52,068 nt of DNA, taken from Corallochytrium limacisporum Hawaii (lineage: Eukaryota > Protista > Pluriformea). Positions 1 to 52,068 of this stretch are shown here, in pieces. Every line of letters begins with the position of its first letter. Positions within the stretch are counted from its first letter, which is position 1. The stretch is from the NCBI GenBank assembly GCA_002811645.1, contig PDIP01000062.1, positions 33,965 to 86,032 of the forward strand. The letters are read 5' to 3'. The notes under the pieces are model-generated. The model was not told the DNA's origin. It did no database searches and worked only from the letters and a program-made list of their open reading frames with translations. The position numbers and the translations under genes are program-made.

Positions 1-1599
1 GGCGGGCGGTCGGGAGGGGGAGGTCGCGAGACCCGACTTTGCTGCTTCTTTCATTGTAGCACATAAGAAATTCTTTACCCTTTTGGGGGTATTTTGTTTT
101 TGGGTCACGGTATCTCCCCCTCTCTGTCTGTCCTTGGCTCTTCCTTTGTCTCTCTCTCTCTCTCTCTCTCTCCCACTCACTCGGTCGGTGTCTCGTGTTT
201 GTTTGTGGTGCACAAAGGACACACACAGCCACACACGCACGGCTCACCCTCCCCCCTCCCCCCTCTCTTTTCTCCCAACCGCAAAACGCGCCAGTTTTGG
301 GTCCGGCCCTCCTTTCTTTTTGTTCTGCTTTTGGCTGATATCGACGAGGTCCCCCCCCTGGGGGAGGGGGGGAGGAGAGTACAAAAAGTGTGATTTTGTT
401 CTATCGTCCGTGGCAGTATCGATTGGCACGGGGAGAAAACGGGGAAGCGGGACGATTTGAACAAGTTTTTACGTCTGCGGTCTGGGGGGGGGGGTTCCCA
501 GGACTCAATATCTCGTGTTCCCCTGTGGGATGTTCGTATACAAAAACTTTGAAGATACTTTGGGAGAAATGATTCCTGGGCCACGATTTTCACAATGCCT
601 GCAGGCGGAGCTGCACATGCTCTCTCCTGAGCCGTAAGGGTTTCGCTCCAATCCGGGGAAGCCTGTTAATTTTGTTCACACCCATCGTCTCCTTTCCCGT
701 ACTGTGAGTATAGGACTCCGATCTTTTTTTGGACTCGAATGATCTAAGTCTGGGGATTGTTAGTGAACGAAAACAAAGTCCTCTCCGCTGATTATGATCT
801 GTCCGCTGTTTGCCTGACCAAAACAACAAGTTTGTAGGAGAAACCAGAATCCCCGTATAAAATGTATGATAAGACACCGAAGAAAAAAAATAACTGGTCT
901 CCAAAAGTCGCGGTGCTCGATCCTTGCGTACAAGGACACAGTTAGGCCGTCATCAATAAGAAATGGGAACCCCCTCGTTACATCCAAAACTAGTACTGAA
1001 TATACTGTACTTTTCGTTGTTGCGGAGCACCCGGCAAAACCCCAACAAAAAGTGAAGAAAATATGAACCCCCTCAGTAAACAAAGGCACAACCGGAGCCA
1101 TTCTCAATAGTGAATGTAGCGAGTAGCCAGCTGAAACTAGACAGAGCGGGTTCTGCACAAAACTCGTGCAGCCAGTCTTCGAAGCCTGTGTTCCCGGGAA
1201 CTGACTGTACATTCATTATAGATTCCTTAATTTGGAAATTATTGTATCCCCTATTTGGCAGGTATTTTCGGCTAATGAAAGCCGTAACCGACTTGCGTGC
1301 CCGGCAGGCATGACACTCCAGCGGTTGGTGCCGCTGCCGTGGCCAGTGTGCAGTGTTAAGCACCGCAATCGCTCCCTCACGTGCTGGACATGAAGAAGGA
1401 GACCTATTACCATGATGTAAAGGGAAGAATACAAACACGACGAGTAAGAATGACGATGATACGGTAGTGCCATCTTCCGGCGCGCTCTTCCGGCGAAAAC
1501 GCATAATGCTCAGCCTGACAGTTCAGGATTGGTCCGAACGGGTTTGGTGATTCGATACTTTAAGATGCACATCTACTGTCTAGACATGGTTAACAGTTC

Positions 1600-2760
1600 T
1601 TCTTAGGAAAGCTATTGCGAGATGAAAGTGCAAATGGTACGTACAAGGTGCCTTCCACGGGGTGGCAAATGGCTTCCGTTCTTGATGCCCATGCGCACGT
1701 GCCGGCGACAGGAGGCAACAGCACCTAAGACTATGGAAATCCTTGGTTGGGAAACATCTGCGGACGCTGGCAGCATCTTATGCAACAGCCTAAATAATCA
1801 TTGCTTTTACATGTTCAGTGCATACTCAGACCATGAACAAGTATGGGAAACTATGAAGTCACACGTCCCCCATGTAACAAGTTCGCTGGTGGCGCGCATC
1901 GCGTATGCTTCACCTGCCACCATCAACCAACAAACATGCAAGCATTTCCAGCACCCAGTAACCAGTAGTGTAGGCTACACAACACCTATGGTAGCATACG
2001 CCATCAGCAGATCCCTTTTCTGCATCGACGATGCCCATGCACCAATAGCAACTGCTACCAATGACCTTGATTTATGATTGTTTGATTTTTGCAGATTTTT
2101 TGATTTATGTGTAATTGAACGAGTTAACGATGAGCTTACCACCCGACTCCCCTCCGGGGGGGGGGGGGGAAACAAACCCCCGACTCCCCTCCGGGGGGGG
2201 GGGGGGAATCAAACGCCCCTGCTAGACCATCAATGAATACGTATTGCTATGTACAGAGATGCCTGGATCAGTGATGGCCCTATCGTTTTAGCAGACATCC
2301 AGCTTCCCAAATCCAGGGGGGTACACCCCCTTTCCATTTCCTGTACCAGCGACAATTTATAAGTAGGAAGGAGAGTACAAGAGATCGTTCAGGTGCGTCT
2401 CAGCGCATGCAGCAAGTCAAGTGCAGCACCACGTTTGAGGGTGTAACGACGCCTACAGGCACATTGTGCCGTAATATAGGATATTTACAGGACTATAGAG
2501 GAAGAGCAGTTCGCATTCGACAACTCCCCGCACACCACTGATGGGAACTTACCGTGTGCTACATTCCTAGGGAAGCACCAAGCCGCTGTAAATCTCATCA
2601 AAACAAAAGGGGCCGGGGGGTTTACCCCACAACCTGATAGGGCCCCTATCAGCATGTTCACACGTCATACAAGTTTATGGCCTACGAGCAGGAATCCATG
2701 GATGCTCATGCACAAGATGTGAGCATACCTGATGGGTAGAGGACACCAAGTCCATGTATA
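1600..2760 (+). pseudogene. Degenerate ankyrin-repeat gene remnant (stops and frameshifts)
   Basis: From 2291 the + strand reads ADIQLPKSRGVHPLSISCTSDNL*VGRRVQEIVQVRLSA (TAA at 2360-2362), resembling the ankyrin consensus ADVNxxDxxGxTPLHIACxxGNLEVV / EIVxLLL. Other fragments nearby: LGKHQAAVNLIKTKGAGGFTP (~2567), DVSIPDG*RTP (~2716), ATINQQT..GYTTP (~1915-1990). No intact long ORF; boundaries approximate. Confidence 0.4.
2142..2214. repeat. 37-bp tandem duplication, each copy with a G14 tract
   Basis: cccgactcccctcc-G14-aa(a/t)caaac occurs twice with period 37. Confidence 0.9.
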
Positions 2761-4726
2761 TGAGTGTTTCAAGATGTATGGATGTCTCCTATTTTAGACC
2801 TGCACAATGAAATCAAAACAGTATAAACAACGACGAAATCAGAGCTCCTTATAAGTCACCGGTAGTTTGCTGGCAGAAAGGCAATGTAAGTCTGCGTTGA
2901 CAGCGAACCAGGACCGAGCGCCCCTGTGGGGCTGATCTGGGATTGGCCAAAGGACCAAAAACCCCCTCCCCACTTCTGTTCGCAGAGTTCGGGCGCGTGT
3001 ACTACGGGGGCGGGGCCTGGGTATTTTCATCGAGAACCCCCAGAAATTGAGGCCTCTTCTTAATGAAAGTACTGAAATACACCTGCTGACAGACTTTGGG
3101 GGTCAATTCCTAAGAGTATTTCAAAACAACGAACAGACGAAGCTAAACCGATTTTGGCCACCCAATGGAGCTTTTGGGACCCAAGGTCAGCGGTTGGTTT
3201 AGTCATAGGGCCCGAAATAGCGGTAATTGCACATTATGAATGTTTCCTGTACAAGTCCTTTGGTCTCAAGGGGACCAGCAGGCGTGTTCATAGTCAAGAA
3301 CCACAATTGGTCCTCAGATGCGAGTGTGTGAGAAAACTGGGAACGTTGTATATGTCCAATGTACGTCAGGAATTCACAGATAGTATTCCCTCCGTCGTCA
3401 AAGTGACCTCTGATCGTCTCATTGCGCAACTCCCATACATATGTCGACGCGGTGTGGAACAGACAAAAGGTCCTTGTCGCCTCAACGGGTTTGTTGAAGC
3501 AAAAGCATGGTGAAGTATCTTGGTGCGCACCTGCACTTGAATAAAGTGCAGACCCAATACCAAGCATCCTCAGACAGGAGATCCACCTAATAGATGGCGT
3601 ATCAGATGTTGTTGTATCAGCATGAATCCTCAGATTAAGGGGATGTTGTTTGGGTGGCCGGCTCAAATCACTTCCACCACCCATGCGGCTTCAGAGCTCC
3701 ATTTACACAGTATACGAACGCTCAGACCTGTGGCACCATGTACACCTGCAGCCGTCGCACTAGCTGAGAAGCGAAACTACGGAAATGAATTTGTGCGTTG
3801 TCAGAATACTCGTTTCCCCAGGGTACTCCATGGTCCGGGGGGTGTACTGCACTAGCTGCGGTAGTTAATTGTGAGCGGTGACAATAGTCCCCCTTTTATG
3901 TGTCCTCCACAACACACTCACGATCCAGGGGAGTGGATTGTTTATGTTACACCTCTTGCACACTCGATCCAGTTTGCACCGCAGAGGACGTACCCCTACT
4001 TCGTACCCCACCTGCTTGAGTCGGCGTCTCGGGGGCCAATCACCAACGTCCTAGACCCTCCCCCTTCTTGTGGTAGACATATTCTTTTTTTCTTTCTTTT
4101 TCAACCGATGGAGGTTCTTACCAAGTACCACCAGTCAGCTGTTCCTTAAAATATTATATTCCGCGGCAAGTTTCCTTTGCCGCGTGTGCGTGTGGTTGGG
4201 TCCGGAGTGCTGTTTTCCGGAGTTCGATATCAGAGAGGGCGAGGGAGCCGAAAAGTGGGGAAGCAGCGGCTGGGCAAGAACAAAGGGACGCCGATTCTGG
4301 CTGGAATATGGGCCACCGATCGCGACCAAAAAACACCGGTCTCCGATAGTGCCTTCACTACAGGAATATCGGACCAGTCTCTAATCACACAAAATCGTGG
4401 ACCACATGCGTACAAGAATACACTATTGAGAGAAGCACTGCGGTGTAGACTCCTCCTTCTGTTTGATAGTGCGAGGGTCCTTGCCGGGGGTTGGTTCTTG
4501 GTCGACCCCTGGTGTACTCGATGGGGGGAAAGGGGACAAGTTTGGGAGCCTGGCAGGACCAGCGGGGCCCGCTGCCCTTTTGGGGACTTTGGATGTCCGC
4601 GGTGGCAACTGGGCTTGTACCGCTGCCCGACGATGTCTGTGGCTGATACACACACAATAAGTATGGGAAATCACCGCAGGAAGAGGCACCTTGCCGGGGA
4701 AGGGGAGTAGGGAGAGGGGGGGAAGC

Positions 4727-5041
4727 GTAAGTCGGTATCTAAGCTCCTCTCGCGGTTTGAATCGAGACAGAAAAGGGGTTTCGCGGGTTGACCCCCAATG
4801 TTTGTTTCAAGAGGCACATTCCGGCTTACTTAGCAAAAGGTTCACATAACCGTCAGTGGACATAGTGAGCACTTTCTTTTGCAATAGATATGTGGACACG
4901 GCTGGTGCTACGTCAATGTCTGTGCTCTAGGACGTGGGCTTCATTGAGTTTGGACGTGGAACCTAGCACAGCTTGCATGGAGACAATGGAACCACAGCTA
5001 TTTAGCTAAGCTAATCCATATCTTCTCCGTATTAACGACAG
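4727..5041 (+). other. Candidate spliceosomal intron in the 5'UTR of the Ctr gene
   Basis: GTAAGT donor at 4727, GCTAAT branch-like at 5010-5015, pyrimidine tract, CAG at 5039-5041; ATG at 5089. Confidence 0.55.
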
Positions 5042-5088
5042 GCAAGCTTATGGAAAATCTGCTCGACTTCCTTGTTTGATTTGTCAAT

Positions 5089-5841
5089 ATGCGTGTCGTA
5101 TACTTTGCCATCCTTTTGGTCGCCGTGTTCGCCAATCTGGCGATGGCGCAGGATATGGATATGGACATGCCTGAAAATGGCCACAATGATACCATGCATG
5201 ATGATCCTTCCATGGATGACCCTTCCATGGATGATTGCGTCGGCCATGAATGTCACAACCATGGTGGTGACACTGAGACACTTGAAGGTGACCAGTTCTG
5301 CACTGGTGCGACCGTGATGTTGAACGGTCTGACCTACAACACCGATGTCTGCACCGTCTTCCTCTTTGAAGATGTCATTCTGGACAACGAGGAGAAATTT
5401 GGCTTTGCTCTGCTTGGTTCCTTCCTTATGGCTGCCTTGCACCCCATTGCCGCCTCCTACCGCTCGGCTCTGGTGACCTCCACCGTCAAGTCCGAGAAGA
5501 GACTTGGCTCCAAGGCCTCCAGCGTTATGCTCCGCAAGATTTTGGTCAGCTTGAGCTTTGCCACTCTGCTGTTGAACGGTTACTTCCTCATGCTTCTGGT
5601 CATGACCTACCAGGCCTGGTTCCTGACCTTGATCATTGTAGGTTTCCTCCTGGGTCAGATTGTAGTCCTCTTCTTCCTTGATACTCGTAAAAGCATTGTG
5701 CTGGAGAACGACCTCGAGGCATGCTGCAACATCGACGATGACTATCGCACGGCCAGTGCTGCAGTTGAGAAGAAGGGATGCTGCGCCAATAACACGCCTC
5801 CCAGCTATTCTATTTCTGACAGCTCTAGCAACAAACAGTAA
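5089..5841 (+). CDS. Ctr/SLC31-family copper transporter
   Basis: Signal peptide; Met/His/Asp-rich N-terminus (MDMDMP, HNDTMHDDPSMDDPSM, HECHNH); three hydrophobic segments with MxxxM (YFLMLLVMTY) followed by GxxxG (GFLLG); Cys pairs in the C-tail. Confidence 0.9.
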   Translation: MRVVYFAILLVAVFANLAMAQDMDMDMPENGHNDTMHDDPSMDDPSMDDCVGHECHNHGGDTETLEGDQFCTGATVMLNGLTYNTDVCTVFLFEDVILDNEEKFGFALLGSFLMAALHPIAASYRSALVTSTVKSEKRLGSKASSVMLRKILVSLSFATLLLNGYFLMLLVMTYQAWFLTLIIVGFLLGQIVVLFFLDTRKSIVLENDLEACCNIDDDYRTASAAVEKKGCCANNTPPSYSISDSSSNKQ

Positions 5842-6544
5842 GCAATAGGCATCAACTTATCCCAAAACCAAATCGCTCGACAGCATGTAGCCCATATAGA
5901 AAAATGAGATGTAAGTCTCAAGAATCATGAATAAATACAGAGAATGCTCCCATACGAATCACATAACTCATCTCGCTTGCTAGGTTGTGGGACATGGCCG
6001 AGTAGCACTTGCCTTCTCCCGCTTCCTTCGATCACCTTGCAGTCCTAGTCCTGCTGACCCTGTGCCTGCTCTGTATTCATTGATTGTGTAATTTCGATGA
6101 TTTTTAATCAAAGGCGTGTATGGAACAAAGGGAAAACGGGGCCCAGCCTTCCCCTACGGGACCCTAACGGGATATTCCGTCCCCCCCCCCCCTCCCCCTT
6201 CTTTCTTCCCGAGCCCTTGTCCACCTCCCCCACTCCACCGTTCCGTTCCCCAACGCCACGACCCCCAACGGGGAGATGTACGGCTGGTATCTCCCCATTT
6301 GTTTTTAATTGGAGTTGTGTGTGTTCGTCGCCGCAGTAGTGGGGTTTCAGGAACCCCGCGGGGAGGGTCAGATCCGACCGATCCAAAGGGGAGATTGTTG
6401 ATGTATTGCCACCTGGGTTGCAAACGGACTCGGTTGGGCATAGAGAGAAAGGTGACAGTATTTGAAAGAGACAACCCCCTTTCACAGTCTTCAGGAAACT
6501 GGACTGTTGGATCAATCTGTTGGAAGGGATGCGAAGAGTGCACT

Positions 6545-7294
6545 ATGGCGCCCACAGGACGTTCGGCCCATGTATGGCCAATAGTGGTCACGGGTATCAT
6601 TCTGCATCTGGTGGCACCCAATTTCCCGGAATTCTTTGCCTTTGCTCGGGATGAAAATGGCGCAGCCACTCAATATGCAAAGCACACGAAAGAAGTTTAT
6701 GGAGAGACTGGATCCCTGGTCACCGTGGACGACATTCTCCTCCTATGGTTGGGTAATGCTGTCCGTCTCTTCCCCACATGGCAGCCGATGGTGGTCTGGA
6801 CCTTCATCATCATGGCCCACCTGGTTATTCCTTTCTATGTGCTGCCTCTGTGGACCACTATGGCAGCAGTAGATAACTTGCCGCACGTCTATGACACACA
6901 GGGTCCTTTCGGTCTGGTTTGGCGGGGATCGGAATTGAAGACCTTAAGCCCTCTGGCATTAGACGGTTACAACTTCAGGCAGGTACTGAGCACTGATGTT
7001 GCCCTGATGGCGGGTATCTTCGGATGTCTAATGATCAAAGTTGGACCTGTATATGGACTTATGGCACCGGAGACGGGGGTAAGCAGTGTGGTTTTTGGCT
7101 GCGTCCTTGTTACAGTGACCATCTTTTTAGACAAGATATTGTTCCCTGCCTGGGGTCTTGCCACGCTCTGGGTGGTGGCCTTGGCCATTCGTTTCTACTA
7201 CCCTGTGGCCTTTACATCCTTTGTAGATTCAAAGGACCTCGATATGGTGGCTGGGGAAGGAAACTATCAGGAATATCATGAGAAGCGGGACTAA
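6545..7294 (+). CDS. Uncharacterised multi-pass membrane protein (~249 aa)
   Basis: Several hydrophobic segments from MAPTGRSAHVWPIVV (ATG 6545). The upstream part of the 6116 ORF runs through a poly-C island and is probably non-coding. No family recognised. Confidence 0.7.
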   Translation: MAPTGRSAHVWPIVVTGIILHLVAPNFPEFFAFARDENGAATQYAKHTKEVYGETGSLVTVDDILLLWLGNAVRLFPTWQPMVVWTFIIMAHLVIPFYVLPLWTTMAAVDNLPHVYDTQGPFGLVWRGSELKTLSPLALDGYNFRQVLSTDVALMAGIFGCLMIKVGPVYGLMAPETGVSSVVFGCVLVTVTIFLDKILFPAWGLATLWVVALAIRFYYPVAFTSFVDSKDLDMVAGEGNYQEYHEKRD

Positions 7295-7411
7295 CGGTAG
7301 TTTCCCTTGCAATACCATTTCATATAAAGAAACTACTACGAAGTGCATTTCGTAGATTCTAAAGTGTTGATTAATGCTATATTACATACATATGGGAATA
7401 CATGGAATCGT

Positions 7412-10400
7412 CTACTGGCACAGAGCAATTACGTGGCCTTGGAAGGGATAGTCTCGTAAGAATCCAAGGCGATCACGGCGCTCCTGAAGCTGCGCATCGT
7501 ACAAAGACACTGGCTCCACCGCCGTGCCCATACTCTCCGTCAAGAGCGTGTGCTGAGTGGAAATCGAGTCCTGTCCATGCAGACCAACTACCAAGGGTTC
7601 GAGGAATGTGTGTCGCACCTCAGACTGTGAGGGATCGTCGAGCAGAGCCCAAAAATTATAGTCAAAAGCACGATGGCCGCTACCTTCTTTTGCTGTGTGA
7701 CAGAAGTTCCAAAAGACGGCCCAGCGGGCATGATTGGGGAAGCTGGCCAATGGACCACCATTGGCATCAAGGATACCGCCCTTGACGTTATCCCAAAGAT
7801 TGGTGTGTGGTATGTTGCCGTGACTGTCAATGGACTGGTCGGGGTTCATTGTGGCGTCCTTCAGGACAATACCAGCGCTGAAATCGCTTACTGTAACAAA
7901 GTGGCGCATGCCACGGGAACCGTTGACACTGGAGACGGTAAGATCTTCAGCACCTGCTACCACTACATGATTCGATCGTTTGATCACTAGACTTGAGTGG
8001 GTAGGCTCACCGGTCCAACGTACGTTAGCGACGGTAACACCAGAACTGTGTTCAAGACGGAAGGATGTGTTGGAGTTCTTGAAGTCAACATTCCTTACAT
8101 AGCCATTGTGCACGTTCCGAAACCACAACGCCTGCCATCCGTAGTTGTGCTCAAGATTCTTGTGATGAATCCAGGGCTCCCCAATTTGATCAAAGACGCC
8201 ACTGAGAGTGAGATCGCTGATACCTACTTCCTCCAGCAGTTCTAGATCACCTCGGACCTCCCAGTGGCCGGCAGTCATGTCCATCAACAGGACTTCGACA
8301 AGCTTGATACGCTTCTTGTCCTCATCCACGACGTCAATGGTGTAGCGACTCTTCAGCGGCACGCTTTCCTGCCATCGGCTCCAGGACTCCGGGAATGGCT
8401 TGTAAGATCCCCAGTAGTATTCAGCGTACTCAACATCGTCAACCACTGCCAGTTCAATGAGCTCTCCCACACGCAGCCCGTCTGTTGAACTCACTGAGAC
8501 CCATTGAGAGTTGCGGGATGCATCAGCGGTGACGGTGGCCCTGTCTCTGCCGTTGGTGTCTGCACGATTCCCCGGCTCGACGCGCAAAGCAAAGTGGTAG
8601 ACCATGTCATCGTTATCGTATTCAACTCGAGTCACTTGACGAAGTTCTGTAAGGTCACGACCGGCTCCAATTATGTGAACATGGCTCGACGACACCGTGG
8701 CAGTCCAGTGATGTGCTGGAATGACCTCACTGGAGCCGGATGTAGCATCCGCAACAAGTCTACCATCATCACCGAATTGGAAAACACCCTCCGGCAGATA
8801 CACCACTGCCCCAGAACATGCCTCAGCAGCGCTCTGAATGGCAGCTCGAATTCCTTCTGTGTCATCACGGCCATCGTTAGGTATGGCGCCAAAGTCAACA
8901 ACATTGAATGTCGGCAGGAGCAACGAGAGGTTCTCCGGGGGGGGCACTTCGCTCCAGTGATAACCAGCGTAACTGAAGTCTTGAAGGAAAGGAGTGACGT
9001 CAGTGGATTTAGAAGCCAAATAGTCTGTGTACACACGGGAAAGACCGCTACCGTTGCCTAGGTCAGACGTTGTGCTAGTTGCACTGCGGGCTATGGAGAC
9101 GGATACCAGATTAAAGTCACCGAGACGCATGTCAGGGTCTGTAGTTTCGCTGCCATCTTCGTTCAGGACCTGTTCGCTATTGCGAGCGTCACAAAGAACA
9201 GCCACGAGCGGGAAATTGCCCCGGTTGCCATTGACGCGCTGGTTGATCTGAAGGCAATACTTGTGTCCGCCTTCCTGGATGAACATCTGATCAGAAGTGG
9301 TCGTGAACTTTTGGTTGTCATTTGTCCTGTCACAGCGCTCTAACGATACTCCATAGATTTCGGTCCCGCTGGCCTCTATCACCGACTGTTCGTCAATGTT
9401 TGCACTTAGGCAACGGCCGCTAAAAATCTCCTTTAGCAAATCACCGCTCTCTTTCGTGAGAACAAGTAAATCACTGCCTGCGCAAGAACCATAGCTGACT
9501 CTAACTCCCGATGGAGAACTCGGATTTAACACCGTAAGGCAAGTGGCTGGCGTCTCTTCGCTGCCCTCATCGCCGTTACTAACCAGCGAGGGCCCAGCTT
9601 TCAATATAGAAACTTGTGTCTCGGCAAAGTCCTCATTAGAGGCATCACCACCGCTGGTTCCGTCGTCCTTGATGCCTTGATTATTGCGCTCTGTCTGAGT
9701 CATCAGAGAAACTGGGAGGGCGACCAAATCGAACCTCTCATTACTGCTGCTCAGGTCACAGGCAGTGGTAACCATATGGGTTACTTCAAGCCCATTATCG
9801 ACAATGGCAATAATCTCACTATCGGCTTCGCTCGACGTAGCGCTCGCACCAGCAGAATCATCGTTGCTGTTGACGAGAGACAGGATGGGTTCAAGACATT
9901 GGGACCCGGTCTCCCAGCGACTATTCGCAGAGTGATAGTCCCAAGACTCAGCTGTGCCGCCACAATTGCGGCAACCACATGGTCTGAGGAGAACTGGTAG
10001 AGGATCGTCAACTGTACCCAAAAACTTACGGTACGGTTCCGATATGTCTTCGGCGGCAACCATGCACAGACCAGTGTCCGAGTCAGTTATGCGCAAGTTG
10101 CTCCCCGTGCGTTGAGCTACAACGGTGTAGAAAGTGTCACGCTGTGCTAGGGTCTCGGGGCATGCATTTAATGTCAGCGTCACGGCAGAGCTATTGGATC
10201 GGACCCGTCGGCTGACACACTGCCCCGTACTACTATGTTGCAGCAAGAAATGGGTCGTGATCTCATCGTCTTCTTGTTGAGCAAATTGGTAAATAAAATA
10301 CCCAGCAGCGCCCAGTGCAGCGAGCAGCAACACGCAGAGCCACGCCTTCAAACAGCCATACCTCCGCTTCGGCTTGGATTTCCCAGCTCCTAAATGCTGT

Positions 10401-10738
10401 GGGGGATATAGTTCAGTGTTGCTAGCGTAGTTTTGTCCACCATCAAAACTTTCAGCCGAACCCCGGGGCCCGGTAAAGGACTGCATGGGTATTGGATGTA
10501 CATGGCCGTTGCCTGAGTACGGAGGTGGTGCTGGGTACTCTGGAGGTGGATGCAAAGGCTGCCTCAGGTCCTGTGTTGTGTGGTATCCATAACTTCCCTG
10601 TTTGGTCCGACGACCATTGCCCTGTACAACCTCGGTTGGAACGCCCGATTGCGATGAAGGTGGCGAGCGCGAGTTGGGGTTCAGGGGTGCTAGTGAGGGT
10701 CTGGACTCCGCCCCAGGACGTCCAAAAATTCTGTCCAT
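7412..10738 (-). CDS. Type II membrane protein with ricin-B-like lectin domains and a C-terminal beta-helix (Pectate_lyase_3/DUF4955-like) carbohydrate-active domain
   Basis: 1108 aa. Pro-rich N-terminus with PPEY/PPPY, one TM (AWLCVLLLAALGAAGYFIY), six Cys-pair ricin-like subdomains (TGQCVS, TGLCM, SQCLE, TCLTV, SGRCLS, KYCLQ), then DFSYAGY..FNVVDFGAIPNDGRDDT..VVYLPEGVF and C-terminal DSHGNIPHTNLWDN..PNHARWAVFWNF. Confidence 0.8.
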   Translation of the reverse strand: MDRIFGRPGAESRPSLAPLNPNSRSPPSSQSGVPTEVVQGNGRRTKQGSYGYHTTQDLRQPLHPPPEYPAPPPYSGNGHVHPIPMQSFTGPRGSAESFDGGQNYASNTELYPPQHLGAGKSKPKRRYGCLKAWLCVLLLAALGAAGYFIYQFAQQEDDEITTHFLLQHSSTGQCVSRRVRSNSSAVTLTLNACPETLAQRDTFYTVVAQRTGSNLRITDSDTGLCMVAAEDISEPYRKFLGTVDDPLPVLLRPCGCRNCGGTAESWDYHSANSRWETGSQCLEPILSLVNSNDDSAGASATSSEADSEIIAIVDNGLEVTHMVTTACDLSSSNERFDLVALPVSLMTQTERNNQGIKDDGTSGGDASNEDFAETQVSILKAGPSLVSNGDEGSEETPATCLTVLNPSSPSGVRVSYGSCAGSDLLVLTKESGDLLKEIFSGRCLSANIDEQSVIEASGTEIYGVSLERCDRTNDNQKFTTTSDQMFIQEGGHKYCLQINQRVNGNRGNFPLVAVLCDARNSEQVLNEDGSETTDPDMRLGDFNLVSVSIARSATSTTSDLGNGSGLSRVYTDYLASKSTDVTPFLQDFSYAGYHWSEVPPPENLSLLLPTFNVVDFGAIPNDGRDDTEGIRAAIQSAAEACSGAVVYLPEGVFQFGDDGRLVADATSGSSEVIPAHHWTATVSSSHVHIIGAGRDLTELRQVTRVEYDNDDMVYHFALRVEPGNRADTNGRDRATVTADASRNSQWVSVSSTDGLRVGELIELAVVDDVEYAEYYWGSYKPFPESWSRWQESVPLKSRYTIDVVDEDKKRIKLVEVLLMDMTAGHWEVRGDLELLEEVGISDLTLSGVFDQIGEPWIHHKNLEHNYGWQALWFRNVHNGYVRNVDFKNSNTSFRLEHSSGVTVANVRWTGEPTHSSLVIKRSNHVVVAGAEDLTVSSVNGSRGMRHFVTVSDFSAGIVLKDATMNPDQSIDSHGNIPHTNLWDNVKGGILDANGGPLASFPNHARWAVFWNFCHTAKEGSGHRAFDYNFWALLDDPSQSEVRHTFLEPLVVGLHGQDSISTQHTLLTESMGTAVEPVSLYDAQLQERRDRLGFLRDYPFQGHVIALCQ

Positions 10739-12198
10739 GGATGAATGTGCTGCTCTGCTGGCTAAGTGGTGAAAAGTCTTTCCTCACTGTAGATTGGGTC
10801 CTGAATTCACCATACTGCACCTCCTAGGACATTGCTGATAGCACCCTTCCGTATTGTCGGTGGTACATATATCCCAGGGAATTAATACAGGATATCATCC
10901 ACAACAGAGTCTGCTACATATTTGGATCACCACGGTGAATACAATGGAATACCTACATCTTATCACTCTCGATACTCTTTTCATAACGTTACGCATCCGC
11001 ACTTAAAAGGGCTTCAAAACACCATCTCCTCCTTCGTCCCTTCACGCGGACCTGCGCACGGAGAGCCAGCCACTTTCCAATATTCATATCTCGTAGATGG
11101 GGCTTCCTCCCATGTCTGCTGTGTGCTTGAAGTCTCTCAACTCTTCACCTTTGGGTTGCTGGGTTGGGAGGGGAGGCTAGGCCCCAAACCCAGAGGGGCC
11201 GTGGAGGGAGAGACTGCACTGGGCGGGAACACCCCAGCCCCTGTGAAACCCGGGTGGCTGGTGGAGAGCCCGACCGAACACGAAATCTATCGGTCGCTCT
11301 CCTCCTTCCTCGGTGGAACTGAAACAATGGCACGCACATTTTCTATGATTCACCTATTTCTTCCCCTCCCCCTTCCTTCCCCTTCCCCGCCACCGGTTCC
11401 AATTTTGGTCACCGGAGGAAAAAGCGAGAGGCCACAGGCCCCGGGGGCGGGCCGGCCTTTCGGGGGCCCAAATCGCGAGACCATAGTGAATATACTGGGT
11501 GGGCCACTGGTCTAGTGGTCCACTTCCGCGCAGGCCATCTATTGGGTGTCCAGCAGCTTACTCTAGCACCTGCCATCTGTGTATTAGACCCGAATGCCCG
11601 ACAGTTTGTGTTGTGGACAAACACGTATAGAACAACTTGGAATGGTTGGCTGGAGGTGCCGTAATTTCCGCTGTGATCCAATAGTCTGCAAGTTCGGCCT
11701 TGTTTCGAAGTTAGGGCTCAATTGTTCTGAATGAAAGTTTGCATCTGTGGACATGCTAGGCCGACCGTGCACTGCCATGTCATGCATAATCATGTCACTG
11801 TATTGGGTAGCACTGTTTGATGAAATATAGTGTCATATTGTCCTGCTTAGATGTACGGACAGGCTGTGGAATACCGATCAAAACTCGCCCCCTCGGCCAA
11901 GGAGGCATTCCCTATGGATTGCTAGTAGTTTCCTATCGGACCGTATGTTTGGTATGCCCCTTAAGCAGGGATTCGGAACCTCCCGACCGAGAACCAATCA
12001 CGGATCGGGTGCCAGCTTGGTCGTTAGGGAGCTGTGGAGAGAAATCGGCGGGAGGAACTGTGCTTTCCTCAGTATACTGATACCGATAGTGAGAGGGGCC
12101 CCGGAATATTTTTTTCACCTTACCCTGCTTCATTTTGCCCCTTAAGGCCAGCGTGCCCAAGGAGTTCTGTTCCTCTGCACCACCCATGGCGCTTGGAA

Positions 12199-12294
12199 GT
12201 GAAACATTTTGTCCCGCCAATACAAATAGCTCAAGAGCAGCGGTGAAACATTTTGCCCCGCCAAGACAAATAGCTCAACAGCAGCGGTGAAACA
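12199..12294. repeat. 44-bp tandem repeat, ~2.2 copies
   Basis: gtgaaacattttg(t/c)cccgccaa(t/g)acaaatagctcaa(g/c)agcagcg starts at 12199 and 12243; a partial third copy (gtgaaaca) starts at 12287. Confidence 0.9.
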
Positions 12295-13748
12295 GCGTGT
12301 AATGTATGATTGAAAGAGAGACTCCGTGCCATACACACTCAAAGAGCAGTTCCGTAGTACGTCATCTGCTGCCAATCCCATAGAGTCAGTGCAATACGGC
12401 GATCGCAGGCATATGCCATATATGCGTACCAGACGGCTAATAACTCCAACAAACTTCCGCTCTTGTCGCCAGTGGAGAACAATGTAGGTAATCGCGTACC
12501 AAACAAACCAATTTGACATGCAGCAACATGTTACACGGGATTCTAATCGAAAGATAGTAATCTATGATGAGAAAGAAAGATGCTGATGCTGCCGTTTAGC
12601 TGATTGAAATGTGGACTATGGGGCACACCCTCTCCGGGCCCAACCAGAGGAGCCAATTTGTTCCACACCCTTGCCCCCAAAAACGTAGAATATCGTACCA
12701 TTCGTTGATACCTTTTGCAATACATTTAGTATGTGTATTATACATTGTTTTGATAAAAATGGCCGTGCGCAGTCCCTGAGACGGCGAAAGCAATGGGAGC
12801 GGCCAGCGGGGCTGGGGGGTGGGAGCCCGCGCCCACAGAAAAGATTAGTGGGACGGTGCCAGAGCAACCCTCACGAAGAAACGCAAACAGTGCGGAAAAA
12901 ATTGAGGACAACAGAAGAACTCGTTACCAGCACTGCCAGGTCCAGAGTGACGCAAATACGGCAGGATCTGCAAACAGCTGCTTGGATGCTGCCACCAAGT
13001 CTCTTGCGACAGGTGGTTCCCTTCCTCCTTCCCTCGTCCCTAAGTTGAAGATGCAGTACGATGTGTTTCACCGACACGAACAACCTTGGGAAGCAAGCAC
13101 TGCTGCAAACCCCGTCCCGCTTCTCCCATCTCATGTCCAACAGCTTCCGTTTCTCTTCCCCCCCCCTTCACCCCCAACCTTCGGGAGGGGGAACGGGACC
13201 CCACCTATCAGTCTTGTCGACTTCCAAAGTCCCGCAGACTTCGACCCTTGGATACCTCCTGCTTATGTCTGGTAACTCATTTTCAGTACCTAACATACTA
13301 ATAATTTGAAAATGGGTTTGGCACCTCCCTCGCAACCGGAAGGTGGGTGTTGGCAGAGGTCCGCCGGGCGAGACTTGTGGATCCCGCCCCAGTCCTGCTG
13401 CTGTGGCCGTTCGGACGGAGTGCGCAGTACAGGGTCTCGATACTATGTCAGCCCACTTGTCACTGCTAGACACACCTTCCATGGAATGTTCCACAGGCCA
13501 CATGCGTAAGCACTGTGACCGAAATGGAAGTTTTCTGACTCCTTCAGGTGCTGGTCTACGGTGAAGAGCAGTTGTTCGCGGGTACAAAGGGAATCGGGGT
13601 CGTAAGCCTCAGAGGCTCTCCGATCGAACACATTCACTATTCGTGGTTGTGTTTTCCGATTTGTAACCATATACCATAACAAATAGAGAGTATTGTAGAG
13701 TATCAATAACCAGGTTCATTTGAAAATAGGTTTTCAAAGAACATTGAG

Positions 13749-13849
13749 GTATGGGGATCAACGGCGAGAAGACCTAAATTCTGTCGGATCCTTACGAACT
13801 CGACCAAGTATGAAATAGACTCACGACGGAGCGAGACTTAGTTGGTTAG
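13749..13849 (+). other. Candidate 5'UTR intron upstream of the CDP-alcohol phosphotransferase gene
   Basis: GAG|GTATGG at 13749, GACTCAC branch-like at 13818-13824, TAG ending at 13841 or 13849; first ATG at 13872. Confidence 0.45.
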
Positions 13850-13871
13850 GTCAACTGCTACGCAAGCAGTG

Positions 13872-16800
13872 ATGCCGGGTAGTCCAGAACAGATTCGCTC
13901 CGGTGCGAGCCTCCGGCAAACAGATGGTGAACGTCCTGTGAATAGACGTCGGATGAGCAAGCAGAGCACTGGGAACGCCAGCAATCGCCCAGCAGCGCAG
14001 TCATGCGTTTCCGTCAATGTCACACAGTCATGTACCTCAATCAAGAGTGCATGGACTTCCATTGAGGATGTCCAGGATAATCCGGTTAATTTGGATCGAC
14101 TCTCAGTTTCTGCCGCAACTTTGGAGGATACAGGGTCAGGGAAGTCCGTAGCAATTCCTGGTAGGGTCAACTCAATAGAGGGTCAATCAAGGGGTGCCAC
14201 TGCTCATGCGCCAGTGCAGATTAGCATAGCTCAGGACCCTGAAATGTCGACTCCTGCGGAACAGAGACCATGTTCCGAAGAATACATCACTTCTGAACCA
14301 TTGGAATCGTCTCAGGGCAACCTGAGTGCCAATGATGCCCGAAAGGGCCTGTACACTGAGAGCGCTCCGGTTGCAACCACGACGCGTGTGATTTCCGATG
14401 AGAGTCTTAATGCTATAAGTCGAAAGGGCAAACAGTCCCAAAGAAAGGGTGGGTGGAACCGACGACGACGTGTAAGCCTCCAGCTGGACGGTGAAATCAG
14501 GACAGCGAAAGCAGACAGACATCTTGGTAGAAGCGGTCGCTGGTTCGGTCGCAGTTTGTCTCGTTCTTTGCCAAGTAGGAAAGCCCGACGCAAAGTGCGC
14601 GAGGCAGTATCAAAGGAGCAGACCCAGCAGTTACCAATGATTGTATTTGATTTGGTGGAGGGATCTCCGGAGATCACAGCTGCTCTCCAACAGGCAACTG
14701 GTCAGGGTCAAGCAGATGAACTATCTCAGAATGGTACAACATCGGATGTCGGGCCAGTGAATAGTAAAGTCAGTTTCGAAAAAGATCCCTCTCTGACAGG
14801 AAAGGAAGTCTTCCCTGGGGCTGATCAAAAAGAACGAAAACGTCTGGATCGAATTGTTCGAGACATGCGCAGTCGCCCAGGGAAGCAAAAATTGGACAGC
14901 AAACAGTCGTACAAACGGAAGCATACGGATCCGTTCGTACAGTGGTTGGAGCACAAGATTCAAGGTCTCTGTGACTACATTCCACCAACTATCTCACCCA
15001 ACTTATTTACCCTTCCTGGTGTTTTTATGCATATCGCAGTTGTGACGACTTTGAGTACAGCATTCTGCACAGACATGCCACAATACTACACACCACGTTG
15101 CACACCCCCTCAGGGAATGTATGCTATCTGGTGGATCACAGCGGTAACTGCTTGGGTTCTGGATGTGGTGGACGGCCAGCACGCTCGCAACACACGGACC
15201 CAATCTCCACTACGCCACTACTTTGATCACATTGTAGATATTTTCAATCTCTGCTGTGCAGGCATTGTAAATGGTATGCTAGGTGCACCGATATATGCGG
15301 CACCTATCTACTCGCTCGTTCTCGGATTGAGCACCAGCTATATGCTAACATTTATTAGGTATTACGCCACAGGTGTCATGCGCGTACCGTACGTTATCCA
15401 TTTTGGCAATTATCTGCACCTTATGTTCTACTACGTGGTTGCAGTAATATTGGGTGGTGATTTCTGGGAGAGGAATGAAGACGGATCGTTTACAGTGCAG
15501 CAGTATATTTACACAGCCTTGCTGGGTGTAAACTTGCTTATGGTCATTGGATACGCAGTTGAAGATATCTACTACACTATGGCAAGCTCATTGACGGGTA
15601 CATTGAAACGCCAACTTTTCCAACCCCTGATATTTAACATTGTGCTCGCCACCCTTGTCCAAATCTTCATAGCCCCTGAAAACATGGTCCTGTTTGCTAT
15701 TGCTGTCTCTTTGGTGCAGTGTGCACAGACTAACAATGTCATGGCCGCTCAACTGAGATATGAAAAACCTTGGCCCATCATGCCAGAGGTTATCATATTC
15801 GTTGCCTATGCTATTGCAGCCCTGATCATAGGTCGTGGTGACACTAGTGATGATCTATTACTTGCTACAGTTGTCATTGAGGCTGCTGTGTATATGTTTA
15901 CCACATGGAGGATGTGCCGCAGTGTTGCGGCGCTTGACCCCGATGTCAAGTTTCCAATCTTTTACGTTAAACCAAACAACCAAAGAGTGGAAATGGTGAG
16001 CAACGAACAGCAGCATATAATGAAGATGGAGAAAACAAAGACAAAGATTCTCACTGAAATTGCAGACCTTGCCACGCGTTCTCAGGCGCAACAAGCTTTG
16101 CTCCATGGGGTGGCCATCGGAACCACGAGTATTGCAGGAACTGCAGGTCATTCGGTTACCACAGACAACGAATTCAATGTCAACTTAATGAATTCTCTGG
16201 GAATCGGACCGGATCCTCGGTTTGATATCCGCCGCAGCCGATCTCGCTATGCCCTGAACGAACTGCCAAGCATTCATCCAACACTGGATGCCCCTGTGGA
16301 CGACGCAAATGACAACGTGCGATTCCGTAAGACTGATGACAGCCCGGAGGAAACCCTTTCCCGGAAGTTAAGCACAGAAATGATTCTGGACAATTGCAAG
16401 CAAGACACGGATCCACAGGTGAGAACACCTGGAGGGTTGACCATTAGACCTGGTCAAACAGTTCGCATTCAGAGCCTGATTGCATCTGCGCACCGGGATG
16501 CCTCCACTGCCTTTACGAGACGTCTTGTAAAGCGCAGTCAGTCAATGGGGAGCAGAGACTTGCTAGATTCTGAGTCCAGTGGAACTTCTAAACCGTCGTC
16601 TATTGATGATCTTCCACCGGATCCAGAAACCATCTTTATGGAAACAATGGGATCTCTGGAGTTTCTGAGTGTGCCATCGCGGCAACGAAGTGAAAACATC
16701 CTGCGTACACGCAGACATGCTGCAGCCATCTTCGCCCACTTGAGTGAATCCCAGGAGCGGATTCTTGAGGAGTCCAGCCAAAGCAATGAAACTTTGATGA

Positions 16801-18881
16801 CAAATACGAGCAGCAGACACAGACTACAGCGGTCTAATTCTGAAATCCCAAGACGAACGGGTGAATTCCTATCGGGATCAAGCCTTCTGAGCTCTTCAGT
16901 GCGATCAGATGCCAAGCTTGCGGCACATGATGCGGATTCTACGCCAAAGATTGAGCGAAGTAGACCATCGACAATTATCTTCTGTACTGAGGATGGCAAA
17001 AGCCAAACCACGAAACCAAAAGCCACTGCCTCTTTAAACGTATCCGATGATGCCGGCCTGGCAAAACTTTCCTTGCACAGTCTTTTCGGTATGGCCATTA
17101 ACTTGGCTGATAATGACACAAACGAAGACAAAACTCCACGGAAGGCACCCGAGTGTACGGACGGTGAAGACCACGAAGTTGACAATAGACAGCAGCGCAT
17201 GCTGTGTCAACGTGCTTCTGGTATGGACGCCACTCAGGGCAGCACAGGCAGCTTGTCGCTGTCCATATCCTCGTCAATGAGGCAGACTCCACCTTCTTCA
17301 GACATCACTAACGTTGAAAAAACAGTGCCATTGGCATATGAAGGGGGACCACGAAGCAAATATCCCAACCCTGCTGTAGCACGACTTTCCCAGGCCAACG
17401 AACTCCGGTCTCAGAGTGATATAACGGTGCACCTACACGCTTCTTCGGACAAGGACAACCCGAACAATACCTGCCATCAGTCTCCTCGCCGGCACACAAG
17501 TGCAGGAGAGACCAAACGTCTGGCGGGTGTAGCCTCCGTAGACTATCTGCGTGACACCAATGGCATAAGCAACCAGATGCTGTTGTCTGCTCCCCACACT
17601 CCTTTCCAGAGACGAAAGTCTGCTGGCATGCATGACGCCAACATGCTACATCCAGACTATGCGGTTGGGGCCCAGAGTGCTGGAAACTTGCTCGGTGTTC
17701 GTGCTACTGCGCACCTCACCAACAGCACTCCAGCTTCCCCGTCTAAGCTAAGCCCTGCGACCTCATACACTGATACCGCCGCCGAAGCAGCGGCAGTGGA
17801 GTCACTGACTTCTTGTGGTGCACCTATAGGAAGGCGTCGCGCGTTTTCGGCCTTCCGTCTGCCCTTGAAGGACCAAAAGGAGAAAAAGAGGTTAAAGATG
17901 GAGGAATCCCAGGTGGCAAACATTCGGGCCATGGAGCGCAAGATTCAGGAGCTGGCATCGCTGGGAGGCGGCCGCTTCACTTCAGACGAGAATTACCGGC
18001 AGTTGGTGGAGACTGTAGAGAGCATGAAGTTGGAACTGATATTGAGCCAATCTGTGAAGACCGCAACTCCACCGTCGAAGCAGGGTAATTCTCTTCCTAA
18101 TTCCCCCGGGACTAATCGACGCGGAATATTAACTCCGCCTAGAAATACGGACGGTGAGGATAGCGATGGCAACAGTAGCGGAGGATATCTGAGTGGCCTG
18201 GTCTTTGGTCGCAGGTCTTCAGCTAATGTGGCCCCAAATGCACGTCGTGGTCGGAATCAGCCTTCAACGGAAATTCATCGGGCGAAAACCGAGAACATCA
18301 ACGAACCAAACGAACAAGAAGAGAATATGTACCATAGGGAAGGTCTATTGCAGCGCCACTTGCGCAGGATGTCTACGAAACCGTCCTCCTGCTTAAACCC
18401 CGACAGCAAACGTCGCAACCGTAGCCAGGAGGTTGTGGGCAGCCCCTCCGAAGATGACCACCGTGAATTGAGGTACACATTTGGACAGCAACTGGACACA
18501 CCCTCATCAAAATCTAAGCCTCAGATTGGCGATGATCGTGTCATGATGGTGAATGACCCAGTGGTAGTGGTGACGTCTAAAGACTCTGATATCGACAGGA
18601 GTGGTAAGTTGAGCGCTGGCACCGATACTTCTGTAGACCATGACGATGAGGATGACCTCAAAAAGAAAGAATTCGACGCGGAATACGAGTACTGGCAACG
18701 AGTGGGTCAGGCGATGAAAAGCAAAGCAGAGCGGAGGCGCCAGAAAAAGGAGGCCACCACACAAGATGCCTCGAAGTCTCCAACTGACAGTACGAACCCA
18801 CTGCACAGCTCTGTTGGGCTAATACAAGACCATTTGACTGTGAGAGAACAGGCGTCCGCAATTCTGCGCAGCACAGAATAA
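13872..18881 (+). CDS. CDP-alcohol phosphotransferase (choline/ethanolamine phosphotransferase-like) with very long N- and C-terminal extensions
   Basis: Membrane domain ~14930-15975 with IPPTISPNLFTL and DVVDGQHAR-NTRTQSPLRHYFDHIVD (DxxDGxxAR..DxxxD, 15162-15239), flanked by Ser/Arg-rich low-complexity regions. First ATG is 13872; the ORF track starts at TTG 13842. Confidence 0.85.
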   Translation: MPGSPEQIRSGASLRQTDGERPVNRRRMSKQSTGNASNRPAAQSCVSVNVTQSCTSIKSAWTSIEDVQDNPVNLDRLSVSAATLEDTGSGKSVAIPGRVNSIEGQSRGATAHAPVQISIAQDPEMSTPAEQRPCSEEYITSEPLESSQGNLSANDARKGLYTESAPVATTTRVISDESLNAISRKGKQSQRKGGWNRRRRVSLQLDGEIRTAKADRHLGRSGRWFGRSLSRSLPSRKARRKVREAVSKEQTQQLPMIVFDLVEGSPEITAALQQATGQGQADELSQNGTTSDVGPVNSKVSFEKDPSLTGKEVFPGADQKERKRLDRIVRDMRSRPGKQKLDSKQSYKRKHTDPFVQWLEHKIQGLCDYIPPTISPNLFTLPGVFMHIAVVTTLSTAFCTDMPQYYTPRCTPPQGMYAIWWITAVTAWVLDVVDGQHARNTRTQSPLRHYFDHIVDIFNLCCAGIVNGMLGAPIYAAPIYSLVLGLSTSYMLTFIRYYATGVMRVPYVIHFGNYLHLMFYYVVAVILGGDFWERNEDGSFTVQQYIYTALLGVNLLMVIGYAVEDIYYTMASSLTGTLKRQLFQPLIFNIVLATLVQIFIAPENMVLFAIAVSLVQCAQTNNVMAAQLRYEKPWPIMPEVIIFVAYAIAALIIGRGDTSDDLLLATVVIEAAVYMFTTWRMCRSVAALDPDVKFPIFYVKPNNQRVEMVSNEQQHIMKMEKTKTKILTEIADLATRSQAQQALLHGVAIGTTSIAGTAGHSVTTDNEFNVNLMNSLGIGPDPRFDIRRSRSRYALNELPSIHPTLDAPVDDANDNVRFRKTDDSPEETLSRKLSTEMILDNCKQDTDPQVRTPGGLTIRPGQTVRIQSLIASAHRDASTAFTRRLVKRSQSMGSRDLLDSESSGTSKPSSIDDLPPDPETIFMETMGSLEFLSVPSRQRSENILRTRRHAAAIFAHLSESQERILEESSQSNETLMTNTSSRHRLQRSNSEIPRRTGEFLSGSSLLSSSVRSDAKLAAHDADSTPKIERSRPSTIIFCTEDGKSQTTKPKATASLNVSDDAGLAKLSLHSLFGMAINLADNDTNEDKTPRKAPECTDGEDHEVDNRQQRMLCQRASGMDATQGSTGSLSLSISSSMRQTPPSSDITNVEKTVPLAYEGGPRSKYPNPAVARLSQANELRSQSDITVHLHASSDKDNPNNTCHQSPRRHTSAGETKRLAGVASVDYLRDTNGISNQMLLSAPHTPFQRRKSAGMHDANMLHPDYAVGAQSAGNLLGVRATAHLTNSTPASPSKLSPATSYTDTAAEAAAVESLTSCGAPIGRRRAFSAFRLPLKDQKEKKRLKMEESQVANIRAMERKIQELASLGGGRFTSDENYRQLVETVESMKLELILSQSVKTATPPSKQGNSLPNSPGTNRRGILTPPRNTDGEDSDGNSSGGYLSGLVFGRRSSANVAPNARRGRNQPSTEIHRAKTENINEPNEQEENMYHREGLLQRHLRRMSTKPSSCLNPDSKRRNRSQEVVGSPSEDDHRELRYTFGQQLDTPSSKSKPQIGDDRVMMVNDPVVVVTSKDSDIDRSGKLSAGTDTSVDHDDEDDLKKKEFDAEYEYWQRVGQAMKSKAERRRQKKEATTQDASKSPTDSTNPLHSSVGLIQDHLTVREQASAILRSTE

Positions 18882-19290
18882 GCGCCTCTGAGAGCGGTTC
18901 TGTAATATATTTGATATGCAATATAACAACAAAAGGCACGGATTGTATGCGTGTACACATTTCCTGCCCTGATGTTTCTGACAGTGAAGGCATCCATTGG
19001 GTGGACTTCCTGCAGGTTGGGTTCTAGAAAAGACAGTCTGAAAGATCTCGGAAGTGTCGGACATTGCAGCTGTTGTCTACGGCGTGAGGGTGCTGATGCA
19101 TGTTCATCTGCTCCTCAGGTTGCTGACTGGGTAGATTTGAACTTCCGTCCCCTGCACAGATCCCGGTCTCAAAATTCATCCAACAAAGGAGCTCCTGAAA
19201 ATGATCACTACTTTCCACAGTTTGACATACCGAGTCTATAATACAAATACTACATGTTCATACAACACACAAGTTTGTGCGCTTGGACTT

Positions 19291-20406
19291 CTAACCTTCT
19301 GGTTCGTCCTCGTCGTTATCGAGCAAGATATTAGAAGGCTCCACTCCTTTAGACTTCAGCTCGGTCAGTAGATCCTCACAGTGCTTGAGCAGTGGTTCAT
19401 CGCCCCATTCCACCTTGTGCCAGATCTTCTTGGCATGATTCAAGAAGTCCGCAGCCTCCTGTTCATGACCTTCCTGAAGATGGTGGCACCACCCCAGGAG
19501 GTACCAAGCCTGCACGAAGTCGTCATCCTCCATTAGGATTGCCTCAATCAGTTCCGTGGCGTCATTGTATCTTCCGAGTTCGAGCAACAGTTTGACTGTG
19601 TTGCAACGGAATTCCAAGGTCGGAGGTTCACGCTGATCCGTGTTTTCAGGCTCATCAGTGGCCATGGCAGTGTCATCCTCATCTTCTGCTCCATTTTGGT
19701 CTTGTCCATTAACATCCTGTGTCCGCCTGGCAGCCGTCACGAGGTGCCGCCATGTGCCCATAGAAGCATCGAGGGCCTCACTGGCGGACTGCGGGTCGCA
19801 CATGGAGATGTGCCATGATGCCAGGCTCTGCAATGCGTCCCAGTCCTTTTCATCTACAGAAAGAGCCCGTCGAAGTAACCGCTCGCATTGTTCCCCTGCA
19901 TCAGGTTCCATGCAAGCGTCTGTGAGATAGACCTCGGCCATGGCAACAAGGGTCTGCACATAGGCGCTACGGTCGTCGCTTTCTTCAAACTGGGGAACCT
20001 CTGTGGACAAAACAAAGGGGACGCTGCCACCTGCCTCTGCATGACCTGGTGTGACACCTGCTGTCTGTTCCATTAACCGTACTGAATTGCCGTAGTAACG
20101 TAGCTGTTGTATAGGGTCTTCCTGTTCCAACTGTCCCAGCATGAAATACTTCAAATGTCCCTGATCCGGGCACATGCGGATGGCCTCCTTGAGGACACTA
20201 CTTGCTTCGTCCAAAGAACCTTGCTCTATCAAAATGGTCGCATGGGCTTCTACAGCACCGCTGAAGGCCTCTGAGTTGTCTTGGAGCCGAGCGGATTCCA
20301 TAGCCTTTCCAGTGAATTGTAGGGCAAGATCCATGTTTCCAGACTCAAGAAGCTGCATCGCTTGGTCCATGTATTCTTGGACGCTGAATCCTGGTTCTAC
20401 GCCCAT
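19291..20406 (-). CDS. ACL4: TPR protein, probable assembly chaperone of Rpl4 (Acl4-like)
   Basis: Acidic TPR protein of 371 aa with PDQGHLKYFMLGQL, LVAMAEVYLTDACMEPDAGEQCE, DALQSLAS, DDDFVQAWYLLGW, matching motifs recalled for the Acl4/UPF0661 family. Confidence 0.8.
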   Translation of the reverse strand: MGVEPGFSVQEYMDQAMQLLESGNMDLALQFTGKAMESARLQDNSEAFSGAVEAHATILIEQGSLDEASSVLKEAIRMCPDQGHLKYFMLGQLEQEDPIQQLRYYGNSVRLMEQTAGVTPGHAEAGGSVPFVLSTEVPQFEESDDRSAYVQTLVAMAEVYLTDACMEPDAGEQCERLLRRALSVDEKDWDALQSLASWHISMCDPQSASEALDASMGTWRHLVTAARRTQDVNGQDQNGAEDEDDTAMATDEPENTDQREPPTLEFRCNTVKLLLELGRYNDATELIEAILMEDDDFVQAWYLLGWCHHLQEGHEQEAADFLNHAKKIWHKVEWGDEPLLKHCEDLLTELKSKGVEPSNILLDNDEDEPEG

Positions 20407-20794
20407 CTTTCTAGCTTATTTTCAGCCTCTGTGTTCCACAAACTCTTTATATCTCTTTGCATAAATGCCTACATTCTAGTATCAAAGTGTGATCTTGTGC
20501 TGTCCCTTCTCAACGAACCAGAGAGACTCTACCCTTTGCTAGATTCAGTGTACGTTTACACAGTAATCGTTTATACCTGGTGACAAGTTCTAATGAATAG
20601 TTGACTTACCACTTTGTTCGACGACTTTGCTGTCCCACAATTTATGCCAGTTCAGTTTACTTTCACACCGTCTTTTCATAGAGGGTAGGTAGTGCACAAC
20701 CCGCCCAGACCCGCGTGGATAAGTTGAGGCGGAGAGAGCGAAAGGCGGCGGTGGGTGCGTGAAAATAGGCCCCGAGACTATGACATAGGGGACG

Positions 20795-20841
20795 TTTTCG
20801 GCGCGAACATTTCAGGAGGAAGTGAAGGGGCGGGGCGGGGC
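20795..20841. promoter_or_regulatory. E2F-like element and tandem GC boxes in the divergent ACL4/BUB3 promoter
   Basis: ttttcggcgcgaa at 20795-20807 (reverse strand TTCGCGCC) and GGGGCGGGGCGGGGC at 20827-20841, midway between two head-to-head ATGs 600 bp apart. Confidence 0.35.
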
Positions 20842-21005
20842 AAAGGCAGGAACATAACTTACGGTGAAAGGCAGCAACGACGTTGACCATGAAGGAATTT
20901 GGTTGCAATGGGGTTTCTGGTATTTCGAGTCTTTCACTATCACGATCTAGCAATTTACAGACACATAAATATGGGAAACGCATGATGAATTTAACCGGTT
21001 AGACC

Positions 21006-22094
21006 ATGCCAACCGCAAAGACGAGCGAAATTGATATCGCCGGCAAGGGCCCGCAAATGGGCATCCAGTCGGTGCGTTTTGCCCAAATTCAACCAGACGC
21101 CTCAGTTTACCACTTGGCAGTGTCCTCATGGGATTGTACCTTTCGTGTTCTTAAGGCACCAGCCGCAGCTCACAAGAATGAACAGGGAGCAGAGGCTGTT
21201 CAGCAAATCTCATCCTATAAAGAAGACGCACCAGTCCTCGACGGATTCGTCACAGGTGACGCAACTCGGGGTTACGCTGGGGGTGTTCAGGGTGTGCTGC
21301 GCAAATTTTATCCAGCAGAGCATCCTAACATAGCCGGGCAGACAATTGGACGGTTCAACGACGCGGTGTCCTGTGTTGCGAGTGTGACACGAGAGTCGGA
21401 CCAGTTGATCGTTGCCGGCTCGACGGACCGTACAGCTCGTGTTTTCGATACTAGAACTGACCCTCGGGATGATGGTGCGGAAATTTTGAGGTTACAGCAC
21501 GATCAACCAATCTATGCCCTCGACTGCGTTGACCACACTCTAATAACAGCCACGGCTGAGCGAGAGATCTACCTATGGGACCTAAGAATGCTCGCCTCCG
21601 AACCCACGCCTGTGTTTCGCAAAGTGTCGCCCCTGAAGCACCAGACCCGCAGTGTAGCGTTATTCCCGAACCGCCATGGGTATGCCATTGGAAGCGTTGA
21701 AGGGAGGGTAGCGGTGGAATATATGACACCGGAGGTGACCGCCAAGCTGAATTTATCCCACGACCCGAAGAAGAACTATGCTTTCAAGGGCCACCGAGTG
21801 CAGGATCCGCAAGAGGGAGACATGCTCTATCCCGTGAATGCCATTGCCTTCAACCCCCACGACTTGGGTATGACCTTTGCAACAGGCGGAAGCGATGGTC
21901 ACATCAACATTTGGAATAGCGAAAAGAAGAAGCGCGTAAGGCAGCTCTGGAAGATGCCGACGTCCATTAGTAGTCTGAGCTACAGTCCTGACGGTCAGGC
22001 AATTGCCTTTGGGGTGAGCAACTTGTGGGAGAATGGCGAACCTACACCGGGCGGAGGTGCGGAGTCGGTCCGAATCCGGTACCTGGATCATTGA
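21006..22094 (+). CDS. BUB3: Mitotic checkpoint WD40 protein Bub3
   Basis: SSWD, SPLKHQTR, GSVEGRVAVEY, KKNYAFKGHR, YPVNAIAF, TFATGGSDGHINIW..KKKR. These favour Bub3 over its paralog Rae1. Confidence 0.88.
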   Translation: MPTAKTSEIDIAGKGPQMGIQSVRFAQIQPDASVYHLAVSSWDCTFRVLKAPAAAHKNEQGAEAVQQISSYKEDAPVLDGFVTGDATRGYAGGVQGVLRKFYPAEHPNIAGQTIGRFNDAVSCVASVTRESDQLIVAGSTDRTARVFDTRTDPRDDGAEILRLQHDQPIYALDCVDHTLITATAEREIYLWDLRMLASEPTPVFRKVSPLKHQTRSVALFPNRHGYAIGSVEGRVAVEYMTPEVTAKLNLSHDPKKNYAFKGHRVQDPQEGDMLYPVNAIAFNPHDLGMTFATGGSDGHINIWNSEKKKRVRQLWKMPTSISSLSYSPDGQAIAFGVSNLWENGEPTPGGGAESVRIRYLDH

Positions 22095-22134
22095 AACATC
22101 AAGGCAGACATATTTTGATTTACATACACTTTCT

Positions 22135-23880
22135 TTACTTTACGAATATGTCTTCCACAATAGGTGCCCATGAAGTCTGATCGATGGACATTTTGAGGAC
22201 AACAAAGTTTCCACACCCCTTCGCAATACCCTTACCATGCCCTATCATCAGGATGGAGTACTGTGCATACGTTGGAATGTCATCGTCGAGCTCTTGACAA
22301 CTGTGTACCAACACACCGTGGCATGTGCTCCAGTCACTGGCTATGACTGGCAGCTCAAAAGTTTTGTCCTGGCCTAGCATGAACACTTCACCAAACTCAT
22401 CGACCTCCATGATCGTCTCGTCCTTGGTAAGTCTCTGGTGGCCGTACTCCCACAGAGGTAGGGCTTCCCACTCATTTGTGGTGCCTTTCTTGACCAAATC
22501 GTTGAAGTACTTGAGATCAATATCAGTGCCTGCTCCAGGAGCATGACCGTCTGGCAAGGGAGCATGGCACCGCCAATAGTCGGAGAACTCGACACAGGAG
22601 ATCTGAATGCGTAGGGAGCCGGTACCCTGGTGATTTTGTCTCCTGATCTGTGCCGATCGCAGTGATTCCCAAGGGTGGATGGCAAAAGTGGACGCCAAAT
22701 GAATCTCTGAGTTTGAGGGCAATGGAAGCGGTATCCCATGTTTCTCTGTGCGTCGTTCACCATCCTCGAAGAGCGCCCGTGTGTATGTTCCCAAACCAAA
22801 GGCATTCAGGTACGACACGATCCTTCGGGGGAGCGGTCTTGCCGCAATCGGACTATCCTCCAAGGTAAGACGAATGTCGTCAAAGTGTAACCGGGCTGAC
22901 GAGCCAGGCACAAGTGGATGGTAGCACAGCATCCAGTGGTCTCGCCACACATCGGATTGTTTCGGGTCCGTAGTAATGGGATCAAGGTCCGATGAGCTCG
23001 GAATCACCATGGCCATGGTCCACCATGTCAATAGACCGGGGTACTGGATGGTTGTGGGCCAACAAATACTTTCCGCCTTGGACGATGGCAGGTTTGGATC
23101 CTGTAACTCCATGGTCAATAATTTCTGCACAGCATCCAAGTTGGCGGCTGCCGGAGAAGATAGCCACCTTTGGACGCTTGGATTCGCGGATTGAATGTTA
23201 AATTCTGCGCAATGGACCCCTAAATTTTCCCCTATCTGCAAAACACATTGCTGCCATAGAGTGCGGTCATCGATCACGACCCCATCCAAAGTCATCGATC
23301 CGGGAATCACTTGGGCACCTTTCGCTAGCAACCCACGCCTGTGGGCATCGCGCATTGTTGGAATGATCCCCTCACCAATGAGTTCTGAGTCCACAATTTC
23401 CGAGACAACAATCTGAGCCCCGCGTGGCAAGCGCATCATTTCTCGCGTCAGAAAGTCCGACTGACAGTTGTGGATCTTTAGCTCTTCCTCCGGGACATTG
23501 TTAGCATCGACCACCTTGCGTGCCAGTTGTGCCATGGTGTTGAAGGATTCACAGGCATTGATCTTGGGCGTTTTTTTTCGTAGTTTGATTTCTCGGTGGA
23601 GCATCAGAGCCAGCAGACCCGTGCCGGTACCAATATCAAGGCCAGACACGACATCAGCATCTGCGTTTTCAGCGATCACACGATCGACAGCTATCCGTAT
23701 CGCTGACCGGTACTTCTCATTCCGATCCTTATCCCATAGCATATCCCCATAGTGGGAACCGGCAACAGAGGCCTCCCAAGCGGGTTGGTCGTCATCATTG
23801 CCCTGTCCACCATGAGACTCTGTGGTCACCCACTCGAACTCTCCCGTGACCGGATTGAACACCTGCTTCAACAATGGCAT
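22135..23880 (-). CDS. PRMT7: Protein arginine N-methyltransferase 7 (type III)
   Basis: N-terminal NPVTGEFEW, YGDMLWDKDRNEKY, motif I LDIGTGTGLL, double-E loop SEIVDSELIGEG, WRDHWM, C-terminal PLWEY. Confidence 0.9.
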   Translation of the reverse strand: MPLLKQVFNPVTGEFEWVTTESHGGQGNDDDQPAWEASVAGSHYGDMLWDKDRNEKYRSAIRIAVDRVIAENADADVVSGLDIGTGTGLLALMLHREIKLRKKTPKINACESFNTMAQLARKVVDANNVPEEELKIHNCQSDFLTREMMRLPRGAQIVVSEIVDSELIGEGIIPTMRDAHRRGLLAKGAQVIPGSMTLDGVVIDDRTLWQQCVLQIGENLGVHCAEFNIQSANPSVQRWLSSPAAANLDAVQKLLTMELQDPNLPSSKAESICWPTTIQYPGLLTWWTMAMVIPSSSDLDPITTDPKQSDVWRDHWMLCYHPLVPGSSARLHFDDIRLTLEDSPIAARPLPRRIVSYLNAFGLGTYTRALFEDGERRTEKHGIPLPLPSNSEIHLASTFAIHPWESLRSAQIRRQNHQGTGSLRIQISCVEFSDYWRCHAPLPDGHAPGAGTDIDLKYFNDLVKKGTTNEWEALPLWEYGHQRLTKDETIMEVDEFGEVFMLGQDKTFELPVIASDWSTCHGVLVHSCQELDDDIPTYAQYSILMIGHGKGIAKGCGNFVVLKMSIDQTSWAPIVEDIFVK

Positions 23881-24239
23881 CAGGTCACCAGAGTCATATC
23901 ACATTGTAGAAGGACCGAGCCATCCACGCTCTTCAGTGCTGCCACCAGTACAGCCATCAGTTTCCGGTGGCCTGAAACTGCTGCCGGTAACGGCCTTCCT
24001 GCATTTGTGCAGTCTCTCAAATCTCAAGTAGCTTGGGGTATCCATCCGTGCGGGGGACACAGTGCACCTACCGCAATCTTGTAAATCATGTACTCAGCCT
24101 AGGTAATTTGACAGTCCATACCAAACTCACACGATTTCCGCATTGGTCCACCAAAATATTCTATATTTTTGTATCAAAGACCCCTCTCTGATTCAAATCC
24201 ACCCAATGGACAGCACCCGTCTGAGGTTTCCCCCATGCC

Positions 24240-26330
24240 CCAGGATTTTCCCTCTCGTTGTCCCCCCCCCCTCCTCACCACCAACCTCCTCCGCGCAATC
24301 TCCAACCTCCAACCACCCTCCCCCCTCTTCTTCTGATTCCAACCACCACCCCACACCACCTCCTCCTCCCCCCCCCTTCCCAAGCCTTTCGTCGTTCACT
24401 CGGTACCGAGAGAGGAAAGTGCCGCGCCCCCCCTTTCCGACATCGCCGCCCCGCGGTGGTGGTAGGTAATTATCGCACGAAACAAATAAAAACGAAAGGG
24501 TTGCCGGTGCGCCTGCTACCCAATTCACACAGTCGACGCCAAAGGAGCCATTGTGACACCAACCCCCTTCCTTGTTTTACTTTCCCCGGACCGCTTTCTC
24601 TGCCTTTGGTAGTACTGAACCTATTACCACCATGCATCACGCAAACCGCACTACCATACGATCCGATCACCAGCAAGGTTTTCGTCAAACGGGTCGGCTA
24701 TTTCCTTTGATTTGGTGAATGGACGCAAGAAGGCCAAAGGGGGGGGGGGGGGATGGAGAGGGATGTCGAACCCGCAGAGCCAAGGAGGGGGGGTCCCAAC
24801 CAACCAAACTCCCCTGCTTCCTTCTTTCTTTGGGATTTTCTCCTGCCACCAAACACCCGAGAGCCGTACCCTAGCCAGCTCGAGGCGCGGGGTCGGTCGG
24901 TCGATCGCGACAATTCTCTCTCTCTCGCTCTCCGTGGACCGTTCGCTATGGGGGCCGGGCACAGCGCCGAAAAGCGGGGGCGCCAGGGCACCTGTGCTTC
25001 CCGCTCTCTTTGTCCCAGCTCCCCCTCCCTCTCCCCCAGTACTGCTGCTGCGGCGCCTGTGTTTTCTTTTTTCGTTTTCCGTTAAGGCCTGCCGTTTTGG
25101 TCGACTGGTGATTCAATACCCATACGCAAAATAAACCATTTGAATCTCGAACGGTCAAACCCCCTCCCCCTGGGCGGTTCTCCCCGATTGGTGAATTTTT
25201 TTATTTTCTTTCTTGCTGTCTCTGATTTGGTTTCGTATGTCCCAGCGTTTACACGCCCCTTTATTTCATTGAGAGTTTCTCGTCTGTTTGTTATTGTTGC
25301 CCCGTATCCCTGGTCTCCCCGGGACCGTTGAGTATTTGCTGGAAGGGGCTTTCTATGGATACCGCGGTGGTATGTGTTCTATGTTTTTGCACCGGTGGTG
25401 TACCCCTCTTTTTAACCTTTTCCACTACGGCCTGTATTTGTACGGTTCGTTGGGTCCCCCCCCGGTGGAGGTGGTTGTGTTCTCTGTGGTTTATTTTTGT
25501 TTTTATTTTGTATTCGGGCCAGTGAGCCCGCCGGATGAAAGGAAAGGGAAGGGAGGGGGAGGGGGGAAGGCCGAGACAGGGTTCTCTCTGGGGGGTGTGT
25601 GGGTGTGTATGTGTGTGACGCGGTGTGTGTATGGGTGTGAGCCGTCTTGTGCGGAACAGGAGGCTGGGGTTAAGGAAAGGGGGGTTCACCAACCGAAAAA
25701 AAAAAAGAAAGAGAAGGTGGAGAAGGTCCCCCCCGGGGGGGGGCGGAAGCCCTGGTTGGCAAGAACCATTCCAAAGAGGCGGTTTTTGGTAAAGGCAAGA
25801 CAAGGGCGAAGAGGGGGGGGGGTATGAGCAATCCTGCGGTGTCCCTTACGGCCAACCCCCCCCCCCTCTCTCTCCTTTTTTTTTTCTTCCTTTTCTCTCG
25901 TTTTCCGGAGATTTAAGCGACAAACTGAGAAAAAACCGCGGGAATTGGGGCTCTGTTTTCTCTTTATCTGGAGCAGAAGGGCCCCTGCTTTCTGGAATGG
26001 GGCCCGCGGAGGTTGGGGGGGTGTGTCACCGGTCCAACCAACCACTCGCCCTTCCCTCCCTCCCTCCCGCCCGCTATTTTGCCCTCCCTTACGAGGCCAT
26101 TCTCGTTGCCTTCCCGTTTTTCTTTTTCCTCTTTGTCTTTTATTTTGGTATTGGTTGCCCTCCTCCCGCCTTTCTGAGAAGAGCTCTACCACACTCAGAG
26201 CCACAGAGCCACAGAGCCACACAGACACAGAGACACAGAGAGAGCGGGAAAGAAAAAGATGGACACACACTGCAGCAAATAAAGTCAACCTCTGGTGAAT
26301 CCAGTGGCCTTGCTGTCCCCCCCCCTTTGG
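24240..26330. promoter_or_regulatory. Low-complexity G/C-homopolymer and microsatellite island in the divergent PRMT7/Ral intergenic region
   Basis: Many C7-C12, G8-G14 and A/T tracts, plus (ct)n, (gt)n and (cagagcca)n repeats. ORFs here translate to poly-Pro/Gly/Lys only. A regulatory role is inferred from position. Confidence 0.5.
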
Positions 26331-26538
26331 CTCACCGGGAACCGGGAAGAAGGGCAACGCCCGATGTTGGGCTCGAGATATCAACGGTTTCTGGGGTATG
26401 CTCACATAGCGCACTTTAATGATTTACCGTGCGGGGACGTCCAAGGGGTTCCCTATCCACATAGTGATACTCTGGATGTGGTGGCAGCGTTGTTGAGGCT
26501 GGGAATGTTTCAATCCCCTTGCACCAGTAGCTATAAAG

Positions 26539-26794
26539 GTATGTGCAAATAAGGTACACAACCGGTTAGACTTCGTGTCTGCAGTGTAAAACACGCAAGC
26601 AAAACTGCTGGCGAAGTCAGACGGGACAGAACCGGGTGACTTTGACATATTTCGCGTATTTGAAAGACCTGTTCGGTTAAATCCACTTCGGAGTAGCAAG
26701 ACTTTGGTCATAGAACTACCTGAGCTATAGTATCCCTTAACATCTTCGGGAGCAAGTCACGCATTCTGAGTGCCGATTGATAACTTTGCAATAG
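26539..26794 (+). other. Candidate 5'UTR intron of the Ral gene
   Basis: AAAG|GTATGT at 26539, TGATAAC branch-like at 26778-26784, TAG at 26792-26794; ATG at 26841. Confidence 0.55.
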
Positions 26795-26840
26795 GGAAGA
26801 AACAGACATACAGACGCGAGTAAGCATACTCTGAGCAAAC

Positions 26841-27425
26841 ATGGCAAAGCAGCGTGATGTGCCTTTGCACAAGGTAATTATGGTCGGCTCTGGTGGCGTG
26901 GGCAAGTCTGCTATCACGTTGCAGTTTATGTACGGCGAGTTTGTGGAGGACTATGAGCCCACCAAGGCCGACTCGTACCGGAAGAAGGTACAGCTCGATG
27001 GAGAAGAGTGCCAGATTGATATTTTGGACACAGCCGGTCAAGAAGACTACGCAGCTATTCGTGACAACTATTTCCGGAGTGGCGAGGGTTTCCTCTGTGT
27101 GTTTAGCATCACTGAGCATGAGTCATTTGAGAACACTCGCGACTTCCGGGACCAGATTCTGCGCGTGCACGATAATGACGCTATTCCTTTCATGCTTGTA
27201 GGAAACAAGGTTGATTTGGAGGACAAGCGCAAGGTTGCCACAGCGGATGCAGAACGTCGGGCCCGCGAGTGGAACGTGCCATATGTCGAGACCTCAGCCA
27301 AGACCAAGCACAATGTAGACACCATCTTTTACGACCTCATGCGCCAGATCCGGGCACAGAAGACAGCGAAGACCAACAGCAGTCCAGAGACTTCGGGAAA
27401 TAAGGGATGCTGCGTGATGCTCTAA
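26841..27425 (+). CDS. RAL: Ras-related Ral small GTPase
   Basis: [15 protein letters not shown], Ral-specific effector loop [45 protein letters not shown]-terminal CCVML prenylation box. Confidence 0.97.
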
Positions 27426-28895
27426 CGTTATGCGTTTGCATCGTACCAGTGGCGAATATTTTGACATGAAGGGCGTACCCATAGGGCTGTCCGCTCAACA
27501 TCATTTCCTTGCACATGCACAGTTTTCCAAACTTCAACGTACACCGCACCCAATACATCTGTAAAGCACACTTCTAATCTTTATTGTACGAACACTCTTT
27601 ACATGAATGCCAAAAGTAGGTCAATATCTATGACTGTCAGCGGAAAATGTATAAGAAGTGAGAACAGGTTAGTTTCGGCACGCTTATAGCACCACAGAGA
27701 GTCCGATGGCAAGCAATCTGCGGTAGTACGAGAAGGTACCAAGGTCATTGTTGCACCCTTGTTTAACGCCCTAGATCATTTCGCGGTTGTTCAACTGGCA
27801 GGAAGAACGGTTGGATAGTAGACAAGTCAGGACGTAGATATAGTGTGCGAATTTGCCAACTGTTCAGACTGTTGTTGGCTTACCAACTGGTTAACCCCCC
27901 GCAATGCATACTGCATGATAGCCTTGCGCTTTCGACGTCAATTTACTTACCATTTGACCACGATCACGATTGAAGGTGACGATTTGGTCCTACTTCACAC
28001 ATTAATGTGGACTGGTCCTAAGAAGGAAACGGAGACTTTGGTTGGTTAGCTTCTCAATGTCATGAACATGCGGGCTGTAAGCCAGTACAAGTGGTGGTCG
28101 AGGGAAGGGGAAACATATGCGACTCAGACAGATTAAGTTTGGTAGCTGAAATACTATCGTCACCCGATAAGTCCATATGACAGAAAGTCACGCGGCATCG
28201 GTCAGACAAATGCCTTCAAATCGTCACAGTCAATGTCCCTTCTCAGTCCTTCCCGTTGGCCACACGCCACAAAGTGACTCAAAATAAAGTCGTGATATAC
28301 TTACTTGTTGTAGACGCAGATCTAGGTTTGCCGTAGACTGGTCTCTCCATGTGAACAAAACCGATGGAGCTCGCAAGGGTCCGAGGAAAGACACATGGTG
28401 TGGCATCTGGTCCAAAGAGGTACAGTTCTCAAACACCAGTGATCGCAAATGCAAACGTCCATACCACCTGCAAGCAGCAAAGTAAACTATGAGTGGTGTC
28501 TCAGACCCGGAACAACTCAAATGCACTTGTGTTGTCGTTGCGAATGTTTTGTTGCGCAATGCATGCGTCTCCCCAGGCCAGGGGTGCGTGGTGGCCGGAA
28601 GGAGTTGGGGCCGAACAGCTCGCACAGGTGAGGTGGGAGGGGAAAGAGGAAAGGGACTGCCAGTATTTATGTATTCGAACGAATCGTACGCAAATATATG
28701 GAAACCCATCATATTAAAATGTTACGAATGACCCGGGGCTCCCAGTGCTTCAGATCGGGAGTCTACCACGCCGCACCATACAGTCAATTCAGGTTGTCGT
28801 TTCGGCATTATCCGCTATTTGAAGACAGTTCTGCGCTGTCGCAACGTCATGTGCTGAAGAATACAGTCCACAGAGCCCCGAGTTACTCAAAGATC

Positions 28896-29474
28896 ATGGC
28901 GGTTCAGCCTAGAGTGGGAGTGGCTGCCACTGTGTTGCGCTTCCTACAACCACCTGCGGGGTCAAAGATCACGTCGGAGGTCCTACTGATAGAACGAGGA
29001 AAGGATCCGGCCAAAGGATTTTGGTCATTTCCAGGGGGCGGATTAGAACCTGGAGAGAAGCTTGTGACCGCTGCCGCAAGGGAAATTCGCGAAGAGACGC
29101 AATTGACAGACATCTGCTGGTTAGATGTCTACCGCGCCACCGATGCCATCTATTACCAGCAAGATCAACCAGACAAGCTGGCTTTCCATTACACAGTCGT
29201 GCATGTTTTGGGTATCACAATGTCAAGTCAGAACCCAGTGGCCAGCGATGATGCCACAGATGTAGACTTTGTTCCTTGTCACGAGTTCTTTACGGGATCT
29301 CATGCGACACACAGATGCCACCGGCTCCTGGTACCGAGGATCGCGAGCACACTGTCCCGGGCACTGCGTGTGCTGAAGAACGACGTGATCAACGTGCCTA
29401 GTCCGCAAGCTTACATCGTCAAAACGTCTCTGAACAGTTTGTTGAGCACAACACCGACCATTACAGACGAATGA
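28896..29474 (+). CDS. Nudix hydrolase (ADP-ribose pyrophosphatase-like)
   Basis: PRVGVAA, VLLIERGKDPAKGFWSFPGG, Nudix box GGLEPGEKLVTAAAREIREETQL, FHY, ASDDA. Start uncertain: in-frame ATGs at 28698/28719 could add a targeting peptide. Confidence 0.88.
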   Translation: MAVQPRVGVAATVLRFLQPPAGSKITSEVLLIERGKDPAKGFWSFPGGGLEPGEKLVTAAAREIREETQLTDICWLDVYRATDAIYYQQDQPDKLAFHYTVVHVLGITMSSQNPVASDDATDVDFVPCHEFFTGSHATHRCHRLLVPRIASTLSRALRVLKNDVINVPSPQAYIVKTSLNSLLSTTPTITDE

Positions 29475-29732
29475 AGGTATAGCGTACCACGATTTCTCTG
29501 CTCACACTGAGCAGGCTGTGTCCCCAAATGCCCTGCAAATTCTAATACAGGCTTAAACCCACTGCGAACCGTCGGGCTTGAAGCTCGGAGAGGAAGGGAA
29601 TAAAGAGCCGGGTCACCTTTCTCCTCACCAAAGGAAATCGGAACCCGAGCAGTACTGAGGGCCACCCCCACCCCCCGCCCCTTCCCACCTCGCGCTGCTA
29701 TAACCACGGGCGCGGGTACTTGTAAAGGGCAG

Positions 29733-29838
29733 GTAGGTGAAGAATGGACCGTCTGTCAGCTTGTTCTACGAAGATCCAACACCACTATTTACCATGATTT
29801 CATGAACGTGTTTGTTAACATTTAACGTTGCTATGCAG
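29733..29838 (+). other. Candidate 5'UTR intron of BMT2
   Basis: CAG|GTAGGT at 29733, TTTAAC at 29821-29826, CAG at 29836-29838; ATG at 29906. Confidence 0.55.
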
Positions 29839-29905
29839 AGACGGAACAGTTGTCTCATTTTTTGGCGTGTCTTGTGATCAGCGGGTACTGGTCCAATGCT
29901 GCCGC

Positions 29906-30817
29906 ATGGGGAAGAAGTCTCGGCCGAAGCAAGCGGTGACCCGCGATCGGGGTGCGCATAAGGTTCCTTCCCGGGTCCTAGATAATACCACTGCTATCCA
30001 CAAGAGTGCATCAAAAGACAAGCGTAAGAAAAAGCATGCAGCCTTCATTTCCCGTTTCCATGCTCTGCTGAAGAAGGAAGAGCTTGCGGAACGGCAGAAT
30101 GATCCGAGGGCTGCAAACGAGGCACGGATAGAAATGAAGGATATGGGTGGCTTAGCTGCCTATCAAGCCATGAGCAGACGAGGTGAACGTAGACAGGCAC
30201 CATCAAATGTGCCAAAGTGGGTCAAGGACGGCCTGATCTCTCAGGGACTATTCCAACGCCAGGACCTGCACCACCTGTCTAGTTCGCAGATTAAACCCAT
30301 ACGTCTCCTCGATGTAGGTTGTCTGAAGCCGGAATACAACGAACCCATCTTTAAGCCTCGCTATATTGACATCCAAGGCAGTGAGAAAGGTGTTGAGACA
30401 TGCGATCTATTGGACATCAAGCCGTTCCATTCCTTTGATATCGTCGTGCTGAGCCTCGTGTTGAATTTCTCTGGCAGCAGCGAAGTGCGTGGTCGCATGC
30501 TAGCACATGCTGTGGGTCTGCTGGTGAAAGGCGGTTACCTGGCCATCGTATTACCACGTGCGTGTGTAGATAACAGCCGTTACTTTGACCATGGGACGTT
30601 GCACAAGCTCATGGACGTGCTGTGTTGCGAAGAGCTTATGCACAAGGACAGTGCAAAGCTCTGCTACAGCCTGTGGCGCACGGAGAACCCAGCCAAAAGT
30701 GTGAAGGTACTACAGCAGGTCGGCTCAAAGAGCAGCAGTAAAACTCTTGGTGTCTTTGTGGGAAAGGAGAAGGTCAACGACGGAGTTAATCGCAATAACT
30801 TTAGCATAACACTGTAA
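29906..30817 (+). CDS. BMT2: 25S rRNA adenine-N1 methyltransferase Bmt2 (Bmt2/SAMTOR family)
   Basis: Basic N-terminus, MGGLAAYQAMS, LLDVG, FDIVVLSLVLNF, RGRML, VLPRACVDNSRY, C-terminal NNFSI. Confidence 0.85.
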   Translation: MGKKSRPKQAVTRDRGAHKVPSRVLDNTTAIHKSASKDKRKKKHAAFISRFHALLKKEELAERQNDPRAANEARIEMKDMGGLAAYQAMSRRGERRQAPSNVPKWVKDGLISQGLFQRQDLHHLSSSQIKPIRLLDVGCLKPEYNEPIFKPRYIDIQGSEKGVETCDLLDIKPFHSFDIVVLSLVLNFSGSSEVRGRMLAHAVGLLVKGGYLAIVLPRACVDNSRYFDHGTLHKLMDVLCCEELMHKDSAKLCYSLWRTENPAKSVKVLQQVGSKSSSKTLGVFVGKEKVNDGVNRNNFSITL

Positions 30818-30922
30818 CATTTTTAATCACTATAAACGACATGAAAGCCTTCTTACGTGATCCTAATTGTCTTTCAAATGGTGTGTATAGTAAGATTGTC
30901 TTAATTACCACTGCTACGTCCG

Positions 30923-33070
30923 CTATCCCCGCCACGCGTCGACCCATCGCGGCAAATCGCCAGTGTGTCCGAGTTCGTAGCTAATAGTGTGCAGGTTGCA
31001 GACGTGAAGCGTAAGCTGCTTCTTTTCCTCCTCCGTGAGCTTAGCCTTACGTTCCTTGGCATCATGGCTGGATCCCAATAAGAGATTGCCACCGTAGCCC
31101 TTGCCGCGCTCGTCATGTGGGCGATCCAGGAGGTCCTCCAGAATCTTGTGACCTACTTTGGGGTCAAACTTGTTGCTAGTCTGTAGCTCCTGACGCTCCT
31201 GGTCGTTCACGCATCCCATGAAGTCAACCATCAATTCTTCAACAAGGCAGTCCTCGTACCGCTCAAGTAGGAACTTGGTAGACAGCAGGATAGATCGATT
31301 GCTCTTGACGTCGCCAGGAGTGGTGACCATCATTTCATCGAATGCTCGTCTCACAATAAGCACGGGACCCGGAAATTTGGCCAACTGGGAGCTGACTTCT
31401 AAATGGAAGTATTCTTCCAATACACCCTGCGTCAGTGAGCTCGCAGAGGGTGGCAGCTTGGAAACCGCCAGCGGAACGACACTGTCAAATGTCGCATCTA
31501 GAATGACCGAATGCAAGTCCGGGAAGACATTCGCCGCATGAGCAGCAGGGAAGCCACCGATGCTCCATGCGTAGACCTTGATTTGACCCACATCCCAGTC
31601 AAGAGCGTGCTGAGCGTAGTATAGCACGGCCTCGATGGCTGCCCGTTCGGTGGAAGGATTCGGTTGACCACCGGATCCCGCGTAACCCGCGTGGTTCCAT
31701 GCTAGGATCGAATGTCCGGCGCGCAGAGCAGTCCCCATCACGCTCATTTCATAGAAACTGGCATTGCCCTCGCAGGTCACACAGAGAGTGGAAGCCCGGG
31801 ATGCGTCGCTCTCAGACCCATGGTCAGTAGCACCTTTGCGGCGGTCAAGGTAGGCACAGTCAATATCAAAGCCTAGAGCGGTGCGAATCCGGCACCTATT
31901 GAAACCCATGGGCTTCACGTTAGCAACAATGCGGTGCTCCTCCTTGTTGTCAGCCCCTTTCGCATCCTGCTCTGCAATGGACCTCTCGGCGACATCGGTC
32001 CAGGCCAAGGCAACCCGGCTCGCTTCCTTCGCGAACAGGAACGCCCGACCACGCAGTAAATCATCGGCGAGGATACCATCGGCCAACAGCCGAGTAGAGC
32101 CAGGGTAGAGCATGGGCCGGGCCAGGACGTTAGCAAAGATACGATAGATCGTGCGGTAGAAAATGTTTGGCTGGCCGCTGGTATGCTCCGGTTGAACATC
32201 GGCCGCAGAACCTGTCCTACCCGAATAGTCTCGTGCCGCCAGGCGCTTGGCGAGGTCCGGTTCGCTTCCTCTGAGATCCTCAACGACATCGAAGTCAATG
32301 GGACGGGCCCACTGGGCAAAATCCCATGCATTCAGGCGCGCCAAAGCCACACGAGAGTTCACGCTCATCGGAGCTCCCTTCAGATTATTTTCAATCGACG
32401 TTCCCGCCTTGTTCTCCTTGCCCTTGCGCCGCTCATGATTGACCAAGTCCATTTCTAGGCAAACCCATGCGGCTTTCAAATCGGCCACGAATGCCTGGTA
32501 CATGGGGTGCAGGCTGCGACTGACTCCTCGGCCCACCCACGCGAGCAGGGTCATAAAGGCCAACACGCCGAAGAGTAACACGGACATCTCCAGAGGTGGT
32601 ATGAAGAACACTAGGAAACCAGGCACCTGCGGCACAGATTTTAGTATCTCAACAAGAGCTTGCGGTAGGCTCACTCCAGAGAATCCCATAGCCTCGATCA
32701 ACCCCAAAGAACCGTTCCACGAAGTCATATCCGCCCTTTGTATTCGCTTCAAGATGCTGAGCAGGATGAATCCGCCAGTGAAGAGGCGACGCAAAGGACC
32801 TCCGACTGCCATGTCGCGGATAAATTCTACAATGCCAACCAGACGAGTGAAGCTGCGAGCACCAGTATTTACCGGACCTGGGCCAGCTGCAAAACGAACA
32901 GCCGGAAACATTTCTGGCTGCTGGTCCTGAGGGTTCCGTCCACGCTGCTCCTGTTGTTGCCTAATATGTGCCGGGATCCAGCTTTCCCCATAGTTGATAT
33001 ACAGATCGGGACCAAGCAGATACCAGACAAAGGGCACTGTATCACCCAGAACACTTAGAAGAAGCCCCAT
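30923..33070 (-). CDS. ABHD16A: ABHD16A/BAT5-like alpha/beta hydrolase (phosphatidylserine lipase family)
   Basis: LGPDLY near the inferred start MGLLLSV (ATG 33070), MLYPGS, CEGNASFYEM, WNHAGYAGS, nucleophile AWSIGG, LDATFD, GHT. The ORF is open up to 33349. Confidence 0.88.
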   Translation of the reverse strand: MGLLLSVLGDTVPFVWYLLGPDLYINYGESWIPAHIRQQQEQRGRNPQDQQPEMFPAVRFAAGPGPVNTGARSFTRLVGIVEFIRDMAVGGPLRRLFTGGFILLSILKRIQRADMTSWNGSLGLIEAMGFSGVSLPQALVEILKSVPQVPGFLVFFIPPLEMSVLLFGVLAFMTLLAWVGRGVSRSLHPMYQAFVADLKAAWVCLEMDLVNHERRKGKENKAGTSIENNLKGAPMSVNSRVALARLNAWDFAQWARPIDFDVVEDLRGSEPDLAKRLAARDYSGRTGSAADVQPEHTSGQPNIFYRTIYRIFANVLARPMLYPGSTRLLADGILADDLLRGRAFLFAKEASRVALAWTDVAERSIAEQDAKGADNKEEHRIVANVKPMGFNRCRIRTALGFDIDCAYLDRRKGATDHGSESDASRASTLCVTCEGNASFYEMSVMGTALRAGHSILAWNHAGYAGSGGQPNPSTERAAIEAVLYYAQHALDWDVGQIKVYAWSIGGFPAAHAANVFPDLHSVILDATFDSVVPLAVSKLPPSASSLTQGVLEEYFHLEVSSQLAKFPGPVLIVRRAFDEMMVTTPGDVKSNRSILLSTKFLLERYEDCLVEELMVDFMGCVNDQERQELQTSNKFDPKVGHKILEDLLDRPHDERGKGYGGNLLLGSSHDAKERKAKLTEEEKKQLTLHVCNLHTISYELGHTGDLPRWVDAWRG

Positions 33071-33399
33071 TGTGCCATTCCGAGCCTTGGGCTCGTTTGC
33101 CGCGGAGGCATGTACCGGCTCCGACGTATCGATCGCGAAGCCCATCGTGGAAAGCAATAGTAAGGGTCTGCGAATATGTGACATACTCCGTGCTACATTT
33201 TGTCTGTGATGCATGCATCGAAATACCTGATCCCAAAGCCCGCAGGCGTTCCTGCCGACGTTCCTTGACTGCCCACAGGTATTGGCTGCTAATTGTCGGT
33301 GACGCGGAAAGAGTACACATCGCCGAGGCCACCGTAGCGAATGTACCAAAAAGGCGCTCCTGTGAGACCAGTTAGCAGTGTTTGAGAACCAGCCTCAGG

Positions 33400-35520
33400 G
33401 GTTTTTTTTTTTGCGGGATATTTTAATTCAAATTAAATAAGGGGTTCATTTGTTGACCTCCCACCACTTTTCTTTGTTTTCCCCCGGGGGGGGGGGCCTC
33501 ACCTTCCAGAGTCGAACAACGACCCGGGAGCGGGTCGCCGCCGTGGCAACCCACGGCTCGCAGTGGGCCAGTCATTCTTATGGTGCGCTACCACAGCTGC
33601 GAAGGAACATCTTCAAAAACTCGCTTCCGCAAGACTGAGGGTGTTGTCATCTTAGGATAGCTGTACTACGGTATCTTAAGAACCGAAAATAAGCATCTGC
33701 CAAGTGCCAGATGGGGACGTTTATTGCCTTGCTTTGAAACCTTCTAGACATGCTGGTGCTGAACGCCTACCACACCGGCGGAACAGGACCCGACAAGCCG
33801 GCCACCGCACGAAACAGAGCAAAAAATACCTCGGGCCAGACAAACAGACGAACTTTTTATGTGCTGGCGAGACCCGGTTTCCCCTCCTCCGATACTTTTC
33901 CTTCGCCGGATGTGGGGGGAGGGGGGGGGCTCTCCTTCTTTCTTCTCCTCCGCCTTCCCCTCCCTCCACCAAACCCCCCCCCCACCCGTCCCCCCACTGC
34001 GCACGCCACTCTTCATACCAACTTCACCGCTCCCCCCCCGGTGAACTGTCTTTTTTTGGCCCTACCGGGAACCAAGCGGGGAGGGCAAGTGGAAACACGA
34101 ACCGATGGCCATTCGAAAACGTCTAGAGTTTCCCGATGGAGCAGTAGTCTTTGTATTTATGGTGTGGTGGAAGCTCTTCCAACTAACCATCCCTTTGATG
34201 TACAGTGCATGTCGGCAATTGCTGCAGGCCGGTAACCGTAGCCCCAAAGGAGATGAGCAACGTGGAACCCGAATTCGAGAACACGCATCCATCTCACTTT
34301 GGGCACTCCGTGGGCCCTGCTCCCGCCGTGTGCTCACTATTGCAGACGGGGTCCTATTTTTCGGAACAGGTGCAACAAGTTTGCGACGGCCACAAAGACA
34401 TGAATGAGAAACCGGAAACGTAGGGGGCAACCCCCCAGGTTTCTAACCTCTGACGCCCAAAAATGGATGGCAATTCAATGGTAAACGTACTGATATTTTG
34501 GGCCCATTCATAACAGTCATCGAGCTCGAGAGCTCGATCCGAGCCGACGGACCGTCAGCACTACGAAACACCCGACACACCGGGTGGTCCGTTATTGCCC
34601 CTGTGACCTCGCCCCACTCTTTCTTCCTGTCTTTTTTTTTTTTTCTCTTTTTCTCCCGTTGGCTGCCGTTGTCCACTGACTGCGCTCGATTATTCCCTTT
34701 TTCTGACCTACAGAAATCTTTCTTTCCAGGGAGTGCCGTCGTTCAATGCGAATTCAGAAGAAACGGAAATCGGTAGTGAATGTATGGATACAAATACTCC
34801 ATTGTCAGACCAAATCCTGTGTCAGGGAATTCGGAGCCTCCAGTAGTAATGGCATGGTACAAACGAATCTCCCACGACTGAGACCCCCGCCACGATCAGA
34901 CACGTTGTCACCGTCCGGTAGTGCGGGGAGGAGAAGGGGAGGTCGGGGCACCCATGGGCCACCGGGGGGAGGGGTGGAGAGTTGCAATTTTTACAGGCAA
35001 CTGCTATAGTGTTTCTATGGAAAAAGAAGCAGTGCCAGGCCACTGTGCACTTGTCTTTTCTCGCCCCGAAAGGCAAGGCGGGAGGAGGGAGAGGTCTTCG
35101 TTTCCTTTGTGTGCATGGGCCGGATGTTTTTTTTTTGAGTTGCCTTCCCGAGCCGGGTGCCGTGAGGGACGGCTGGTGTGGGGGAGGGGGGGGGAGGAGA
35201 GTTGCGTGGAGAAGATCGTAGGGGTAACGTGGAGAGAGAGAGCACAAGAGAGAGAGAGACTGGAACTCTGCGCCACTGGTCCCAAGGTTCCCTCTGCGGG
35301 GGTCGTTCGCGCTTGAGGTCTCTCCCATTCCCCACTTCCTATTGATTTTTTTTTCCTTTTTTGCCTTGGCCATTCCAATTCAACCACCGCCTCGCGCCAC
35401 TCTCCCCTGCCACCCTTGGCCACGGTCTCGGTAGCGAAGCAGTGGGGTCCCTTGGGGGCTCGGAGTGGGGAGGGGGGACGGGGGGGGGAACCGGAAAGAA
35501 AGTTTGGGGGGAGATTGGCG
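33400..35520. promoter_or_regulatory. G/C-homopolymer island region between the divergent ABHD16A and lipase-fusion genes
   Basis: Runs such as C5G11 (33481), G-tracts (33914-33929, 35180-35194, 35467-35488), and T- and GA-tracts; no credible ORF. Confidence 0.45.
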
Positions 35521-35875
35521 AAACTCCATCGCCGGTGAAGCAGTGGCGTGCGCAATCTGGTCAGAGAAGACTTCGCATCATGACACCAGGCACTTCCGGT
35601 GATACAAAGTCTGAATCTGTACCAAGTCTGAATGCGCTCGTCATTATTCAGGTTAGAAATATACCCGATGCAATTTATGTAACACATCGCTAAGCTACGG
35701 AAGCATCAAGAGAAATGATGCAGCGCAAACTGGCATGCCTGGACATCGAAGAGACTATCGTGAATGTGTTCAATAAATCGTTTTCATGAACGAGAAATTA
35801 AAAGTTGAGTTCGTATATGAGGATCCAATGCCCATGGATAATATGGTGTTCAACAGTCTAGTGAAGTAACTGTAC

Positions 35876-38800
35876 ATGAATGGATCCATGCCGGGAGACA
35901 GGGGAAAGCAACCTGCATCCCGGACGGTTCCGGATAGTGATGAAGGGCAAAATGACCAGCTGTCCCCATTACCGCAACGGAAGGGATCATCCAATTCAGT
36001 TCCAGAATCGATAAGACAAGATGCAACAAGAGATACTCGGAATCTTGTGAAGGATTCAGAAATCGACGATATGGAAGCTCAGCCTGCTTCCACTGACAAA
36101 TCAGGCAGCATCAGGGTGACTGCGGGTGACAGTGCACAAGCTGAGTCGTCAGGAATCATGACCAGACTCTGGCAAGCATCGAAGTCAGCATTGGGCGTCA
36201 TGCACATCGGAGGAGAAAATGCACCGCAACAGAACCTTGACGAGGCTGTGCAGAGAATGGGACAGGAAAGATTCACCGTTGAGCCTACTCGAATGTCAGC
36301 AACATCCCACACACTGCAACGACCTCCAATACCTCCACACAAGCCCTCGCTGGCTTTTGCAGATGATGATTTAGGAGAATTTGTCGATCCTGAGTGCGCG
36401 CAATATCGCGAATCTAGTAGTTCCTGGATACAGTCAACGGACGCAGAGCACGGGAGCGGGGATCACAGGGCCCGCCAGCGGTACGAGACATACCGCAGCC
36501 AAGGAGCAGAATCCTTGGTCAGCACACAGAGAGAAAGTCAGCGGAGTGCAGGGTTGGATTTTGACATGGTTAGCGTTAGAGACAGCAACAGAGACGTCAA
36601 GAAAAACGGTCGCAAGGGAAATGTCTGGCGGTCAACATATTCCAACATCAGAAGTTACCTGCAAAATGAGGATGAATTTCTGATGCAGCAGTACGCCCCA
36701 ATCTTAGAGGAACGTGTAGGTGGCATCAGCAGCGTCGGAGCTGGTTCTCGACTCCCTACCACCAAGGCACAACAAGAAATTCAACGTAAACGTGCAGAGA
36801 CCAAGGCTCAAATCGCAATCGATGAAATCCCAGATCCTGCGGAAGTTGAAGACTTGGAATCAATCGGCCTACCATCCAATATGGGCGACTACGCTCGCAA
36901 ACGGAAGAGTGTTGATGAATCTTCGAAGAGTGGTGCCATGAAACAACCCAAGACGGTGAGACACGCTGATCTTGAGCAGGCTGAGGAGACGGAGTCAGAG
37001 TTGAAAAAGAGCCATAGCATTCGTTCAGAAGATTCGGTGGTGTATTTGCCCTTGACTGGTACGGGTGAGTATAAACCCCGGATCAGCTTGGAGTTGATCC
37101 GCAAGCGGTACATGATCATATTTCTTGGTTGGCAACTGTTTGCATGGGTCTTGGCCGTTCTTTTGGTTATCTTTCAGAGTTCAGTCTTCACGGAGATGAA
37201 CCAGATTACTGTATCCAACAGAGGGTCAAGCCAGGAGGATTTCGAAAACCTTATGGAATCTTTTGGTGTCGATGCAGCCACCCCACCGGATCAACATCCA
37301 TTGATCACATACGAAATTGAGCTGAGTGGGTGGCACTGGCTACAAGGCATTTTCCAGGTGAATAGTAGAATGTCATGTACTCTGAGTGAAGAGCAGTGTG
37401 CGGCATTGCAAGTGACAGATGACAGCGACAACCCCTATGGTCTAACCTACTATGTTGCCGTTGCCCATCGACTGCATGGTCAGGATTCATTTTCTTTGAC
37501 CCTGCAGGAAACCCTGGACGATGACGAGGTCGCGTTTTCGGGATTTTCTGACACCGACGACAACCCGAATACGGTGCTCCATAACAGTGTTTGGTACGAC
37601 AAGGATGCCACGGTGGCTCGATTTGAAAAATTCATGGATGTGGAGTCCTGGCGAGTCTTCATGTCTGTTTACAAGGCACCAGAGTCAGCACTCACAGCCG
37701 ATGACTTAGAGGACACAATCACCATCGTGGCACTGGACAAGTCATATCAAATTGCACTTCTAGTCATTTTGTACGCAATTTTGGCGACCTTTATAGCGGC
37801 CTATGCAACATGGTGTCGTTCTTTGTATGTCTATCAATACCAGAAGTGGGATAAGCTGCTCTTGGAACAGCTCCTGTTGGTGATTATGCTGCTTCCTCTG
37901 ATGGTTTGCACGTGTAATCCGATGTACATCCTTAGCGTGGTCTTCATGCCCTGGACCCCGTACTCATTCGGTAGTGCTGTCATCAGTGACATGCAGATCA
38001 TTATCTTGGCGGCCCTTCTGCTTCTCATGCTATTAGTTGCAAGTCCAAGCTATCGCAAACTTTTGAAAACGTACTGGTTTGTCAGCATACTCGTGATCAC
38101 TGGCTTTCTAATTTATGGTGTTGTCGTCGCAGACGACGCATTAATTCTCTTACTAGGTAATGGAGCTATTGATGAAGGTCCGAGCAGTAGCTCCCATGAA
38201 ATCTTCTTGGCTTCCCAGATTCTGAACTACGTGTTCTTTGCTGCATCAGTGCTATATTTCGTGGCCTTGTACAGTGTGATTCGTCTAGTGGGCAAAGATT
38301 TGCACAAACTCCCATACATGGAATTCCGCACGATGCAGCTTGGTTACCGTATGAGCACGCTTATGGCTGTCTTTGTGTGGACATATGCTCTTATATATGC
38401 CATCACCATTGCGATTAACTACGTGGACAACGATCAAATCAACGCTATCGACTACCTAGGTCGACCGTCAATTGGCAACATGTACTTTTACTTTGCATAC
38501 TCAATGGCGGTCATGTACATGTACCTGCCTGCAGTGGCCTCAGGTCGCCGGTTTGAGAAGTACTCACACTTTCGAAAGAATTTCCTCGCAGAAGAAGGTG
38601 AAGTATTCAGTCTAAAGCTTGCTCTGCGTCTTTTAGAATTCGCGGTTGATGTGTACTACGAACCAGAGTCAAAGGGTCTTGATCCGGACTTGACCGTACA
38701 TCCAAAAGAGCTTGGTTATGAGTTGATCGAGCACGTGGACCATGACGGTGCTGACCTGCACTCCATGATACTGATCGATCCCAACGATCCTAATCGACTT

Positions 38801-40642
38801 ATTGTGACTTTCCGTGGCACGTATTCCTCGCAGAATGTAAAGACTGACCTCGATTTTAGACTCAAGCTCCTTCCTGATGCAAATGAGTTGATCGAGACTG
38901 CTGCCAAGAAGCGTAAGGACCGGAACAGAGCGCTTCATGAGCTGGAGAGGTTGGTAGAAAGGGAAGGCTGGGATCTCAATTGCCCTCCATTGGAAGAAAA
39001 GGAAAGCAGCGATGAGGCCTATGAATCGATGTCGTCTCAAACGCGCCTTTCTCGCGCAGCCGCCAGGCTTAGGACATCCCTTCAATCCTCCCTTCTCGGC
39101 CGAAGCTCCAAATCGTCGAAGGTTCACAGTTGCAGCAGTAGCGCTCGTCAGAGCACAAGTCCATCTAGCCATGACGATAAGGACACTCGAAGTAGTGTTA
39201 GCAAAGTACCTACTAAGGACAAGAAGCACAAATCTGGAAGTTCGAATCTTAAGATTTTGGACCTGGACCCCCTTGCGCGAGAGTCCCTGTATCAGCAATA
39301 CTGTCACTATCAGCGCGACCACGATCGTGCACAACTTGAGGCATTGGTAACAGAAGACCGTGGTGCAGTGCTTGATCGCATGATTCCCAATTCGGCGGGC
39401 GCCACAGATGATCTCAATCCGCTGGAGGATCAGAGAAAGGGTGCCACACGAAAGAAGTATGCGACAATGCTTCGAAAGACATCAGTCGATGCCAGTCGCC
39501 ACCTCTCTGAGAATGGTCACGAGAATCAATCGCTTACGGAGACCATCAAGGATCTGACGGAAAGTACCGATGTCGCAGAGACGAAGAGTAGTCAACCGCA
39601 CACCCCAAAGTTTCCGGCTTGGCACAGAGCCTCAGCTGGTGCTACTTTGCTAATTAATCCACATGAAGAGGTCCGTCGTAGCACAGAATCGTCAGCAAAG
39701 CATGACAAGTCCAATGATGCCTATGATCAGAGCAGACCTGAAACCCGGGCTACTGTTATGCATAGACTGCTCCATTACATCGGCGACGTTGAAGAGCGTA
39801 CTGGAGATGCTGTGCTGAATGCGACTACAAGAATTAACAACGCCGCATTGTATCTTGGTCGCCAATTGGGTATCTCCGTAGCACAGCCAAAGGCTCATCG
39901 CGGGTTCCTGAAGGCCTACAGTCGCCTTCATCCTCGCCTGCAAAAGAGCGTTCTCAAGATCCTGGAGGAGCGGGAGATCGACGAGGTCATGGTTTGTGGC
40001 CATTCACTTGGCGGCGCTCTCAGTGAAATTTGTGCTATTTATATGAACCTTTGGCTCCCGCCGCGGCTTCCTGTGCATGTGTACACCTACGGCACACCTC
40101 GTATTGGTAACCAAGCCCTGGTGAAGCTCATGGACGAACTCATTCCTTTCAATTTCCGCTTGGTCAGTGATGGAGACATTGTTACTGCGTGGCATCGTAT
40201 CCACTACCACCCTGGAACGGAGCTGGTGCTGGGTAAGTTTGGCACAATCAACGTCGACCCATCCTTCATTGAGCGATTCTTTGTCCGAAGTCGTTCGAAT
40301 CCTTCTGCTCATGCTTGTTCTGAATATGAGCGGCGTATGGGCTTGGCGTTGGAAAAGGCCCGTGACAAAACCCGCCGGCAGCGCTTGGAGAACATGGATT
40401 CTGACGAAGTCATGGAACGGGTCAAGGAGGCAGCGGAGTTGCAGGACGAGGAAGACCGTCGTCGCTCGACTGTCTTCCACACACCGCGGACCACCATCGC
40501 CAAAAACATCTCCACGTACAACGAAATTGAGGCTGAAACGATCGGAGATGCTGGTATCCTAGGCCATATCCACCGCCACGAGACTGAACTGCGGAACGCG
40601 CGATCGAACGGGCCCAGCAAGGAGCGTAAGGCGTCCGTGTAA
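35876..40642 (+). CDS. Multi-pass membrane protein (TMEM181/Wntless-like domain) fused to a class-3 lipase
   Basis: 1588 aa. Disordered N-terminus, TM at ~37110-37177, luminal domain, ~7 further TMs (~37750-38533) with LEQ..LLPL..CNPMY, LPYMEFR and MYLP. Then lipase elements VTFRGT..TDLDF, AHRGFLKAY, GHSLGG (39998-40015), YTYGTPRIGN, DGDIV, HACSEY. Confidence 0.8.
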   Translation: MNGSMPGDRGKQPASRTVPDSDEGQNDQLSPLPQRKGSSNSVPESIRQDATRDTRNLVKDSEIDDMEAQPASTDKSGSIRVTAGDSAQAESSGIMTRLWQASKSALGVMHIGGENAPQQNLDEAVQRMGQERFTVEPTRMSATSHTLQRPPIPPHKPSLAFADDDLGEFVDPECAQYRESSSSWIQSTDAEHGSGDHRARQRYETYRSQGAESLVSTQRESQRSAGLDFDMVSVRDSNRDVKKNGRKGNVWRSTYSNIRSYLQNEDEFLMQQYAPILEERVGGISSVGAGSRLPTTKAQQEIQRKRAETKAQIAIDEIPDPAEVEDLESIGLPSNMGDYARKRKSVDESSKSGAMKQPKTVRHADLEQAEETESELKKSHSIRSEDSVVYLPLTGTGEYKPRISLELIRKRYMIIFLGWQLFAWVLAVLLVIFQSSVFTEMNQITVSNRGSSQEDFENLMESFGVDAATPPDQHPLITYEIELSGWHWLQGIFQVNSRMSCTLSEEQCAALQVTDDSDNPYGLTYYVAVAHRLHGQDSFSLTLQETLDDDEVAFSGFSDTDDNPNTVLHNSVWYDKDATVARFEKFMDVESWRVFMSVYKAPESALTADDLEDTITIVALDKSYQIALLVILYAILATFIAAYATWCRSLYVYQYQKWDKLLLEQLLLVIMLLPLMVCTCNPMYILSVVFMPWTPYSFGSAVISDMQIIILAALLLLMLLVASPSYRKLLKTYWFVSILVITGFLIYGVVVADDALILLLGNGAIDEGPSSSSHEIFLASQILNYVFFAASVLYFVALYSVIRLVGKDLHKLPYMEFRTMQLGYRMSTLMAVFVWTYALIYAITIAINYVDNDQINAIDYLGRPSIGNMYFYFAYSMAVMYMYLPAVASGRRFEKYSHFRKNFLAEEGEVFSLKLALRLLEFAVDVYYEPESKGLDPDLTVHPKELGYELIEHVDHDGADLHSMILIDPNDPNRLIVTFRGTYSSQNVKTDLDFRLKLLPDANELIETAAKKRKDRNRALHELERLVEREGWDLNCPPLEEKESSDEAYESMSSQTRLSRAAARLRTSLQSSLLGRSSKSSKVHSCSSSARQSTSPSSHDDKDTRSSVSKVPTKDKKHKSGSSNLKILDLDPLARESLYQQYCHYQRDHDRAQLEALVTEDRGAVLDRMIPNSAGATDDLNPLEDQRKGATRKKYATMLRKTSVDASRHLSENGHENQSLTETIKDLTESTDVAETKSSQPHTPKFPAWHRASAGATLLINPHEEVRRSTESSAKHDKSNDAYDQSRPETRATVMHRLLHYIGDVEERTGDAVLNATTRINNAALYLGRQLGISVAQPKAHRGFLKAYSRLHPRLQKSVLKILEEREIDEVMVCGHSLGGALSEICAIYMNLWLPPRLPVHVYTYGTPRIGNQALVKLMDELIPFNFRLVSDGDIVTAWHRIHYHPGTELVLGKFGTINVDPSFIERFFVRSRSNPSAHACSEYERRMGLALEKARDKTRRQRLENMDSDEVMERVKEAAELQDEEDRRRSTVFHTPRTTIAKNISTYNEIEAETIGDAGILGHIHRHETELRNARSNGPSKERKASV

Positions 40643-41101
40643 TATCTCTAATCATACTAAATTTCATCGTCTTGCAGTAACCATCCAGCATGTACAATAA
40701 TACACACACATCCATTTCATTTATTTCGTCATCAATGCGACCTTCTCAGCTGCACGATGATCGTCAGGACTGCCCCGGGTTCCCTGCCGACGTCGGGGGC
40801 GATCGCGATTTGCCCCTCCCCCTCTCCTTTCCTCCCGCATCACAACCCCTAAAGACCGAAGAGGTTGGGGCCGCTTTTTGTTGTGTTGCCCGAAGAGACA
40901 CAAGAATCGGAGAAAAGGAACAGAACTCCTATGAAGGGGATTGGGACCCCGCCGGGGTAAGGGGAGGGGGGGGGTTCTCCGGTGAACTCCTCTTTTCCGT
41001 TCGGTTCCTCGGGGGCTCATAAGTCTCATGATGTTACCGCGGCGCTGTTCGGCATTTGCGAGGCGGAAACCAATTTGGCACCGTGATGGGCTCAGCAAAA
41101 G

Positions 41102-41273
41102 GTATGAAACTGCGTGTACCTACAAAATTAAGCACACTGATAATAGTTTTTCTGTTTATTGAATCGAATAAGGCCGTAAGACAGGAAAGAAAAATTAATT
41201 CTTCAGGAACGACCCCAGTGTCGTCTAAGAAATGAAATGAGCTTACATTGAGCCCGCTTTTGCACTTGTGCAG
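41102..41273 (+). other. Candidate 5'UTR intron of DET1
   Basis: AAAG|GTATGA at 41102, GCTTAC at 41241-41246, cttttgcacttgtgCAG ending at 41273; ATG at 41303. Confidence 0.55.
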
Positions 41274-41302
41274 AGCGGTAGAGTACGAAATATAGAGTAA
41301 AC

Positions 41303-44300
41303 ATGACATGGTACCATGGCAGTGGAAAGAGTGTCCTGCACCAGCTCCTTGAACGTGAGATCAAGCCTGCCAGACCCTCTGCAAATTTGAATCGGGACCG
41401 GTTATTTTACTCCCATCTTTACCCTAACCATACTGTTTTCAACTGTGTAGCTCCGCAGAATATTAGTTTGAAAAAATTTTCACCATGTGGGAAATACATG
41501 ATTGGATATGGTAAGGATGATGACTCTGTTGTCATGTACCGCTTCGAATGGAACAGTTACATAATTCCAGTGGACCCGAACGCAACAGAACAACCGGGCT
41601 GTTGGTCGGGCTCCAGGGAGAAGGGGAAAGTACCGCTCAAACGAGAGAGTAGCAGCAGTGTGAAAACTGAACCTAGTGACCAACAGCAGACTTCAACAGC
41701 ATCCATGTCACATCTGCCGGGCATGACTCGGGGCGGTCAGAACCTGACCCACTCGGACCACAAGGGCATGTCTGAACACGAAGCGTTGAACCCGATGACC
41801 TGTTTCAGCCGCTTTTTCAAGTTCCACTGGCATCGGACTCTCACTCAGGACGATACACAGAAACTTGAGCGTTCAACGTTCTTATTTAGCATGAATTCGA
41901 AGTACGTCGTGTTGGCAACAACATCACCCTGCCGGGCCTTGACCGCTGGCGCGAACCACCCCGACTACACTCCAGAGACAAGACTTGAGGTTGCAAGTGT
42001 GAACTACACGTTTTACTGTCTTTCGGTTCAAACTGGAGAATGTACAGATCGAATTACATTCGAGGGCGACCAGATTCCCCTTGGGCGGCTGAATGGGGTG
42101 TGCATGTTTGATAATGTCTTGGCCGTACTGAGTATCAAGTTCCAGTGCATCCGCATTATTGAGCTCAAAGAAGGTGGCAATTTTGTGCATCTGCAAAAGA
42201 TTGGATGGCTTTGTCACCAAGACGATGAATTAACCTTGAGCAAGTTTGCCACGGATGCTGAAGAGTATGCTCGGGCCTGTAGGCAGGCCTTCAATCCCGA
42301 AGTGTCGAACCCAGGTGCAAATGTGAAGAAGAATGTACGGCCGCTCTATGGTCGTCGCAGGTTGAGCGGATCCTCTGGCCAGGGCCCTAGTTCACGGGCA
42401 ACTCAGCTGGGCACTACATTGAGTCGCATGGGTTCTCTGCCCCCTGCTACCGGGAACCTGGACCAGAATGATGGAAACAGAGGTCGGTCAGCAATCAACC
42501 GGTACGGTAGCGTGAGATCTCGTCTGCGGTCAACACGATCGGCTGAGCCTGGTAACTCCCGTTTAGCACAGTCCGGTAGGGGGCCTCCATATCGCTCCAG
42601 TGGTCAACCAGGCATGCTGAATACCCCAGGAATGGATCCTGGTTCTGGACGGGGATCTACAAGCTCACAAAATGATGATGCCACCATGGATGTAGATGCA
42701 GATGGAAACCGTCTTGCCTCATCTTCGGTTGGCAACGGGGAGGAGGCTGTCGATCTTCCGAACATTGGCATACTCCAACAATTACTTGCAAGTCGTCTAA
42801 GCAACCGCATGGGACCGCAGAATCCGCCTCCAGTTGGGCCCAGGCCGCGTCCCCCAGGTCCTGCTCGTGCTCCTGTGCCGGGTCCAGCTCCTGTGTACCG
42901 ACCACCTGCTGAGGAAAGCGAGGGGCCTCGTCGTCAGGCCAGTGGTGGCCCTACTAGTCAGACCAATGGGGGCTCCACTGGGCAGCAGAGTGGATCACAA
43001 GGATGGAGCAGTTACCCAGGACGTGCGCGGGAAGGACCCACAGGGAACGGTCAAACAGAGGAAGCAAGTCAGCAGTCATTGAATGCGGGAGTTCCACGGC
43101 CCGCCGCGGGCACCGCCCAAGGCCAAAACCCAAGTACACTATTACCCCCAAGCCGAAATATCGGTCAGCCGCAACAGGGCCCGCAATCACAGCCATCACA
43201 ACCACAGGACCAGGTGCAGCAGCCACCAGCGCCAAATGCGAACTCGGGCAGTGGAGGTACGGAGGTCAATTCAACGAACTTTCCGGGGCTGAGCAACGTG
43301 CGTATTGTTCGTCGCCGAGCTCAGAGTCGCGCATTGTTCATCATTGGTGGTGATGGGCGTCGCAACCAAGGCAGCGCTGGTCAAAGCACGAGTGGCACTG
43401 ACGGTCTCACAGGAGGCACGGGCATTGGTCCGGTGGGGCAAAGTTCCTTGCTAGGTGGTCTTAAGCACCGCATTCTAACGCACCTCTATCGTCTGGCCAA
43501 GAACGATCCTCGTGACCCCGTGCATGCTGTCCGACGCTTCCGGGCTCTGTTCAAGGAATTCGAGAATATGGTGATGGTGCAACAGCAACTGATAGGCAGG
43601 GACCATCTGTTGATCCGGTTCGTGAATGTCAAAGCAATTGGCATACCGCAGCGGTCATCATCGAACGACACGCAAGTGATCATGTTTGTAGTCTACAACA
43701 TGACCGAAGCTAAGGTCGTCGGCTGCTACGACAACACAAGCGAGGAGTTCCTTGCCAAGATGGAAGCCTCCTGCGATATTCTGCGCAGCACCACTTTCAC
43801 AAAGCCCGTAAATTTTGTGTCGACCTGCAGCAGCAACCTGTACGCCCGGGACGCCATTTATCGGAACCGCAGCACTGTGCGCACTGCCCGCCACGGAGGC
43901 CGAGAAGCTGCAGTGCGACGGTTCTTGAACGTCCTACCCTTTATGTCGCAGTGCTGGAGCGACTCACCATATTTTGACCAGAACATATTCTATTACGATG
44001 AGAAAGGCTGCAATGCCGCGGAACGGCCCAAGCCGGTCAGCGACTTCCCCGTGAAGTTCTACTGCCGTGGCTCCGGGCGTCTAAAGTTCAAAGTCCACAC
44101 ACAATTCAGTGCTGTCGATAACGGCAATGGCAACGGTTCCTGCCGCAAGAAGGGAGCCGTCTGTTTCCTGTTCCACCCGATCTACCCGTTCCTGCTGACC
44201 CTTAACTTTGGACACGAGGGATGGTTGATTAATATCCAGTGCCGCCATGAACCTGCGACTGGTGTGCCTGGCAGCGCGAATCTCGCAACAGCTGAGAATA

Positions 44301-44464
44301 GCACCGGGGTCGACGGAGATAATGCAGCAGCTGCAAGGGCGGCCCAGACAGCCCCAGCCAACGGTCGCAGTCCCACGGAGGAAAGGAGCAGCGGCGAAGA
44401 AGGTGGACGTGAGAACGAGGTCAGTAGTCCCACCGGCAGCGGCATGAACCTGCCTTACGATTGA
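41303..44464 (+). CDS. DET1: DET1 homolog (CUL4-DDB1-associated) with a large low-complexity insertion
   Basis: HQLLEREI..RLFYSHLYPNHTVFN, LKKFSPCGKY, LAVLSIKFQCI, IGWLCHQDDEL, GLKHRILTHLY, FVVYNM, VRRFLNVLP..Q..SDSPYFD, FLFHPIYPF. Confidence 0.92.
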   Translation: MTWYHGSGKSVLHQLLEREIKPARPSANLNRDRLFYSHLYPNHTVFNCVAPQNISLKKFSPCGKYMIGYGKDDDSVVMYRFEWNSYIIPVDPNATEQPGCWSGSREKGKVPLKRESSSSVKTEPSDQQQTSTASMSHLPGMTRGGQNLTHSDHKGMSEHEALNPMTCFSRFFKFHWHRTLTQDDTQKLERSTFLFSMNSKYVVLATTSPCRALTAGANHPDYTPETRLEVASVNYTFYCLSVQTGECTDRITFEGDQIPLGRLNGVCMFDNVLAVLSIKFQCIRIIELKEGGNFVHLQKIGWLCHQDDELTLSKFATDAEEYARACRQAFNPEVSNPGANVKKNVRPLYGRRRLSGSSGQGPSSRATQLGTTLSRMGSLPPATGNLDQNDGNRGRSAINRYGSVRSRLRSTRSAEPGNSRLAQSGRGPPYRSSGQPGMLNTPGMDPGSGRGSTSSQNDDATMDVDADGNRLASSSVGNGEEAVDLPNIGILQQLLASRLSNRMGPQNPPPVGPRPRPPGPARAPVPGPAPVYRPPAEESEGPRRQASGGPTSQTNGGSTGQQSGSQGWSSYPGRAREGPTGNGQTEEASQQSLNAGVPRPAAGTAQGQNPSTLLPPSRNIGQPQQGPQSQPSQPQDQVQQPPAPNANSGSGGTEVNSTNFPGLSNVRIVRRRAQSRALFIIGGDGRRNQGSAGQSTSGTDGLTGGTGIGPVGQSSLLGGLKHRILTHLYRLAKNDPRDPVHAVRRFRALFKEFENMVMVQQQLIGRDHLLIRFVNVKAIGIPQRSSSNDTQVIMFVVYNMTEAKVVGCYDNTSEEFLAKMEASCDILRSTTFTKPVNFVSTCSSNLYARDAIYRNRSTVRTARHGGREAAVRRFLNVLPFMSQCWSDSPYFDQNIFYYDEKGCNAAERPKPVSDFPVKFYCRGSGRLKFKVHTQFSAVDNGNGNGSCRKKGAVCFLFHPIYPFLLTLNFGHEGWLINIQCRHEPATGVPGSANLATAENSTGVDGDNAAAARAAQTAPANGRSPTEERSSGEEGGRENEVSSPTGSGMNLPYD

Positions 44465-44629
44465 CGGATGAAATGAGTGATCGAAGAATCAGAGCGGACA
44501 CAGACAGGCGAACGGCAGGTTTTCATGCAAGTAAATAATACTACATTCTAATGTCACAAACGGATAATTTGATGTTGAGCTTTCCTTTCATGAAACACGT
44601 GTGATTGTCGAGCACACTCTGATGCTCCA

Positions 44630-46093
44630 TTAGTAGATACCCGGGAAGATGTAGTAAGGCACCAGCTTCTTGTACTCGTCCCAGTACTTGCCATACTTGG
44701 CATGGCAGCGCTTGTCGTCCCGGTAGCTGCGGTGGATCAGCAAGATGGTCATGAAGACGATGTAGAAGTATGGGTAAAGTGAGTCAAAGCCGCAGCACAA
44801 GCACATGGCAGTGGACAGGATCAGGTCACCGACGTAGTTAAAGTGACGGCTCCAGCCCCAGAAGCCACTGTAGAGCAGACTGCTCTCCCGGATCTTGCCG
44901 TCCTTTGTGGTGTAGGTCACCTTCAGGCCCTTTGCGGGGCCATCAAAGAAACTGCAGTTGCCCTTGGTGCGACGGAAGGTGTCCTTCTGCCAGTTCACGG
45001 CACGGAAAATGCCGTAGCCGAGGAAACCCATACCCAGGATGGCAAAGAAGTAAGGAGTGTGCCAGCGGATCGGATGGTAGGCAAGGTAGCGTTCTTGCAG
45101 AGTGTACATGAAGGGCAGCCAGTTGGAGTCTCCCCAGGCAAGCATAAAGCCGAGACGGTCGTGCGCAACGTCAATGGTGGACAGGTACCATTCCTCATAG
45201 TAGAAGAAGTCGATGATGTAGACCAGGTGGAGAGTCAGAGCAATGAACATACCCTCGCTGAGGCCCTCCTCAGGAAATTCCCGCAATTGACGGAACATAT
45301 AGCTAAACGCAAACAGAGACCATGCGCCCATACCAAGATACGAGTTGTGGAAGGTCTTGTAGTCGAAGAGGGAATCGGGCGAAGGCCTGGGATGAAGTTC
45401 AGAACCGAGGAAGAGATCGTTGAAGATCTCGCCAAAGCGGGTGTCCACGGGCCAGGTCGGGTTGGTCCGCGCCTTGACCTGAATGAGCGCACTGACCACA
45501 AGACCGTAGAGAGAAGAGGTGATCAGGTAGGATCCCATGTAGTCGCAGAGCATGGCACCGTCCCACAGCTTTTGGTAGTGTCCGACGAAGAACAGGAAGT
45601 GGGTGACAACCCACATGGTCAGACCATTGATCTTGTACGTCGGGATGATACCGCCAGGAGTAGGGGGTCCCTGGCAAATGCGTCCGGGCATGAGGCTCGA
45701 GTGCCACAGCACGCACCAAACGAACCATCCGGCAAACAAAGCAGCGCCCTGCCACTGGAACTCAGTCACAAAACTCTGGATCAGGCCAGTGCTGGCCTTG
45801 GTCGGGTCCTCGGAGAATGCAGAGAAAAACTGCTTGCCTCCCTCAAGGGTGCCCAGAGCTGCAGCGGCAATATCACCGTTGTACTCAGGATCGGCCCGGA
45901 GGAAGACAAAGAGCACAATCTGCACACTGACCATGAACGACAGCACCAAGGCACCCGGGATCTGAGCACTTTCGTTGTGTTCGTAGCTCTTCATGCTATT
46001 GGCACTCTTCGCTGGGGTGCTGGTCTTTGTCGCTGCCGGACTAGCAGCATTCTTCCTCTGGCGGGCCGGCGACGCGGTTGGACGAGGCGCCAT
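44630..46093 (-). CDS. DHCR7: 7-dehydrocholesterol reductase (ERG4/ERG24 sterol reductase family)
   Basis: GPPTPGG..YKINGL, GSELHPR, EEWYLSTIDVAHDRLGFMLAWGD..WLPFMYTLQ, LLYSGFWGWSRHFNYVGDL, LLIHR..RDDKRCHAKYG..W..Y...VPY. Confidence 0.9.
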   Translation of the reverse strand: MAPRPTASPARQRKNAASPAATKTSTPAKSANSMKSYEHNESAQIPGALVLSFMVSVQIVLFVFLRADPEYNGDIAAAALGTLEGGKQFFSAFSEDPTKASTGLIQSFVTEFQWQGAALFAGWFVWCVLWHSSLMPGRICQGPPTPGGIIPTYKINGLTMWVVTHFLFFVGHYQKLWDGAMLCDYMGSYLITSSLYGLVVSALIQVKARTNPTWPVDTRFGEIFNDLFLGSELHPRPSPDSLFDYKTFHNSYLGMGAWSLFAFSYMFRQLREFPEEGLSEGMFIALTLHLVYIIDFFYYEEWYLSTIDVAHDRLGFMLAWGDSNWLPFMYTLQERYLAYHPIRWHTPYFFAILGMGFLGYGIFRAVNWQKDTFRRTKGNCSFFDGPAKGLKVTYTTKDGKIRESSLLYSGFWGWSRHFNYVGDLILSTAMCLCCGFDSLYPYFYIVFMTILLIHRSYRDDKRCHAKYGKYWDEYKKLVPYYIFPGIY

Positions 46094-46574
46094 TTTGGAT
46101 ATCTTACAGTGGGGATCAAAGAACTATATTTGACTTCCACTTAATTGGACGTGTTCTCTCTAAGTCTTTTGAGTGATGACTGGGATTTCTTTGAACACCT
46201 TGCTGGCGCTTTCGCACAGACGGCCTTCTGCTTCACGCATTGGCACCGTAGCCATCGGAAAAGCCACGGTCATGTTTTTCCTTTTTCCCTGTTGCTTGCG
46301 TATCTCCGTTGCCATTTTCCTCCCCCTCCATCAGCCATCGTCGCTATAGAATTCATCGCAAAAAAAAATCACACTCCTTTTTGCCCCCGCCTGCCTCACC
46401 TCTGAAAGGAGGAGAACCCGAACGTGGGGCCAGCCAGTTTCCCAAGAAAACTCTCACCAGGCGGTGAGGAGACAGCAGTACAACGATGAAATGAACGACT
46501 CCCCAAAGCCAAATCCGAACCCAACCGCTCTCTCACAGAGGAAGAAGAAACCAACCCCAAAGGTCCAACCACTC

Positions 46575-46616
46575 GCGTGTGCGCGCACGCGCGCGTGTGT
46601 GTGTGTGTGTGTGTGT
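46575..46616. repeat. (GC)/(GT)n alternating purine-pyrimidine microsatellite
   Basis: gcgtgtgcgcgcacgcgcgcgtgtgtgtgtgtgtgtgtgtgt upstream of DHCR7. Confidence 0.85.
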
Positions 46617-47283
46617 TGTGTCCCTGTGCTGCCTTTTGTCTGTGTGCCGTCTTTTGTCCGGCGCGGTGTTCCTCACACTTCGTGCTCGCCATTTAACCTC
46701 GTTAATCCCCCCTTCCCCCGCTCTTTTCCTCCCGGGTTTTACCCGCCATTTCCCCTCCCCCGTGGGGGTCCGGTGCCCATTGCTCCGGCGCGGGGGGAGG
46801 AGGAGGAAAGCCGGGAAGGGCGGGAAGGGTTGGTTTTGTTCATTTTGCACTCTCCCCCTTCCTCCCTCCCCCCCCCTCCCTCTCCTTCCCTTCGTCCGGT
46901 ATGTTCTCCAAACGCGGCAGGAAATCGTACGTTTGGCCTAAACAAGGAAACGCCCCATTTTGGTTTCAGCCAATCAACGCTTCAGTGCTGGGACTGTAGT
47001 GGTAGGGGACCCGCTGGTATTACACGAGGACGGCACGTTGGGAGATGGATGAGACCGCGGATACGGCGGGGACCGAACAAGGTCTTTTTACAATCCTTGT
47101 CCATACAAGCCGCACACACACTGGCACCCGTGAAACAGCCATGCCGGCGAGGCAGGCTGGCCTTAGGCTGGCCGGAAGGCAAGCGGGAAACATGCCCACA
47201 GCTCGCCGGATCGTACACATGACACTACGAACTGGTTTTGCAAGATTGATGTTTTACGTTTCAATGTTTTACTTATACGATAC

Positions 47284-50200
47284 TTAACTTGGTGGGGACG
47301 GATGCTTTAAAGGACATGTGTTCGCTGGCTTTCGAGTCTCACCGGGAGTGCTCCCGTCCTGGAATGTGACGGCAACATGGTCTCCCCTTGCACCCCTGGG
47401 ACTGTTGTCTCTACTGTTGTCGTAGTAATCGTCCTCCATATAGGACAACTCATCCTCCTCTGGCCAGTCCAGGTCCTCCATGTCCAGTAGACCGGGAGTG
47501 ACGGCGTCGCAGCCACCAGCATCCAGGTTACACACATCTTGCCGCGGCACACGCTCCACGTAAAAGTCGCCTACTAGATCCACAGTGTGGATGCCGCCTG
47601 CGAACAAAGGCACGCGCACCGGACCATCACCGCCTGCGGTGGTATCAATTGCGCGACCGAGATGAACGCTGCCCTCTCCTAAGCGACGCTTAGGTTTAGG
47701 TGTTTGGAACACGCCGTGAGCCTTGCTCGAGGCAATGGTTAAGGCAAAGCGGAAGGACTGCTGACGCACGTAGTCAAGGCCGGAGTAGAGCATGTGTACA
47801 CGGACGGTGAATGGTTCGGTATCGAGGTCTTTCATGAACTTGCCACGGGCCGCAACACCGTCACCGTCTAACATCAAGAACATACCTTCCTTGTGGCCGA
47901 CGCCGGCTATCTTGCGCACTTGATCAAAGTCACGGATTTCAACCCGAGCGTCCTGGCTCATAACCGCAGGCATGCTCATGGCATAATCGTCCCCAATTTG
48001 GCTCTGAATGGGAGCCAGGCTGGTGTCATCCATAGTGGGAACATCCAGATTTGAGTTCTCAGCTTGGGTGGGTATTTCACTTAGAGTGCTATCGAGATGA
48101 GCGACATCACGGTTCCGCTTGTTCTTCTTCTTCTTCTTTCTTTGCGATGCCTTGTTCTTCAACTGCACCAGCGCACCAACCTTCAGATCCGAGGCGCCCG
48201 GTACGTGGTAGCCATAGATGACGTCCACACGGCAGTTCTTTATGGTTACCACAATTTCATAGCCCAGAATTGAGGCATTGACCAACCGATCAAGATTCTG
48301 TGGCGCCAGTGAAGGCACAATGGTACTAATGGGCTCAGTAGGTGGTTCCAATTCAGTCTCCTCATCCATTTCGTGGGTTTGATCCTGACTCTCTGCTACC
48401 TTAGGCTCGCCTTCGTCCTTAATCTTCTGTAACCCCACCTCTAAGGACTCAGCTCGGGGGGGGCTGAGCGTTCGCATCTGCTTCTCCGGGAGCGTAGAGT
48501 CGTTCCCGTTTAGTGACACTAGTCCTCCCTGCTGTGACCGGACGCTCGGTGTACGCTGGACACCTGGCCGAGGGCTAGGTGCCCTCGGACTAGGTGCCCT
48601 CGGACTTGTTCCTCTGGAACCGGTACCCCTAGGACTGGGCCCTCTTGAACCGGCCCCTCTGGGGCTGGGTGCCACCTGGTTGGTACCCTTGGGGGTGTAA
48701 CCCTCAGATCTGGCCGATACCTGAGACGGAACAGCGGACAATGCAAGCGGAACCGCCGTCTGGAGAGGATCCACCCAGTCGGTGGGCAAAGGAATGCGAA
48801 GGGTGAACTCGGCGTACACTGGGCGGTGGTCACTCGAACGAACTGTCTCACAGCTACCGTACTCATCACACTGTACCTCAATACCCTCCCTTGCACTCCA
48901 GAGCACACGATCGCACCAGGCAGGGATGCGGGCTGATTTTTCATCGTAGAAATCACTGTCACGATTGAACTTGTAGGTAGGTGCAAAGTCTATGGCAGCC
49001 TCCTGGAATCCATACCATGCTTGGCCGCTTTGACGCACCTTGTTGAGTTGATCGTGTTCCTGAATTTCGGACCATTGGCCTCTGCCCAGGCGCACTCTTG
49101 TGTTCAGTTCCTTGACCTCGTCGAATCCAACTTGGTCAATGCGATAGTTGAGATCACCCATGAAAAAGGTGCAAGCGTGCAGCAGGCGAGTCGGGCGCCA
49201 ATCCCAGTTGGGCAGGCGCAGCTTGTGGATTATTTGATAGTAATCGTTATTACGTTCTGCAACCTTCTCCTGGTGTGCAGCTAAATGCGCACCAATAAAG
49301 CACAGAGTTTGGCCCATCACCTTGATGCTAATAGCAATTCCACCCTTGTTGTAACCTACGCCACCCAATAGGCCCGTCTTCACCAGATTGGTATGAATGG
49401 TACCAATCCATGGTACTAAGAAACTTGTGGCAAATATCACTAGTCGAATACCTGCCGTTTCCTGTACCCTATCGCGCACGTCCACACCGGGGATCCAGCT
49501 AACCAAACTTTTACCGCCATTCGCGTACTTCTTTTGACGGGTCACGTCGTCGTCAAGGTCCTGTTGCTGACCCAAAATGGTCAATGTCTTCACCAGCCGG
49601 TAGTCATCACCTAACCCTTTCATCAAGGCCCCCATCAAGTTCTTTTCCATCGAGGGATGACTGTAGGTGGCCTCCTGCAGTGCAATACATACCAAGTCTG
49701 CGGAGGTGCCGAGCCAGTCGCGCAGATTCTGCGACGGCTCTGCATTGCCCATGTTCCATGTACCGCAAAAAATTGTCAATGGATAGCACTGAACGCCCTG
49801 CTCGCCATTCTCTCTGAACCCTGCTTCTCGTCCCATTGATGCGCCTTTGTTGTCAATGTATGAAGTGTCATTAACAGCGTCTGTGCCACGCAAAAATGAA
49901 GGATCCGTACCCTTCATACTGTCTGCGACGTCTTTGGCGGCGTTGCTGTCGAGAGCATGGGCCCAAGTTTTGTTGGGGATCATTGCGTTGGCTGCAATCT
50001 GGGTATCGCTGTCTGAGGGAACGGCCTGCATTCCATTGAGACCCATACGGAGCAGTTTGCGCTGTTGCTGTACCAATCTCGCCATTACAGCTTTGTCCCT
50101 TTCCCGTGCCTGCTTTAGGGTGAAGATGGTAACATCCTGCACCCGTAGATCGCTGGTGATGGAATCAATACTAGTGTGCAAATTGTCCAACTCTGCCAAA

Positions 50201-50967
50201 CCCGTGTCCTCCCATTGCATCAACGTTGGTGCCGAGCTCAATCGACGATTTGCCAGTGCAAATAGATGCCCTTCAAACATACGCAGCGGCCGCGTGATCT
50301 TGAACATCAGTGCAGCGAAAACGCCAATGGTGATACACACCTGAATGAAGAGGGCAAGAATGCGCCCAATAATTTCAATGGTGTCATCGTCGGAATCCTT
50401 GGCTGATACGAAACCAGAGATCATGAAGAAAAAGAAGAACACGCAAGTCCACACAATCATTAGCCGGTTGGTGTTCCACTGAACACAGGACAGACAGCGA
50501 CAGAATACAAGATCATCGCAACATCCTCCACAGCACCCAGTTCCGGTGTAAGATCCCTTGGTTTTGGCAAGCGCAGGATTCTGGCCTGTTGCCCGCAAAT
50601 AATCTGCTGCATCTAGAGTCGGCCGTTGCTCCATTCCCAGAGCGTACAAGTCCTCCTGGGTTAGTGCCTGCAGATCGGGTTGACTTGACACTCCCGGATG
50701 CGTGCCACTTGAAACCTGTCCTGTTGTTTCCTGGTACCGTGCGCGTACCGGAGTGGGAGGCATTTGTACAGTATTCGACTGCTTTCTTGCTCGCTCCCTA
50801 TTGCCATTCTGCGCGTCCGGCAGAACTGACATGGGGATATTTTGATCCAGCTCTGCCATTCCGTGGGGCAGTTCAAATTTCGTTATATGATGGGGTAACA
50901 ATTTCTCGTTTTGGTCCTTACCATTGCCCGTGGGACTCTCGTTACTGCTGCCCGACGACGAAGCCAT
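47284..50967 (-). CDS. Membrane-anchored SHIP-like inositol polyphosphate 5-phosphatase: 2TM-HAMP-coiled coil-IPPc-C2
   Basis: IPPc motifs IFCGTWNMGNAEP, ALQE, NKGG, AHLAAH, FMGDLNYRI, PTYKF, PAWCDRVLW, SSDHRPV (~48790-49790). C-terminal C2-like region. N-terminal two TMs followed by a HAMP-like segment. Confidence 0.88.
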   Translation of the reverse strand: MASSSGSSNESPTGNGKDQNEKLLPHHITKFELPHGMAELDQNIPMSVLPDAQNGNRERARKQSNTVQMPPTPVRARYQETTGQVSSGTHPGVSSQPDLQALTQEDLYALGMEQRPTLDAADYLRATGQNPALAKTKGSYTGTGCCGGCCDDLVFCRCLSCVQWNTNRLMIVWTCVFFFFFMISGFVSAKDSDDDTIEIIGRILALFIQVCITIGVFAALMFKITRPLRMFEGHLFALANRRLSSAPTLMQWEDTGLAELDNLHTSIDSITSDLRVQDVTIFTLKQARERDKAVMARLVQQQRKLLRMGLNGMQAVPSDSDTQIAANAMIPNKTWAHALDSNAAKDVADSMKGTDPSFLRGTDAVNDTSYIDNKGASMGREAGFRENGEQGVQCYPLTIFCGTWNMGNAEPSQNLRDWLGTSADLVCIALQEATYSHPSMEKNLMGALMKGLGDDYRLVKTLTILGQQQDLDDDVTRQKKYANGGKSLVSWIPGVDVRDRVQETAGIRLVIFATSFLVPWIGTIHTNLVKTGLLGGVGYNKGGIAISIKVMGQTLCFIGAHLAAHQEKVAERNNDYYQIIHKLRLPNWDWRPTRLLHACTFFMGDLNYRIDQVGFDEVKELNTRVRLGRGQWSEIQEHDQLNKVRQSGQAWYGFQEAAIDFAPTYKFNRDSDFYDEKSARIPAWCDRVLWSAREGIEVQCDEYGSCETVRSSDHRPVYAEFTLRIPLPTDWVDPLQTAVPLALSAVPSQVSARSEGYTPKGTNQVAPSPRGAGSRGPSPRGTGSRGTSPRAPSPRAPSPRPGVQRTPSVRSQQGGLVSLNGNDSTLPEKQMRTLSPPRAESLEVGLQKIKDEGEPKVAESQDQTHEMDEETELEPPTEPISTIVPSLAPQNLDRLVNASILGYEIVVTIKNCRVDVIYGYHVPGASDLKVGALVQLKNKASQRKKKKKNKRNRDVAHLDSTLSEIPTQAENSNLDVPTMDDTSLAPIQSQIGDDYAMSMPAVMSQDARVEIRDFDQVRKIAGVGHKEGMFLMLDGDGVAARGKFMKDLDTEPFTVRVHMLYSGLDYVRQQSFRFALTIASSKAHGVFQTPKPKRRLGEGSVHLGRAIDTTAGGDGPVRVPLFAGGIHTVDLVGDFYVERVPRQDVCNLDAGGCDAVTPGLLDMEDLDWPEEDELSYMEDDYYDNSRDNSPRGARGDHVAVTFQDGSTPGETRKPANTCPLKHPSPPS
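48568..48673 (-). repeat. Coding tandem repeat giving five SPR motifs
   Basis: Encodes APSPRGAGSRGPSPRGTGSRGTSPRAPSPRAPSPR (30- and 15-nt units). Confidence 0.85.
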
Positions 50968-52068
50968 GTTTTCAGGTATTTACTTAATACTCCATGTTGA
51001 CTCTATTTTCTAGGTTCTACATTTTCCTGTCCAGGTCTACTTCTGACACTTGGACACGTTTATATTGTTCTCGTTTTACAAGCCCTTAAATATGATGACT
51101 TCTCTCGTCAGTTTTTGTACCCTGAAATGGTTCAAAGTCGTGGCGATGCCAAGGAATTTCCATTATCACAGACCTGTTCGAATGAGAACTGTCTGTTGGC
51201 CCATTGTGACCTTTCAAGCTCTGCAGTGGCTAAATGCCATGAATATATTTTGGAACCAAGCTACTGGAACCTTACCAGTAGCCCATTACTGCCTGAGACC
51301 TTGGAACCGCAATGCTCTCTTCGGCGGGCTCAGTGTGGCCGGTCGTACGTTCCCAACTGGTGTCGCGGGGTGACAACACACGCCCCAACGAAAGACCCAT
51401 ACTGCCACTGCCGAGCTTTGGCGGGGGACCGATCCTGGGTGCCCCTGCAATTTTCAAACTTTTTTTTTTCCTTTCCTCTTAGCGCGCCGCTGTCGTGTCT
51501 CATTTCATTTTGAACCTGCCTTCCTACGCGCGTCCTGGGTGAAGAAACGTACAGACATGTCGAAGCACATGTGTATGAGGAATGCCTACTTAATGTATTA
51601 TTGTTTATACCTCCCACCTATGCGAAATCCGCTGAAAAAATGGCGGACGGAAGAAGGGATGACCCGAAGGAAGGGGCCTGAGGGAGATGGGCGGGGCACG
51701 TCGAAGACCCGCGGGCGCGGGGGCTAAAAATGGGATCTGCACGCAGAACCCGCAAAAAAAAAGAAACTGAGCGGAGGGTGTGTTTTGTTGAAATCTCTGT
51801 CTATTTGTGCGCCGATCTTTGGAACCCGAATCAAAGGAACCATAGCAAAACTGTAAGCATGCGCCAAACATGTGTAGCCAAGAGCACTGTGATAGGAACG
51901 GGAGTTTCCCTTGAAATTGCCATCGAATGGGGAAGGTGGGCCACTTCAGTACTCTGTCTCGTAATGAGAGTGGACACTACCACCCTCTGTCTGAGAATAT
52001 TGTATCAAATCTACTCATTTTGATTTAGCTCTGCCGTCGCTTGGGAGAGCGGGAAAATTTTGACAGAT

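Follow-up and report, generated by a model that had tools for sequence, protein, structure and literature searches.

Does a single-celled relative of the animals control phosphoinositide turnover with a membrane relay of prokaryotic type? The question is raised by P0001, an open reading frame of the marine holozoan Corallochytrium limacisporum that lies on the reverse strand at positions 47284–50967 of the window (the whole 52,068-nucleotide stretch of DNA that was analyzed), as do all of the features described below. A sequence-only reading had proposed that its product is a receptor-like inositol 5-phosphatase in which two transmembrane segments and a HAMP domain gate an enzyme followed by a C2-like domain. 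The coordinates and motifs underlying that proposal hold. With about even confidence, we take the product to be an integral-membrane PI(4,5)P2 5-phosphatase whose transmembrane–HAMP portion is mainly a dimerizing and positioning stalk and whose enzyme is flexibly tethered.

The catalytic portion is an inositol polyphosphate 5-phosphatase of the SHIP-like clade (residues 396–728; 48784–49782), which matches PF22669 over residues 402–719 with an E value of 1e-59. As had been claimed, the enzyme is intact: the motifs of 5-phosphatases of the EEP fold are present (WN, QE, HL..H, GDLNYR, PTYK, PAWCDR, and SDH.PV), as are the active-site residues N405, E432, H561, D605, N607, Y665, R687, D713, and H714. 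A phosphatase tree places P0001 in the SHIP-like phosphatase-C2 clade (support of 97/93), on a long branch (1.15) and with no resolved position inside the clade. SHIP enzymes have a long L4 loop with an Arg/Asn that reads the 3-phosphate, and OCRL and INPP5B have a Lys/Arg pair (PMC5550278). The L4 loop of P0001 has 19 residues, as compared to 27 in SHIP1, and carries K677 and R680; it is as short as that of OCRL and INPP5B and has their Lys/Arg pair, unlike the Arg/Asn of SHIP. Given this loop, and given that the single PI3-kinase found in the C. limacisporum genome reads as Vps34, the substrate is probably PI(4,5)P2. PIP3, which had been put forward beside it, is unlikely on the same two grounds.

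The proposal of a C2-like domain was also correct. Residues 896–1142 (47542–48282) form a C2 domain that is split by a disordered insertion at about 931–1020, within which lies a polybasic patch (residues 936–955; 48103–48162). Foldseek matches to this region were mostly C2 domains, and the best VIA-align match was the phosphatase-C2 of SHIP2 (Z of 10.4, rmsd of 2.5 Å, 116 residues aligned). Sequence profiles by themselves did not detect the domain (p ~0.03); it was found by fold search alone. The protein ends in an acidic, disordered tail (residues 1143–1227; 47287–47541; FoldIndex −0.23), disorder being predicted here and below from composition only.

At the opposite terminus of the protein, an N-terminal tail (residues 1–140; 50548–50967) that is predicted to be disordered (FoldIndex −0.055) is followed, just before the membrane, by a cluster of cysteines (C145, C146, C149, C150, C156, C158, and C161, within residues 141–167; 50467–50547) that are candidate sites of S-acylation. 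Hydropathy and coordinates bore out the two transmembrane segments and the acidic loop that had been read between them: TM1 (residues 168–189; 50401–50466) has a Kyte–Doolittle 19-mer peak of 2.41 and is modeled as a helix with a pLDDT of ~85; the outside loop, KDSDDDTIE (residues 190–198; 50374–50400), has nine residues, five acidic and one basic; and TM2 (residues 199–222; 50302–50373) has a peak of 2.56 and runs on into the first helix (AS1) of the HAMP-like segment, forming one helix from 194 to 244 in a single-chain structure model. These are the only strong hydrophobic segments in the protein, and so short a loop leaves no room for an extracellular sensor domain, as had been noted. The tail would be cytoplasmic, and the N- and C-termini would both lie on that side of the membrane.

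What, then, is the segment that follows TM2? Residues 223–276 (50140–50301) probably constitute a divergent HAMP domain, judging from profiles, shuffles, and ESM features, with AS1 at about 224–243, a connector at 244–257, and AS2 at 258–275. The segment opens with KITRPL at residue 223 (50301), and the sequence ITSDL ends at residue 274. Two amphipathic helices in the hydrophobic register of HAMP were found directly C-terminal to TM2: all ten near-invariant core columns are hydrophobic (I224, L228, F231, L238, L243, L260, L263, I267, I270, and L274), and the proline that starts AS1 and the glutamate that starts AS2 are present as P227 and E259 (column conservation of 84%/70% and 94%/83%, respectively). 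Two HAMP profiles, one of 90 bacterial HAMPs and one of ~88 Cache-HAMP-cyclases, whose segments are true HAMPs (Af1503 matches, E of 7e-5), align the segment in one register through both helices. The combined profile gave 17.5 bits, a score reached by none of 3000 shuffles with the transmembrane part held fixed, by two of 3000 with ITRPL fixed, and by 48 of 3000 with AS1 fixed. Compared with control segments, the P0001 segment outscored nearly all (the own-genome set numbered ~33), at 16.5 as against a maximum of 10.1 among 128 non-HAMP post-transmembrane segments. When ESM features were compared without the transmembrane segments, HAMP was the top match (0.93) and accounted for 22 of the 30 matches.

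Against these results, the segment falls below every library threshold, and the HAMP assignment of the sequence-only reading stands on register, landmarks, shuffles, and controls and fails on library search. Pfam (PF00672 clan) returned no match at E values up to 10, short of the curated cut-off; NCBIfam and PDB sequence searches were blank; and hhalign gave a probability of only 31%. Matches to DUF7626, DUF2975, and T6SS were at chance level. These scores can be compared with those of P0159, a genuine Cache-TM-HAMP cyclase of the same genome, whose HAMP is likewise missed by Pfam and is equally weak (13.2 bits) on the canonical profile. The segment is divergent. Only the glutamate of the DExG motif is kept (AELD), the connector glycine is replaced by R241, the connector has an insertion of about four residues, and H234, L235, and H264 occupy mostly small-residue positions. 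DExG is reported to be necessary for coupling membrane signals into canonical HAMPs (PMC3570549). Cyclase-type HAMPs also lack DExG and the connector glycine, and hence their absence from P0001 excludes only the canonical subtype.

An alternative is that P0001 has no HAMP and is simply a membrane-anchored 5-phosphatase, its membrane hairpin being followed at residues 223–311 by amphipathic or coiled-coil helices of an ordinary kind. The blank library searches fit this view, as do fold searches with the single-chain model, which matched no HAMP structure; that model, from a single sequence (pTM of 0.35), contains long helices only. C. limacisporum also encodes a histidine kinase with a TM-coiled-coil arrangement, which scored 13.4 on the combined profile and 19.3 on an extended one. 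Separately, a SIDDIT match in an own-genome kinase was discarded as resembling a PAS-associated motif. ESM scores of 0.9 or above also occurred in 4%–10% of shuffled proteins, the shared-feature counts for P0001 (137–142) were below the 170 typical of family members, and AS2 contributed nothing to a profile of the HAMP core only (1175/2000). Other transmembrane-anchored 5-phosphatases exist in the genome. Against it stand the full two-helix register with both landmarks and the shuffle and control outcomes; the helix of the model is broken at 245–248, within the expected connector; and the pattern occurs in none of the other 5-phosphatases among 158. We consider this alternative fairly unlikely. 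If residues 223–276 are a HAMP, then P0001 is implied to be a homodimer.

The pairing of HAMP with an inositol lipid phosphatase was not found elsewhere. Searches with residues 135–400 or 150–330 against 5.8 billion and 1.84 billion proteins, limited by a length window, word seeds, and a single-sequence query, recovered P0001 itself only. Scans of metagenomes, prokaryotes, plasmids, and viruses returned generic phosphatase domains only or nothing, and no paper on HAMP joined to a 5-phosphatase turned up. P0009 resembles P0001 in having N-terminal transmembrane segments, a phosphatase, and a C2 domain; it has no HAMP signal.

The sequence-only reading did not mention two spacers, one of 84 residues (312–395) and one of 167 residues between the phosphatase and the C2 domain. 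The former (49783–50034) is probably disordered (FoldIndex −0.02; pLDDT below 50 for 314–330) and occupies the position of an apparent PH-like domain in SHIP-clade relatives. The latter (residues 729–895; 48283–48783) is of low complexity, with five SPR motifs at 768–800.

Between the HAMP and the first spacer lies a basic helix (residues 277–311; 50035–50139), modeled as helical over 281–312 with a pLDDT of 56–71; that it is a coiled coil was not borne out (hydrophobic-moment p of 0.14). Because the 84 residues that follow probably form a disordered linker separating the helices from the enzyme, direct gating by the HAMP is doubtful, and from linker length a dimerizing and positioning role is likelier. 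We envision an origin in a SHIP-clade phosphatase-C2 enzyme from which the modules for N-terminal recruitment (SH2 and PH) appear to have been lost and to which the membrane part of a two-transmembrane HAMP receptor, without its outside sensor, appears to have been added. TM-HAMP, together with the helix after it, would mainly act as a dimerizing stalk that sets the position of the enzyme; the phosphatase would hang from the flexible tether; the C2 domain and its polybasic loop would dock it on acidic lipid; and the docked enzyme would convert PI(4,5)P2 to PI4P. Any control by the HAMP would most likely be indirect, through dimer state, clustering, or release of the tethered enzyme, rather than by rigid rotation into the active site.

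Alternatively, P0001 could be a true receptor: the HAMP would be switched by input at the transmembrane pair or from a partner protein, and the helix downstream of it would relay this to activate or inactivate the phosphatase, in the manner of SaeS. The topology is that of SaeS (PMC4388633), P227 and E259 are retained, TM2 continues into AS1 as a single helix, cyclase-type HAMPs likewise do without the D and G of DExG, and SHIP enzymes are regulated via C2 contacts (PMC5550278), such that a tethered enzyme could be held or released. The post-HAMP helix, however, ends near residue 311 and gives way to the disordered linker, and the lost DExG and connector glycine, together with the residues at mostly small positions, also count against a working switch. 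Catalysis by 5-phosphatases is, moreover, not known to require dimer symmetry. We judge the receptor unlikely. That P0001 is a HAMP-gated phosphoinositide phosphatase, an intramembrane-sensing receptor of prokaryotic style directly controlling PI(4,5)P2 turnover in a close relative of animals, is correspondingly doubtful.

Finally, the gene itself appears sound. It is a single stop-free frame of 1227 codons without introns, in DNA free of gaps and joints. Contigs that a tool guessed to be RNA ("transcriptome-like") span 47290–51060, at 47319–48902 and 48910–51058 in sample X3 and at 47290–49319 and 49292–51060 in sample X4. They begin ~93 nucleotides upstream of the ATG, with the flanks uncovered in both samples, and the leader holds two tiny upstream frames (50984–51022), M-stop at 51022 and MEY-stop at 50995. 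In the second sample there are 16 synonymous and five non-synonymous changes, none of which alters the protein from TM1 through the HAMP. Continuity from membrane to phosphatase, at issue in the earlier reading, is evident from single contigs that contain the junction in both samples. The lack of homologues of the N-terminal module might point to a chimera, made in assembly or annotation, of two genes, one for a membrane protein and one for a phosphatase. Such a chimera is effectively refuted by the unbroken frame and by sequence that crosses the junction both in the DNA and in the two RNA-like assemblies, which are independent, and it is very improbable.

The known outputs of HAMP domains are histidine kinases, cyclases, chemoreceptors, and protein phosphatases; lipid phosphatases would join them if P0001 is HAMP-gated. 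If the HAMP call holds, P0001 is a naturally occurring fusion in which a lipid enzyme specific to eukaryotes carries a membrane relay of prokaryotic type, in a holozoan that can be cultured and has a sequenced genome. It is a test case for whether HAMP can signal across a flexible tether and a further possible route from membrane sensors to PI(4,5)P2 levels, beside voltage-sensing phosphatases and GPCR-INPPs. The weight of the finding is limited by its confinement to one species, by weak HAMP scores, and by the putative nature of gating.

How does P0001 compare with known systems? Its phosphatase groups with SHIP1 and SHIP2 (INPP5D and INPPL1) and protist phosphatase-C2 relatives, and its C2 domain is nearest that of SHIP2; unlike SHIP, it is integral to the membrane, has no SH2 (by Pfam) or PH domain, and has the long spacer ahead of a split C2 and the short Lys/Arg loop. 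SaeS, an intramembrane-sensing histidine kinase, has two transmembrane segments, a nine-residue outside linker, and a HAMP but no sensor domain (PMC4388633), a plan that P0001 shares, although its output is a long-tethered lipid phosphatase instead of a HAMP-continuous DHp helix and no homology in sequence was shown. Cache-TM-HAMP class III cyclases, of bacteria and here P0159, share with P0001 the lack of DExG, a hydrophobic residue two before the glutamate, a Leu-Arg end, and a longer connector (landmark spacing of 32 in P0001, 31 in P0159, and mostly 27–30 in canonical HAMPs), whereas P0001 lacks the Cache domain, the cyclase, and the cyclase transducer element. Descent from that family is not established, because the canonical profile scores equally well. 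Ci-VSP, with its PTEN fold, four-helix voltage sensor, and short linker, is unrelated to P0001 by sequence. It is an analogue in how it works: a phosphoinositide phosphatase with a C2 domain is coupled to a membrane sensor that is a dimer (PMC5940254, PMC6298786). Similar in plan are the GPCR-INPP bigrams of oomycetes and Nannochloropsis, in which a receptor-like membrane module lies N-terminal to an inositol polyphosphate phosphatase, with putative control by ligand (PMC5784254, PMC6033456); the phosphatase clade of P0001 also includes 7TM-phosphatase-C2 proteins of marine metagenomes. P0001 has the same N-terminal fusion but differs in having two transmembrane segments and a HAMP-like segment instead of 7TM and in coming from a holozoan instead of a stramenopile. 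The suggestion that the architecture was undescribed thus stands for the pairing of HAMP with a 5-phosphatase and not for receptor-like 5-phosphatases as such (PMC5784254); given these receptor-fused enzymes, the new element of P0001, if the HAMP call holds, is the HAMP.

The gene at window positions 47284–50967 (minus strand) is real. It is a single open frame of 1227 codons in the assembly of the unicellular holozoan C. limacisporum (24,109,830 bases, 286 contigs), and it lies inside one contig of a DNA run. In each of two further runs, whose RNA status is a guess, a single contig extends from approximately 51060 to 48910 or 49292. These RNA-like contigs leave the flanks uncovered, contain no introns, and span both transmembrane (TM) segments and the HAMP-like segment into the phosphatase, in keeping with a transcript that is continuous over the membrane–enzyme junction. 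A second sample differs from the window gene by 16 synonymous and five non-synonymous changes, numbers too small to gauge selection on the HAMP; the stretch from TM1 to the HAMP is unaltered, and R288Q sits in the next helix. A marine metagenome contig matches positions 48269–48528 with one difference, which is common to the second strain, and the organism is therefore present at a low level in seawater samples. The neighboring genes are eukaryotic and unrelated: a sterol reductase, a DET1 homologue divided by a long low-complexity insertion (41303–44464, plus strand), and a multi-TM protein of 1588 residues with a class 3 lipase domain at its C-terminus (35876–40642, plus strand).

The sequence-only reading proposed two TMs with a short acidic loop, and the protein indeed has two strong hydrophobic segments (residues 168–189 and 199–222) on either side of a nine-residue loop, five residues of which are acidic. 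The flanking sequence, with seven cysteines just ahead of TM1 and basic residues after TM2, suggests that both ends of the protein lie inside and that the cysteine cluster is S-acylated.

Residues 223–276 quite probably form a true HAMP domain, with helices AS1 and AS2. Searches of Pfam, NCBIfam, and PDB sequences gave no HAMP match. We also counted against a HAMP the result of hhalign (probability 31%, E 5e-4) and a predicted single-chain structure that was uninformative on the point. Two profiles were built, one from 90 bacterial HAMPs (15 genomes) and the other from approximately 88 Cache-TM-HAMP cyclases collected with C. limacisporum's own such cyclase, a set that matches the Af1503 and NarQ structures. 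Residues 203–275 adopt the same register under both, with a connector insertion of four to five residues. The segment agrees with the profiles at each of the ten near-invariant hydrophobic columns and at P227 and E259, but lacks the canonical connector glycine and the D and G of the DExG motif. With the combined profile, the real score was reached by none of 3000 shuffles when the TM was held fixed, by two of 3000 when ITRPL (the start of AS1) was fixed as well, and by 48 of 3000 when all of AS1 was fixed. A HAMP-core-only profile gave weaker results (5, 24, and 1175 of 2000, respectively), and hence most of the HAMP signal resides in AS1.

The segment scored 16.5, as compared to at most 10.1 for 128 non-HAMP post-TM segments; the three segments that scored above 16.5 were cyclase-family members excluded from training by a length filter. 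Of approximately 130 further controls, only two scored higher, namely the HAMP cyclase of C. limacisporum itself and a bacterial ORF that presumably encodes a HAMP. A TM–coiled-coil kinase was close, at 13.4 on the combined profile, and exceeded the segment on a profile that included kinase residues. ESM features placed HAMP first with the TMs (0.91) and without them (0.93), scores to be taken as leads. Pfam likewise misses the genome's genuine cyclase HAMP, whose score with the canonical profile is 13.2 bits. The proposal of a HAMP after TM2 stands as to core register, P227, E259, shuffles, and controls, but not as to library matches, connector glycine, and DExG; that the segment is instead a plain helical anchor seems unlikely.

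The cyclase in question (P0159, locus L184; contig G000:C235, approximately 88553–92119) is a Cache-TM-HAMP class III enzyme; most of its nearest named relatives are from bacteria. A similar TM cyclase (L187) has a more degenerate segment. The genome also encodes at least ten histidine kinases (L164–L173), several with TMs and outside domains; no clear HAMP was seen in them within the stretches examined. Among eukaryotes, HAMPs have been described in fungal and amoebal poly-HAMP kinases (PMC13446029).

The intact 5-phosphatase and C2-like domain of the sequence-only reading were both borne out, the latter from a structural model. Pfam PF22669 matched residues 402–719 (E 1e-59), all catalytic motifs are present, and the best PDB matches were OCRL and SHIP1. 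In a 38-sequence tree the phosphatase grouped with SHIP1 and protist phosphatase-C2 proteins (support 97/93), on a long branch whose sister within that group was not resolved. Sequence profiles failed to detect the C2. A model of residues 895–1145, of low quality overall (mean pLDDT 49.7, lowered mostly by a disordered insertion), nevertheless matched almost exclusively C2 domains in Foldseek, and an unbiased fold search ranked the SHIP2 phosphatase-C2 first (Z 10.4); the underlying alignment consisted of relatives' post-phosphatase regions, and the fold match is thus not fully independent.

Judging from the L4 loop and gene content, the enzyme more probably acts on PI(4,5)P2 than on PIP3. In SHIP2, the 3-phosphate is recognized by R682, which sits on a long L4 loop, whereas the loop of INPP5B is shorter and carries K516 and R518 (PMC5550278). 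Here the L4 loop is short (19 residues versus 27 in SHIP1) and holds K677 and R680. A search of the genome gave only two PI3K accessory-domain matches. The stronger (L248; G000:C175, 227019–230525), the sole PI3-kinase found, reads by its motifs as Vps34 with long low-complexity insertions; the second pairs with a 2255-residue frame consistent with a PI4-kinase. A genome search run without a positive control found no PI3K Ras-binding domain. No class I PI3K was seen in the genome, which would be unusual for a holozoan if confirmed.

The output helix of a HAMP usually continues directly into the effector in known receptors. Here a basic helix extends to approximately residue 311 and is followed by 84 residues predicted to be disordered and then by the enzyme; 167 residues lie between phosphatase and C2. 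The best reading, in which we place middling confidence, is that the TM-HAMP region would act as a dimerizing membrane stalk that positions a tethered PI(4,5)P2 phosphatase, with HAMP control at most indirect. Gating of the phosphatase by the HAMP, as the sequence-only reading had it, would find an analogy in SaeS, with its two TMs, nine-residue loop, and HAMP (PMC4388633), but is improbable in view of the predicted-disordered stretch and the missing D and G of DExG, a motif reported to be necessary for canonical HAMPs to receive membrane signals (PMC3570549). Cyclase-type HAMPs, however, lack DExG as well.

Protein and metagenome searches returned no homologue of the N-terminal module, and none of 158 other 5-phosphatase sequences gave a HAMP signal. 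Of the six 5-phosphatases encoded in the genome, three are embedded in the membrane. One (L005, G000:C201) is tail-anchored, and another (L007, G000:C184) is divergent, with C-terminal TMs and GNFNYR replacing GDLNYR. Apart from these, another membrane-anchored SHIP-clade enzyme (P0009, with a 16-member cluster) has N-terminal hydrophobic helices, a PH-like region, 5-phosphatase, and C2, and P0009 has no HAMP signal. Three proteins of 1735–1739 residues from ENA marine metagenomes (P0136, P0137, and P0145), GPCR-INPP-like and placed in the SHIP-like clade, combine a predicted seven-TM part, which by eye resembles class C GPCRs, with a coiled coil, a PH-like region, 5-phosphatase, and a C2-like region.

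In a literature search that fell short of most subscription journals, no paper was found with both a HAMP domain and an inositol polyphosphate 5-phosphatase. The combination of a HAMP-like segment with an inositol 5-phosphatase appears to be new and is so far seen in one species. Receptor-fused inositol phosphatases as such are already known in the GPCR-INPPs (PMC5784254, PMC6033456); the voltage-sensing phosphatase is a functional analogue of the protein, and SaeS shares the layout of its membrane part.
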